From positions 1 to 62,690 of IMG/VR virus record IMGVR_UViG_3300023296_000161: 62,690 nucleotides of DNA. One strand, given 5' to 3'. Position numbers and translations under genes: made by a program. This DNA is from a virus (lineage: Duplodnaviria; Caudoviricetes). Under the pieces are notes generated by a model, which had not been told where the DNA came from, ran no database searches, and saw nothing but the letters and a program-made list of their open reading frames with translations. Below, piece by piece: positions 1 through 62,690 of this stretch; the stretch's first letter is position 1; each line of letters starts with the position of its first letter.

Positions 1-150
1 GGTGGTTCATCAGCGGGTTATAAACTAGCAGGTGGTGATTGTCGTTTCGTGAATGAGTTTCAGCAAGTCGCAGTAGATACATATCTTGCAAACTGGCCCA
101 ACACAAACATCAGAATGGACAGAAGAAAAGTTTTTGAAATGGAAAAATAA
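1..150 (+). pseudogene. Truncated fragment of a C5-cytosine DNA methyltransferase (5' part outside window)
   Basis: Frame 1 reads GGSSAGYKLAGGDCRFVNEFQQVAVDTYLANWPNT (end of motif I to motifs II/III of C5-MTases), then stops at 148-150 before any PC catalytic motif. Confidence 0.6.
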
Positions 151-153
151 ACT

Positions 154-957
154 ATGAAAGTAGCTATAGATAAACTCTATATTCCAACATATAACAGGGT
201 GGGGAGTCAAGCTTGTTTTGACTCCCTTCCTGTCAAGTGGAAAGAAAGGGCGGTATTGGTTGTCCATCCAGAAGAAATTCATGATGGATATCCAACGCTG
301 TCTTGCCCTGTTCAGGGAACAGGAATTGCTCCTGTACGCTACTGGATATCTAAATATGCAGAGGGTACACGATATGGCGTTATTGATGATGATTGTGTGT
401 TTCAATATACTCGCAGAGAAAATGAAGAGGGCCCTAGCAACAGGTCACTAACAGATGATGAGTTTGATACGATGATTGATTTGTTTAATTCGTGGATGGA
501 TGAAGACTTTACCTTCTGCGGCTCTGATGCAGCATGGAATCCGCCAACTAGGGACAAAGACTTTCGCACCAACTCTCGCCTCAGTGGCAACGTGTTCTAC
601 TCTGAGAAACTTCCTGTAGATGATCTTGATTGGTTAGGGTTGCCCATCTCAGAAGATTACTATGTGGCACTACAACTCTTAACTCAGGGCTATCAGAATC
701 GAGTGAGTCTCAAATACCGTATTAATCCCGGCACTACACAGGCAAAGGGGGGGTGTTCTACACAACGAACTCTTGAGATTCATAATAAATCTTTAGAACA
801 ACTCAGGGAGAAGTTTCCACAGTTCGTTCAATTGAGAGAGAAGGTGGCAAAGAGTAGTGGTGAGTGGAGTGGTAAAACTAAACTTGCTGCAACCATATCT
901 TGGAAGATGGCTTATAAATCTTCACAAGTTAGCACACTGGACGATTTCTTTACTTGA
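154..957 (+). CDS. GT-A fold glycosyltransferase, TET-associated/GREB1-like, possibly for DNA base modification
   Basis: YIPTYNR start, IDDD (DxD) motif, EDY motif, C-terminal GGCS; next to the MTase fragment. Confidence 0.65.
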   Translation: MKVAIDKLYIPTYNRVGSQACFDSLPVKWKERAVLVVHPEEIHDGYPTLSCPVQGTGIAPVRYWISKYAEGTRYGVIDDDCVFQYTRRENEEGPSNRSLTDDEFDTMIDLFNSWMDEDFTFCGSDAAWNPPTRDKDFRTNSRLSGNVFYSEKLPVDDLDWLGLPISEDYYVALQLLTQGYQNRVSLKYRINPGTTQAKGGCSTQRTLEIHNKSLEQLREKFPQFVQLREKVAKSSGEWSGKTKLAATISWKMAYKSSQVSTLDDFFT

Positions 958-984
958 CATTCTAACATAGACTATGTATAAATA
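954..984 (+). promoter_or_regulatory. Overlapping sigma70 promoter and T4-type late promoter
   Basis: TTGACA 954-959, 17-nt spacer, TATAAATA 977-984. Confidence 0.7.
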
Positions 985-1002
985 GAACATTGAAGGGTTT
1001 CA

Positions 1003-1848
1003 ATGAACCCACACCTTTATTTAATGGATATGGAGAGATTTATGCCACTGCAAGCCTATATTAAGCAATTGCGCCCCCGCACAGAATCATACACCCCCCA
1101 TGTCGATAGGATTCAGTCTATATTAGTTGAAAGTTCAAAGTCTGACAGGTATGAAAAGGATGTTGCTGATACTCTTAATAAAATAAAGGATGTGACTGCT
1201 GAAAGACCTAAAGTTTCAACAGCATATGCAGATATTCGAGTTACAGCGCAAAATGGTAACACTTCTTGGATAGAAGTTAAAATGAACCATACAGATAATC
1301 TAGGAAACCCTAGAGTATTTTTTGATGGTAAAAAGTGGGATACTACATACACCACATCATCTGCACATAAATCTGTGGAATTATTAAACAAATCTGACCA
1401 GACTAAAGATTTTCTTAAAGCTATTTCAAAATTTTCTGGAATAAAAAATCCTAAAATCCCAACCACAAAAGGTGGACTACGAGATAAAGATGCTGTTCCT
1501 CTAGAGGTTATGAGGGAGTATTTTTCTCAACCCGGAATCAATAGATACATCATGACTGAACCTGATGTTAATTTGGGTGAGGTAATAACAGATCATTATT
1601 TAAATGGCAAAGCAGAACCAGCATATTATATGCAAGCCGGTGATGATTTTTATATGATAGGAAGATCAAATCCTTTAAAATTAAATAACAGCATTCCTTT
1701 ATTAAGTGGTGCTGGACCTTTTAGAATAAGAATTGCGACAAGATCATCATATTATGAGGTTCAAGCAGAATTAAAAATTCAAGAGATGCCAAAAAGCAGA
1801 TATTCAATAATGCCGAATACTAAAAAAATAAATCCCTTTAAGGTATGA
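1003..1848 (+). CDS. Putative PD-(D/E)xK-fold nuclease (start may be 1024 or 1042)
   Basis: 281-aa ORF with AD...WIEVK motif. Confidence 0.5.
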   Translation: MNPHLYLMDMERFMPLQAYIKQLRPRTESYTPHVDRIQSILVESSKSDRYEKDVADTLNKIKDVTAERPKVSTAYADIRVTAQNGNTSWIEVKMNHTDNLGNPRVFFDGKKWDTTYTTSSAHKSVELLNKSDQTKDFLKAISKFSGIKNPKIPTTKGGLRDKDAVPLEVMREYFSQPGINRYIMTEPDVNLGEVITDHYLNGKAEPAYYMQAGDDFYMIGRSNPLKLNNSIPLLSGAGPFRIRIATRSSYYEVQAELKIQEMPKSRYSIMPNTKKINPFKV

Positions 1849-1852
1849 TATA

Positions 1853-3097
1853 ATGATGTCATTTTCAGAAATGCTCACAGAAGATAAGGGTGGAAAGAAT
1901 CTACACCTTGAACATCTAGAGGATGAAATCCTTAACTTTGGTGTTGATGGTGGTCGTGCTGCTCTTAACTTCTTACGTTCTCTGCGAGATATGCTGAGCG
2001 GCTCTGCCCGTTCCAGCGTTAACATCACGGAAAAATGGGACGGCAGCCCAGCCGTGTTCGCTGGTATTGAACCAGAGACAGGTGACTTTTTTGTGGCTAA
2101 AAAGTCTGTCTTTAACGCAACACCGAAATTATACAAAACTGCAAAAGAAATTGACGATGACTTGTCTGGTAATCTCAATTCAAAGTTTAAAGTTGCACTT
2201 AAAGAGTTTTCCAAGTTGGGTATTAAAAATGTCCTACAGGGTGATCTTATGTTCACCGATGATGTGACCACAGAGACTATCGACGGTACAAAGTATTATA
2301 CCTTCCAACCCAATACCATCGTTTATGCTGTTCCAGTAGATAGCGCATTAGGCAAGACTATCAACAAAGCAAAGGTTGGTATTGTATGGCACACCACATA
2401 CACAGGCGACACCCTACAGGGAATGAAAGCTTCATTTGGTGCAAATATTAGTGGGTTGAGTAACCCTTCTAGTGTGTGGCAAGACGATGCCACATATAAA
2501 GACGTATCTGGTAAAGCCACCTTTACTGCTAAAGAGACAGAAACAATCACTGCTGTACTGTCACAAGTTGGACAAACCTTCAATAAGATCGATGCCAATG
2601 GGTTGCGTAAGTTTCTTGTTGTGCAGAATGGTATGACGGGTGCGGTCGCTGGTGCATCACTCAAGACCTATAATAACTCAAAGGTTCGTGCTGGTGAGAA
2701 GATCAGCAATCCTGCTGCACATGCAAAGGGATATGAGAAGTGGGTGTTCGACTCTATTCAGAAACAAATTGACAAGGCAAAGTCTGATAAGGGTAAGGAG
2801 AAATATACCAACATACAGAAAGAGTATGGGCGTGAAATAAAGAAACATACTCAAAATCTAATTCAAATCATTATTTTCCAGAACCTATTAGTAGATGCGA
2901 AGATGCAAATCGTTAAGAAACTAAATAGTGTCAAGGGTTTGACCGATACTTTTATTCAAACCCCAAATGGATTTAAAGTGACTAACCGAGAGGGTTATGT
3001 TGCTATTGACAGAATAAGTGGCAATGCAGTTAAACTTGTAGACCGTATGGAATTCTCGTTTAACAATTTCACTGCTGTCAAAAGTTGGATGAAATAA
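1853..3097 (+). CDS. Conserved T4-like phage protein with ligase-like KWDG motif
   Basis: KNLHLEHLED, EKWDGSPA, QGDLMF, EGYVA and KLVDR motifs follow the ATP-dependent ligase/nucleotidyltransferase pattern. Confidence 0.65.
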   Translation: MMSFSEMLTEDKGGKNLHLEHLEDEILNFGVDGGRAALNFLRSLRDMLSGSARSSVNITEKWDGSPAVFAGIEPETGDFFVAKKSVFNATPKLYKTAKEIDDDLSGNLNSKFKVALKEFSKLGIKNVLQGDLMFTDDVTTETIDGTKYYTFQPNTIVYAVPVDSALGKTINKAKVGIVWHTTYTGDTLQGMKASFGANISGLSNPSSVWQDDATYKDVSGKATFTAKETETITAVLSQVGQTFNKIDANGLRKFLVVQNGMTGAVAGASLKTYNNSKVRAGEKISNPAAHAKGYEKWVFDSIQKQIDKAKSDKGKEKYTNIQKEYGREIKKHTQNLIQIIIFQNLLVDAKMQIVKKLNSVKGLTDTFIQTPNGFKVTNREGYVAIDRISGNAVKLVDRMEFSFNNFTAVKSWMK

Positions 3098-6000
3098 TGC
3101 GTAGTTTTAGAGAATTAACAGAGGCTAAAGAAACCGTAGTATTCGGATTCGGAAGATTCAATCCACCTACAACGGGTCATGAGAAGTTGATTGAGAAGGT
3201 TGCTTCTGTTGCAAAAGGCAATCCATTCTTCATATACCCCTCTCACACTACTGGTCCTAAAGACCCCCTGCCCCATGCAAAGAAAGTTGCATGGATGAGA
3301 AAGATGTTCCCCAAGTATAAGAAAAACATCATTGCAGACAATAATGCCAAGACTGCTATTCATATTGCAGAAAAACTCTACAAGGATGGATACAAGAACC
3401 TAATCATGGTTGCTGGTTCTGACCGCTTGAAAGAATTTGAAACTCTATTAACTCGTTATAATGATGCACCTGATAAGAAGGGTAATCAACTCTTCAAGTT
3501 TGATTCCGTGAAAGTGGTTAGTGCGGGGGAACGTGATCCTGATGCTGAAGGTGTATCAGGTATGTCTGCATCTAAGATGAGAGCAGCTGCTGAGAAAGGT
3601 GACTTTGATTCCTTCAAGACAGGTATTCCTGCTACATTGGGTGATGCTGATAAGAAGAAGCTTTACTTTGAAGTTCGTAAGAATATGGGTATTCGTGAAG
3701 AACGTGCAATGGGCGAAGACTATGATTCCTTGCGTGATGCATATCTCACAGGTAAAATCTGGAACGTGGGTGAGATTGTAGAAGCCAAGGGTAATCGTGG
3801 TGAAGTTGTTCGTAAGGGTACAAACTATCTCTCATTCGTGACTGAGGACGGTAAGGTTCATAAGGCATGGCTTCATGAGATTTTGGTAGAGGAAATCACC
3901 AAGAGAGACTTGGATCAAGTAGAGAAATTCGCAGATAGATTGTTTGCTGCGGTTGGTATTGATGTAGAGTTTACAAGACACTTCCTTGACCGTGTGAATG
4001 ATGCCCGTAATAAGAAAGATATTACCACTTCTGAATTGACCCGTCTGTTCAAACAATCATTTAAGAAATATGGTAAGAAGATTGCTCAACTTGGTCCTGA
4101 TGCTGAAGCAGTTATCAATGACATGAAGACTGACGTAAATGTGCCTTTTGTTCTCAACCTCAAAGGTAATGAATTAGAGTTGGTTGCAAAAACAGTTATG
4201 CGTAAGAAAGACTTCAAGACTTCTGGCCCCAAACTATCGTTTGAAGACCTTGTTGGTGGAAAACAAATGAGTGGTCCTACAGGACAAATCTTTTCTATGA
4301 AAGAAGCAAAGTCTCCCCTGCAAAAATTAAAAGATTTTGATAAGTCTAGAGTTGCTGTCGGGAAACCCCCCATCTTTAAGGATAAACCTACACCGGAGTG
4401 GGTTCGTATGAAGAAGTCTGGTATGATGACAACCATGAACGTGCCCACTGATGAAATTGACAAGTTTGAGAAGAGGGGTTATAAGATCATTGAGGGTGTT
4501 GAACTTGATGAGCGCAACTATGCCAAGGAATATGCGAACTACGGAGGCAAACCAGAACAGATTGCCCGCCGTTCTTCAAGGAACAAGGCTCGTAGGGCAA
4601 TGGGTGATAAGGCAGTTAAGGGTATGGACGTTGGACATAAGGACAATAACCCACTGAACAACTCTCCTGAGAACCTACGCAATGAAGACCCATCAAAGAA
4701 TCGCAGGGAACCACGGTTGCGTGAGGTAAAAGCACCTGATATTAATAAGGGCGATACCATTATTCTTTCTAAATCAAAACGTCCATATAGGGTGGCTGGG
4801 GTTATAGACCCAAAGAAGACATTTCCAGCAGAATCTGACAAAATGGTTGTTCAGAAGATTACAAAAACCAGCAAAGGTCGCAAAGCACATCTCATATATC
4901 ATGATACTAAAAAGAGAGGTGGATTTGCGGTTTTTCTAGATCAGATGCCTGATTTTATGTCTGTTAAGATTGCAGAAGAAGTTGAACTTGATGAAGCATG
5001 GTATAAAGTAGCAATAGCAAAAATTAGTCAATTGAACCACCCTAAAGATTATGAAAAAATGCTCAAACAATATATGTCTGATATGAAAAAACCAGAACTA
5101 AAAAACAAGACTGCTTCTTATATCGCAGCAAGGATTGCCAATGATTATAAGGGTCAGGACGGTAGAAAACTTGTTCAGTATATCAACAAACTGGTTGATG
5201 ATGGTAAGCTCCCCAAAGAACTCAAGGCAGAATATCAAGAGGAAAAAACAATGCAGACCTTTTCTGACCTAGTTAAACAGATTAATGAAGTTAAACAAGA
5301 TAAAGATGTTGATGATAAGAAGGGCACACAACCAGCAAAGTATTATGCTGGTGATATGGCAAAGTCTACTAAAGACAAGAGGGATGCACACTTCAAATCA
5401 AAGAAGGTTGGTCCTGCTCCCGGCGATGCTGATGCAGAAACCAAACCCTCTACACACACCAAGAAGTTCAAACAGATGTTTGGTGAAGTGCTTCCTGATG
5501 ATGCAGATCAGGGAGACTATATCGATGATTTCGAGAAGTCAGATGCACCACAGTTTAAGGGTAAGTCTAAAGAGAAACGCAAGGACATGGCTATTGCTGC
5601 ATACCTCTCAAAGAATGAAGAAGTTGAACTTGACGAAAAGATTGCAGGTTTGGTAAAGAAGTCAGAGAAATCTGGTATGTCATATTCTATTTTGAAAAAG
5701 GTTTATGACCGTGGTATGGCTGCATGGAAGACGGGCCATCGTCCCGGTACTACACCTCAACAGTGGGCATTTGCAAGGGTTAACTCCTTCACAACCAAGT
5801 CAGCTGGAACTTGGGGTAAGGCAGACAAAGACCTTGCAAAACAGGTGGAACAGATAGAAGAAGCTTGTTGGGTTGGATACAAACAGGTTGGTATGAAAAA
5901 GAAGGGCAATAAAGAAGTCCCTAATTGTGTACCAGAAGAGAAAGAATTAAATGAGTGGGGCGAGATTGAGGAAGAATCAGAGTATCAAGGCCGTAAGGTT

Positions 6001-6213
6001 ACGCTCAATAAACCCACAGCGGGTGATGTAAAGAAGTCTAAAGTTTATGTTAAGAATGAAAAGGGTAATGTCGTAAAGGTTAATTTTGGTGATCCAAATA
6101 TGACAATTAAAAAGAGTAATCCGGCAAGACGTAAATCTTTCCGTGCTAGACACAATTGCGATAATCCGGGTCCGAAATGGATGGCAAGATATTGGTCATG
6201 CAAAGCATGGTAA
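3097..6213 (+). CDS. Large multidomain protein: N-terminal HxGH cytidylyl/nucleotidyltransferase, an HNH-like module and several small modules; probable internal head polyprotein
   Basis: FGRFNPPTTGH and MSASKMR motifs; DVGHKDNNPLNN HNH-like motif; repeated EEVELDE linkers. Confidence 0.7.
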   Translation: MRSFRELTEAKETVVFGFGRFNPPTTGHEKLIEKVASVAKGNPFFIYPSHTTGPKDPLPHAKKVAWMRKMFPKYKKNIIADNNAKTAIHIAEKLYKDGYKNLIMVAGSDRLKEFETLLTRYNDAPDKKGNQLFKFDSVKVVSAGERDPDAEGVSGMSASKMRAAAEKGDFDSFKTGIPATLGDADKKKLYFEVRKNMGIREERAMGEDYDSLRDAYLTGKIWNVGEIVEAKGNRGEVVRKGTNYLSFVTEDGKVHKAWLHEILVEEITKRDLDQVEKFADRLFAAVGIDVEFTRHFLDRVNDARNKKDITTSELTRLFKQSFKKYGKKIAQLGPDAEAVINDMKTDVNVPFVLNLKGNELELVAKTVMRKKDFKTSGPKLSFEDLVGGKQMSGPTGQIFSMKEAKSPLQKLKDFDKSRVAVGKPPIFKDKPTPEWVRMKKSGMMTTMNVPTDEIDKFEKRGYKIIEGVELDERNYAKEYANYGGKPEQIARRSSRNKARRAMGDKAVKGMDVGHKDNNPLNNSPENLRNEDPSKNRREPRLREVKAPDINKGDTIILSKSKRPYRVAGVIDPKKTFPAESDKMVVQKITKTSKGRKAHLIYHDTKKRGGFAVFLDQMPDFMSVKIAEEVELDEAWYKVAIAKISQLNHPKDYEKMLKQYMSDMKKPELKNKTASYIAARIANDYKGQDGRKLVQYINKLVDDGKLPKELKAEYQEEKTMQTFSDLVKQINEVKQDKDVDDKKGTQPAKYYAGDMAKSTKDKRDAHFKSKKVGPAPGDADAETKPSTHTKKFKQMFGEVLPDDADQGDYIDDFEKSDAPQFKGKSKEKRKDMAIAAYLSKNEEVELDEKIAGLVKKSEKSGMSYSILKKVYDRGMAAWKTGHRPGTTPQQWAFARVNSFTTKSAGTWGKADKDLAKQVEQIEEACWVGYKQVGMKKKGNKEVPNCVPEEKELNEWGEIEEESEYQGRKVTLNKPTAGDVKKSKVYVKNEKGNVVKVNFGDPNMTIKKSNPARRKSFRARHNCDNPGPKWMARYWSCKAW

Positions 6214-6215
6214 CT

Positions 6216-6223
6216 TATAAATA
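6216..6223 (+). promoter_or_regulatory. T4-type late promoter
   Basis: Intergenic TATAAATA upstream of the 6250 ORF. Confidence 0.75.
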
Positions 6224-6249
6224 GAAGACAACAAAAAAGGAACGCCGAT

Positions 6250-7845
6250 ATGTCAAATTATAGAAAAACAATGGCTCAAGCAATCAGAGAGATGTATCCT
6301 ATTAATGAGGATAACATGGAGCTGATGCGTAAAGCAGCCGGTGGTGCAATGCAGACTGTCAAAATGAAAGACGGTAATTTAAAGATGGATTCATTTACTG
6401 CATCTGCCATTATGAAAGTTTTTGATAAGGTCAATCCTGCTAATCAGAAAAAGATGGCAGATATGATCAATAAAGGCACCAAGGGCGGCATGATGAAATT
6501 GCAAGATTTTGCAATGAAACAGGTTAAGTCTGAAAATGACCCAGAGATTGAAGAAGAAGTTGACCTTGATGAAGCGTTAAAGGTTGGTCAAAAGGTCAAA
6601 GTTAAAGATAAGGGTAAGGTGGTTTCTGGTGTTATAACAAATGTCGGTAAGGGACAAACATTAGGTGTTGCTGATGTAAAACTTCCAGATGGGCGCATCA
6701 ATGTATATGATACGGATAAAATCAATGAAGAAGTTGAATTTGACGAAGACCATGCTCAGGACCAAGTTATTGCACAAATATTTGACGAAGGCACAAAACA
6801 GGTTCTTGCTCATGGGGGTAAGGGTCAGTATAAAGTAACCAAAGATGGCGATAGCATTAACATCATGCATAAGGGTAAGGTAGTTGGAACTGCTGACTTT
6901 GATAGGGGTGCAGATAGTTTCTTCGTAAGTATCAAAGGTGAGAAGGGTCAAAAGTCTTTTAAAGATGCTCAAGCAATGGCCGATTATTTTGCAAAGAACA
7001 AAATTACAGAAGAAGTTGACCTTGATGAAGGACAAAAACCATTCGTTTCATCTGATCGTGATGGCAAGCATGTTATGAGTGCTTCTGGAAAAATTGTGAA
7101 ATCTTTTAAGGACATAGATAAGGCAAATGCTTTTCTTAAAAAGAATTTTGATAAATTAAATAAAGAAGAAGCTGACCTTGATGAAGCTCGTCAACTAAAA
7201 GACCCCAAGAAAGAAACGATGGTTTCTAAGGGTGGTAAAGTTATAGTCATTGACAAGAAGGACCAAGATAAGTATCTGAAAAAAGGTTGGACCTTGGCTG
7301 AAGAATCTGACCTTGATGAAGGTAAGATGTCCCAGTTGCACCAGCATATCAAAGACAAGAAGAGTGCAGAAGAGATTGCGAAAATCATGGGCCTTGATGT
7401 AAAAACAATCAAGTCACTTATGAGCAGTCATCACCCAGAGGATGTAGAGGAAAGTGCTGCATCTGATGCTCGCCGTGCGATGGCGAAGGATAAAGACTTC
7501 TCTCGTAAAGATAGTGCTGATGATGATGACGATGCAAGTGATGATGATATCAAAGGTGCATCAAAGAATATCATGATGCAATTGAGAAAGGCGCAATCAT
7601 TGAAAGGTCGCTTTGATGTTGAATTTGCAGATGGTAAGAAGGTTAAAGTTTCTGCACCCATATCTGTGGCGGTTCAACAGAAATACAATGCACAGAAGAG
7701 GCCCGCAGATAAAGAGAAATTCCAAGCACGAATTGGTAAATCTTATAAAGATATGTTGTCTGCACTAAAAGAAGAACTACAACCCAAAAAAGAATCAATC
7801 CTAGAACGGATGAATAGAAAAATCAAGGAGAATAAACATGGGTAA
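6250..7845 (+). CDS. Modular protein with repeated EE(V/A/S)DLDE linkers; probable internal head protein
   Basis: 531 aa, late promoter, five or more acidic linkers. Confidence 0.6.
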   Translation: MSNYRKTMAQAIREMYPINEDNMELMRKAAGGAMQTVKMKDGNLKMDSFTASAIMKVFDKVNPANQKKMADMINKGTKGGMMKLQDFAMKQVKSENDPEIEEEVDLDEALKVGQKVKVKDKGKVVSGVITNVGKGQTLGVADVKLPDGRINVYDTDKINEEVEFDEDHAQDQVIAQIFDEGTKQVLAHGGKGQYKVTKDGDSINIMHKGKVVGTADFDRGADSFFVSIKGEKGQKSFKDAQAMADYFAKNKITEEVDLDEGQKPFVSSDRDGKHVMSASGKIVKSFKDIDKANAFLKKNFDKLNKEEADLDEARQLKDPKKETMVSKGGKVIVIDKKDQDKYLKKGWTLAEESDLDEGKMSQLHQHIKDKKSAEEIAKIMGLDVKTIKSLMSSHHPEDVEESAASDARRAMAKDKDFSRKDSADDDDDASDDDIKGASKNIMMQLRKAQSLKGRFDVEFADGKKVKVSAPISVAVQQKYNAQKRPADKEKFQARIGKSYKDMLSALKEELQPKKESILERMNRKIKENKHG

Positions 7846-8497
7846 GAAATATTTTGATACAAAGGCCGAAACCCTTGAATCTTCGATTCTGGGTGTTTGG
7901 ACAGAAGCAGCCAAGAAGGTTGCAGAAACCAACAAGAACAACAAATCTGATGACGGTGAGGGTCTGGACGCTGTTCAACCCAAAGCAGTCAAGAAGAAGT
8001 TTGATGACCGCAAGGACAAGGATATTGACAACGATGGTGACACTGATGATTCTGATAAGTATCTTCACAATCGCCGCAAGGCAGTATCTAAGGCAGTAAA
8101 GGACGAAGGTAACGAATTTGGAATGGCACTAAAGGCTGCCAAAGACAAGGGTGAAAAAACTTTCGTGGTTGCTGGTAAGACATACCCAGTAAAAGAAGGT
8201 TTCGCAGTACCAGAAGATATTCCCGCAATGGAAGTCGGCACAAATCGCTATCGTGACTATGCATTGGATGTCACCCCCGGCGAGACTGACCCTGAGTGGG
8301 CACAAGCCCGTGACTTCAAGGTTGCTTCAATGAAGGAAGCACTTGCAAAAATTTGGGGTTTGGATGAGAAAAAACTTGACAAAACTTCTAAAGAAGAGTA
8401 TGATGAAGAAGATGAGGAGCTCAAACCCGTTAAAGGTTCAAAGACCATGACAGGTGGAAAAGTTGCTAAAGTAGATACAAAACCTAAGATTGACTGA
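7838..8497 (+). CDS. Hypothetical charged protein, possible head/core protein
   Basis: 219 aa, AGGAG SD, DIDNDGDTDDSD motif. Confidence 0.6.
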   Translation: MGKKYFDTKAETLESSILGVWTEAAKKVAETNKNNKSDDGEGLDAVQPKAVKKKFDDRKDKDIDNDGDTDDSDKYLHNRRKAVSKAVKDEGNEFGMALKAAKDKGEKTFVVAGKTYPVKEGFAVPEDIPAMEVGTNRYRDYALDVTPGETDPEWAQARDFKVASMKEALAKIWGLDEKKLDKTSKEEYDEEDEELKPVKGSKTMTGGKVAKVDTKPKID

Positions 8498-8498
8498 A

Positions 8499-9014
8499 AT
8501 GAAAAATTTGTTGGAGTTAATGGAAGCATCTAAGGACGATCTTCCAGAAATCTATTGTGATATGGATCAGGTTCTCGTTGACTTTATCGGTGGTGCTGAG
8601 GAGGTAATTGGTATGCCTTTTGCACAGGCTGAAAAGGATGACCGCTGGGAAGCGATTAAAAACACAAAGGATTTCTGGGCAAATCTTGATTGGATGCCAG
8701 GGGCAAAACGATTGTATTCGTTTATTGCTAAGTATGATCCTCACATTCTCTCCGCAGCATCAGGTCGTGATGTTAATGCTCGGCCGGGAAAGTTGAAGTG
8801 GTTAAGTAAGAATACCAGAATTAAACGTGGTAAAACTAATCTGGTAAAACGGGAAGATAAACAGAAATTCGCAATGACTGATGGGAAACCAAACGTATTG
8901 ATTGATGATTATCTGAAAAATATTACCCAGTGGGAAGCAAAGGGTGGTATTGGTGTTTACCACACAGAAGTGGGTAAAACCATTGCTGAATTGAAACGTC
9001 TGGGTTTTAAATAG
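8499..9014 (+). CDS. HAD-family 5'(3')-deoxyribonucleotidase
   Basis: YCDMDQVLVDF (DxD) and LIDD motifs, W.AKGGIG. Confidence 0.8.
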   Translation: MKNLLELMEASKDDLPEIYCDMDQVLVDFIGGAEEVIGMPFAQAEKDDRWEAIKNTKDFWANLDWMPGAKRLYSFIAKYDPHILSAASGRDVNARPGKLKWLSKNTRIKRGKTNLVKREDKQKFAMTDGKPNVLIDDYLKNITQWEAKGGIGVYHTEVGKTIAELKRLGFK

Positions 9015-9022
9015 TATAAATA
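9015..9022 (+). promoter_or_regulatory. T4-type late promoter
   Basis: TATAAATA right after the upstream stop codon. Confidence 0.75.
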
Positions 9023-9104
9023 GAAATAATAATAGATTCTGGGACGAATAAAGCAGAGATACTTACATTTCTGCCTCCTACCTAGAAGAATAGAGGAGAA
9101 TAAA

Positions 9105-10061
9105 ATGAGCTTATGGGGATCAAGTACATCGGCGGAAAGCCGACCCAAGTTCCTACCACTGGATTCAAATGCTGCTGGATCAGGCGGAGCGAGAGAAAAT
9201 GCCATTGCTGTTGCTGGTGGTTGGGGTTTATCTCCTGGCCTTGCAGCTTCGGGTAATGATAACAAAGATGCGCAACCTGAAGTTCTGGTCTGTATTAGTA
9301 ACCTAGCAGAAGTTTTTGGTTCTGCTACACCAGTATCAATCGGATTTTCAGAAGGAGCAGTTGCTGACGCTGGAACATTTGACATTTCAATTACTTTCGA
9401 TGAAGCAATTGATGTAACGTCAGCTGCTTGGGCTGCAAATCAGACTGTTACTAACAAAGCATATATTTTACTGTCTCGTTTGGGTTCAACTGATATGGTC
9501 GAAGATAGTACTGTTATGTGTTCTTACTACTCTGGATCGGGCACTAACAAAATCACGTTCAGAGGTACTTTGACTACTTCGACGGCTGGATTTCTTGCAT
9601 TTAATGGTGCTGGTGTTGGTGATACCGCTGGTGAAGGAAGAAATGCAATTATTTTTGACGGTACTGCGAATCTCGCAGAAGAGGATGGCGGGTCGATTCT
9701 TGGACTGATGCTAGAATCAGGAACAAGAGATACACCCGGCGACAAGCTTGTTCAAGATACTGCTGCTAACGCTGGTGATGAAATACTCATGGAATCAGTA
9801 GACTTCACAATTGCGGGCGTAACAGGAACGGCTGACATTACTGACCTGACAATGACAGGCGGCGATGCTGATGTTAATATTTCTCTTGAGGGTGATACAG
9901 ACGGTCATCAAGGTGGTAGACTTGTACAAGATACTGCTGCAAATGTAAATGATCCATTCGACATGGAAGACTATACCAGCGATATTGCCGTATACACACA
10001 GGCTGGATCATCCAGTGGTACTGCTTCTGTGTTAAATGGTGTAACTGTTACTGCTGCATAA
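9105..10061 (+). CDS. Putative virion structural protein (acidic, Gly/Ala/Thr-rich)
   Basis: Late promoter, GAGGAG SD, MSLWG start, composition. Confidence 0.55.
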   Translation: MSLWGSSTSAESRPKFLPLDSNAAGSGGARENAIAVAGGWGLSPGLAASGNDNKDAQPEVLVCISNLAEVFGSATPVSIGFSEGAVADAGTFDISITFDEAIDVTSAAWAANQTVTNKAYILLSRLGSTDMVEDSTVMCSYYSGSGTNKITFRGTLTTSTAGFLAFNGAGVGDTAGEGRNAIIFDGTANLAEEDGGSILGLMLESGTRDTPGDKLVQDTAANAGDEILMESVDFTIAGVTGTADITDLTMTGGDADVNISLEGDTDGHQGGRLVQDTAANVNDPFDMEDYTSDIAVYTQAGSSSGTASVLNGVTVTAA

Positions 10062-10065
10062 GTGT

Positions 10066-10073
10066 TATAAATA
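10066..10073 (+). promoter_or_regulatory. T4-type late promoter
   Basis: Intergenic TATAAATA. Confidence 0.7.
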
Positions 10074-10105
10074 ACTATATATAATTGAAAAGTGAAAGGA
10101 AAATT

Positions 10106-10339
10106 ATGATTGATATTGAAAAAATTAATGAACGCAAACTAGTTATTTCGAAAGATATCGAAGCGGTTCGGGGACGTATTGCCGAAGCGCAAAAGAAGAT
10201 TGCTGAAGACCAAGCACTGTTGAACGCACTAATGGGTGCATTTCAACAGTGTGACGCCTTCATCAAAGAGTTAGATGATGATGAAGCAGTTGAAGATTCA
10301 ACTGTTAGTGATGTAGAGAATAGTTCAGAAGAGGATTAA
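10106..10339 (+). CDS. Hypothetical coiled-coil protein
   Basis: AAGGA SD, ORF track. Confidence 0.6.
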   Translation: MIDIEKINERKLVISKDIEAVRGRIAEAQKKIAEDQALLNALMGAFQQCDAFIKELDDDEAVEDSTVSDVENSSEED

Positions 10340-10392
10340 TATCTACAGTAACATTCCCACAATTAAGTGGGTTAATATAAGGAGAAGCTAAA

Positions 10393-10869
10393 ATGGCAGA
10401 TAAGAAAATTACAGCTCTCACAGACCTTTCCACTGGAATTGCGTCTGGTGATCTACTACATGTGATTGATGATCCTACGGGAACACCAATCAATAAGAAA
10501 ATTTCCGTTGCAAACTTTTTGAACCTTAATCCGGTTCCTCTTGCAACCAACACCGTAGAAACCATCATTGTTAATGGTGCAGCTACACTTACAAAGGGCA
10601 TTCATCTTCTTGGTGGTGCAGATGTAGCTTGTGCAGTTACCTTGGCTGATGGTACAGTTACAGGTCAGCTTCACACGTTTATTGCTACAGAAGCAGTAAC
10701 GAATCCACCTACAGTTACCCTGACCACGCCAGGTGGTGCAGGTAATATTGCCACGTTTGATGCAATTGGTGAAAGTGCAACTTGTCTCTGGACAGGTGCT
10801 GCTTGGTATTGGGTTGCTCATGCTACAAATGTTGTGGGTGATCTTGGTACAGGTCCAGCACTTACTTAA
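10393..10869 (+). CDS. Putative virion structural or fibre protein
   Basis: [19 protein letters not shown] start, Thr/Ala/Gly-rich. Confidence 0.6.
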
Positions 10870-10887
10870 TAGTGTAATACTTTGGTG

Positions 10888-10915
10888 TGGGGGGCTTGTC
10901 CCCCCCATCATTTTT
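10888..10915 (+). terminator. Rho-independent terminator
   Basis: TGGGGGG/CCCCCCA stem followed by a T-run. Confidence 0.7.
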
Positions 10916-10932
10916 ACGAATGGGAGAATTTA

Positions 10933-11085
10933 ATGGTTGAAGTTTTATCAGAGGTTAATTGGGGTAAGGTGGTAGAACCTGTTACCAAAGTTTTTACTAA
11001 GAAGAAAGAAGAACCTAAATTTCTTGAAGAACAAATTAGAGATCATTATCCCTGTGACGTAGAACCGAAGGAAGAAGAAAAATGA
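10933..11085 (+). CDS. Small hypothetical protein
   Basis: GGAG SD, ATGA overlap with next gene. Confidence 0.55.
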   Translation: MVEVLSEVNWGKVVEPVTKVFTKKKEEPKFLEEQIRDHYPCDVEPKEEEK

Positions 11086-11519
11086 AAACATTTAAAAAAT
11101 TCGCATTAGATGAAGCCACATTTCAGACAACTATTGCTTCTCTAAATCAAGATATCCCAACGGGCAATTATTCTGACCCCAGAGTTGTACGGGCGCTTAA
11201 TTCTTTTGTTGGTACGGTAGCAAGAGCTACAATAGACGGAACAATGATCCCAGAGATGGTTGTTAGTAGATTGAGAAGTTCTCTAAGTAAAATTGGACTG
11301 ACATTTGATGAAGTCCCTATGATGGAAGGTGAAAGTGGTTCTTACGATTTACCCTTGACCAGTTTTGGCGGTCGCTTCGGTAAAGGTTTGGACACTCCAT
11401 ATGATGAGTTTGAAGCAGATGACGGCATCTCTCATCAGGTAGAGGGTGGTTTAAGTCTGGTGCTGGGTTATGAAATGCAAGAGGATAATTCATGTAGGTT
11501 AACTGCTTCTATTAAATAG
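11082..11519 (+). CDS. Hypothetical protein, possible capsid-targeted internal protein
   Basis: N-terminus MKTFKKFALDE resembles the T4 capsid targeting sequence. Confidence 0.6.
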   Translation: MKTFKKFALDEATFQTTIASLNQDIPTGNYSDPRVVRALNSFVGTVARATIDGTMIPEMVVSRLRSSLSKIGLTFDEVPMMEGESGSYDLPLTSFGGRFGKGLDTPYDEFEADDGISHQVEGGLSLVLGYEMQEDNSCRLTASIK

Positions 11520-11520
11520 A

Positions 11521-11883
11521 ATGTATGAAAATATAACTACTAACAATTTTGTAATGTATGCTATTAAACATTATAACAATCCACAGTGTGAAGGGGAAAA
11601 AGAGTTTCACGATGATATGAAGAGGTTTAAGTATATTAAACGTCTTTTTAAAAAGTATTCATTGGGGGGACAACTTAAAGAACGGTTGCTTCTCAATCAT
11701 ATCATCATTCTCAGGAACCTTTTTGGAACTGAGGCTTGTGTCACCCTTCTTCTCTTTAGGACACAAAAAGAATACCTTGGTGTCTTGAAGTCATTTCTAA
11801 TTTTCCTAAATATGATTAGAGAAGATGAATTGTCAGATATTGAATCTGACAATTACGTTTTAGAAACATTAAGGGAAATCTAA
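11521..11883 (+). CDS. Conserved T4-like phage protein
   Basis: YAIKHYNNPQC...DDMKRFKYIKRL...ERLLLNHII motifs. Confidence 0.7.
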   Translation: MYENITTNNFVMYAIKHYNNPQCEGEKEFHDDMKRFKYIKRLFKKYSLGGQLKERLLLNHIIILRNLFGTEACVTLLLFRTQKEYLGVLKSFLIFLNMIREDELSDIESDNYVLETLREI

Positions 11884-12497
11884 TGGGAAGAGCGATAGAT
11901 TTATTTGTTACATACAGATTCATAAAACTACTTGTGACACCATTTGATAATATGCCAGCATTTAAGCTGGGTATTATTGATGCAGATGGTAATCGTATCA
12001 TGGAGAAGACTGTTTCCCGTGGTATGCAACCCACCCAACTCATAGGTGATGAGATGCGATCTGCATACACAGTTCTCCACAAACTAGTATTCAACATCAA
12101 AAAGATTTTTGGCAAGGTGCCCGGACTTAGAACTAAGTTGGGAACCTATGCTGCTGCCCTATTCCTACTCAAAGATACATTCAAGGAATCTGTTGATGAC
12201 CCTGATATGTTTGAGAAAGAGTTTATGAAGTATCTTAAAGAAGAAGGATATGAGATAGACAACACAATTTCTGAGGAAGTCATTGGATTTGGTGAGGTGC
12301 TACCTAAAGGGGAGTACACTCTAGTTAATGATATCCTAAATAGTGAAGAGGAAGAATTAACTGCTAAGAAGGGTGATAAGGTAGTTGCGTTTGATGACGA
12401 AGCTCCGTTAGATACGATTCTTGGTATTGACATATTTCCTATTATTCACGTTAAAACACAAGAAAAGATTTACGTTAGTTTGGAGGACATAAAATGA
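11883..12497 (+). CDS. Conserved T4-like phage protein
   Basis: YRFIKLLVTPF...KLGIID...LVFNIKK motifs. Confidence 0.7.
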   Translation: MGRAIDLFVTYRFIKLLVTPFDNMPAFKLGIIDADGNRIMEKTVSRGMQPTQLIGDEMRSAYTVLHKLVFNIKKIFGKVPGLRTKLGTYAAALFLLKDTFKESVDDPDMFEKEFMKYLKEEGYEIDNTISEEVIGFGEVLPKGEYTLVNDILNSEEEELTAKKGDKVVAFDDEAPLDTILGIDIFPIIHVKTQEKIYVSLEDIK

Positions 12498-13066
12498 AAC
12501 GCTGGATAGAAGTATCCCCCCATAGTGGGTTAGAAGAAGATGCCCCCGCTAATAACGCAAGTAGTGGTGCAGTAGACATGAACCCTGATGGTGGTAAGAA
12601 AAAGAAATTGCTTAACCGTTCCTTGATTGATGCTCGCACTAAGGCATATCGGGAACACAAAACACGTTTAGAAACACGCCGAGCCAAGCGGGAATCAAAG
12701 AAGAGTGCTTTCATTGAAAAGATTAAAGAGGATGCTGTTTCTGAAATTGCATATGGTTCTGGATATGATGTAGCAAAACCTGTTGCAGACATTCAGCCTG
12801 TAAATGCTGCAAAGTCTGCCACTGGATACGAACTGTATCACAAGGATTTCTCTGGAGCCATGCAACACGCATACAAGTTTGCAAAGACCAAAGGCGTGAC
12901 AGTAGACCCATCTGAGATTGATAGCAAGGTTGCATCTGGTCCAAAGAAACCCAGTAGTGGCAAGACCAACAGTTATATCCTTGACACAAACAAGAAACAG
13001 AAAGTGCATATTCAAGTTGCTAATCTCGACAATAAGAGATATGAACTGAATATGTATATTGACTGA
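12494..13066 (+). CDS. Hypothetical protein
   Basis: GGAGG SD, 190 aa, C-terminal YELNMYI. Confidence 0.65.
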   Translation: MKRWIEVSPHSGLEEDAPANNASSGAVDMNPDGGKKKKLLNRSLIDARTKAYREHKTRLETRRAKRESKKSAFIEKIKEDAVSEIAYGSGYDVAKPVADIQPVNAAKSATGYELYHKDFSGAMQHAYKFAKTKGVTVDPSEIDSKVASGPKKPSSGKTNSYILDTNKKQKVHIQVANLDNKRYELNMYID

Positions 13067-13545
13067 TGATTAAAGTATATCTATTCCTGATCATCATGGG
13101 TGTGCTTAGTGCCGTAGGTTTCGGTGGGTATTTGTATTATAAGGATACCCAACAACGCATTGCTATTCTTACTGAGAACAATGCAAAGCTTGAAATTGCA
13201 ATTCAGATTAGTGAAGATAGTATTACAACATTGCAAAACGATATTGCAAAAAACGCAGAACTAAGTAGAGAACTACAGAAGGAATTGCAGATTGCAGAGG
13301 GTTATGGTGATGAACTCCGTGCAACTTTGCAAAAACACAACCTAACACACTTGGCAAATAAGAAGCCGGGTTTGATAGAAAAGAGGATGCAAAATGCGAC
13401 CAATCGTTTATGGGATGATCTTGCTGTCATCACTGATCCTACTGGGGGGGTGCAGTCTGATGCCGTCAAAGGTAGTGACGGTAACAAAGACAGTAAAGAC
13501 GGAAGTTCCAATAGTAACAAGGCCAAAGCAAGTCCAGCTAAATGA
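13066..13545 (+). CDS. Putative i-spanin (Rz-like)
   Basis: N-terminal TM helix plus coiled coil; overlapped by a lipoprotein gene in another frame. Confidence 0.6.
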   Translation: MIKVYLFLIIMGVLSAVGFGGYLYYKDTQQRIAILTENNAKLEIAIQISEDSITTLQNDIAKNAELSRELQKELQIAEGYGDELRATLQKHNLTHLANKKPGLIEKRMQNATNRLWDDLAVITDPTGGVQSDAVKGSDGNKDSKDGSSNSNKAKASPAK

Positions 13546-13777
13546 TGTAAAAATCTATGTAGTTGCAAAGGCTAACTACGCTGAATTTGTCAAGGAATAT
13601 GCGAAGAAGAATGGTGCTGATTCTTATATCGCACTATCAGTAAAGGATTATGAAAATCTGGCGCTGAACTTTGCTGAACTGAGACGATATATAGAACAAC
13701 AGAAACAGATCATTGTCTACTATGAAAATGCGGTAGCGCCAGAGAAGAAAGAAGATAAAAATGGGAAAGTTCAATAA
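13415..13777 (+). CDS. Putative o-spanin (Rz1-like) lipoprotein
   Basis: Signal and lipobox MILLSSLILLGG-C; overlaps 3' part of the Rz-like gene. Confidence 0.6.
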   Translation: MILLSSLILLGGCSLMPSKVVTVTKTVKTEVPIVTRPKQVQLNDVKIYVVAKANYAEFVKEYAKKNGADSYIALSVKDYENLALNFAELRRYIEQQKQIIVYYENAVAPEKKEDKNGKVQ

Positions 13778-14237
13778 TAAAATTTCAGCTGAATTTCATC
13801 CACCCAAGAAGTGGATTCTGGAACGAGCCCTCTCTTATCAGAATGATGAGATTGATGCGGCTGCACTACAGGCAGTTGGTGTAAAATGTCCCGATAGTAA
13901 GATCACTTGCTCTAAGGGTTTTGTCACTGACTTAGCTAGTGTGCCTCGTGCAATCTGGTGGTTGATTTCCCCGTGGGACATCGCTCGTGCTGCAATCATT
14001 CATGACCTTCTCTACAAACGCATTCGCCAGTATCGTTTCAAAAACGAAGACCCTGATGATCCGAATGTAGAAGAAGTTCAACGTGCATACAAATCTGCAA
14101 AAAAGGCATCAGATAAGGTTTTCCTGATGGCAATGAAAGATGCTGCTCCATCTGTTCCGAAGTGGAAAATGCATGCCGCATATTATGCAGTTGTTCTATT
14201 TGGTCGTTGGTCAATCATTCCAAGAGAGGAAGACTAA
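13761..14237 (+). CDS. DUF1353-like protein
   Basis: GFVTDLASVPR...AAIIHDLLY motif. Confidence 0.75.
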   Translation: MGKFNNKISAEFHPPKKWILERALSYQNDEIDAAALQAVGVKCPDSKITCSKGFVTDLASVPRAIWWLISPWDIARAAIIHDLLYKRIRQYRFKNEDPDDPNVEEVQRAYKSAKKASDKVFLMAMKDAAPSVPKWKMHAAYYAVVLFGRWSIIPREED

Positions 14238-14413
14238 TGATGGCTGAAGATTGGGATGTGACCTATTGCAATATTTGTGGTCACGAATCTCATTGTGGAA
14301 CGAAAAGGATGAAAGATTATAGACGTGAACCTTACAGCCATGGCATTGAAGGTCAAGTAGAAGTTTGTAAATCTTGTAGATGCGAAAAATGCACAACACC
14401 AGATTGGGGTTAA
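14237..14413 (+). CDS. Small Cys-rich protein
   Basis: CNICGHESHCG and CKSCRCEKC motifs, GAGGA SD. Confidence 0.6.
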   Translation: MMAEDWDVTYCNICGHESHCGTKRMKDYRREPYSHGIEGQVEVCKSCRCEKCTTPDWG

Positions 14414-14414
14414 C

Positions 14415-15266
14415 TTGAAAATTCTTATACCATTTTCGGGAGGAGTTAATTCGACCTATAATCTTTGTCGCTGGTTAACGGAAACCGATGCTGAGGTTGT
14501 TGTGAGATATGCAGTTGAGAAATGGAATGTGCCCGGATACAATGATAGGGACAATATGAAAGAAATAGAGTCTATTAGAGAAATTATTCTTTTAATTAAA
14601 TCCACTATCCGAGACTTTGATTTACAATTTGTTGATTGGTCAATTGATTACGTCAATAATAGAGTCCCTGTTCTCAGTGGATTTACAAAAGGAACCTATG
14701 ATATTGGCATGATTCTACCACGATACGAATCGTATGCCATCTGGCCATCTGAAACTGGAGCAGATGCAATTTCTATTGGAATATCGATGGAAAATACGGC
14801 AACGGATTGGGGATATCTTGAAAATTCTGAGATGCGGGGGCTGATTGAGTCTGCTGGTGTTGATATCTATCTAGGCGGTTCTCCTGATCTAACTCCCATA
14901 CCAACGGGTAAAGACCTTGATCCTGATTTGTTTCACAAGACACTCACAGGTAGATTTGCACAATATGAAGCAATGCCAGAGGAGCTTCGTGTGCTTACTC
15001 ATAAGTGTGACACATCCACATGTAATAAATTGTGGTGTATGCCTTGCGCCTACCAAAGAGGATATGAAACTTTTGTTGCAGATGGAAAAACAGGACGTGA
15101 CTTTGATTTATATTGTGCTGAAAGGGGTAGTTATGGTCCATTCCGTTCACTAGCTAACAAAGACACTTACACATATCGAGGCGAGGCCTCGCCGACCTCT
15201 AGTAACAATCGGTGGAATTATTTAGCCGATGCTGCGGGCCTTCCATGGCCTTCAGTGGTCGTATAA
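14415..15266 (+). CDS. PP-loop (QueC-like) adenine nucleotide alpha hydrolase family protein
   Basis: ILIPFSGGVNS PP-loop variant; C-terminal C..C...C..C cluster. Confidence 0.5.
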   Translation: MKILIPFSGGVNSTYNLCRWLTETDAEVVVRYAVEKWNVPGYNDRDNMKEIESIREIILLIKSTIRDFDLQFVDWSIDYVNNRVPVLSGFTKGTYDIGMILPRYESYAIWPSETGADAISIGISMENTATDWGYLENSEMRGLIESAGVDIYLGGSPDLTPIPTGKDLDPDLFHKTLTGRFAQYEAMPEELRVLTHKCDTSTCNKLWCMPCAYQRGYETFVADGKTGRDFDLYCAERGSYGPFRSLANKDTYTYRGEASPTSSNNRWNYLADAAGLPWPSVVV

Positions 15267-15269
15267 ATA
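15262..15269 (+). promoter_or_regulatory. T4-type late promoter
   Basis: TATAAATA. Confidence 0.6.
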
Positions 15270-15286
15270 AATAAAAAGGAAACAGT

Positions 15287-15532
15287 ATGTGGTTTTTTTT
15301 AATAAGTAGTATTGCCTCTGCCGTTATTGGTAGTGCCGCAGATTCTTGGTTCTCTGACACCAAGATGGGTAAGTGGTTCTATCGTAAGGTTGATGATGTT
15401 GCATCATGGGCATCTAGGAAATTGGGATTGAAGGTTCTTGCTGATGAAACGAATTGGAAGACAAAATACCCAAATGTCAGTTTAAAGATTGACAGTCTAG
15501 AAGTCAGAATAAAACAATTAGAGGAGAAATAA
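15287..15532 (+). CDS. Hypothetical protein
   Basis: AAGGA SD, 81 aa. Confidence 0.6.
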   Translation: MWFFLISSIASAVIGSAADSWFSDTKMGKWFYRKVDDVASWASRKLGLKVLADETNWKTKYPNVSLKIDSLEVRIKQLEEK

Positions 15533-15697
15533 ATGTTTAGTTGGATTAAAAGTAGAGTAATGGAACGCACTTCATGGGATGGCGGCGCACTGATTGCTGT
15601 TGGTCTTGTGGTGTTGTTCCTCGGCCCATTTGCGAAGTATGCTGCACTTGCAGCAATTGCATGGGGTGTTCTTACCATGTTGAAATCTGAGAAGTAG
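15533..15697 (+). CDS. Small two-TM membrane protein (holin candidate); not in ORF track
   Basis: GAGGAG SD; MFSWIKSRVMERTSWDGGALIAVGLVVLFLGPFAKYAALAAIAWGVLTMLKSEK. Confidence 0.6.
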   Translation: MFSWIKSRVMERTSWDGGALIAVGLVVLFLGPFAKYAALAAIAWGVLTMLKSEK

Positions 15698-15702
15698 ATA
15701 TT

Positions 15703-16134
15703 ATGGGAGAGTTGGAAACAGAGGTTGAGCTTCTTAAAAAAGAAGTAGCAGATCAAACAAAAATACATGACCGTTTGGACATTGCGATTGAAAAATTGAC
15801 CGATGTTTCCAACTCAATCCATCGTATGTTGTCTGTGCATGAAGAGAAGATTGCTCGCCAAGAAGAAACAACTACAGCTGCAGATAACAAATTAGAGATT
15901 CGTCGCATAGAACTAACCGCTAAGATAGACGAACTTCATTCCCGCATTACCACAAATACCAAAGAGATTATGGCTGCGGCACTAGTGCAACATACCCAGC
16001 AGAATAAAGAGATACAGAAGATTAAGGATGAACTGGCCACAAGGGTAGGCGTTCTGGAGAAATGGCGTCATGTCCTGATAGGAGCATCAATTGTCGCCGG
16101 ATTTGTTTTGCATAAACTGCTGCAAATCACTTGA
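15703..16134 (+). CDS. Coiled-coil protein with C-terminal TM helix
   Basis: 143 aa, heptad pattern, hydrophobic C-terminus. Confidence 0.65.
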   Translation: MGELETEVELLKKEVADQTKIHDRLDIAIEKLTDVSNSIHRMLSVHEEKIARQEETTTAADNKLEIRRIELTAKIDELHSRITTNTKEIMAAALVQHTQQNKEIQKIKDELATRVGVLEKWRHVLIGASIVAGFVLHKLLQIT

Positions 16135-16159
16135 CATTATACCATAGACCTGTTATTAT
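16131..16159 (+). promoter_or_regulatory. Sigma70 promoter giving a near-leaderless primase mRNA
   Basis: TTGACA-17-TATTAT with extended TG; ATG at 16166. Confidence 0.6.
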
Positions 16160-16165
16160 GTATGA

Positions 16166-17161
16166 ATGTCATATATTGATACCAAATACTTAAATATTAT
16201 CAGTCCTTATCTTCAACAGTTCAAGAAGAAGGGCGATAATTTATGGAACTTCCGTTGTCCCTATTGTGGGGATTCCCAAAAATCACGAACTAAGACAAGA
16301 GGATTTGTCTTCCGTAAGAACAATGACCTGTTCTTCAAGTGTCATAACTGTGGCGTTGGTGCATCTTTGGGTAACCTAGTCAAGACAATAGACTCAAAAA
16401 CCTACAAAGACTATATAATGGAACGATATAAAAAAGGTGTTGAGACTCGTAGTAGTCCTCAGCCGGAGTTCAAATTCAATGCACCAGTGTTTCGCAAAAA
16501 AGGTATTCTTGAAGGTCTTAAATCTATTAAAGACCTACCTAATGACCACCCAGCGAGACAGATTGTGGAAAGACGAAAACTCCCTCTGGAATCACTCTCC
16601 GATTTATATCTATGCGAATCATTTTATAAATTCACAAATACGATAATCAAAGGTAAATTTCCTTCCTTGGGTGGCGATCATCCAAGGTTGATTATTCCGT
16701 TTCGTGATGAACAAGGTGAAGTGTTTGCGTATCAGGGTAGAGCCTTTGGTGATGAACAACCTAAGTATATCACCATCAAGATTGATGCTGACCGTGACAA
16801 GATTTTTGGTCTGGACAAGATAGACAGGGGTAAACCTATTCTTGTTGTTGAAGGACCGTTAGATAGTCTGTTTCTGGATAACTGCATTGCAGTTGCCGGA
16901 GCAGACTTTAGTAATATTGAAGGTGGCCTCACAATCATCTACGACAATGAACCTAGAAATAAGGAGATCAACAAACAGATAGAGAAAACAATTGATCAGG
17001 GGAAGAGCGTATGCCTGTGGCCTGATACTATGGAGTATAAGGATATCAACGATATGGTTATCGGTGGATATACTAAAGAAGAAATACAAGAAATCATAAC
17101 AAACAATACTCTCTCTGGACCAGCGGCAAAGTTGAGGTTCGCAGAATGGAGAAGAGTGTAG
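16166..17161 (+). CDS. 61: DNA primase (T4 gp61-like)
   Basis: CPYCGDS...CHNC zinc finger, EGPLDS TOPRIM, DNEPRN, KDIND. Confidence 0.95.
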   Translation: MSYIDTKYLNIISPYLQQFKKKGDNLWNFRCPYCGDSQKSRTKTRGFVFRKNNDLFFKCHNCGVGASLGNLVKTIDSKTYKDYIMERYKKGVETRSSPQPEFKFNAPVFRKKGILEGLKSIKDLPNDHPARQIVERRKLPLESLSDLYLCESFYKFTNTIIKGKFPSLGGDHPRLIIPFRDEQGEVFAYQGRAFGDEQPKYITIKIDADRDKIFGLDKIDRGKPILVVEGPLDSLFLDNCIAVAGADFSNIEGGLTIIYDNEPRNKEINKQIEKTIDQGKSVCLWPDTMEYKDINDMVIGGYTKEEIQEIITNNTLSGPAAKLRFAEWRRV

Positions 17162-17170
17162 GAGCAAAAG

Positions 17171-18349
17171 ATGAACACCGCAACCGCTGAAGTTGTATAC
17201 CTCAAAACCACAGAAGAATACGTTGGAATTAAAATAGACAGAACAAAAGATCAATCTCTGTCAGAACAAGCTAAGAAGTTACTTACAGATTATTACCAGA
17301 CAAAGGATGAAATATCACCACAACAGGCATATGCACGAGCAGCGGTTGCGTATTCATATGGTGACATGGAACTTGCCCAGAAGATTTATGATTATGTAAG
17401 TGATGGTTGGTTTATGTTTGCTTCCCCGGTCCTATCCAATGCTCCTATGCCGGGTGAGAAGACACGAGCTCTTCCTATCTCCTGTTTCCTCACATATGTT
17501 CCTGATACCCTTGAGGGTTTGATTGACCATTCTGCTGAGTTGCGTTGGTTGTCAGTCAAGGGTGGTGGTGTTGGTGGACATTGGAGTGATGTTCGTGCAG
17601 TGTCAGATAAAGCACCCGGTCCTATGCCATTTATCCATACAGTAGACGCTGACATGACCGCATATCGTCAGGGGAAGACCCGTAAGGGGTCATATGCTGC
17701 ATACATGGACATCTCCCACCCTGATATTATTGAGTTCCTAAACATGCGTATACCCACAGGAGACGTGAATCGTAAGAACCTTAATTTGCATCATGCAGTG
17801 AATATTAGCGATGCGTTTATGCGAGCAGTAGAACGTGATGAGATGTGGGATTTGGTTGATCCAAATGAACAAGATGCCCGTGACAGTATGAAGGCTAGAA
17901 AATTATGGGAAACTGTGTTGGAGACACGTTATCGCACAGGTGAACCATATCTTAACTTCATTGATACAGCCAACCGTGCATTACCACAGACCATGAAAGA
18001 TAAAGGATTAAAAATCAACGGGTCTAACCTGTGTCTTGTGGGTGATACAAAACTTGATTGTATTATAGACGGCGATCCCTGTTTTGGGGTTACACTTGAA
18101 TATATTTGCAAACAGAGTTTTGCTGCTGATGTTAAAGTTCTGTCCTATAATGTGGAAACTGGTGAAACTTCCTATCAAAGAGTATTATCTGGTTCGTTGA
18201 TGAATAATGATGCTGATTTGATTCGTATTGAGGATGAAGAAACTGGCAACTTTATTGAATGCACCCCCGACCACAGAGTATTCACAAAAAATCGTGGGTA
18301 TGTAAAGGCTGAGGATTTGAACGAGGATGATGATCTTGTCTTTGGTTAG
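17171..18349 (+). CDS. nrdA: Class I RNR alpha subunit, N-terminal part, fused to split intein N fragment (18032-18346)
   Basis: SPVLSN, ISCFL, GGGVG, GEPY, GSNL, then CLVGDT (block A) and CTPDH (block B). Confidence 0.93.
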   Translation: MNTATAEVVYLKTTEEYVGIKIDRTKDQSLSEQAKKLLTDYYQTKDEISPQQAYARAAVAYSYGDMELAQKIYDYVSDGWFMFASPVLSNAPMPGEKTRALPISCFLTYVPDTLEGLIDHSAELRWLSVKGGGVGGHWSDVRAVSDKAPGPMPFIHTVDADMTAYRQGKTRKGSYAAYMDISHPDIIEFLNMRIPTGDVNRKNLNLHHAVNISDAFMRAVERDEMWDLVDPNEQDARDSMKARKLWETVLETRYRTGEPYLNFIDTANRALPQTMKDKGLKINGSNLCLVGDTKLDCIIDGDPCFGVTLEYICKQSFAADVKVLSYNVETGETSYQRVLSGSLMNNDADLIRIEDEETGNFIECTPDHRVFTKNRGYVKAEDLNEDDDLVFG

Positions 18350-18354
18350 ATAAT

Positions 18355-18418
18355 AGTAGATGGATTTCTATAGATTTGTTTTATTATAAATATAAGTATA
18401 ACAAGAAATCCATCTACT
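18355..18418 (+). promoter_or_regulatory. 15-bp inverted repeat enclosing a late promoter upstream of the endonuclease
   Basis: AGTAGATGGATTTCT 18355-18369 / AGAAATCCATCTACT 18404-18418; TATAAATA 18385-18392. Confidence 0.7.
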
Positions 18419-18436
18419 CATCTATCGGGGATTAAT

Positions 18437-19078
18437 ATGAAATACACAACATATCTATTAACATCTAAAACATCCGGCAAACAATATGTGGGATATAGTT
18501 CAAAGGGTGTATCAGCGAGATTGCACAAACACCATATTAATGCTAAACGAGGTCAGCAGACGCATTTATATAATGCGATACGATTATATGGTATAGATGA
18601 TTTTTCATCAAAGATATTGTGGGAAGGTCGTTCTAAAAAGAAAGCAACTGATATGGAAAAGTTCTATATTAAAAATCTTGATACTTATGTGAATGGGTAT
18701 AATCAAAGTCTTGGTGGTGATGGTGGATATTGTGTTCCCCCAGAGAAACGAGATGAGTTTTATAAAAATCATAGTAGGATGATGAAAGGAACGAATAATC
18801 CCAGATATATTAATGTTGATGACGAAACACTGCTTGAAGGCGCATATTCTTATTTTAAAGAACATGGTGTATTACCATTATATCACTGGTTTATATATAG
18901 TAAAACTCTTGGTTTTCCCACAAGTTATGCGCTGTGTAGATTTGAAGATTTGGGTGGTGGCAGAGTGGGATTTAAAAATTCTATGAAGAAAAAATATGGG
19001 TTGTGTGACGATGACTTTAAATATGTAAAAACTAAAGAACACAAACAAAAACTAGCAGAAGCAAGTAGGAGAAAATAA
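18437..19078 (+). mobile_element. Free-standing GIY-YIG homing endonuclease inside split nrdA
   Basis: TTYLLT...KQYVGYS...R...H; GYNQSLGGDG; AT-rich. Confidence 0.85.
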
Positions 19079-19080
19079 TC

Positions 19081-20127
19081 ATGGCCTTAAAAATAACGAA
19101 ACTAACTCAGCGCCGGCCCGTATATGATATTACTGTAGAGAACAACCACAACTTTTATGCTAATGGTATTGTTGTGCATAACTGTAATGAGATTCACCTT
19201 CCTACTAATGAAGATCGCACTGCTGTGTGTTGTTTGTCATCTGTCAATCTGGAGAAATTTGATGAATGGAAGGATACTACAATGATTCGTGATCTTATTC
19301 GATTCCTAGATAACGTCCTTCAGTTCTTCATTGACAATGCGGGTGATGAAATCAGTCGTGCTCGTTTCTCTGCTACACAAGAACGTAGCCTTGGTTTGGG
19401 TGCAATGGGATGGCATTCTTATTTGCACAAGCATCGTATCCCCCTTGAGTCTCCATCTGCTGTGGTTAAAAACATTCAAATCTTTGAACATATTAAATCA
19501 GAAGCAGTTGCAGAGACAGAACAACTTTCAAAGGAACGTGGTGAATGTCCAGATATGAAGGGTACAAGAAGGCGCAATTCTCACCTATTGGCAATTGCAC
19601 CTAATGCAAACAGTTCAATCATCTGTGGCACGTCGCCATCTATTGAGCCCAGTAAGGCAAATGCATATACGCACAGAACCCGTGCTGGTTCCCATTTGGT
19701 TAAAGATAAATATCTTGAAGAGGAATTGGAGAAGATAAATAAGAATGATGCAACAACTTGGAGTTCGATTATCACTAATGGTGGTTCTGTTCAACACCTA
19801 AGTTTTCTGTCATCAGAGGTAAAGGATATATTCAGGACTGCTATTGAAATTGACCAAAACGCAATCGTTTCTCAGGCTGCTGATCGGCAACAGTTTCTAT
19901 GTCAGGGTCAGTCATTAAATGTGTTCTTTCCAGCAGGCGCATCGAAGGCAGACCTACATAAAGTACACTACAATGCTTGGAAGTTGGGTTGTAAGGGATT
20001 GTATTATCTTCGTACAGAAACCTCAGCCAAAGCAGAGAATGTGTCAACCAAAATAGTGCGTGATGCATTGAAAGATTACGAAACACAAACAATGACACAA
20101 GAGGAGTGTATAGCATGTTCGGGATAG
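19081..20127 (+). CDS. nrdA: Split intein C fragment (34 aa) fused to RNR alpha C-terminal part
   Basis: VYDITVENNHNFYANGIVVHN then CNEI; CCLSS, AIAPNANSS, LYYLR, C-terminal CIACSG. Confidence 0.93.
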   Translation: MALKITKLTQRRPVYDITVENNHNFYANGIVVHNCNEIHLPTNEDRTAVCCLSSVNLEKFDEWKDTTMIRDLIRFLDNVLQFFIDNAGDEISRARFSATQERSLGLGAMGWHSYLHKHRIPLESPSAVVKNIQIFEHIKSEAVAETEQLSKERGECPDMKGTRRRNSHLLAIAPNANSSIICGTSPSIEPSKANAYTHRTRAGSHLVKDKYLEEELEKINKNDATTWSSIITNGGSVQHLSFLSSEVKDIFRTAIEIDQNAIVSQAADRQQFLCQGQSLNVFFPAGASKADLHKVHYNAWKLGCKGLYYLRTETSAKAENVSTKIVRDALKDYETQTMTQEECIACSG

Positions 20128-20429
20128 CGCTAACAAAATCGGCAGTTGATTATCTAGATAGTGTTAGATCAGATGGAGACTATGTGTCCCTTGGAGTTAA
20201 GGGTGGTGGATGTTCTGGTTTGGAATATGTTTGGGCAATGGCATCAGAGCTTCCAGATGTAAATTGGTCAGAACCAATTGAAAATGTATTAGTACTTGAC
20301 CCAATGGCAGAGATGTATGTCTTGGGGTCAGAAATAGATTATGTAACAGAGTTGGGGGGTTCGTTCCTCAAAATTAGCAATCCACAACAGAAAAGTAGTT
20401 GTGGTTGTGGATCATCGTTTGGAGTATAG
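20115..20429 (+). CDS. HesB/IscA-family Fe-S cluster carrier
   Basis: GGGCSG and CGCGSSF motifs. Confidence 0.9.
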
Positions 20430-20430
20430 T

Positions 20431-21582
20431 ATGAATATAAGAGTGGTAACAAAGTCCGATTGTCCATTTTGCACGATGGCAAAGAGTTGGTTGAAGGAAC
20501 ATGCATTTGAGTATGAAGAGGATTTGATTGATAATGAAGAAGAACGTCTAGCGTTCTATCAGACAATCAATGGCGCTACCGAAGTGGTGGGTGCGATGAA
20601 TACTCGTAGGGTTAATTCTGTTCCCCAAATCTTTATTGATGACAAGCGTATCGGGGGTTATGATGATCTAATGAAGATGGGTGATGACCTACTGAAGAAA
20701 CGCAGCGGGGGTGGACTATTACAGTTCAGTGAAACCTATAAACCGTTTCACTATCCTTGGGCAGTAGAGATTACCACACGCCATGAAAAGGCACATTGGA
20801 TTGAGGACGAACTTGATTTGTCTGAGGATGTGGCTGATTGGAAGTCTGGTAAGGTCACTGAGACTGAGAAGGAATATGTTACCAACATCCTACGCCTGTT
20901 CACACAGTCTGATGTTGCAGTGGGTCAGAACTATTATGACCAGTTTATTCCCAAGTTCAAGAATAATGAAATCCGTAACATGCTTGGTTCTTTTGCAGCC
21001 CGTGAAGGTATACACCAACGTGCATATGCTCTACTCAATGAGACACTTGGGTTGCCAGACAGTGAGTACCATGCATTCCTAGAGTACAAGGAAATGGTAA
21101 ATAAGATTGAGTTCATGCAGGAGTCAGACAATACCACAATGAAGGGTCTAGGTCTTGCACTTGCAAAGTCTGTGTTCAATGAAGGTGTTGCACTGTTTGC
21201 GTCATTCGTTATGCTCCTCAACTTCCAGCGGTTCGGTAAGATGAAGGGTATGGGTAAGGTTGTTGAGTGGTCTATTCGTGACGAAGCATTATTGGTTGGC
21301 ACGAAAGTAACAACTAAGGCCGGCGATAAAAATATTGAAAATATAACATTAGAAGATGAAGTGTTACAATTTGATATGAACACAAAAGATTTTTCATATA
21401 CAAACCCAACAAAAACACAAAAAGTTATTCGTGATGAAATATATCATTTTGAGGGCGCCGGGTTTGACCAAAAAGTTTCACCAAATCATAGAATGATATA
21501 TGAACAGGGTGGTGAAATAAAGGAATGTTTAGCAAAGGATTTTGAACCATCAGAAGACAAATATTTTATAATTGTTGAATAA
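20431..21582 (+). CDS. nrdB: Glutaredoxin/NrdH fused to RNR beta N-terminal part, fused to split intein N fragment (21286-21579)
   Basis: CPFC...VPQIF...GG Grx domain; EGIHQRAY; EWSIRDE then ALLVGT (Ala-start intein) and SPNH block B. Confidence 0.9.
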
Positions 21583-21639
21583 CTCTTTCGTCTTGAATAC
21601 TCCATTATTATAAATAGTATTATAATATTAACTGGGGGT

Positions 21640-22416
21640 ATGTTGATGGGGTATATATACAAAACATTAAATGTAACTAATAATAGGGTTTATATTGGTA
21701 AAAGTCATAAAAAAATATTTGATGAAAATTACTTTGGTTCTGGAATGTTGCTGCGTCAATCAATAAAAAAACACGGCAGTACTGATCATTTAATTGTTTC
21801 TATTATTGAATATTGTGATAATAGTGATATAGATGATAGAGAAATATATTGGATTGACAAATATAAATCTAAATTTGGTGATTTGATATACAATTTATCA
21901 GAAGGTGGTTCGGGCGGAAACACAAATAAATATAAATCACCAGAAGAAAGGAATAAAATATATAAACGCATATCAAAGAAAACTATTGGGAGAAAAGATT
22001 CGCCAGAAGTAAAATTGAAAAAATCAATATCAGCTAAAAAAAGAATAATAGATTTTCCTAACACATTACCGGACAATAAAGGAAGAATTCATGAGAGGAG
22101 TGGTTTAGAAAATATACGAAATGGGATAAAAAAAAGAATTGGTGAGATGACTATAACTGATGGTGTAAATGAAAAAAAGATTATGAATGAAATTGATATT
22201 CCTGATGGTTGGCAAAGAGGGAGAAGCAATGCGTTTAAAAATAAATCGAGGGGGAGAACAATGAGTGTTGAATCTTCATCTAAAAAATCAAAACATTTTA
22301 CTGGAAAAATTAGAATCACAAATAAAGTGGAAAATAAATGGATTTGTGGGGGACAAGAAATTCCAGCTGGATATATAAGAGGAATAACAAAAAGGGGTGA
22401 CATGATATGCAAATAA
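21640..22416 (+). mobile_element. Free-standing GIY-YIG homing endonuclease inside split nrdB
   Basis: GYIYKT...VYIGKS, YFGSG, YNLSEGGSGG; very AT-rich; late promoter 21609-21616. Confidence 0.88.
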
Positions 22417-22943
22417 AAAGAATTAAATCAACCGATGTAAAAATAACACATACAAAACTTGACGAACCAACAGAATTTCATTGCTTATCTGTTCCGGGTA
22501 AATCATTTGTTGTTACGGATGAACATGGCAATAGGTCGGTTACTGGAAATAGTATGCATGTTGAGGGGAACGCTAAACTGTTCCGTCAATTTTGTGTTGA
22601 GCATCCCAAGGTAGTTGATGATGATTTCAAGGGAGACATTTATGTTATGGCTCGTGTTGCAGTCAAGTTAGAAGACAAATTCATTGACCTTGCCTATAAG
22701 ATGGGTGAGATTGAAGGTCTAGATGCGTCTGAAGTAAAGTCATATATAAGGTATATAACAGACAGACGTTTATTGCAGTTGGGTTTAAAAACCAATTTTA
22801 AGGTAAAGGAAAATCCTCTGCCTTGGTTAGAGTGGGTACTGAATGGTGCAGACCACACTAACTTCTTTGAGGGAAGAGTTACAGAATATGAGGTGGCAGG
22901 ATTATCAGGCAACTGGGAAGACGCATATGAGGCAATTGCGTGA
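22407..22943 (+). CDS. nrdB: Split intein C fragment (48 aa) fused to RNR beta C-terminal part
   Basis: EFHCLSV block F, VTGN end, then SMHVEG; HTNFFEGRVTEY. Confidence 0.9.
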   Translation: MQIKRIKSTDVKITHTKLDEPTEFHCLSVPGKSFVVTDEHGNRSVTGNSMHVEGNAKLFRQFCVEHPKVVDDDFKGDIYVMARVAVKLEDKFIDLAYKMGEIEGLDASEVKSYIRYITDRRLLQLGLKTNFKVKENPLPWLEWVLNGADHTNFFEGRVTEYEVAGLSGNWEDAYEAIA

Positions 22944-23098
22944 AATTAATAGTATGTGAAGAATGTGAAGCAGAGTTTCGTATTAAACATGGGATGGATG
23001 AACACCATTATCAAATAACCTATTGTCCTTTCTGTGGTGAATCAACTTATGATCCAGAATTTGTTGATGAGATTGAGTGGAGCGAAGAGGATGAATAA
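22940..23098 (+). CDS. Small zinc-ribbon protein; not in ORF track
   Basis: GTG start, CEEC...CPFC. Confidence 0.65.
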   Translation: MKLIVCEECEAEFRIKHGMDEHHYQITYCPFCGESTYDPEFVDEIEWSEEDE

Positions 23099-23529
23099 TG
23101 AGTGATTTTTATATTACTGGAACAAGGAGAGGCCTTGGTCAAGCACTTAGTGTATTCTATGACACAGTAGATACTCTAGAAGATTGTGATGTATTTATTA
23201 ATTGCAAACATGATGGGTTTCAACAAGTTGATCTATTGTATAAGGCTGCTGAACTCAACAAACGTATAATTAATATAGGATCAAATTCTCCTGATCAGCG
23301 TGGAAATAGAATTAGAACTTATCCAACTGAGAAAGCAGCATTAGACTATGCTAATGATCAATTGTTTTATCAAGGAATAGATACAACGATTGTAAGGTTT
23401 GGTCGTTTTGATACTGCTAGGGTTGCTCATATTGACGCTCCAAAAATGACTGTATCATATTGTGTATCACTTATTGATTGGATTCTTAATCAACCATATA
23501 GAGTAAAAGACATTACGGTTACACCATGA
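23098..23529 (+). CDS. Minimal short-chain dehydrogenase-like (Rossmann) protein
   Basis: ITGTRRGLG, IINIGS, YxxxK. Confidence 0.65.
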   Translation: MSDFYITGTRRGLGQALSVFYDTVDTLEDCDVFINCKHDGFQQVDLLYKAAELNKRIINIGSNSPDQRGNRIRTYPTEKAALDYANDQLFYQGIDTTIVRFGRFDTARVAHIDAPKMTVSYCVSLIDWILNQPYRVKDITVTP

Positions 23530-23681
23530 ACATGTGGAAATATTGGTGTAAGGCAATCGGGTATAAAGCATTTGATGAGGATGACAAAGCAGACAGGGTT
23601 GCGATAATCAGGACTGTTTGGGTTGTCTTACATACAGCAACATGCTTTGCAATTATTGCAAACGCTTGGAGACAGTGGTGA
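23526..23681 (+). CDS. Small membrane protein; not in ORF track
   Basis: MNMWKYWCKAIG...ADRVAIIRT...IIANAWRQW. Confidence 0.55.
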   Translation: MNMWKYWCKAIGYKAFDEDDKADRVAIIRTVWVVLHTATCFAIIANAWRQW

Positions 23682-24094
23682 CTTGGCACTACAACGGAAA
23701 ACCATTCACAAGTGAAATGATTGAAGACAATCTTGGTTTTGTTTATATAGTAACTGACAAAAGAAATGGTAAAGACTATATTGGCAAAAAAGGTTTAGTG
23801 TCTAAAAGAAAATTACCCCCACTGAAGGGTAAGAAAAGAAAACGCATCAAGATAGTGGAGACTGATTGGAAAACTTACTGTGGTTCAAATGAAGAAGTAA
23901 AGTTGTTAGTAGAAGAACACGGATTAGAATTGTTTGATAGAAAAATTGTTCGGCTATGTAAATCAAAGGGCGAAATAAATTACTATGAAGCTAAACTTCA
24001 ATTTGACACAGATTGTCTATTAAAACCAGATGAATTTTATAATGCATTTATAGGATGTAAAATAAGTCGCTCCCACCTAATAACTAAACCCTAA
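23678..24094 (+). CDS. GIY-YIG-like conserved phage nuclease
   Basis: GFVYIVT...YIGKK, DWKTYCGS, FYN; GGAG SD before GTG. Confidence 0.7.
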   Translation: MTWHYNGKPFTSEMIEDNLGFVYIVTDKRNGKDYIGKKGLVSKRKLPPLKGKKRKRIKIVETDWKTYCGSNEEVKLLVEEHGLELFDRKIVRLCKSKGEINYYEAKLQFDTDCLLKPDEFYNAFIGCKISRSHLITKP

Positions 24095-24145
24095 AACACC
24101 CGAATCACCTAAATAATCCTATATCGTATTTTATAGGAGTCAGCG

Positions 24146-24424
24146 ATGGAAATATTTGCAATTATCGCTGAACTTGGTTTTACGGTTACTGCCGTTTTAG
24201 CTGGTGGTGCATTTATTATTATTCTCCTAAAATATATACTAGCATCGGTGGTAGATTCCGCTGCGACATTGAATATGTTGATTACGGCGTTAGATAACCG
24301 TGTCAAAACTATTAATAATGAAATTGTGAGACTAGACTCTTTGGTATGCCATGTATTGGGTGTAAAACCAGATGTCCGAAGGATGTCTGCTGCCGATGGC
24401 AAGGAGGATGCCAGAAAGGACTAG
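24146..24424 (+). CDS. Small membrane protein at head of curli-like cassette
   Basis: N-terminal TM, LDNRVKTINNEIVRLD. Confidence 0.65.
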   Translation: MEIFAIIAELGFTVTAVLAGGAFIIILLKYILASVVDSAATLNMLITALDNRVKTINNEIVRLDSLVCHVLGVKPDVRRMSAADGKEDARKD

Positions 24425-24428
24425 TTGA

Positions 24429-24683
24429 ATGGAAGAGATTATTAAAGCAGTCCAAGAACAGGGCATTACTGTAGTTATGGCTGTTGGTATGGGTTATTTC
24501 ATATTCTTTATTTGGAGATACGTCACCCAAGAAATTCTTCCCGCATTGGAAAAGGCAACCGGAACTACTATTGGACTTATTGATAGGGTACGGATGCTTG
24601 ACAATGATATGATACGAATGGACCAAAAGATCAATACTATACTGGAACTTCGTGATATTGAGAAGGAGAAGAAGAATGATTAG
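24429..24683 (+). CDS. Small membrane protein, apparent paralog of the preceding gene
   Basis: N-terminal TM, LIDRVRMLDNDMIRMD. Confidence 0.65.
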   Translation: MEEIIKAVQEQGITVVMAVGMGYFIFFIWRYVTQEILPALEKATGTTIGLIDRVRMLDNDMIRMDQKINTILELRDIEKEKKND

Positions 24684-25113
24684 GTTTATACCGATATTAT
24701 TGTTTGTTCCTTCACTTGCGTTTGCTGGAGATTTGACGCACCAATGGAAGTCTCCTGCTTTTAGTGGGCAGGGATATAGCGCCCATGTTCTAACTATTGA
24801 GAATCAAGAGTTCTCTAGGAAACAAGCAATCAAAGAGAAACGAGAAGCAGAGAAACGTCAAGCAATACGAGATGCTGCAAATACGAACCTATCTAAATTT
24901 ATGAAAAATGTAGAGTCAAGGATATATGCTCAACTTTCAAAACAATTAGTAGATAGTATGTTCGGAGAAGAATCTTCAACTTCCGGCACAGTTACTTTTG
25001 AGGGTACAACAATCAGTTACACCAAAAGTTCTGAAACCGTAGAATTAACGATTGTGGATGCAAATGGTAGTTCGACTATTATCACTGTTCCTGTTGGCGA
25101 CTTTACTTTCTAG
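24676..25113 (+). CDS. csgF: Curli assembly protein CsgF-like
   Basis: Signal peptide, L.H.WKSPAFSG, ESRIYAQLS.QL, terminal ITVP. Confidence 0.75.
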   Translation: MIRFIPILLFVPSLAFAGDLTHQWKSPAFSGQGYSAHVLTIENQEFSRKQAIKEKREAEKRQAIRDAANTNLSKFMKNVESRIYAQLSKQLVDSMFGEESSTSGTVTFEGTTISYTKSSETVELTIVDANGSSTIITVPVGDFTF

Positions 25114-25852
25114 TTGTGCATCTATCCAACCGATAGATGCACCTGAAGTAACTTCATCGCCAATGGTAGATGAACTAAAAAATATCCCGGCACCAGTGCA
25201 AAAAGTGCCGATAGCAGTGTATAAATTTAATGACGTTACTGGTCAGAGAAAGTCTGGTAATAATCTTGCTTTGCTTAGTAGTGCGGTTACACAGGGCGGT
25301 GACATATGGTTACTGCAAGCATTAAAGAAGGCTGGGAATGGTGAGTGGTTTCAAGTTATTGAGAGGATGGAATTAGACAATCTTCTTAAAGAACGGCAGA
25401 TTATACGAAACACAAGAAAGTCGCACGAAGGAGATAAAGCAGAAAAGATCAGGCCGCTACTATTTGCAGGAGTGTTACTAACAGGCGGTATAGTTGGTTA
25501 TGATACTAATACGGAAACTGGTGGACTAGGTGTAAGATATTTGGGTATTGGTATATCTGATGAGTATCGTAAAGATATGGTTACAGTTGCTTTACGATTA
25601 ATATCGGTACAGACAGGTGAGGTGTTACTAGCAGTCAGTTCTCAGAAGACAATTCTGAGTACTAAGTTATCTGCTACAGTGTTCAAGTTTTTGGATATGG
25701 GAACAAGCTTGCTGGAGACTGAAGCAGGTATAACAGACAATGAGTCTACTACCTATGCCGTGAGGAAAGCAATTGAACAATCGGTTATAGAAATTATTAA
25801 GGTGGGTGAGAAAAATAAACTTTGGGAATTTAAAAAGGAGAAAATCAAATGA
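25064..25852 (+). CDS. csgG: Curli secretion channel CsgG-like lipoprotein
   Basis: Lipobox LLSSC, AVYKFNDVTGQRK, SSAVTQG, LLKERQIIR, GGIVGYD. Confidence 0.9.
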   Translation: MVVRLLSLFLLATLLSSCASIQPIDAPEVTSSPMVDELKNIPAPVQKVPIAVYKFNDVTGQRKSGNNLALLSSAVTQGGDIWLLQALKKAGNGEWFQVIERMELDNLLKERQIIRNTRKSHEGDKAEKIRPLLFAGVLLTGGIVGYDTNTETGGLGVRYLGIGISDEYRKDMVTVALRLISVQTGEVLLAVSSQKTILSTKLSATVFKFLDMGTSLLETEAGITDNESTTYAVRKAIEQSVIEIIKVGEKNKLWEFKKEKIK

Positions 25853-26532
25853 GAACGAGCATACTTACTATTCTCGCTTACTTTGTTATGATGAATGTGG
25901 GTTATGCGAGTGACGTTTACATTACGCAGTCTGGTGCAAGTCTGACTGCAAACATCAATCAAGATGGACAAGACAACCAATTTGGTGACGGGACAACTGA
26001 TGTTACCCTAACAGGTGACAACCAGACGTTGGACATTGACCAAGTTGGTAGTACAAATACTATTGCTGCATCTGTCGTTGGTGCAACACAAGAGTTAACA
26101 ATCAACCAGACAGGTAGTAGTAATACGTCTACCGTATCGGTTGGTTCTAGTTCTTCATCTGATGACAACAGTATTATCCAGACAATCACTGGTAGCTCAA
26201 ATACGACTACGGTGAATGTGGGTAATAGTGCTGCGTCTAGTGATGCCGATGTTGATCTTGTTGTTACAGGTGACAGTAATACAGTGACTATTAATGAAAA
26301 TAGTACTGCAACAATGGCGAGTGGTGATAAGAAGGTGACAAACATTACAGCGATTGGTGGAAGTAATACTATTACATCTACACACACTGGTGCTGCTGAC
26401 CAAGACACAACCCTGCATCATACGGGTTCATCTAGTACTTTTTCTATTACACAGGGTGGTGCATATGATGGAACAGTGGACATGACAACAGTGGGGTCAG
26501 GCCATGATGTTACGATTACTATGGACGATTAG
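25849..26532 (+). CDS. Curlin-repeat protein (CsgA/B-like)
   Basis: Signal peptide and repeated Q-x-G-x-x-N units. Confidence 0.7.
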   Translation: MRTSILTILAYFVMMNVGYASDVYITQSGASLTANINQDGQDNQFGDGTTDVTLTGDNQTLDIDQVGSTNTIAASVVGATQELTINQTGSSNTSTVSVGSSSSSDDNSIIQTITGSSNTTTVNVGNSAASSDADVDLVVTGDSNTVTINENSTATMASGDKKVTNITAIGGSNTITSTHTGAADQDTTLHHTGSSSTFSITQGGAYDGTVDMTTVGSGHDVTITMDD

Positions 26533-27562
26533 TATTATTTTCTTTAGTACCAATGCTTATGGTGCTATTGGAAATGTGGTCAAAGGAAACGCTTCTGTAG
26601 AAAGGTCTGGTGAAAAGACTGATCTAAAGAAGGGTTCCGATATTGAGTTTAAGGACACTGTGAAAACTGGTAAAGGTGACATAGGTATCACGTTTGTTGA
26701 TGATACTAATGTTGCAGTGAGTGCCCACAGTGCTTTGGTAATTGATGAATTTATATATGACCCTAATTCTAAAACAGGCTCTAAGTTGGTCATGAATATT
26801 GCACTTGGCACAGTGCGATATGCGAGTGGTAATATTGCTAAATTAAATCATCAGAACGTAGAAATTAGAACACCAACAGCAAGGATTGGTGTGTTGGGGA
26901 CTGCATTCAGTATGACCGTGGATGAGGTTGGAAAATCTTTAATTATTCTACTACCCAACAAAGACGGGACCGTAGGTAAGATATCGGTAGAGACTGATGC
27001 GGGACAAGTTATTATGAACCAAGCATTCCAATCAACATTAGTTAGTACGGGGGAAAACAAACCATCTAAGCCTGTAATACTAGATTTGACATTAGACCAG
27101 ATTAATAACATGTTGATTATTAAACCGCCCAAACAGAAATTGTTGGATTTATTAGAGGATTCTAAAGACAGTAAGAATTTACTTGATATTGATCTCTTAG
27201 AGTTTAATGATTTAGGTAAGAACGAATTAGAAGAAGACCTATTTGGGTTTAATGAATTAGACATTAACGATTTGGATGTTGACCTACTTGGAAATATCCT
27301 AGACCAGATTGCCGCTTCACTCGCACAATCAGAGATGATTGATGGTAGAACAAGTGGGTTTAATAAAGTCACACAGGTCAACACACTGGTAGATGGAAAC
27401 AGCACACGCATCATACGAAGAGTAGGAAGTAACACAGTAGATTTAGACTTGATAAACGACTATGGTTATAGGATTAATATTACACAGGGAATGCCTGTGC
27501 CGGAGATAACAACAAAAGATGAAAACGCTTCTAATATCATTAATATTACTCAGTCTGACTAA
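26504..27562 (+). CDS. FecR-domain protein
   Basis: D.VKTG...ITFVDDT...L.IDEF...G.VRY...IRTPTARIGVLGT.F. Confidence 0.8.
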   Translation: MMLRLLWTISIIFFSTNAYGAIGNVVKGNASVERSGEKTDLKKGSDIEFKDTVKTGKGDIGITFVDDTNVAVSAHSALVIDEFIYDPNSKTGSKLVMNIALGTVRYASGNIAKLNHQNVEIRTPTARIGVLGTAFSMTVDEVGKSLIILLPNKDGTVGKISVETDAGQVIMNQAFQSTLVSTGENKPSKPVILDLTLDQINNMLIIKPPKQKLLDLLEDSKDSKNLLDIDLLEFNDLGKNELEEDLFGFNELDINDLDVDLLGNILDQIAASLAQSEMIDGRTSGFNKVTQVNTLVDGNSTRIIRRVGSNTVDLDLINDYGYRINITQGMPVPEITTKDENASNIINITQSD

Positions 27563-28310
27563 CTTTGCACTTGCTGGCAACAGTGTGTTCATTGAACAGA
27601 TAGGTACGAGTACAGATTCTACGATAACTGTAGATATTGACGGTAATAACAATTCCGTAAATCTTACTATGGAAGGTACTAACAATGATTTGAATATTAC
27701 ACAAGGGGGAAACAACAATACAGTCAGTTGGATTTCTTATTGGGGTAGTGGTGAGACTTGGGGTGGTGATTTGGATGGTAACAGCAACACCATAAAAACT
27801 GAACAATACAACACCACCGGCACAGATACGAATAGGGTGGGTATGCATATTCAGAGCAATAGCAACACGGTTAGTGTTGGCCAAGGATGTACATATGATA
27901 GCCAATCAGACACAACTTGTTCTGGTACTATATCAGAATATGGTGGCCATACTGTGAATTTAGACTTACATTCAGGTAATAATAACATCAAGGTGGGTCA
28001 ATCATCAGGTTCGGTTGATGCAGACCATTATGCACAGATTTACATGTATGGTGGGGAATATAATACTATGTTTGTCAAGCAGGATGGTAGTGGAAATAAG
28101 ACCCTAAATATAACAGTGAGGACAGATGGTGGGACACAATCTGTTATTCAAAAAGATAGCGGGGCCCATAGTGCAACAATAGATTTGACAGGTAGTTATC
28201 ACACAGATTTGAATTTGATTCAGCAAGGTAGTACAAACCAATCATATTCATTGACACAGAATTGTCTGACAAGTGGTGGATGTAGTGTGGGAATTACGCA
28301 AGGAAATTAG
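27519..28310 (+). CDS. Second curlin-repeat protein
   Basis: Signal peptide, IEQIG, ITQGGNNN and QQGSTNQ repeats. Confidence 0.7.
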   Translation: MKTLLISLILLSLTNFALAGNSVFIEQIGTSTDSTITVDIDGNNNSVNLTMEGTNNDLNITQGGNNNTVSWISYWGSGETWGGDLDGNSNTIKTEQYNTTGTDTNRVGMHIQSNSNTVSVGQGCTYDSQSDTTCSGTISEYGGHTVNLDLHSGNNNIKVGQSSGSVDADHYAQIYMYGGEYNTMFVKQDGSGNKTLNITVRTDGGTQSVIQKDSGAHSATIDLTGSYHTDLNLIQQGSTNQSYSLTQNCLTSGGCSVGITQGN

Positions 28311-28312
28311 TT

Positions 28313-30364
28313 ATGAAAAAGTGGATTATATCATTATTCGTCATTTTAGTATTGTGTGGATTGCGTTTTGCAGACCCGTGGTTCCTAGACATGGTTCGCC
28401 TCAAGGCAATGGATCAACATCAGCGCAATCAAGAAACACTGATAATTGATAATGTTGTTACTGTAGAAATTAACAATCAGACAATCAGAGAACGTGGGCA
28501 GTGGCCTTGGGATAGGGAAACACTTGGTAACGAGATTATCAAACTCTATCAAGCAGGAGCGTCATTAGTCGTTGTTCCTATTCTATTCGCAGACCCAGAC
28601 CGTGGGGGTAAGGATACATTCTTTGCTAACGTGCTCAAACAAACACCAACTGTTATAGGGCAGATACCTAGCACAGACAATAGTAATTCTGGTGTAGTGC
28701 GTGGTGTTGCAACGGTTGGCCATCCTTGGAAAAATTGGGTATATAGATACCCCGGTGTGGTTGGTCCTATTCCAGAACTTGCAAAGAGTGCCAATGCTGT
28801 TGGTATGATGGTTATTGCACCAGAGGCTGATGGTGTAGTTAGACGTATGCCTTTGGTGATTGCAGTGAATGATAAAATATATCCATCTATCAGTATGGAA
28901 ATCCTACGCATGGCATCAGGAGACATATCGTTCCAGATGAAGACGGGTATCGCTGGTGTAGAAAAACTACGCATCCCCAAATATAAAATGATTGACACAG
29001 ATGCCAATGGTAACATATGGTTGGATTTTCAGTGGAGAACAAAAACTCACCCCCTACATGAGAAATTACCAGACCTCAAAGGTAAAATCGTTATACTCAG
29101 TATGACTGCTTCTGGTCTTGGAAGCCCTGTTGCAACCCCTGTGGGGGTCATACAGTCCCATGACCTTATTGGTGCATCACTTGCTACCATGATGACAGGT
29201 CGCAATATAACCAGACCATTTTGGACTGATCTTGCAGAATTAGCAATCAGCGGTGTTGGTGCATTAATCCTAGCACTAACAGTTCTCACATTGGCGTGGT
29301 ATTTTGGTGCAGTATTACTGCCATTGTTCCTTGTCGGTTCATTCTATGGTTCATCTTACCTATTCACGGAATACAGTTATCTGGTGGATTGGTCCTATCC
29401 CGTCCTTACTATGTTTGTAGTTTGGGCCATTGCTGCGTTTCTGCGGTTCATGGAAGAATATAAACAGAAAATGGAAATCAAGAAACAGTTCGCTGGATAT
29501 GCCAGCCCAACTGTGGTTCGGTTACTACAAGAAAATCCATCACTGATCAAAGACGGTATGAAGAAGGAGATTAGTATTTGCTTCTCTGATCTTCGTGGGT
29601 TCACACCATTAGGCGAGAGTTTTGGTGATGATGTCAAGGGTCTTACTGAAATCATGAATGGATATATGGATGCAATCACACAACCTATTTTAGATTCAAA
29701 CGGCATGGTAATCAAATATATCGGTGATGCAAGTATGCACATTCATAACGCACCCATAGATGACCCAGACCACCCAAAGAGCGCAGTTAAAACTGGGCTA
29801 CTGATGCTAGATGCAGTAGTGAAGTTTAATGACAAGATCGTTGCTGAAGGCAAACCACCTATAGGAATGGGTGCGGGTATCAACACAGGGTTGGGATATC
29901 TTGGAGAGATGGGTTCTACCATGCGACACAGTTATGATGTCCTTGGTGATGCAGTCTCTACCGCTGCTCGTATTGAGAGCAAGTGCAAAGAGTATGGGTG
30001 TCTGTTGTTGGTTGGTGAAGCCACATATGACTTAACCAAGGATGACTTCTTCTACTTGAAGGTTGATGAGCTTGCAGTGAAGGGTAAGACTGTTGGTATT
30101 CGAATATATACCGTTCTCAGTGAAATGGGATGGATGATGGAGAATACCAATTGGGGTATAGCAGAGAGCCAACATGAGAAGATGCACGAATATTATCGTA
30201 ATCAACATTTTGACCATGCTATTAGATTATGTAATGATTTGATGAATGAATTCGACGGTAGAATGAAAAACTATTATACTATGTGGATTGAACGCTGTGA
30301 GTTTATGAAGACACAACCACTTGAAGAGGATTGGGATGGAATCTTCTGGGCTCAATCAAAATAA
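28313..30364 (+). CDS. CHASE2-domain class III adenylate/guanylate cyclase
   Basis: GQWPWDR CHASE2, three TM helices, FSDLRGFT, KYIGD, YDVLGDAVSTAARIE. Confidence 0.9.
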   Translation: MKKWIISLFVILVLCGLRFADPWFLDMVRLKAMDQHQRNQETLIIDNVVTVEINNQTIRERGQWPWDRETLGNEIIKLYQAGASLVVVPILFADPDRGGKDTFFANVLKQTPTVIGQIPSTDNSNSGVVRGVATVGHPWKNWVYRYPGVVGPIPELAKSANAVGMMVIAPEADGVVRRMPLVIAVNDKIYPSISMEILRMASGDISFQMKTGIAGVEKLRIPKYKMIDTDANGNIWLDFQWRTKTHPLHEKLPDLKGKIVILSMTASGLGSPVATPVGVIQSHDLIGASLATMMTGRNITRPFWTDLAELAISGVGALILALTVLTLAWYFGAVLLPLFLVGSFYGSSYLFTEYSYLVDWSYPVLTMFVVWAIAAFLRFMEEYKQKMEIKKQFAGYASPTVVRLLQENPSLIKDGMKKEISICFSDLRGFTPLGESFGDDVKGLTEIMNGYMDAITQPILDSNGMVIKYIGDASMHIHNAPIDDPDHPKSAVKTGLLMLDAVVKFNDKIVAEGKPPIGMGAGINTGLGYLGEMGSTMRHSYDVLGDAVSTAARIESKCKEYGCLLLVGEATYDLTKDDFFYLKVDELAVKGKTVGIRIYTVLSEMGWMMENTNWGIAESQHEKMHEYYRNQHFDHAIRLCNDLMNEFDGRMKNYYTMWIERCEFMKTQPLEEDWDGIFWAQSK

Positions 30365-30402
30365 GAAGCTTTTGTCGCAACCACAAAATACTAAATACAT
30401 GT

Positions 30403-31053
30403 ATGAAACATACATATCTATACATCAAAACACATTCTTCAGGATTAAAGTATTTGGGTAAAACCGTACAAAATCCATACACATATATGGGCTCCGGCAC
30501 GCATTGGATTCGCCATTTAGATAAACATGGTATAGAACATACTACGGAAATACTATTTGAGACTAACGATAAGTTATTATTTAAGGAAACCGCACTCTAC
30601 TATAGCCACTTATATAATATAGCAGAATCCAACGAATGGGCTAATATAGTACATGAACAGGGTGATGGCGGAGACACACCCCACAGTCCAGCGTACCAAG
30701 CACACATAGCAAGCAAAAACTTTTTGTATGGCGAAAAAAATGGATTTCATGGTATGAAACACACAGATGAAACTAAACGCAAAATAAGTGAAGCAAACAG
30801 GGGTAGGGGCTTGGGCATTCCTAAGAATCACGGAGATAAACTAAAATCAGTATGGGCAGAAAAGGGTCATCCCCGTAAAGGTAAAGAGCCTTGGAACAAA
30901 GGTAAAAAAGGATCGCAATCCAGAACTCAAAATATGATGGAAAGTTATAGTATAAAAGTCATTTTTGAAGGTGTAGAATATCCGTCACTCAATGCCGCTA
31001 GTAGAGCAACAGGGTTAAGTGCCTATAAGATTAAGATAGCCACCACAAAGTAG
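30403..31053 (+). mobile_element. Free-standing GIY-YIG (Seg-like) homing endonuclease with NUMOD3 motifs
   Basis: YLYIKTH...KYLGKT, YMGSG, HTDETKRKISEA, PWNKG. Confidence 0.8.
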
Positions 31054-31062
31054 GAGAGAACT

Positions 31063-31218
31063 ATGAGTAGGAATTATTTTTCATCGAAGACAGGTCATAA
31101 GGCATCAGATATATATTTAAAAAATCAACCCCTTTGGTATGATAGCGATATGTTGAAACATGGGATTGTTTGGTTCATCATTGGAACAATCGTCGGAGTA
31201 CTCGTATCGTATATTTAA
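31063..31218 (+). CDS. Small membrane protein; not in ORF track
   Basis: AGGAG SD, 51 aa with C-terminal TM. Confidence 0.5.
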   Translation: MSRNYFSSKTGHKASDIYLKNQPLWYDSDMLKHGIVWFIIGTIVGVLVSYI

Positions 31219-31309
31219 TTATTTTAAAAAATATCAAAAAAAGACTTGACAATCCCTTTACAATGTGTTATATTATACTTGTAGATTGGTTCTAAGGAAA
31301 GATATAAAT

Positions 31310-31546
31310 ATGATTATGGATGTATACCTCCACACATTCCTTGCAATGGGTGCTATTGGTGCCGCATATTATGCAGGAGGTTATTTCTCAAAGACAAATA
31401 TTAAGAATATCATCGGCTCTATGCTTGAAACCCTAGAGAAAGAGGGTTTTATTGCAACATCAATGGATAAGGATGGCGACAAAGAGTTGATTCCTATTTC
31501 AGAATTAATTGCATATGCGCTTAAAGATTCTGAAAAAAACACTTGA
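31310..31546 (+). CDS. Hypothetical protein
   Basis: AAGGA SD, N-terminal TM. Confidence 0.55.
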   Translation: MIMDVYLHTFLAMGAIGAAYYAGGYFSKTNIKNIIGSMLETLEKEGFIATSMDKDGDKELIPISELIAYALKDSEKNT

Positions 31547-31577
31547 CAAACCCTAAAAAATAGTTTATAGTTATATA

Positions 31578-32027
31578 ATGAACAGTATGCATTTATTGCC
31601 TGTGTATTATTCGACTACGAATACACGCAAGCGCAAACAGAAAAAGAAGTCGGCCTCTGTCCTAGAGGCAGAGCGTCAACACGACAAGTTTCTCAAGAAG
31701 ATGGGTATAGGCACTCGTAGCTCAGTTGGATTAGAGCAACGGCCTTCTAAGCCGTGGGTCGCAGGTTCGAGTCCTGTCGAGTGCGCCAAATCACAGACCT
31801 GTAGTTCAGTCTGGTTAGAACGGAGCGCTCATAACGCTTATGTCGCAGGTTCGAATCCTGCCGGGTCTACCAATAATGTTCTGTATGATTCTTCTATGGC
31901 AAAGAAACCAGAGAAGATTTATACTGGTATTGAGATTATAGGTATTGCACAGATGCATAAATCCAATGCAGTGCCAGTTCGGGGTAAGAAACAGGCAGAA
32001 GAGATTGCAAAGATGAGGCGAGGATGA
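31578..32027 (+). CDS. Phage protein with GIAQMHKSNAVPV motif, with two tRNA genes nested in frame
   Basis: Open frame across both tRNAs; protein-like N- and C-terminal parts; ATGA coupling to next gene. Confidence 0.65.
   Translation: MNSMHLLPVYYSTTNTRKRKQKKKSASVLEAERQHDKFLKKMGIGTRSSVGLEQRPSKPWVAGSSPVECAKSQTCSSVWLERSAHNAYVAGSNPAGSTNNVLYDSSMAKKPEKIYTGIEIIGIAQMHKSNAVPVRGKKQAEEIAKMRRG
31711..31788 (+). tRNA. tRNA-Arg(TCT)
   Basis: GCACTCG/CGAGTGC acceptor, ACGGC-CTTCTAA-GCCGT anticodon arm, GTTCGAGTC, encoded CCA. Confidence 0.93.
31795..31872 (+). tRNA. tRNA with CAT anticodon (probably Ile2/lysidine type; Met possible)
   Basis: AGACCTG/CGGGTCT acceptor, AGCG-CTCATAA-CGCT, GTTCGAATC, CCA; C4-G69 and C5-G68 pairs as in TilS substrates. 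Confidence 0.88.
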
Positions 32028-32248
32028 CCGAAGATCGCATTAAAGAACTTGAAATAGAGAATGAAAAACTCAAGAACATTCTCCGTAAAGTATTTCCAGA
32101 AAAGTCGGGACACTTCTTCATTTGTGGAGAAGCTGGTGAGAAGGATAGTTCTGGATTGCCAGATAAGATTTTTGTTTGTCCCACATACGGGCTTGATGGT
32201 TTTCAAGTATATAAAAAGGATGGCGACTATCGTGCGCCAGGATGGTAA
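32024..32248 (+). CDS. Hypothetical protein
   Basis: ORF track, ATGA overlap. Confidence 0.6.
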   Translation: MTEDRIKELEIENEKLKNILRKVFPEKSGHFFICGEAGEKDSSGLPDKIFVCPTYGLDGFQVYKKDGDYRAPGW

Positions 32249-32577
32249 GAGAAATGAATAATAAAGATTATGTTGTTGTTACTACTATTTCATCGCACCG
32301 TATGCGTTATGTAATGCATCGTGATGATCTCCAGAAACTAAATCCATTAGACCGAGTTAATGCTATTGAGTGGGCTAACGATACAGTTAATGCTGATGAA
32401 TGTAAAGAGTTCTCCCAAGAGCATATGGGGGAATATATCGTGGATACTGTTGAGATGAGCGAAGATGATATGCTTGAACTTTTTGATAAGGACAATGATT
32501 ATCTTAGTGAATGGACAAAGGATCAAAAACTTGAGTTGGTGAGGAAAAGTATTGCTTCAGAAGATGGGGTTGAATAA
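32242..32577 (+). CDS. Hypothetical protein
   Basis: ORF track; FSQEHMGE motif. Confidence 0.6.
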   Translation: MVREMNNKDYVVVTTISSHRMRYVMHRDDLQKLNPLDRVNAIEWANDTVNADECKEFSQEHMGEYIVDTVEMSEDDMLELFDKDNDYLSEWTKDQKLELVRKSIASEDGVE

Positions 32578-32579
32578 CA

Positions 32580-32963
32580 ATGGTTGATGATTCTTATGAT
32601 CTCAGTGATGAGATGAAAGATTTGACTAATAATCAGAAACTTGCTGTAGTGCAGTGGGCAATGAAGCATATTGTTGAACATGCCAGAGATGGTGGATCAT
32701 ATCGTCATCTTGTCTATGGGCGGCTGGGATTTGGACCTGAAGCATATGCCGCCCTTTGCAATGACGGGCTCACTATTTCAAATGAATTTGATCTTGAACT
32801 GAAAGATTTGATTCTAAACGCACTCAAAGAAGATGATTCAATCAAGATCAAGAGAGTATTAGGATTATGCGACGAATTTGATTGTTTCGAATATGTTTCA
32901 TGTGGCTGGCAAGCCATTGATCGTTATAGGGTCACTTGTTCTGAACATTATAATGAAAAATAA
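32580..32963 (+). CDS. Hypothetical protein
   Basis: ORF track. Confidence 0.6.
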   Translation: MVDDSYDLSDEMKDLTNNQKLAVVQWAMKHIVEHARDGGSYRHLVYGRLGFGPEAYAALCNDGLTISNEFDLELKDLILNALKEDDSIKIKRVLGLCDEFDCFEYVSCGWQAIDRYRVTCSEHYNEK

Positions 32964-32978
32964 AAGAGAAAGAAACAA

Positions 32979-33335
32979 ATGACAATTAGTTACAGCACTA
33001 ACTGGATGGGCCCCATCGCTCTCAGCTGGTATAGGGAACGTGATTTATTGATGCCCCCTGTAACACGCTGGAGTGATTTTCTCAAAGAAGAAGTTACCAC
33101 TGAAGAAATCAAGCATAACTACATGGCCGGCCGTATTGACGTTCATGGAACTGAATTACCATATGGTGATGAGATTGGATTGCCCTTAATGTCCGCCGCA
33201 GATTGGAATAGATTTTCAGTGTGGTTGGATGATTATGAAACTAAAACGATGGAAACCCTTGACAAAATCCTAGAATCATATTATAATGATGGCAACAGTG
33301 AAATTGAATGGTGGAAAGATAATGTTAGCATCTGA
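32979..33335 (+). CDS. Hypothetical protein
   Basis: ORF track. Confidence 0.6.
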   Translation: MTISYSTNWMGPIALSWYRERDLLMPPVTRWSDFLKEEVTTEEIKHNYMAGRIDVHGTELPYGDEIGLPLMSAADWNRFSVWLDDYETKTMETLDKILESYYNDGNSEIEWWKDNVSI

Positions 33336-33573
33336 ATACAAGAAAGAAGTCAACCGTCTTGAGGCTGAGTTGAAAGTTATGTCGGACTATGCAGACAAAC
33401 TAGCAGATGGGTTACCAGAGGGTATGTTGCCTAAAGATATTGAGATTCTGAGGGCAACAAACGCCGAACTGATGCAGTTTTATGAGAGCGTGAAGAAGGC
33501 TTCTGATTATTGCGTTACACGATCAGAGTTAGAAAACTCTATTGACATAGCCATTGCGGAGTACGAGAAATGA
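33322..33573 (+). CDS. Hypothetical protein
   Basis: ORF track, downstream of an embedded sigma70 promoter. Confidence 0.55.
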   Translation: MLASEYKKEVNRLEAELKVMSDYADKLADGLPEGMLPKDIEILRATNAELMQFYESVKKASDYCVTRSELENSIDIAIAEYEK

Positions 33574-33746
33574 CTTGGCAACCGATTGATACTGCGCCGA
33601 AGGATGGGACTGAGATATTGACAATAAACATAAGGCATGAGGCGTTCCCCTGTGAAGTTGTTTGGTGGGAGTCTGGAGGATGGACGGAGGGGACACAATC
33701 TATCAAATCCACACACTGGATGCCATTACCGGCCCCCCCGACATGA
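33570..33746 (+). CDS. DUF551-like protein; not in ORF track
   Basis: MTWQPIDTAPKDG...THWMPLPAPP. Confidence 0.75.
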   Translation: MTWQPIDTAPKDGTEILTINIRHEAFPCEVVWWESGGWTEGTQSIKSTHWMPLPAPPT

Positions 33747-33817
33747 GTACAGTGAAGGATGAACTTAAAGATGCCGGTGGTAAAGTAGATCGTTGGGAAT
33801 AATAATGAAAAAGGTGC

Positions 33818-33856
33818 TTGACAAACTCTGTTTAATGGTGTATACTAACGTATAAA
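33818..33856 (+). promoter_or_regulatory. Early sigma70 promoter with downstream GTATAA element
   Basis: TTGACA-17-TATACT-AACGTATAAA. Confidence 0.75.
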
Positions 33857-33883
33857 CTAAGAAGATATGGGAGAAATTGAAAA

Positions 33884-34210
33884 ATGAGTAATTATAATCC
33901 AGATAATTGGGTTGTTGTTAAAATGAGTGGAGATGATCCCCATTACCGAGTCCTTGCAGGATGGAGTGGTGGATATCTTGATGGCGATAGTTGGCGTATG
34001 AACTCTGGTATTACAAGTGTTGAAGATGCTGGTGACCAGTATAACTTTTATGGGTCGTCTGGTAGTTGTTATAGTTGTGATAAAGAAAGTTATACACTTC
34101 GTATGAACAATGCTGGTGCCTGGGCTAAACTACAAGAATTACACGGTGATAAGGTTGAGCTTATGGATGAAGACACTAATTGGATGAATACTGACTGGAT
34201 TATTAAGTAA
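33884..34210 (+). CDS. Conserved phage hypothetical protein
   Basis: WSGGYLDGDSWRMNSGI motif. Confidence 0.7.
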   Translation: MSNYNPDNWVVVKMSGDDPHYRVLAGWSGGYLDGDSWRMNSGITSVEDAGDQYNFYGSSGSCYSCDKESYTLRMNNAGAWAKLQELHGDKVELMDEDTNWMNTDWIIK

Positions 34211-34214
34211 TTTT

Positions 34215-34610
34215 ATGATGAATGCTGAGATTTTCGATGAAACCTTTAAGCTTGCACAAGCAGTAGAACCTGTTCGTGGTGCAAGGATTGCAGCTGTAGT
34301 GGTTCGCAGGGGTAAGGTTATATCCTATGGATTTAATCATAAGAAGTCGCATCCCTTTCAGGCTAAGTTCTGTAAGAACAACCATGCGGTATTCTTTCAT
34401 GCAGAGGTCCATGCAATCAAGAACGCACTAACATCTGTTGATGTGGATGACCTATCTAAGTGCGAACTATATATTGTAAGGGCAAAGAGGAACAAGACTA
34501 ACAGAAAATGGATTACTGGTTTGTCAAAGCCATGTAGTGGATGCCAAAGGTGCATTGACTTATTTGACCTAAAGAGTGTATACTATTCACAAGAAGGAGA
34601 ATCGGTGTGA
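34215..34610 (+). CDS. Zn-dependent cytidine/dCMP deaminase-fold protein
   Basis: HAE...SKPCSGC. Confidence 0.75.
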   Translation: MMNAEIFDETFKLAQAVEPVRGARIAAVVVRRGKVISYGFNHKKSHPFQAKFCKNNHAVFFHAEVHAIKNALTSVDVDDLSKCELYIVRAKRNKTNRKWITGLSKPCSGCQRCIDLFDLKSVYYSQEGESV

Positions 34611-34810
34611 GAATCGAAGTGCGTAATAATAATGTTGATAAGGCGATGAGAATTCTAAAGAAGAAGCTCACCGAAGATGGGTTCTTTAATGAACTACGAG
34701 AACGAGAATCCTATATGAGTCGGGGTGAGAAACGCCGACATGAACGTGCTTCTGCTAAACGTAGGCAGAAGCGTAACCTTGAAAAACGAATGGAAGAACA
34801 GGGATACTAA
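34607..34810 (+). CDS. rpsU: Ribosomal protein bS21
   Basis: IEVRNNNVDKAMRILKKK...ELRERESY...EKRR; AGGAG SD. Confidence 0.85.
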   Translation: MRIEVRNNNVDKAMRILKKKLTEDGFFNELRERESYMSRGEKRRHERASAKRRQKRNLEKRMEEQGY

Positions 34811-34814
34811 TCCA

Positions 34815-35444
34815 ATGGCACGAAAGAAAATCACTGTTACCACAGACAATAGTGAGTGGAAAGCACCTAAGAAACGCAAATCCCGCAAACCTATGACTGA
34901 GGAACAAAAGGAAGCAGCATCAGAACGTCTTGTAAAGGCACGGGCAGCAAAATTAGAAAAAAACCCTGATTATGGTCAGACTAACATTCATGAAAGTCTT
35001 CGGAAGCTTCCTGACGATCACCAATTAAGTCCTGCTAAAGTTAAACATTGGATTAAAGTTCAACAGGACTATGCAAAGTCTGAACGTGCTGCTGTTCGAC
35101 AGAATGTAAAAGGTTCAATAGCAAAACTTTCTGACCATGAAGCGTATGTTCGTAATATGCAGGCATATCTTCGCACAGGAACATGGGTTGACATGTTCTA
35201 TGGTGAACAACAACAGGGTAAGATTCGCAACAGGTGTGTTGCGCTTGCTTACTACTGGTATGGCCCACGCAAGGGTCAACCAAAAAGAGACGTAGGAACA
35301 TTGTATCCTGATTTGGGATTGGTGTGGACACAAGAAATGCATGAAGAGGCTACTGGATATGAGCGACCAAAAGACGATACCGCCGGACAACGTAGTAAAG
35401 GGCCCGTGGTCCGAAAAGGGCGGAAGAAAAGTAAAGCTTCCTGA
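34815..35444 (+). CDS. Basic hypothetical protein
   Basis: ORF track; RKPMTEEQK motif. Confidence 0.65.
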   Translation: MARKKITVTTDNSEWKAPKKRKSRKPMTEEQKEAASERLVKARAAKLEKNPDYGQTNIHESLRKLPDDHQLSPAKVKHWIKVQQDYAKSERAAVRQNVKGSIAKLSDHEAYVRNMQAYLRTGTWVDMFYGEQQQGKIRNRCVALAYYWYGPRKGQPKRDVGTLYPDLGLVWTQEMHEEATGYERPKDDTAGQRSKGPVVRKGRKKSKAS

Positions 35445-35775
35445 TAAGGATATTATCCTACATCATGAAAATCTTCAATTTGCTGAAGAGCTTACTCAAA
35501 GTTTGATGGTACAAATGATTCATACTATGAGTGAGAATGGTATTGCTGTTGGTGAGAAAGATTTCATTCGTGATATGGCAATGATCATTGAACTGGTTAT
35601 GGGTTCCCTTTATAGAGATATGGAAATGGTCCATCCAACACATAAGTTTATGGAACAGTTTGTTGATATTATGGAATCTGGCGACACGTTTGAAACAGAA
35701 GTTGACTTTAATACTATTGTTGAACTTGCAAATTTGATAGAGGAAGATGATGAAGATGACCCAGAAGTTTCATGA
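35359..35775 (+). CDS. Acidic hypothetical protein
   Basis: ORF track; NVVKGPW. Confidence 0.6.
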   Translation: MSDQKTIPPDNVVKGPWSEKGGRKVKLPDKDIILHHENLQFAEELTQSLMVQMIHTMSENGIAVGEKDFIRDMAMIIELVMGSLYRDMEMVHPTHKFMEQFVDIMESGDTFETEVDFNTIVELANLIEEDDEDDPEVS

Positions 35776-36415
35776 ACCATTTAGCCCAACAATCCTAGAG
35801 ACAACAGTTTCAGACAGGTTTGTTGATATTGTTAACGCTGTAGCTGATGATGTTCTCTCTAGTGATGAAAAGAGTAAGAAGTGGGATTGGTCACACAAGC
35901 TCGTTGGCAAAGTGAATAAGGAAATTCTAATTCCTGTCACTGATCCAGATGATAAAAAGTTTTTGTTTGAAACTGTGAAACAGGGCTGCCTTGATTATCT
36001 AAATTACCATATTGATAAAAAAAGAAACAATCCTTGGACTCGAATGGGTAATGATAGAATCCCCACATTGAATAGTATTCACCTAACTCATAGTTGGGTA
36101 GTTAGTCAATATGCTGGTGACTTCAATCCATTGCACCACCATAACGGAGACTTCTCTGGTGGCATCTATCTCAAGGTGCCAGAGGGAATGAATGATGAGT
36201 GGGAAAAGGATTTCCAAGACCACTATCCTGCAAAGGGATTGATTGAATATTCATTTGGTGAACAACAATCATTTAGATGTGACAATTTAAAATTCAAACC
36301 AGAAGTGGGAAAGTTTCTAGTGTTCCCCTCTTGGTTAAAGCATCTTGTGTATCCATATTCGGTAGAAGGTGAACGGCGTATGATGAGCTTCAATGCAACT
36401 GTTATAAATAAGTAG
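35747..36415 (+). CDS. 2OG-Fe(II) oxygenase family protein
   Basis: NPLHHH..D, FPSWLKHLVYP, RRMMSFN. Confidence 0.75.
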   Translation: MMKMTQKFHEPFSPTILETTVSDRFVDIVNAVADDVLSSDEKSKKWDWSHKLVGKVNKEILIPVTDPDDKKFLFETVKQGCLDYLNYHIDKKRNNPWTRMGNDRIPTLNSIHLTHSWVVSQYAGDFNPLHHHNGDFSGGIYLKVPEGMNDEWEKDFQDHYPAKGLIEYSFGEQQSFRCDNLKFKPEVGKFLVFPSWLKHLVYPYSVEGERRMMSFNATVINK

Positions 36416-36430
36416 AACGAAAGAATAATT

Positions 36431-37276
36431 ATGGCTATTTTAGTTGATATGAACCAAATTTCAGTTGCATCCGTAATGATGCATCTGCACATGACAAAAC
36501 AGACCGCACCTGATGAGGATATGGTTCGCCATATGATCCTCAATTCCCTACGCATGTATCGCATGAAATTTTGCGATGAGTATGGTGAGTTGGTGCTGTG
36601 TTATGACTCCAAGCACTATTGGCGGCGAGACTATTACCCTGAGTATAAGCACAATCGCAAGAAGGGGAGACAATCTTCCTCTAACGATTGGGATGCCATC
36701 TTTAAGGTGTTGATCGCAATCAAATCAGAAATTAAAGAGTTCTTCCCATACAAATTTCTAGAGGTTTATGGCGCAGAGGCAGATGATATCATTGCTGCTC
36801 TTGCTGGTGAGTTAGAGTTTGACAACGGTAAGACGTTGATTTTGTCTGGTGACAAGGATTTCATTCAGTTGCAGAAGTTCCGTAACGTGACACAGTACAG
36901 CCCGATCACCAAGAAATTTGTGAACGGTATTGACCCAGATGTATATTTGAGTGAGCATGTCCTAAAAGGTGACAGCAGCGACGGTGTTCCTAATGTGTTA
37001 TCGCCGGATAATACCTTTGTAGATGGCATCCGACAGAAACCCCTAGGTAAGAAGAAGATTGCTGCGATGATCGATGGGGATTTTCCAAATGATGAAGTTA
37101 AACGTAATTACCAAAGGAACAAGAAGTTGATTGATTTGAAAGAATCACCACCAGAGTTATTTACTGAGATATTGAAAGAGTACCAAGAGGCACCAGAAGG
37201 TGACCGAAGCAAATTACTAAATTATTTTACACAAAAGAGGTTACGCAACCTCGTTGAATCGATAGGAGAGTTTTGA
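36431..37276 (+). CDS. rnh: T4-type RNase H (5'-3' flap exonuclease)
   Basis: EADDII, SGDKDFIQL, GDSSDGVPN. Confidence 0.9.
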   Translation: MAILVDMNQISVASVMMHLHMTKQTAPDEDMVRHMILNSLRMYRMKFCDEYGELVLCYDSKHYWRRDYYPEYKHNRKKGRQSSSNDWDAIFKVLIAIKSEIKEFFPYKFLEVYGAEADDIIAALAGELEFDNGKTLILSGDKDFIQLQKFRNVTQYSPITKKFVNGIDPDVYLSEHVLKGDSSDGVPNVLSPDNTFVDGIRQKPLGKKKIAAMIDGDFPNDEVKRNYQRNKKLIDLKESPPELFTEILKEYQEAPEGDRSKLLNYFTQKRLRNLVESIGEF

Positions 37277-37770
37277 TGGCAATCGACACATATACACGCA
37301 GTTTTGCAGAGATTTTGACGCAAGTTTCTAAGACCAAAAGCAAGAAGGAAAAGGTTACTTTTCTGAGGCAGTACCAGACCGATGCACTTCGCATGATCTG
37401 CAAGTCATCCTTTGACCCCAAGATTGAATGGGAACTTCCAGAGGGTGATGTACCATACAGGGTGAACGATGCACCAGAGGGGACAGAACATACCCTGCTG
37501 CAGCAAGAGGTCCGTCGGCTATATCATTTCATCAAGGGTGGTAATCCTGCTCTAAATCAGAACAAACGTGAAATGATGTTTGTCCAGATGCTTGAGGGTC
37601 TTCATGCAGATGAGGCAGAACTATTAATCGCTGCAAAGGATAAGACCCTGCACCGTAAGTACAAGGGGCTATCTGATAACGTGGTCAAGGAAGCATTTGA
37701 TTGGGATGACGATTACAGACGAATCGAACATGCCGTCTATCCTCAGTCTAAAGGACTAGCTGCAGGGTAA
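37276..37770 (+). CDS. Conserved T4-like phage protein
   Basis: LPEGDVPY, KREMMFVQMLEGLH. Confidence 0.7.
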   Translation: MAIDTYTRSFAEILTQVSKTKSKKEKVTFLRQYQTDALRMICKSSFDPKIEWELPEGDVPYRVNDAPEGTEHTLLQQEVRRLYHFIKGGNPALNQNKREMMFVQMLEGLHADEAELLIAAKDKTLHRKYKGLSDNVVKEAFDWDDDYRRIEHAVYPQSKGLAAG

Positions 37771-37819
37771 CTTTTTTGAGTTTCCTTTAAAATCAATGAC
37801 TTAGCATGTACGATTTTTC

Positions 37820-37858
37820 TTGACAAACCCTTCTGGGTATGGTATGATTAGGTATAAT
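37820..37858 (+). promoter_or_regulatory. Early sigma70 promoter with downstream GGTATAAT element
   Basis: TTGACA-17-TATGAT-TAGGTATAAT. Confidence 0.75.
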
Positions 37859-37875
37859 CGAGAGATAAGGTTTTC

Positions 37876-46363: not shown

Positions 46364-46931
46364 CGTTTATCTAATGTATTGTGCTATGAAGGCACACTTT
46401 GGTAAGAGTGACTATGACTTTGTAACATACAAGGGCAAGACTCGTATCAAGCGTGACACCTTCTATAAACGTAAAGACAGGTCGTTTTTCGTTAGGTTGG
46501 CTCGCAAGTACAAGACAGAAGAACAAATCAAAAATTACTTTGTAGCAAACTTCATTAGGGATAAGAAGGGGTATATTGCCAACTTCAATGATGATAACTA
46601 TGATGCATGGAAACTGAAACGTCAGGGTTTCTTTGATTTGTTTGATGTTGAGATGAAACCTCTGGTAGAGGCATTTGAGGATTTGTTCAAAATAGAAAAT
46701 GGACAACATCCCAAATTAATGAAAGAGTTTCTGGGTGGCCGGGTGTCATTAGAAACAATCATCATATTGGATGAGTTAGTGAATTATTCACAATCTTGGA
46801 ATAAACAATTAGAGGATGACATCATATGGATTGATTTAAGAAATCTGATGAATAATTACAAAAGGTTCTTGACAATTGATCAAGAACAGTATAAGATAAG
46901 ACTATTGAAACTCATAGAGGAGTCCAGTTGA
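46350..46931 (+). CDS. 59: Helicase loader (gp59-like)
   Basis: Y..Y.AMKAHF...YDF..Y.GK...F.KRKD..FF; synteny with gp33 and gp32. Confidence 0.8.
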   Translation: MEPIDVYLMYCAMKAHFGKSDYDFVTYKGKTRIKRDTFYKRKDRSFFVRLARKYKTEEQIKNYFVANFIRDKKGYIANFNDDNYDAWKLKRQGFFDLFDVEMKPLVEAFEDLFKIENGQHPKLMKEFLGGRVSLETIIILDELVNYSQSWNKQLEDDIIWIDLRNLMNNYKRFLTIDQEQYKIRLLKLIEESS

Positions 46932-47125
46932 TGGATAGAGTAGAAGGGTTCTTTGAGGCACGGTGCCGGGAACTAGAAAACGAAGTGAAGGCAATGCAAT
47001 TTGTCAACGCTGAGGTGTCGGTTAAAAACGACGAACTTTCGGAGCGAGTTAATCAGCTTGCTAATCGTCAACCCACTTGGCCCAAGGGTTATAAACCACA
47101 GCGCCGGTTTACTCCTAACAAGTAG
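46931..47125 (+). CDS. Small coiled-coil protein
   Basis: GAGGAG SD, ORF track. Confidence 0.55.
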   Translation: MDRVEGFFEARCRELENEVKAMQFVNAEVSVKNDELSERVNQLANRQPTWPKGYKPQRRFTPNK

Positions 47126-47132
47126 ATGGTAA

Positions 47133-47206
47133 TCCGGTATAGTATAATGGTATTACAGTAGATTTGTAATCTTCTAATGGTGGTTCGATTCCATCTACCG
47201 GAACCA
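47133..47206 (+). tRNA. tRNA-Thr(TGT)
   Basis: TCCGGTA/TACCGGA acceptor, loop TTTGTAA, GGTTCGATTCC, CCA; one mismatch in the anticodon stem. Confidence 0.8.
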
Positions 47207-47222
47207 ATTTCAAGGACAAAAT

Positions 47223-47897
47223 ATGAAAGTAAAAATGACATCACATTCTACACCAGATAACATTATTGGTGTGGATGATGCACAGGAGCTCATCGCATAT
47301 TGCGCTAGAGTATCTAATCCTGGCAATCAGAACAATAAAGATACTAGCGAGAAACTGGTCAAGTATCTTATCAAGCACAAGCACTGGTCACCCCTAGAGA
47401 TGGTCAGTGCGTGTATTGAGATTGAGACAACAAGAGATATTGCACGACAGATTCTACGTCACCGCTCATTTTCGTTTCAAGAGTTCAGCCAACGGTATGC
47501 AGACCCTACCAAGGATTTGTCTTTTGAAGCAAGAGAAGCTCGACTGCAAGACCCAATCAATCGACAGAACAGTGTTGATCTGGACAGTGATGATGAGAAA
47601 CATAATCGATTGAATGAAGACTTCCGTATGAAGCAACATGTGTTGTGGCGTCAGGCAGAAGAAATATACAAGTGGGCAGTTGACAAAGGTATTGCAAAGG
47701 AACAGGCTCGTGCAGTTCTACCAGAGGGTATGACTGTATCTCGCCTATACATGAATGGCACCCTGCGCTCATGGGTACACTACATTGACCTAAGAAGCGC
47801 AAATGGTACTCAGAAGGAACATCAGGAGATTGCACAGGCCTGTGCCCGTGAGATTGCAAAGATTTTCCCCATCATGACGGATATCAGCATTGTCTAA
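47223..47897 (+). CDS. thyX: Flavin-dependent thymidylate synthase
   Basis: HWSPLE, RQILRHRSFSFQEFSQRY, EQARAVLP. Confidence 0.95.
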   Translation: MKVKMTSHSTPDNIIGVDDAQELIAYCARVSNPGNQNNKDTSEKLVKYLIKHKHWSPLEMVSACIEIETTRDIARQILRHRSFSFQEFSQRYADPTKDLSFEAREARLQDPINRQNSVDLDSDDEKHNRLNEDFRMKQHVLWRQAEEIYKWAVDKGIAKEQARAVLPEGMTVSRLYMNGTLRSWVHYIDLRSANGTQKEHQEIAQACAREIAKIFPIMTDISIV

Positions 47898-48696
47898 AGC
47901 AGTTGTCATTGGTAATGGTGAGTCACGCAAGTGGTTCAGTGATAAACAGTATAAGGTGGATGCTGTCACATGGGGTTGCAATGCAATCTATCGTGATGTG
48001 ATGGTGGACAACCTTGTTGCAGTTGACTACGGTATGCAGCAGGAAATTTATAATTCTGGATATGTATTAGATAATCCAGAATGGCCTGAGCAGGGCTGTT
48101 GTCATTTTGCAAATTGGAGTATAGTGCCGTCATCTATTGTTGATATGATGTTTATGGGGTTTGATATTCCAGAGGACTTCATACACAGGAGCTTGAAGAG
48201 AACAGACCTTTGTGTAATTTCAGGGAAAGACCCTTCTTCATTACAGGACAAGATTGTAGCTGCAATTAAGATGAATCCAGAGTTGGATATGAAAGACCTT
48301 CGCATGAAGATGGAGAAGGATGTGGGTGTCTGGATTACCTATGTGGAAGAGAATGATATTGTGTGGCCTATTGACTTTCCTGTTGAATGGTCAGCGGGTA
48401 ACACCGCACTGCACCTTGCATGTCAGCAGGGAGCAACAGAGATTTATATACTGGGGTTTGACCTATCGTCACATGACGAACCGTTGAACAACATATATAA
48501 AGGGACAGATAATTATCTGCCCAGTGATGCAAAAGGTTTTAATACCACTAATTGGATGAACCAGATGCAAACTGTTTTTAGAGAGTTTTGGGATACAAAG
48601 TTTTATTGGATAGATGCAAAAGATCATTTTATTCAAGAAAATAACCTAAGTTACTTGACAAAGACAGAGTTTTGTGATAAAGTAAGCATACTATAA
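47890..48696 (+). CDS. Hypothetical Rossmann-like protein
   Basis: VIGNGESR, GCNA.YRD, SAG..A, ILGFD. Confidence 0.6.
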   Translation: MSKAVVIGNGESRKWFSDKQYKVDAVTWGCNAIYRDVMVDNLVAVDYGMQQEIYNSGYVLDNPEWPEQGCCHFANWSIVPSSIVDMMFMGFDIPEDFIHRSLKRTDLCVISGKDPSSLQDKIVAAIKMNPELDMKDLRMKMEKDVGVWITYVEENDIVWPIDFPVEWSAGNTALHLACQQGATEIYILGFDLSSHDEPLNNIYKGTDNYLPSDAKGFNTTNWMNQMQTVFREFWDTKFYWIDAKDHFIQENNLSYLTKTEFCDKVSIL

Positions 48697-48732
48697 ACAT
48701 ACGAAAACATATATTACATAAGGAGAATACAT

Positions 48733-49617
48733 ATGTCGTTAAGTACACTAAAGAAGTCTAATTCTTTGGACAAACTGCTTGGTGCAGTTCAATCAGATAG
48801 TGGTGGGGGAGAGAAGAAGTCCTATGTGGATGATCGTCTCTGGAAGCCTGTCATGGATAAGAGCGGTAATGGTTATGCCGTTATTCGTTTCCTTCCCGCA
48901 GTAGAGGGTGAGGATATGCCTTGGGCAAAGGTGTGGAACCATGCTTTCCAAGGTCCAACTGGACAGTGGTATATTGAGAACTCTCTCACTACCATTGGTC
49001 AGAATGACCCTGTATCTGAGATGAACTCTGCATATTGGAACTCAGGTGTTGAGTCTGATAAGGAGATTGCTCGTAAGCAGAAGCGTAAGTTGCAGTATTT
49101 TGCAAACATCTATGTTGTTGAAGATTCTGCTAATCCTCAGAATGAGGGTAAGGTGATGCTCTACAAGTTTGGTAAGAAAATCTTTGACAAGTGCATGGAA
49201 GCAATGCAGCCTGCGTTTAAGGATGAAACTCCAATTAATCCTTTTGACTTCTGGGCAGGTGCGAACTTCAAGTTGAAGCTTCGTATGGTAGAAGGTTACT
49301 GGAACTATGATAAGTCAGAGTTCTCAGCGCCATCTCCTTTGTTTGATGATGATGATAAGTTGGAAGAAGTGTGGAAGAAGCAGTATCCCCTATCAGAGTT
49401 TACTGCTGAAACTAACTTCAAGTCCTATGATGAACTGAAGAAGCGTATGGATATGGTTCTAATAGGAACTGTTAAGGTAGGTAAAGCTGCTGAAGTTATG
49501 GAAGATGCTCCTTGGGTTGAACCAAAGGTGGATACGAAACCTACTCCAGCGCCTACTGTTGATAATGATGATGATGAGGACACTATGTCCTACTTTGAAA
49601 AGTTGGCAAAAGAGTAA
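48733..49617 (+). CDS. 32: Single-stranded DNA-binding protein (gp32-like)
   Basis: DKSGNGYAVIRFLP, WYIENS.TT, FGKKIFDK, NYDKSEF, acidic tail. Confidence 0.95.
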   Translation: MSLSTLKKSNSLDKLLGAVQSDSGGGEKKSYVDDRLWKPVMDKSGNGYAVIRFLPAVEGEDMPWAKVWNHAFQGPTGQWYIENSLTTIGQNDPVSEMNSAYWNSGVESDKEIARKQKRKLQYFANIYVVEDSANPQNEGKVMLYKFGKKIFDKCMEAMQPAFKDETPINPFDFWAGANFKLKLRMVEGYWNYDKSEFSAPSPLFDDDDKLEEVWKKQYPLSEFTAETNFKSYDELKKRMDMVLIGTVKVGKAAEVMEDAPWVEPKVDTKPTPAPTVDNDDDEDTMSYFEKLAKE

Positions 49618-49623
49618 GTAAGG

Positions 49624-49655
49624 AGAGGGGGAACTTTTGGGTTCCCCCTTTTTTT
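49624..49655 (+). terminator. Rho-independent terminator between convergent genes
   Basis: AGGGGGAAC/GTTCCCCCT stem plus T-run. Confidence 0.8.
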
Positions 49656-49657
49656 AA

Positions 49658-51649
49658 TTAAGACCCGACAAAGATGGCGGCCGCTGCGTTTAATCCACCA
49701 AACTTATTGGGGATGATTGGACCACCACCGCCCATCCCCAGATTTTGGTGCTGGACACTTGATTTTACGCTTGCATCAACAAAAGTAGTAGCTCCAGATG
49801 CACCGCCATCAGTACCTCTCCCCATTCGTTCTTGCTCAAATCGATTTAGGTCTGGTTGACTATCGCCGAACTCGCCTTTGGGTCCATATCCCCCTATATT
49901 GGGTCCAACTGGTTTAGTAGGTGATCCACCAGCATTTGATCCGCCAGCAGATGTTAATTTTTTAATATCGTTTTCTGGGCTTGATTCTTCTCCCATTAAG
50001 AATCCAGCAAGTTTTTGTCCTGCCCAATCTCCACCAAAGAAACCAACCCCCGCACCAATAAGTGCGCCCAAAGGCGCTGCGACAATTGCCCCCGGCCCAG
50101 TGAACAATGCACCCAATGCTCCGCCGACAATACCGAAACCGGCTGCCCCCAAACCACCACCGATTAAACCACCAACACCTTTGATTTTATTTTCCTTAGA
50201 TGCGTCACTCAATAATAGTGATGCCACCATCGCACTACTAAGGATAGGGCCAAGTAGGGGAATTCTCTTTGCAGCCATTAACAATCTGGGATATTTTTTT
50301 AGATGACCTAAACCACCCCCAGAATTGGCCTTAGCAGCTGCCATTATTTTGGCTCTGCCCGTTAAATCCCCCACCTTTGTTGTAGTGGCTTTACCATCAA
50401 CCCCGGCATAAACTTTACTACCTTTTGGTGAAGTTACAACACTGCCAGCTTTGGGTGGAACTGATCCGCCCACTAGTGGCGGCAGGGCTCCCACAACCTT
50501 TGGTTTATTTTTAAGTCCTAACGCCTCTAATGCCTTTCCTATTCCACGAAATACCCCCCTGATTACCTTGAAACCTAGTGTTAGGGGCAACAATAACAGA
50601 TCGATTGCTTTTTTTCCCACCCAACCAACGGTCAGCGCAGCAATTCCTAATACGAGCAAACCATCAGCACTAAATATACCGGCAATTCGATCAAAAAGAC
50701 TTACTGGATTTCCTTCTTTATCCTTACCACTAAACAACGCAATAAGCTTATCTACGCCCTTTGTCATTTCTGCAAATGTTTCGCTTTGAAAAAATGTACC
50801 AAGAGCAATCAATAACGCACCAATTCCAATAGTGGTGAAAAATGCCTTTAGTCCTAAACTTATGGTTTTCTTGCCCATTGAAACCAATTCACCAATGCCA
50901 GCACCCAACTTTGCTAGTTTAGAACCCTGTTCTGCGTTTAGTTTCAGTAGGTCTTCTCGTAGTTCTTTTTTCTTGGCAGGACTAGTTGCGGTCTTGATTC
51001 TAAATTTAAGGTCCGCTTTATCGGCTTCATACTGTAGTTTATTATATTTTTTATTGTCTGTTGCAACTAAACCAAGCGTTTCGAGTGACTTTTTCATGGA
51101 TGCCAGAGCTTCATCAGATTTTTTTATTTCTTCTGGCCGATCCTTTATTGCATGTCTCGCAGACATTTTCACTCCGGTTTTTTGACCTTTCTGAAAGGTT
51201 ATATTTTCATAAAAACCCTCTAGACCTCTCTTCAAACCAAAGAAGATGTCCCCCTGTTCTTTTCCCGACTTTTGATTCAAACTGGCAAAGTTAGCAAGAG
51301 AGTTTAGTGTCTTAAAATTGAATTTATTATCTTGGGAGTTCTGTTTGCTCTGACCCGTGATAGCGAGGACGGTCTGTTGAACAGAATTATTAACAGAATT
51401 ATTGCCGGACTTTAACTCACTTACAATATCTTTAGTATTTTTTGCTACCGCTTCATCAACTTCAGTTACGCCCTCTCTCTTATCATACTTTTCTTGGCGA
51501 GTAGCAAGGGCTCTAGCACTCAATATTTCAGGCAAATTTTGTGCTATTATAGAAGTAGCAGTGCCACTTTTTGCATTATCTTTAGCAAGCTGCTCCAATT
51601 TTTTATTGGTTTCAACTAACAGATTAGCAACAGTTTTCAGATCAGCCAT
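49658..51649 (-). CDS. Putative tape-measure/baseplate hub protein
   Basis: 663 aa, helical N-terminus, Gly/Ala-rich hydrophobic segments, position in tail cluster. Confidence 0.55.
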   Translation of the reverse strand: MADLKTVANLLVETNKKLEQLAKDNAKSGTATSIIAQNLPEILSARALATRQEKYDKREGVTEVDEAVAKNTKDIVSELKSGNNSVNNSVQQTVLAITGQSKQNSQDNKFNFKTLNSLANFASLNQKSGKEQGDIFFGLKRGLEGFYENITFQKGQKTGVKMSARHAIKDRPEEIKKSDEALASMKKSLETLGLVATDNKKYNKLQYEADKADLKFRIKTATSPAKKKELREDLLKLNAEQGSKLAKLGAGIGELVSMGKKTISLGLKAFFTTIGIGALLIALGTFFQSETFAEMTKGVDKLIALFSGKDKEGNPVSLFDRIAGIFSADGLLVLGIAALTVGWVGKKAIDLLLLPLTLGFKVIRGVFRGIGKALEALGLKNKPKVVGALPPLVGGSVPPKAGSVVTSPKGSKVYAGVDGKATTTKVGDLTGRAKIMAAAKANSGGGLGHLKKYPRLLMAAKRIPLLGPILSSAMVASLLLSDASKENKIKGVGGLIGGGLGAAGFGIVGGALGALFTGPGAIVAAPLGALIGAGVGFFGGDWAGQKLAGFLMGEESSPENDIKKLTSAGGSNAGGSPTKPVGPNIGGYGPKGEFGDSQPDLNRFEQERMGRGTDGGASGATTFVDASVKSSVQHQNLGMGGGGPIIPNKFGGLNAAAAIFVGS

Positions 51650-51661
51650 AACTCAGGTTCC

Positions 51662-51997
51662 TTATTTCTTAGGTTCTTTGTTTGCAAACGCTTGAGCGCC
51701 AAAGAAAGCTGCAATGATACCAGCAACAGCAATGAAGTATACTCCTGCCATGTCACCAAGTATCTTTGCTGCTACCTCAATACCAAACACAACCGACACA
51801 ACAACACATACAGGATACAATAGCATACCGCTAAGAGCAAACCACGCCATCTTGCGTTGGGCATCCTCTTTCTTGTCTTCATTCTCAAGTCGTATCATTC
51901 TCTCTTCCATAGCCAACTCCTCATCACTAACAATTCCATCACCATCAATATCAAATTTATCAAATTCACTATCTTTTTGTAGCTTTTTCTGCGTCAT
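51662..51997 (-). CDS. EF-hand-loop, two-TM membrane protein
   Basis: DIDGDGIVSDEE followed by two hydrophobic helices. Confidence 0.65.
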   Translation of the reverse strand: MTQKKLQKDSEFDKFDIDGDGIVSDEELAMEERMIRLENEDKKEDAQRKMAWFALSGMLLYPVCVVVSVVFGIEVAAKILGDMAGVYFIAVAGIIAAFFGAQAFANKEPKK

Positions 51998-52011
51998 TTG
52001 ATTAACTCCGA

Positions 52012-52206
52012 TTATTTGTTTTTTCTTGCTTGTTTGTCATACTCCGCTTTCTCATCCTCTAAATGTTTTATCAATAAACCAGAATATATTTCTCTTTCCC
52101 ACGGCACCATATTCTCTAATTCAGTTAAACTCCAATTATGATGCTGTATCATTGCAAAATTTTGTCTATAATAATTCTCCACAGAGTCATGAGACAGCCC
52201 TATCCT
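52012..52206 (-). CDS. gp51-like baseplate assembly frame, probably reached by -1 frameshift; not in ORF track
   Basis: RIGLSHDSVENYYRQNFAMIQHHNWSLTELENMVPWEREIYSGLL... Confidence 0.65.
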   Translation of the reverse strand, partial: RIGLSHDSVENYYRQNFAMIQHHNWSLTELENMVPWEREIYSGLLIKHLEDEKAEYDKQARKNK

Positions 52207-52913
52207 AAAAAACTTTCAAGCCCCTCCAATAATACTTCACTCTTTATCTTTGTCTTCGGATTGGTAACATCAATAACGTGTCGTAATTTCGGCATTGTTT
52301 CAAAAAACTTCATCACACTCTCTAACTGCTCTGTGTTAAACGAATCAATAAATTCTGTAATTTCATCCTCTGTCATATCAATTCTATGGATTGTTTCATC
52401 CCCATTAATAACACTTTCAACACATTTATTGATCATTGCCATTGACTTTTCGAAATCACCCAAATCATCATACAAATATAATCCCTGAAGGTCTTTCAAT
52501 ATTGGATATCTTAATTTTAGTCTGATATCTTCTGTGATGGTAATTTCCTGTGAGTGTTCTACACTCAGTTGTACACCAATTTTCTCTAAGTCAATTTCAA
52601 CCAGAACAATAGTTTCTTCATCATCTGGACATGTAACAGTAATTTTTACTTTAGCACCAGCAGATTTCGCCCGTAATTGTAAAAACACATATTCAATATC
52701 AAACATTGGAGCAATATTAGCATCCAAAATACCAAAGGTGCAATTTGATACCAACGCCCCCATAGCATCGGCAATTTGTTTTTCATCCCCGGATTCTTGG
52801 GCAATCATCAAAATCTTTTGCTCTTTGACCAAGAATGGCCTGAATTTAATTTCCTCCTGTGTTGATGGTAGTGTTAGTGTGTATTCAGAAGTTTGTAGTT
52901 TAGGTAATGCCAT
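52200..52913 (-). CDS. Baseplate hub assembly protein (gp26-like)
   Basis: MALPKL...FRPFLVKEQKIL...FDIEY.FL.LRAKS.G...FFETMPKL. Confidence 0.8.
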   Translation of the reverse strand: MALPKLQTSEYTLTLPSTQEEIKFRPFLVKEQKILMIAQESGDEKQIADAMGALVSNCTFGILDANIAPMFDIEYVFLQLRAKSAGAKVKITVTCPDDEETIVLVEIDLEKIGVQLSVEHSQEITITEDIRLKLRYPILKDLQGLYLYDDLGDFEKSMAMINKCVESVINGDETIHRIDMTEDEITEFIDSFNTEQLESVMKFFETMPKLRHVIDVTNPKTKIKSEVLLEGLESFLG

Positions 52914-52935
52914 AATTTATCATCCTTTATCATAA

Positions 52936-53601
52936 TTAGTTTCCAAGTCTGCTCAACACCTTCGGTATGTTCGCATTAATCGTTCGTTCTGCACCAGTGA
53001 TTACTGTATCAAGAACCTTTTCCATAAGATTGGGTGGTTGGTTAGTAATATCAAGAGTCTCCCAATACTTATATGCCATAGTGACAGGTATCTTTATGAT
53101 ATCTGTTGCTTGAGTATAACTTAAAGGACTTGGACCAATATCTTTTGGAAAACACTCAAATAGTTTAATTCCATAACGTCTTTGGTTATTTACATCAAGA
53201 ACATAGATTTCAATTTCTTTAATGTAATCCCTATAATACTTGACATTCCACGTTCCCTTGTCCCAAGCCATCTCTTGCCAGTGTTCAAAGAATACTCTTT
53301 CTTCTAGGTCACTACTTGATTGAAAGGTCATAGCTAGTGTACCACCAAACGTGATACCATCAACAATTTCTGGTGCAATACCATACATGTTAGAATCTGG
53401 TGATGTATTAAGTGACCTGCCGGGTAAGTCAAGGGCTTCACATCGCATAGAAACTTTCCTTGCATCCCCCTCTGCCGGGGATGTGATAATAACCTCGTAA
53501 CGACTTGGGAGTGCATATCCATTGTCACTATGAAACTCTGACAAGAAATCATTTAATACACCAAATGCGGTTGATTCTACAAAATTTGCTAGTGTTGCCA
53601 T
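52936..53601 (-). CDS. Tail tube-like/baseplate tube initiator protein
   Basis: C....LPGR, F..WQE, L.ECFP motifs; tail cluster. Confidence 0.65.
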   Translation of the reverse strand: MATLANFVESTAFGVLNDFLSEFHSDNGYALPSRYEVIITSPAEGDARKVSMRCEALDLPGRSLNTSPDSNMYGIAPEIVDGITFGGTLAMTFQSSSDLEERVFFEHWQEMAWDKGTWNVKYYRDYIKEIEIYVLDVNNQRRYGIKLFECFPKDIGPSPLSYTQATDIIKIPVTMAYKYWETLDITNQPPNLMEKVLDTVITGAERTINANIPKVLSRLGN

Positions 53602-54164
53602 TAGATCATTGCCCTCGAATCTTTCCATACCTCAGAAGAATCTGCTTTCTTAAACCTCTGTACAGGTAGGAGAGTCGCAATTGTAAATTCGTCTGCATCA
53701 ATTCTACGAAACTGTGATTTGGTCTGTCCTGCTAGGTATTTGTGTATGGTTGGCCTGATAAGTCTCACATTCTTTAGTTTCTGGTAATCAACGATAAGTT
53801 TTGTTGACTCATCAAATGCGGTATTATTAGAGAAATCCACCAAACGATCAAGCAACTTAATTCTTAGAGGAATGGGTAGATAATGCAAGTTGATCCCCAG
53901 AAATCCATCTGAATACTTCTCTATGGGTAATACCAACGGAAACGTATCATAGTATGGTAGGGTCTTCTTGAACTTAGGATCATACATGAACATGTTAAGC
54001 CTACCATAGAATGGTTGATTGCTCCTCTTACCATCTCGTATGAGGTCAAGTGTGGTTGGTGTACCAAACTCTTTAATTTTCTCTCTATACCATGCAGTAG
54101 ATTTGGGGCGACCTTTTGCCTCATCCTTAACTGATTGCATATATTTGCTGGGTGCTCTTGCCAT
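53601..54164 (-). CDS. 2: DNA end protector (gp2-like)
   Basis: YDPK.K..LPYYD.FPL, GINLHYL; late promoter on minus strand 54170-54177. Confidence 0.85.
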   Translation of the reverse strand: MARAPSKYMQSVKDEAKGRPKSTAWYREKIKEFGTPTTLDLIRDGKRSNQPFYGRLNMFMYDPKFKKTLPYYDTFPLVLPIEKYSDGFLGINLHYLPIPLRIKLLDRLVDFSNNTAFDESTKLIVDYQKLKNVRLIRPTIHKYLAGQTKSQFRRIDADEFTIATLLPVQRFKKADSSEVWKDSRAMI

Positions 54165-54168
54165 ATAT

Positions 54169-54612
54169 CTATTTATACGAAATCCCAAGATGATCTTCAG
54201 TTAAAATCTTGAACTCCATACCATTATCTGCACACCATTCTGTAGCAGATCGCCACTTAGCATCATTCACACCATAGGTCATGACCTCATTCATCCATCG
54301 TCTGGTGCGCCTCTTGGGTTCCTTGGGTGGTTTGCACTGCACCTTGGGTTTAACCTCAATTATCATCTTCTTAATCTGACCATTAGCCTGTTTGACTTTG
54401 ATATAAAAATCTGGGAAGTATTTGTGCATACGTCCATCCTTGGGTGATAAATAGGGTATAATGATCTCTTCACTGCCCCATTCAATTATGGATGTGCTGT
54501 TGTCACAGTATACCATAAATTTACGTTCCCAGAGAGAACGATAAACTATGTTCTGTGGATTGCCCTTATATTTTTTGGGCTTGGTTGGTATGTATCGACC
54601 TTTGTATGACAT
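54169..54612 (-). CDS. 4: Head completion nuclease (gp4-like)
   Basis: YRSLWE, WGSEE, YFPDF, IEVKP. Confidence 0.88.
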   Translation of the reverse strand: MSYKGRYIPTKPKKYKGNPQNIVYRSLWERKFMVYCDNSTSIIEWGSEEIIIPYLSPKDGRMHKYFPDFYIKVKQANGQIKKMIIEVKPKVQCKPPKEPKRRTRRWMNEVMTYGVNDAKWRSATEWCADNGMEFKILTEDHLGISYK

Positions 54613-54616
54613 GTGT

Positions 54617-54624
54617 TATAAATA
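54617..54624 (+). promoter_or_regulatory. T4-type late promoter at divergent junction
   Basis: TATAAATA. Confidence 0.75.
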
Positions 54625-54654
54625 GTTTCATAAAGTGTATAAGGATATTTAGAC

Positions 54655-55779
54655 ATGGCATTAAGAGACGCTTTCGTAAACATAGCAAAGAATGCTGCAT
54701 CAGGTGCTGCACAGAGAGTAATTACTTCTGTTGCTGATGGTCTTAGGTCAGGATTAGGTGGTTCAAGTAGTAGTTCTTCATCTAGTCCTGTACAAACTGG
54801 TTTTAATAAACCGGACCCAATTCTCTTATACCCTTCTGATGTTGGCGTTAATGCTCATCAAGCAAGCTATATACTCTTCGCTCGACATTCTGTATCGGGT
54901 GCAAAAGTAAAACCAATACAACACGCAGGAAAGGTTGCTGATGTTTTCTATATAGACAAAGTGACCGGCAAGAAAACATTGAACAAGGACAAAACGGATG
55001 AAAACCAGCAAAAAGCACACGACCAATTAAACGCACAATCTGGCGGTTCTGGTGGTGCTGGTAAGAATGGCGCAAGTAATTCACTCACGTTGTCTCGCAG
55101 AAATATCCAGAGAACCGGAACCTTTATCGGACTGTACATGCCCCCAGCAGTTAATGTAAACTATGCTATGGATTATTCTGAGGGTGAAATTGGTGTGGTG
55201 GGTGAAGCGCTCTATGGATTGTTTAAGGCTTATCAGAACGGAACATTGAGCGGGGATTCTTTTAAGAAAGGGTTTGACACTCTAGGTGACGGGCTAGTGA
55301 AAATGGGAGTGGGTATGATTGATAAGGCAATTCCCGGCGCAAAAGATTTGCTTGCAATTGAGAGTGGAACGATTATTACACCCAGAACAGAGATGATGTT
55401 CAGGGGTATTGGTAGAAGGTCATTTTCCTTTTCTTTCACATTCATTCCCAAAGATCATACAGAAACAGAAACGGTGCATAAAATTGTACAAGAATTTAAA
55501 GAGGGAATGACCCCAAGTTTTAAGAATGCCGGTAGTACAAGAGAGATGACAATTCCTGATGTATTTTCAATTCAGTATATGCATGTCAATGGACAAAATC
55601 AATATATCAATAAGATTGGTAAATGTTATCTAAAAACAATGGATGTTACTTATGGTGGAGATAAATTTGTAACATATAATGCTGACAAAAAGGGTGCGCC
55701 ACCCCAGAAAACAACCATCACTCTGGCTTTCCAAGAACTAGAAATCATGGACAGAGATAATATTAGGAACGGATACTAA
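54655..55779 (+). CDS. Baseplate tail-tube cap (gp48-like)
   Basis: LYMP, P..E.MF.G...R.FSF.F.F.PK, L.FQELE. Confidence 0.75.
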   Translation: MALRDAFVNIAKNAASGAAQRVITSVADGLRSGLGGSSSSSSSSPVQTGFNKPDPILLYPSDVGVNAHQASYILFARHSVSGAKVKPIQHAGKVADVFYIDKVTGKKTLNKDKTDENQQKAHDQLNAQSGGSGGAGKNGASNSLTLSRRNIQRTGTFIGLYMPPAVNVNYAMDYSEGEIGVVGEALYGLFKAYQNGTLSGDSFKKGFDTLGDGLVKMGVGMIDKAIPGAKDLLAIESGTIITPRTEMMFRGIGRRSFSFSFTFIPKDHTETETVHKIVQEFKEGMTPSFKNAGSTREMTIPDVFSIQYMHVNGQNQYINKIGKCYLKTMDVTYGGDKFVTYNADKKGAPPQKTTITLAFQELEIMDRDNIRNGY

Positions 55780-55780
55780 G

Positions 55781-56323
55781 ATGTATTTTAGTCAATTTCC
55801 AGTTATTGCATATGATTCTGTTGGCGATGGAGAATTCAAAACAGTCACCCATTTACTCAAGCGTGTGGCTCTTCATGGTAAATCAAAATCAGTATCATCT
55901 TTGTATGATACATATGACATTAGGAATGGTGAAACGCCAGAGATGATTGCTTACAAATATTATGGTGATGCAGAATATCATTGGGTCATTCTGATTGTCA
56001 ATAACATCACAGACAGGTATCACCAGTGGCCAATGAACACTCGCCAGTTCCTTGCACATCTTGCCGAGAGATATGATAATGTGGATGCAACACACCACTA
56101 CGAGATTTATCAGGTATCGGGTGACACCACAAAAAAGATTAATATTGGCCTCACCAATAAAGACACTAATGGTAACACTATTGCAGATGCAACACTGGTC
56201 ACAAATAGAGAATACGAAGAATCGAAACAGGATATAATTAGAAAAATACGGCTGTTAGACCCCCAATATCTAGAACAGTTTGTTGAGGAATTTGAGGCAT
56301 TGGTTTCTAATACAGAGGATTGA
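55781..56323 (+). CDS. Baseplate wedge protein (gp53-like)
   Basis: MYFSQFP, ETPE.IA...YG...HWVIL..N...WP. Confidence 0.85.
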   Translation: MYFSQFPVIAYDSVGDGEFKTVTHLLKRVALHGKSKSVSSLYDTYDIRNGETPEMIAYKYYGDAEYHWVILIVNNITDRYHQWPMNTRQFLAHLAERYDNVDATHHYEIYQVSGDTTKKINIGLTNKDTNGNTIADATLVTNREYEESKQDIIRKIRLLDPQYLEQFVEEFEALVSNTED

Positions 56324-56327
56324 TTGA

Positions 56328-62690: not shown

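What the first reader, a model, noticed from the sequence alone, without database searches (positions are those of the whole stretch)
31578..32027. Two intact tRNA genes nested in frame within a protein-coding gene
Seen: tRNA-Arg(TCT) and tRNA(CAT) span 31711-31872, exactly 162 nt (54 codons), on the same strand with no stop codon. They are flanked by protein-like halves (HDKFLKKMG before; YTG...GIAQMHKSNAVPV...IAKMRR after, a motif I recall from T4-like phage proteins). Inference: one transcript serves as either mRNA or pre-tRNA, since tRNA excision destroys the message, and the tRNAs replace a variable linker.
Basis: partly seen in the sequence, partly recalled or inferred. Interest (0 to 1): 0.78.

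Follow-up and report, generated by a model that had tools for sequence, protein, structure and literature searches.

The report
tRNA genes translated inside a phage gene
Two working tRNA genes sit in frame inside a small conserved phage protein gene, and in well over a hundred related marine phages the same gene carries other tRNAs at that spot with the reading frame almost always kept open, so the tRNA DNA seems to be read both as RNA and as protein.

Summary
ORF 31578-32027 (149 aa) contains tRNA-Arg(TCT) 31711-31788 and tRNA(CAT) 31795-31872 on the same strand, in frame, with no stop.

It is not a chance ORF. Both halves belong to one small phage protein family (phrog_27048) whose tRNA-free members are contiguous proteins of 111-145 aa.

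In three DNA scans, each anchored on one half only, the frame ran through the tRNA block into the other half in 79 of 80 loci, 69 of 70 evaluable loci, and 21 of 21 tRNA-bearing loci. One exception lacks the C-half and one is a frameshifted tRNA chimera.

There are 128 unique tRNA-bearing ORFs in 16 tRNA combinations. The two other frames of the same blocks carry 140 and 335 stops.

The flanks evolve as protein (pN/pS 0.25 and 0.16). The tRNA blocks evolve as RNA, with compensatory pair changes and no codon periodicity.

Structure models place the tRNA-coded residues in a disordered linker.

Best reading: one transcript is both mRNA and tRNA precursor. Eight literature searches found no description.

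The parts
31543..31571 (+). Sigma-70-type promoter-like site, TTGACA-17 nt-TATAGT. Its -10 box ends 6 nt before the ATG, which is the geometry of a leaderless or nearly leaderless mRNA.
   Evidence: One search gives 11 of 12 consensus matches, though the 2-kb region had 11 promoter-like sites against 6.2 +/- 2.6 in shuffles. The same box, with a 6-7 nt gap to the ATG, is kept in 50 of 102 unique upstream contexts of the tRNA-bearing clade. The transcription start itself is inferred.
31578..32027 (+). Full open reading frame, 149 aa, of a phrog_27048-type small phage protein. A second in-frame ATG lies at 31587.
   Evidence: The profile of 53 family members matches 31581-32024 with E 4.7e-41 and no stops inside.
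31578..31710 (+). N-half: M..MHLLPVYYSTTNTRKRKQKKK basic segment followed by a helix (..EAERQHDKFLKKMG).
   Evidence: Protein-type evolution: differences per site at codon positions 1/2/3 are 0.167/0.110/0.371 and pN/pS is 0.25 over 44 unique sequences. A helix at residues 26-41 has pLDDT 88-92.
31711..31788 (+). tRNA-Arg(TCT), 78 nt with encoded CCA, read in the ORF frame as GTRSSVGLEQRPSKPWVAGSSPVECA.
   Evidence: 69.9 bits. Across 25 distinct relatives 99.8% of cells are paired and 5 of 21 pairs show changes on both sides. There is no codon periodicity and pN/pS is 1.62.
31789..31794 (+). 6-nt spacer between the two tRNAs (two codons).
31795..31872 (+). tRNA with anticodon CAT, called Met by ARAGORN. 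Whether it is elongator Met or Ile2 was not settled. 78 nt with encoded CCA.
   Evidence: 68.3 bits.
31873..31919 (+). Remainder of the linker (..NNVLYDSSMAKKPEKI). It holds an internal ATG at 31896 with no Shine-Dalgarno motif before it.
   Evidence: sequence read directly. The same ..YDPSMAKK.. segment occurs in the tRNA-free relative L238. The Met is present in 105 of 128 unique ORFs and is S, A, C or G in the other 23.
31920..32027 (+). Conserved C-terminal domain YTG..IGIAQMHKSNAVPV..A..IAKMRRG plus the stop codon. The stop overlaps the next gene's ATG (ATGA at 32024-32027).
   Evidence: Nearly invariant columns. pN/pS is 0.16 and codon-position differences are 0.132/0.078/0.450 over 41 unique sequences. 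A hairpin at 122-125/131-134 and a helix at 137-145 have pLDDT about 78-81.
32024..32248 (+). Downstream 74-aa gene of unknown function that starts within the ORF's stop codon.
   Evidence: No Pfam or PHROG match.

Best explanation
The ORF is a real gene for a small phage protein. It has a basic N-terminal segment plus helix, a disordered linker, and a conserved C-terminal hairpin plus helix. Its biochemical function is unknown.

In one clade of marine T4-like myophages (relatives of pelagimyophages and of Methylophilales phage Melnitz), the DNA coding for the linker has become the place where the phage keeps its tRNA genes. The gene's own promoter makes one transcript. Ribosomes that start at its 5' AUG read straight through the tRNA sequences. 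These sequences contribute about 26 residues per tRNA of unstructured linker, and the result is the full-length protein.

RNase P and 3' processing of the same transcripts release the mature tRNAs and thereby cut the message. So each RNA molecule ends as message, as tRNA precursor, or first one and then the other. Selection therefore allows any tRNA at this site, on condition that the block keeps the frame and has no stop in it.

Shown here: the anatomy, the homology of both halves to uninterrupted proteins, frame preservation across many tRNA contents, protein-type selection on the flanks, and RNA-type selection on the tRNAs.

Inferred: that both products are made from one transcript, the leaderless start, and any regulatory use of the competition.
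For: - **One family, both halves.** phrog_27048 matches residues 3-148 to profile positions 2-127 at E 6e-13. The family profile matches the window at E 4.7e-41. Uninterrupted homologues were read.
- **An isolate with another tRNA.** Melnitz gp124 (147 aa) has tRNA-Trp nested in frame.
- **Scan anchored on the N-half only.** 79 of 80 loci continue in frame into a C-half. 0 of the 76 tRNA-bearing loci has a stop in the block.
- **Scan anchored on the C-half only (metagenomes).** 69 of 70 evaluable loci are intact; 10 more were cut by contig ends.
- **Scan anchored on the C-terminal motif (IMG/VR).** All 21 tRNA-bearing loci are intact. 75 of 80 loci are full length and 5 are cut by contig ends.
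- **Diversity.** 128 unique tRNA-bearing ORFs fall into 16 combinations of Arg, Met, Pro, Ala, Thr, Trp, Leu and a 96-nt tRNA. Three further combinations were seen only as proteins.
- **Other frames.** They hold 140 and 335 stops over 15,263 nt.
- **Control tRNA sites.** Of 7 tRNA sites outside this gene in the same loci, 5 are closed in all three frames.
- **Selection.** pN/pS is 0.25 for the N-half and 0.16 for the C-half, against 1.62, 0.75 and 0.88 for the Arg, Pro and Ala blocks.
- **tRNAs under structural selection.** For Pro, 99.4% of cells are paired and 14 of 21 pairs are compensatory, exceeded by 0 of 500 shuffles. For Arg, 99.8% are paired and 5 of 21 are compensatory.
- **Decayed tRNA still in frame.** A decayed tRNA-Pro in L020 keeps the frame through a +3-nt change.
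- **Translation starts differ but exist.** Of 102 unique upstream contexts, 50 are promoter-abutted, 28 have a Shine-Dalgarno-like motif, 8 overlap the previous stop and 16 are other.
- **Structure.** The tRNA-coded residues are low-confidence coil between confident terminal elements.
Against: - No expression data of any kind were obtained.
- Broken or altered forms exist at low frequency. L235 is a Met/Pro chimeric tRNA with a frameshift. L115 lacks the C-half.
- 5 of 38 short database proteins (P0150, P0155, P0156, P0157, P0159) show the C-half joined to an out-of-frame N-terminus. I could not fetch their DNA. They may be indel errors of long-read assemblies, but that is a guess.
The counts are therefore samples.
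- Many loci are close relatives, so they are not independent events. The tree-based count of at least 50 changes rests on about 240 nt and is rough.
- The protein's function is unknown: Pfam, NCBIfam, PDB sequence search, Foldseek and the ESM Atlas gave nothing.
- The promoter is a consensus match in an AT-rich region where such matches are common.
Confidence: 0.8

Rival explanations
1. The frame is kept open by selection, but not to make a working full-length protein. Ribosomes must travel through the tRNA block for another reason. One possibility is to reach the C-half and the overlapping downstream gene (ATGA) on a transcript with only a 5' leaderless start. Another is to delay tRNA folding. 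The functional products would then be the tRNAs and perhaps only one half of the protein.
For: The stop codon overlaps the next gene's ATG. 50 of 102 upstream contexts have the promoter abutting the ATG with no room for a ribosome-binding site. The tRNA-coded peptide itself is unconstrained. L115 survives without a C-half.
Against: Both halves are under protein-level purifying selection in the tRNA-bearing lineages (pN/pS 0.25 and 0.16). Both are homologous to the two ends of uninterrupted proteins. The N-half has no stop of its own in any of the 128 unique ORFs. In 23 of 128 ORFs the C-half has no Met to start from. So the only way to make either half as a normal terminated protein is the full-length product.
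Confidence: 0.1
2. The tRNAs are removed from the RNA and the flanks are rejoined, or ribosomes hop over the block as in T4 gene 60. In either case the protein lacks the tRNA-coded residues.
For: T4-like phages are known from established literature (recalled, not tested here) to carry RNA ligases and to use translational bypass in gene 60. The block is always a whole number of codons.
Against: Splicing or bypass would not require the inside of the block to be free of stops in the ORF frame. Yet it is stop-free in all 128 unique ORFs, while the other frames carry 140 and 335 stops. The same tRNA types outside the gene have stops in all frames (L199 and L027). Partly deleted and decayed tRNAs (L019, L095, L020) still keep the frame. 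No take-off or landing features were looked for.
Confidence: 0.03
3. Chance or annotation artefact. Two separate small genes flank a tRNA pair, and one of three frames happens to be open through it.
For: A single 54-codon stretch can be open by chance, and for each tRNA one frame in three is open anyway. Pipelines that mask tRNAs do call the C-half as a separate 43-aa or 48-aa protein. 20 of 38 short hits are of this kind, mostly JGI calls.
Against: The N-half never ends in a stop. The halves are in phase in 79 of 80 and 69 of 70 half-anchored loci and across 16 tRNA combinations. No Shine-Dalgarno motif precedes the internal ATG. Homologues without tRNAs are single proteins.
Confidence: 0.02
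4. The tRNA-like stretches are no longer working tRNAs. They are relics kept only as coding sequence.
For: At least one such relic exists: L020/L164 has a tRNA-Pro with a disrupted anticodon region that ARAGORN no longer calls. The tRNA at the Arg position in L120-122 looks degenerate.
Against: The window's two tRNAs score about 70 bits. The stems are kept by compensatory changes that alter the encoded amino acids: 14 of 21 pairs for Pro and 5 of 21 for Arg. The blocks show no third-position excess. CCA ends and anticodon loops are invariant.
Confidence: 0.03

Closest known systems
phrog_27048 / Delftia phage PhiW-14 gp114-type hypothetical proteins (also Acidovorax phage ACP17, Phage C48C1, Synechococcus phage BUCT-ZZ01)
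   Same: Same protein family: a basic N-terminal segment, a helix, a variable linker with a ..PS.. motif, and the C-terminal YTG..GI..MHKSNAVPV..MRR domain.
   Different: Those genes are uninterrupted, 111-135 aa, with no tRNA inside. The window's gene has 162 nt of tRNA in the linker.
Methylophilales phage Melnitz gene 124 with tRNA-Trp (gene 125)
   Same: It is the only cultured-phage example found. It has the same N-half, a divergent C-half, and a tRNA nested in frame in the same gene.
   Different: One tRNA of another identity at another linker position. The passages of the Melnitz paper I read list gene 125 as a tRNA but do not comment on the nesting (PMC9004378, 'find' passages only).
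tRNA-mRNA co-transcripts: T4 tRNA cluster, E. coli tRNA-tufB operon, mitochondrial tRNA punctuation (recalled textbook cases, not tested here)
   Same: tRNAs and messages are cut from one primary transcript by RNase P and 3' nucleases. The short 5-9 nt spacers between paired tRNAs resemble T4 dimeric precursors.
   Different: In those cases the tRNAs lie between reading frames. Here they lie inside one and are read as codons, so tRNA release cuts the message rather than freeing it.
Mycobacteriophage Fionnbharth gene 37 overlapped at its 3' end by tRNA-Lys
   Same: A phage tRNA gene overlaps a protein gene on the same strand and adds residues to the protein, 18 aa (PMC10865867, one passage read).
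   Different: That is a terminal overlap that only extends the C-terminus. No conserved protein domain lies downstream of the tRNA, and no series of interchangeable tRNAs is known there.
tmRNA and dual-function small RNAs (recalled)
   Same: One RNA serves both as a structured functional RNA and as a template for translation.
   Different: In those RNAs the coding part and the structured part are largely separate segments. Here complete canonical tRNAs are themselves the codons. ARAGORN finds no tmRNA in the window.

Membership tests
phrog_27048 (small phage protein, function unknown) | Significant full-length match to the family profile | tested here: met
   E 6e-13, residues 3-148 on profile positions 2-127 of 127. 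PhiW-14 gp114 scores 7.2e-68 on the same profile.
phrog_27048 (small phage protein, function unknown) | Conserved C-terminal YTG..G(I)..HKSNAVP..A..MRR columns and N-terminal basic patch | tested here: met
   The invariant or nearly invariant columns Y115, T116, G117, G122, I123, H127-P133, A140 and M146-R148 are all present in the window protein.
Canonical tRNA (Rfam RF00005) | Score above the curated gathering threshold with a full cloverleaf | tested here: met
   69.9 and 68.3 bits against 29, model positions 1-71 of 71. ARAGORN calls both.
Canonical tRNA (Rfam RF00005) | Stems maintained by compensatory substitutions among relatives | tested here: met
   Arg: 5 of 21 pairs with changes on both sides and 99.8% of cells paired. 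Pro, in relatives: 14 of 21 pairs and 99.4% paired. For Met only 3 to 5 distinct copies were available, so it was not counted.
Canonical tRNA (Rfam RF00005) | Matured and aminoacylated in the infected cell | not testable with these tools
Split gene / two independent small genes | The upstream piece ends in its own stop and the downstream piece has its own start and ribosome-binding site | tested here: not met
   There is no stop before 32025. The internal Met is absent in 23 of 128 unique relatives. No Shine-Dalgarno motif precedes 31896.
Leaderless mRNA | Transcription starts at or within a few nt of the A of the start codon | tested here: inconclusive
   The promoter-like -10 box ends 6-7 nt before the ATG in 50 of 102 unique upstream contexts. 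The start site itself was not measured.
tmRNA | tRNA-like domain plus a separate tag-peptide reading frame | tested here: not met
   ARAGORN, which searches for tmRNA, reports none in the window. The two elements here are complete tRNAs with anticodons.

The most novel reading that the evidence does not exclude
The linker of this gene is a dedicated, frame-filtered tRNA expression site. The phage clade keeps nearly all of its local tRNA genes inside one translated reading frame, and only 3 of 169 loci had further tRNAs in the flanks. The clade swaps tRNAs in and out as cassettes by recombination between conserved tRNA arms. The competition between ribosomes starting on a leaderless 5' AUG and RNase P cutting the same RNA would act as a switch. 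That switch would tie tRNA supply and the amount of this protein to the cell's translational state. Decayed tRNAs are then retained as ordinary protein-coding linker, so tRNA genes become a source of new protein sequence.
Probability: 0.3. Interest if true: 0.92.

Novelty: new variant of a known kind. Interest (0 to 1): 0.85.

Why it matters
- **A rare kind of dual coding.** To my knowledge, and in the eight library searches made here, complete working tRNA genes lying in frame inside a conserved protein gene and read as codons have not been described. One paper that turned up treats translation of tRNA sequence as a thought experiment to be tried with synthetic peptides (PMC9178612; only the start of the abstract was seen).
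- **Two layers of selection on one sequence.** RNA structure decides the bases, and the reading frame only demands no stop and a length divisible by three. This can be measured cleanly across more than a hundred lineages.
- **A natural system for a mechanistic question.** It allows study of how translation and tRNA processing compete on one RNA.
- **Acquisition and reuse of tRNAs.** It shows one way phages acquire and exchange tRNAs, and one way a dead tRNA can turn into protein sequence.
- **Annotation.** It exposes a blind spot. Pipelines that forbid coding sequences from overlapping tRNAs split or drop this gene, and many 43-aa and 48-aa 'proteins' in public sets are its C-half alone.

Tried and rejected
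**Function of the protein.** Nothing usable came from any search:
- Pfam
- NCBIfam (one irrelevant hit at E 0.034)
- PDB sequence profile search (best E 0.49)
- Foldseek against PDB (3 matches, all E above 7)
- ESM Atlas

**Other checks that led nowhere.**
- Nucleotide search of the region against 50,697 phage records found only the tRNA-Arg itself in other phages. There was no close relative of the locus.
- tblastn with the whole ORF mostly returned translated tRNAs of unrelated phages. I dropped these as uninformative.
- I looked for a TilS gene, to decide whether the CAT tRNA is Ile2. None is in the window, which is only about 40% of a genome, so this says nothing.
- Folding the whole ORF RNA added nothing (z = -1.68).
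- My regular expressions twice under-called intact loci. In one search, loci were flagged 'NO_C' because of MHKSNSV- and AYNKG-type C-halves. In one search, loci were flagged 'NO_N' because of N-terminal variants. I re-read those rows by eye and with looser patterns.
- I considered an autoregulatory loop through AGA codons read by the nested tRNA-Arg. I rejected it because the ORF has no AGA codon (read).

**Literature.** Eight searches and passages of four papers gave no description of in-frame nested tRNAs. The library lacks most subscription journals, and supplements were closed. The Melnitz paper's Table S2 and gene tables could bear on this.
Full report
**What is there.** ARAGORN places tRNA-Arg(tct) at 31711-31788 and a tRNA with anticodon CAT at 31795-31872, both on the + strand. 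Rfam's tRNA model scores them 69.9 and 68.3 bits against a threshold of 29. Both carry an encoded CCA end. One reading frame, 31578-32027 (149 aa), runs through both without a stop. A TTGACA-17-TATAGT promoter-like site ends 6 nt before the ATG. The stop codon overlaps the ATG of the next gene. The window is a whole IMG/VR virus record of 62,690 nt, estimated 40% complete. It carries T4-type genes such as a gp59-like helicase loader, and also ThyX.

**Are the two halves one protein?** Yes.
- PHROG family phrog_27048 (127 positions, function unknown) matches residues 3-148 end to end at E 6e-13.
- The C-half alone finds the C-termini of annotated single proteins in four phages: Delftia phage PhiW-14 (gp114, 131 aa), Acidovorax phage ACP17, Phage C48C1 and Synechococcus phage BUCT-ZZ01.
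- The N-half alone finds the N-terminus of Methylophilales phage Melnitz gp124.
- Melnitz gp124 (147 aa) itself contains a tRNA-Trp in frame.
- Their lengths fall in steps that correspond to no, one, two or three tRNAs.

**Is the open frame selected, or am I seeing only the open cases?** Protein databases hold only called ORFs, so I went to DNA and anchored each scan on one half alone.
- *IMG/VR, C-terminal motif.* Of the 80 loci kept, 75 are full-length genes and 5 are cut by contig ends. 21 carry nested tRNAs, and all 21 are intact.
- *IMG/VR, N-half patterns only.* 79 of 80 loci run in the same frame into a recognisable C-half. 76 of the 80 carry tRNAs, and none has a stop or frameshift in the tRNA block. 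The exception, L115, has the C-half deleted and reads into other sequence.
- *Metagenome contigs, C-half only.* 10 of 80 loci are cut at the 5' side. 69 of the remaining 70 are intact back to the N-terminal motif. The exception, L235, has a tRNA-Met 5' part fused at the T-loop to a tRNA-Pro 3' part, which shifts the frame. It lies on a 1,433-nt contig and could be an assembly chimera.

Pooled, there are 170 full ORFs of the tRNA clade, of which 132 are unique sequences. 128 of these carry tRNAs, in 16 combinations: Arg, Arg+Pro, Pro, Ala+Pro, Arg+'Ile'+Pro, Ala, Arg+Met, Thr, Trp, Arg+Ala, Leu, Ala+Thr, 'Ile', Pro+Thr, 'Ile'+Pro and Met.

Over 15,263 nt of tRNA block, the other two frames hold 140 and 335 stops. 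Both are closed in 89 of 128 ORFs and one is closed in the other 39. The zero in the ORF frame is by construction in that pooled set. The unbiased figures are the anchored counts above.

Seven tRNA sites outside this gene in the same loci serve as a control. Five are closed in all three frames, including Arg(tct)-containing blocks in L199 and L027. The other two have one open frame each.

A FastTree tree of the flanks needs at least 50 changes of tRNA content. It rests on about 240 nt and is only a rough guide.

**What kind of selection acts where?**

| Region | Unique sequences | Differences per site at codon positions 1/2/3 | pN/pS |
|---|---|---|---|
| N-half (44 codons) | 44 | 0.167 / 0.110 / 0.371 | 0.25 |
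| C-half (34 codons) | 41 | 0.132 / 0.078 / 0.450 | 0.16 |
| tRNA-Arg block | 25 | 0.120 / 0.059 / 0.042 | 1.62 |
| tRNA-Pro block | 17 | 0.180 / 0.158 / 0.188 | 0.75 |
| tRNA-Ala block | 9 | 0.190 / 0.150 / 0.160 | 0.88 |

Both flanks behave as coding sequence under purifying selection. The tRNA blocks, read in the ORF frame, show no third-position excess. Instead they keep their stems:
- tRNA-Pro: 99.4% of cells paired, 14 of 21 pairs changed on both sides, reached by 0 of 500 shuffles, and far above slid controls.
- tRNA-Arg: 99.8% of cells paired, 5 of 21 pairs changed on both sides.

So the bases are chosen by the tRNA, and the frame only demands openness. Each tRNA type is read in one phase throughout. 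A decayed tRNA-Pro in L020/L164, no longer called by ARAGORN, differs by a 3-nt gain in the anticodon region and still keeps the frame. Remnants of a tRNA-Pro 3' end persist in frame after tRNA-Ala in L019 and L095.

**Could the halves be made separately?**
- The N-half has no stop of its own.
- The Met at 31896 has no Shine-Dalgarno motif before it.
- That Met is replaced by S, A, C or G in 23 of 128 unique ORFs.
- The ..YDPSMAKK.. segment also occurs in the tRNA-free relative L238, so it is part of the old linker rather than a new start.
- A search for shorter database proteins gave 38 hits:
  - 20 are the C-half alone (43 or 48 aa, mostly JGI calls, whose pipeline I believe masks tRNAs; that belief is recalled).
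  - 4 start inside the tRNA-coded part, in frame.
  - 5 are N-half pieces.
  - 1 is an in-frame deletion.
  - 3 have foreign N-termini.
  - 5 (P0150, P0155, P0156, P0157, P0159) have an out-of-frame N-terminus.
- Those last five count against a perfect record. I could not fetch their DNA. All are from ENA assemblies, on contigs of 11.7 to 182.6 kb, and two also lose the C-terminal MRR. That looks like indel error, but this is a guess.

**Where in the protein do the tRNAs sit?**
- AlphaFold2 on a tRNA-free homologue (L030, 53-row alignment) gives helix 21-43 (pLDDT about 90), a short helix 50-57, coil to 105, a hairpin at 106-118 and helix 121-132. Mean pLDDT is 73.9 and pTM 0.33.
- The window protein (47 rows) gives helix 26-41 (pLDDT 88-92). 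pLDDT is 44-49 over residues 51-90, which lie within the tRNA-coded stretch (about 45-98). It also gives a hairpin at 122-134 and helix 137-145 with pLDDT 78-81.
- The tRNAs therefore occupy the disordered linker, directly after the helix that ends ..KFLKKMG.

**Translation start.**
- Among 102 unique upstream contexts of the clade, 50 have the promoter-like box with its -10 element 6-7 nt before the ATG. That is the geometry of a leaderless message.
- 28 have a GGAG-type motif, 8 overlap the previous gene's stop (TAATG or TGATG), and 16 are other.
- Different lineages thus provide for translation of this frame in different ordinary ways, which fits a real gene. The start site itself is inferred.

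**Mechanism proposed.** One transcript serves two uses. Ribosomes read through the tRNA sequences and make a protein whose linker is tRNA-coded. RNase P and 3' trimming release the tRNAs and cut the message. The N-half fragment left by RNase P would lack a stop codon. Melnitz is reported to encode its own tmRNA (PMC9004378, abstract), which may or may not be connected.

In this clade further tRNAs in the flanks are rare (3 of 169 loci). tRNA-free family members rarely have tRNAs nearby (3 of 62 loci). So the linker seems to have become the tRNA site of these phages, rather than the gene merely lying beside a tRNA cluster. The L235 chimera shows that recombination between conserved T-loops happens, which suggests how cassettes are exchanged.

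**Comparison with what is known.** It works like a tRNA-mRNA co-transcript (T4 tRNA cluster, tufB operon, mitochondrial punctuation; recalled), but with the tRNAs inside the frame. The nearest printed case I found is mycobacteriophage Fionnbharth. There a tRNA-Lys overlaps the 3' end of gene 37 and extends it by 18 aa (PMC10865867, one passage). The Melnitz paper lists gene 125 as a tRNA without remarking, in the passages I saw, that it lies within gene 124. Eight searches of the held library found nothing on in-frame nested tRNAs. The library is incomplete and supplements were closed.

**Verdict.** I rate it a new variant of known dual-use RNA arrangements, with high interest.

Noticed in passing
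window 30403-31050 (+): A homing-endonuclease-like ORF (phrog_314 at E 2.2e-18; Pfam NUMOD3) lies about 500 nt upstream of the tRNA-bearing gene. This recalls SegB in the T4 tRNA cluster (PMC2330249, listing only). It could promote exchange of the tRNA cassette between co-infecting phages.
   Followed up: partly
L020 591-977 (same contig as L164): A tRNA-Pro relic that ARAGORN no longer calls. Its anticodon region is rewritten with a net gain of 3 nt and it is still read in frame as linker. It looks like a tRNA gene turning into plain coding sequence.
   Followed up: partly
L235 183-629: The only frameshifted locus. The 5' part of tRNA-Met is fused at the T-loop to the 3' end of tRNA-Pro, as if by deletion in an Arg+Met+Pro gene. 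The contig is 1,433 nt, so it may be an assembly chimera.
   Followed up: partly
L115 1501-1860: The N-half plus tRNA-Arg read in frame into a coiled-coil-like sequence instead of the C-half. The C-half has been deleted in this one phage.
   Followed up: no
L021 3149-3244; also L189, L197, L202, L225: A 94-96 nt tRNA with a long variable arm and a 6-bp anticodon stem, which ARAGORN labels Ile(tat). Its true identity is unclear. It too is nested in frame.
   Followed up: no
L120-L122, about 1633-1711: At the usual tRNA-Arg position sits a diverged copy with anticodon TGT and weakened stems. It may be an anticodon-switched or decaying derivative of the Arg tRNA.
   Followed up: no
L167, L172, L175, L183 (between the N-half and tRNA-Pro): A further stretch translating as ..GGSGRANAS..GSIP.. 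has a T-arm-like signature, but ARAGORN does not call it. It may be another unusual or degenerate tRNA.
   Followed up: no
proteins P0131-P0154: Public gene sets hold many 43-aa and 48-aa 'proteins' that are just the C-half of this gene. Pipelines that bar overlaps with tRNAs appear to split it.
   Followed up: partly
window 47133-47206 (+): The third tRNA (Thr, tgt) sits in an ordinary intergenic gap between a small ORF that follows a gp59-like gene and ThyX. It has stops in all three frames.
   Followed up: yes
window 31795-31872: The CAT tRNA has an A1-U72 pair and C4-G69/C5-G68 pairs. From memory these pairs are lysidine-synthetase determinants, so it may be an AUA-reading Ile2 tRNA rather than Met. 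No TilS gene is in the window, which is only part of a genome.
   Followed up: partly
protein P0009 (236 aa, 1,026-nt contig): In one relative the usual ..MRRG end reads ..MRRWW and the frame continues into a coiled-coil-like segment, ending with a repeat of ..EVAKMRRWW. This may be an assembly artefact or a fusion with the next gene.
   Followed up: no
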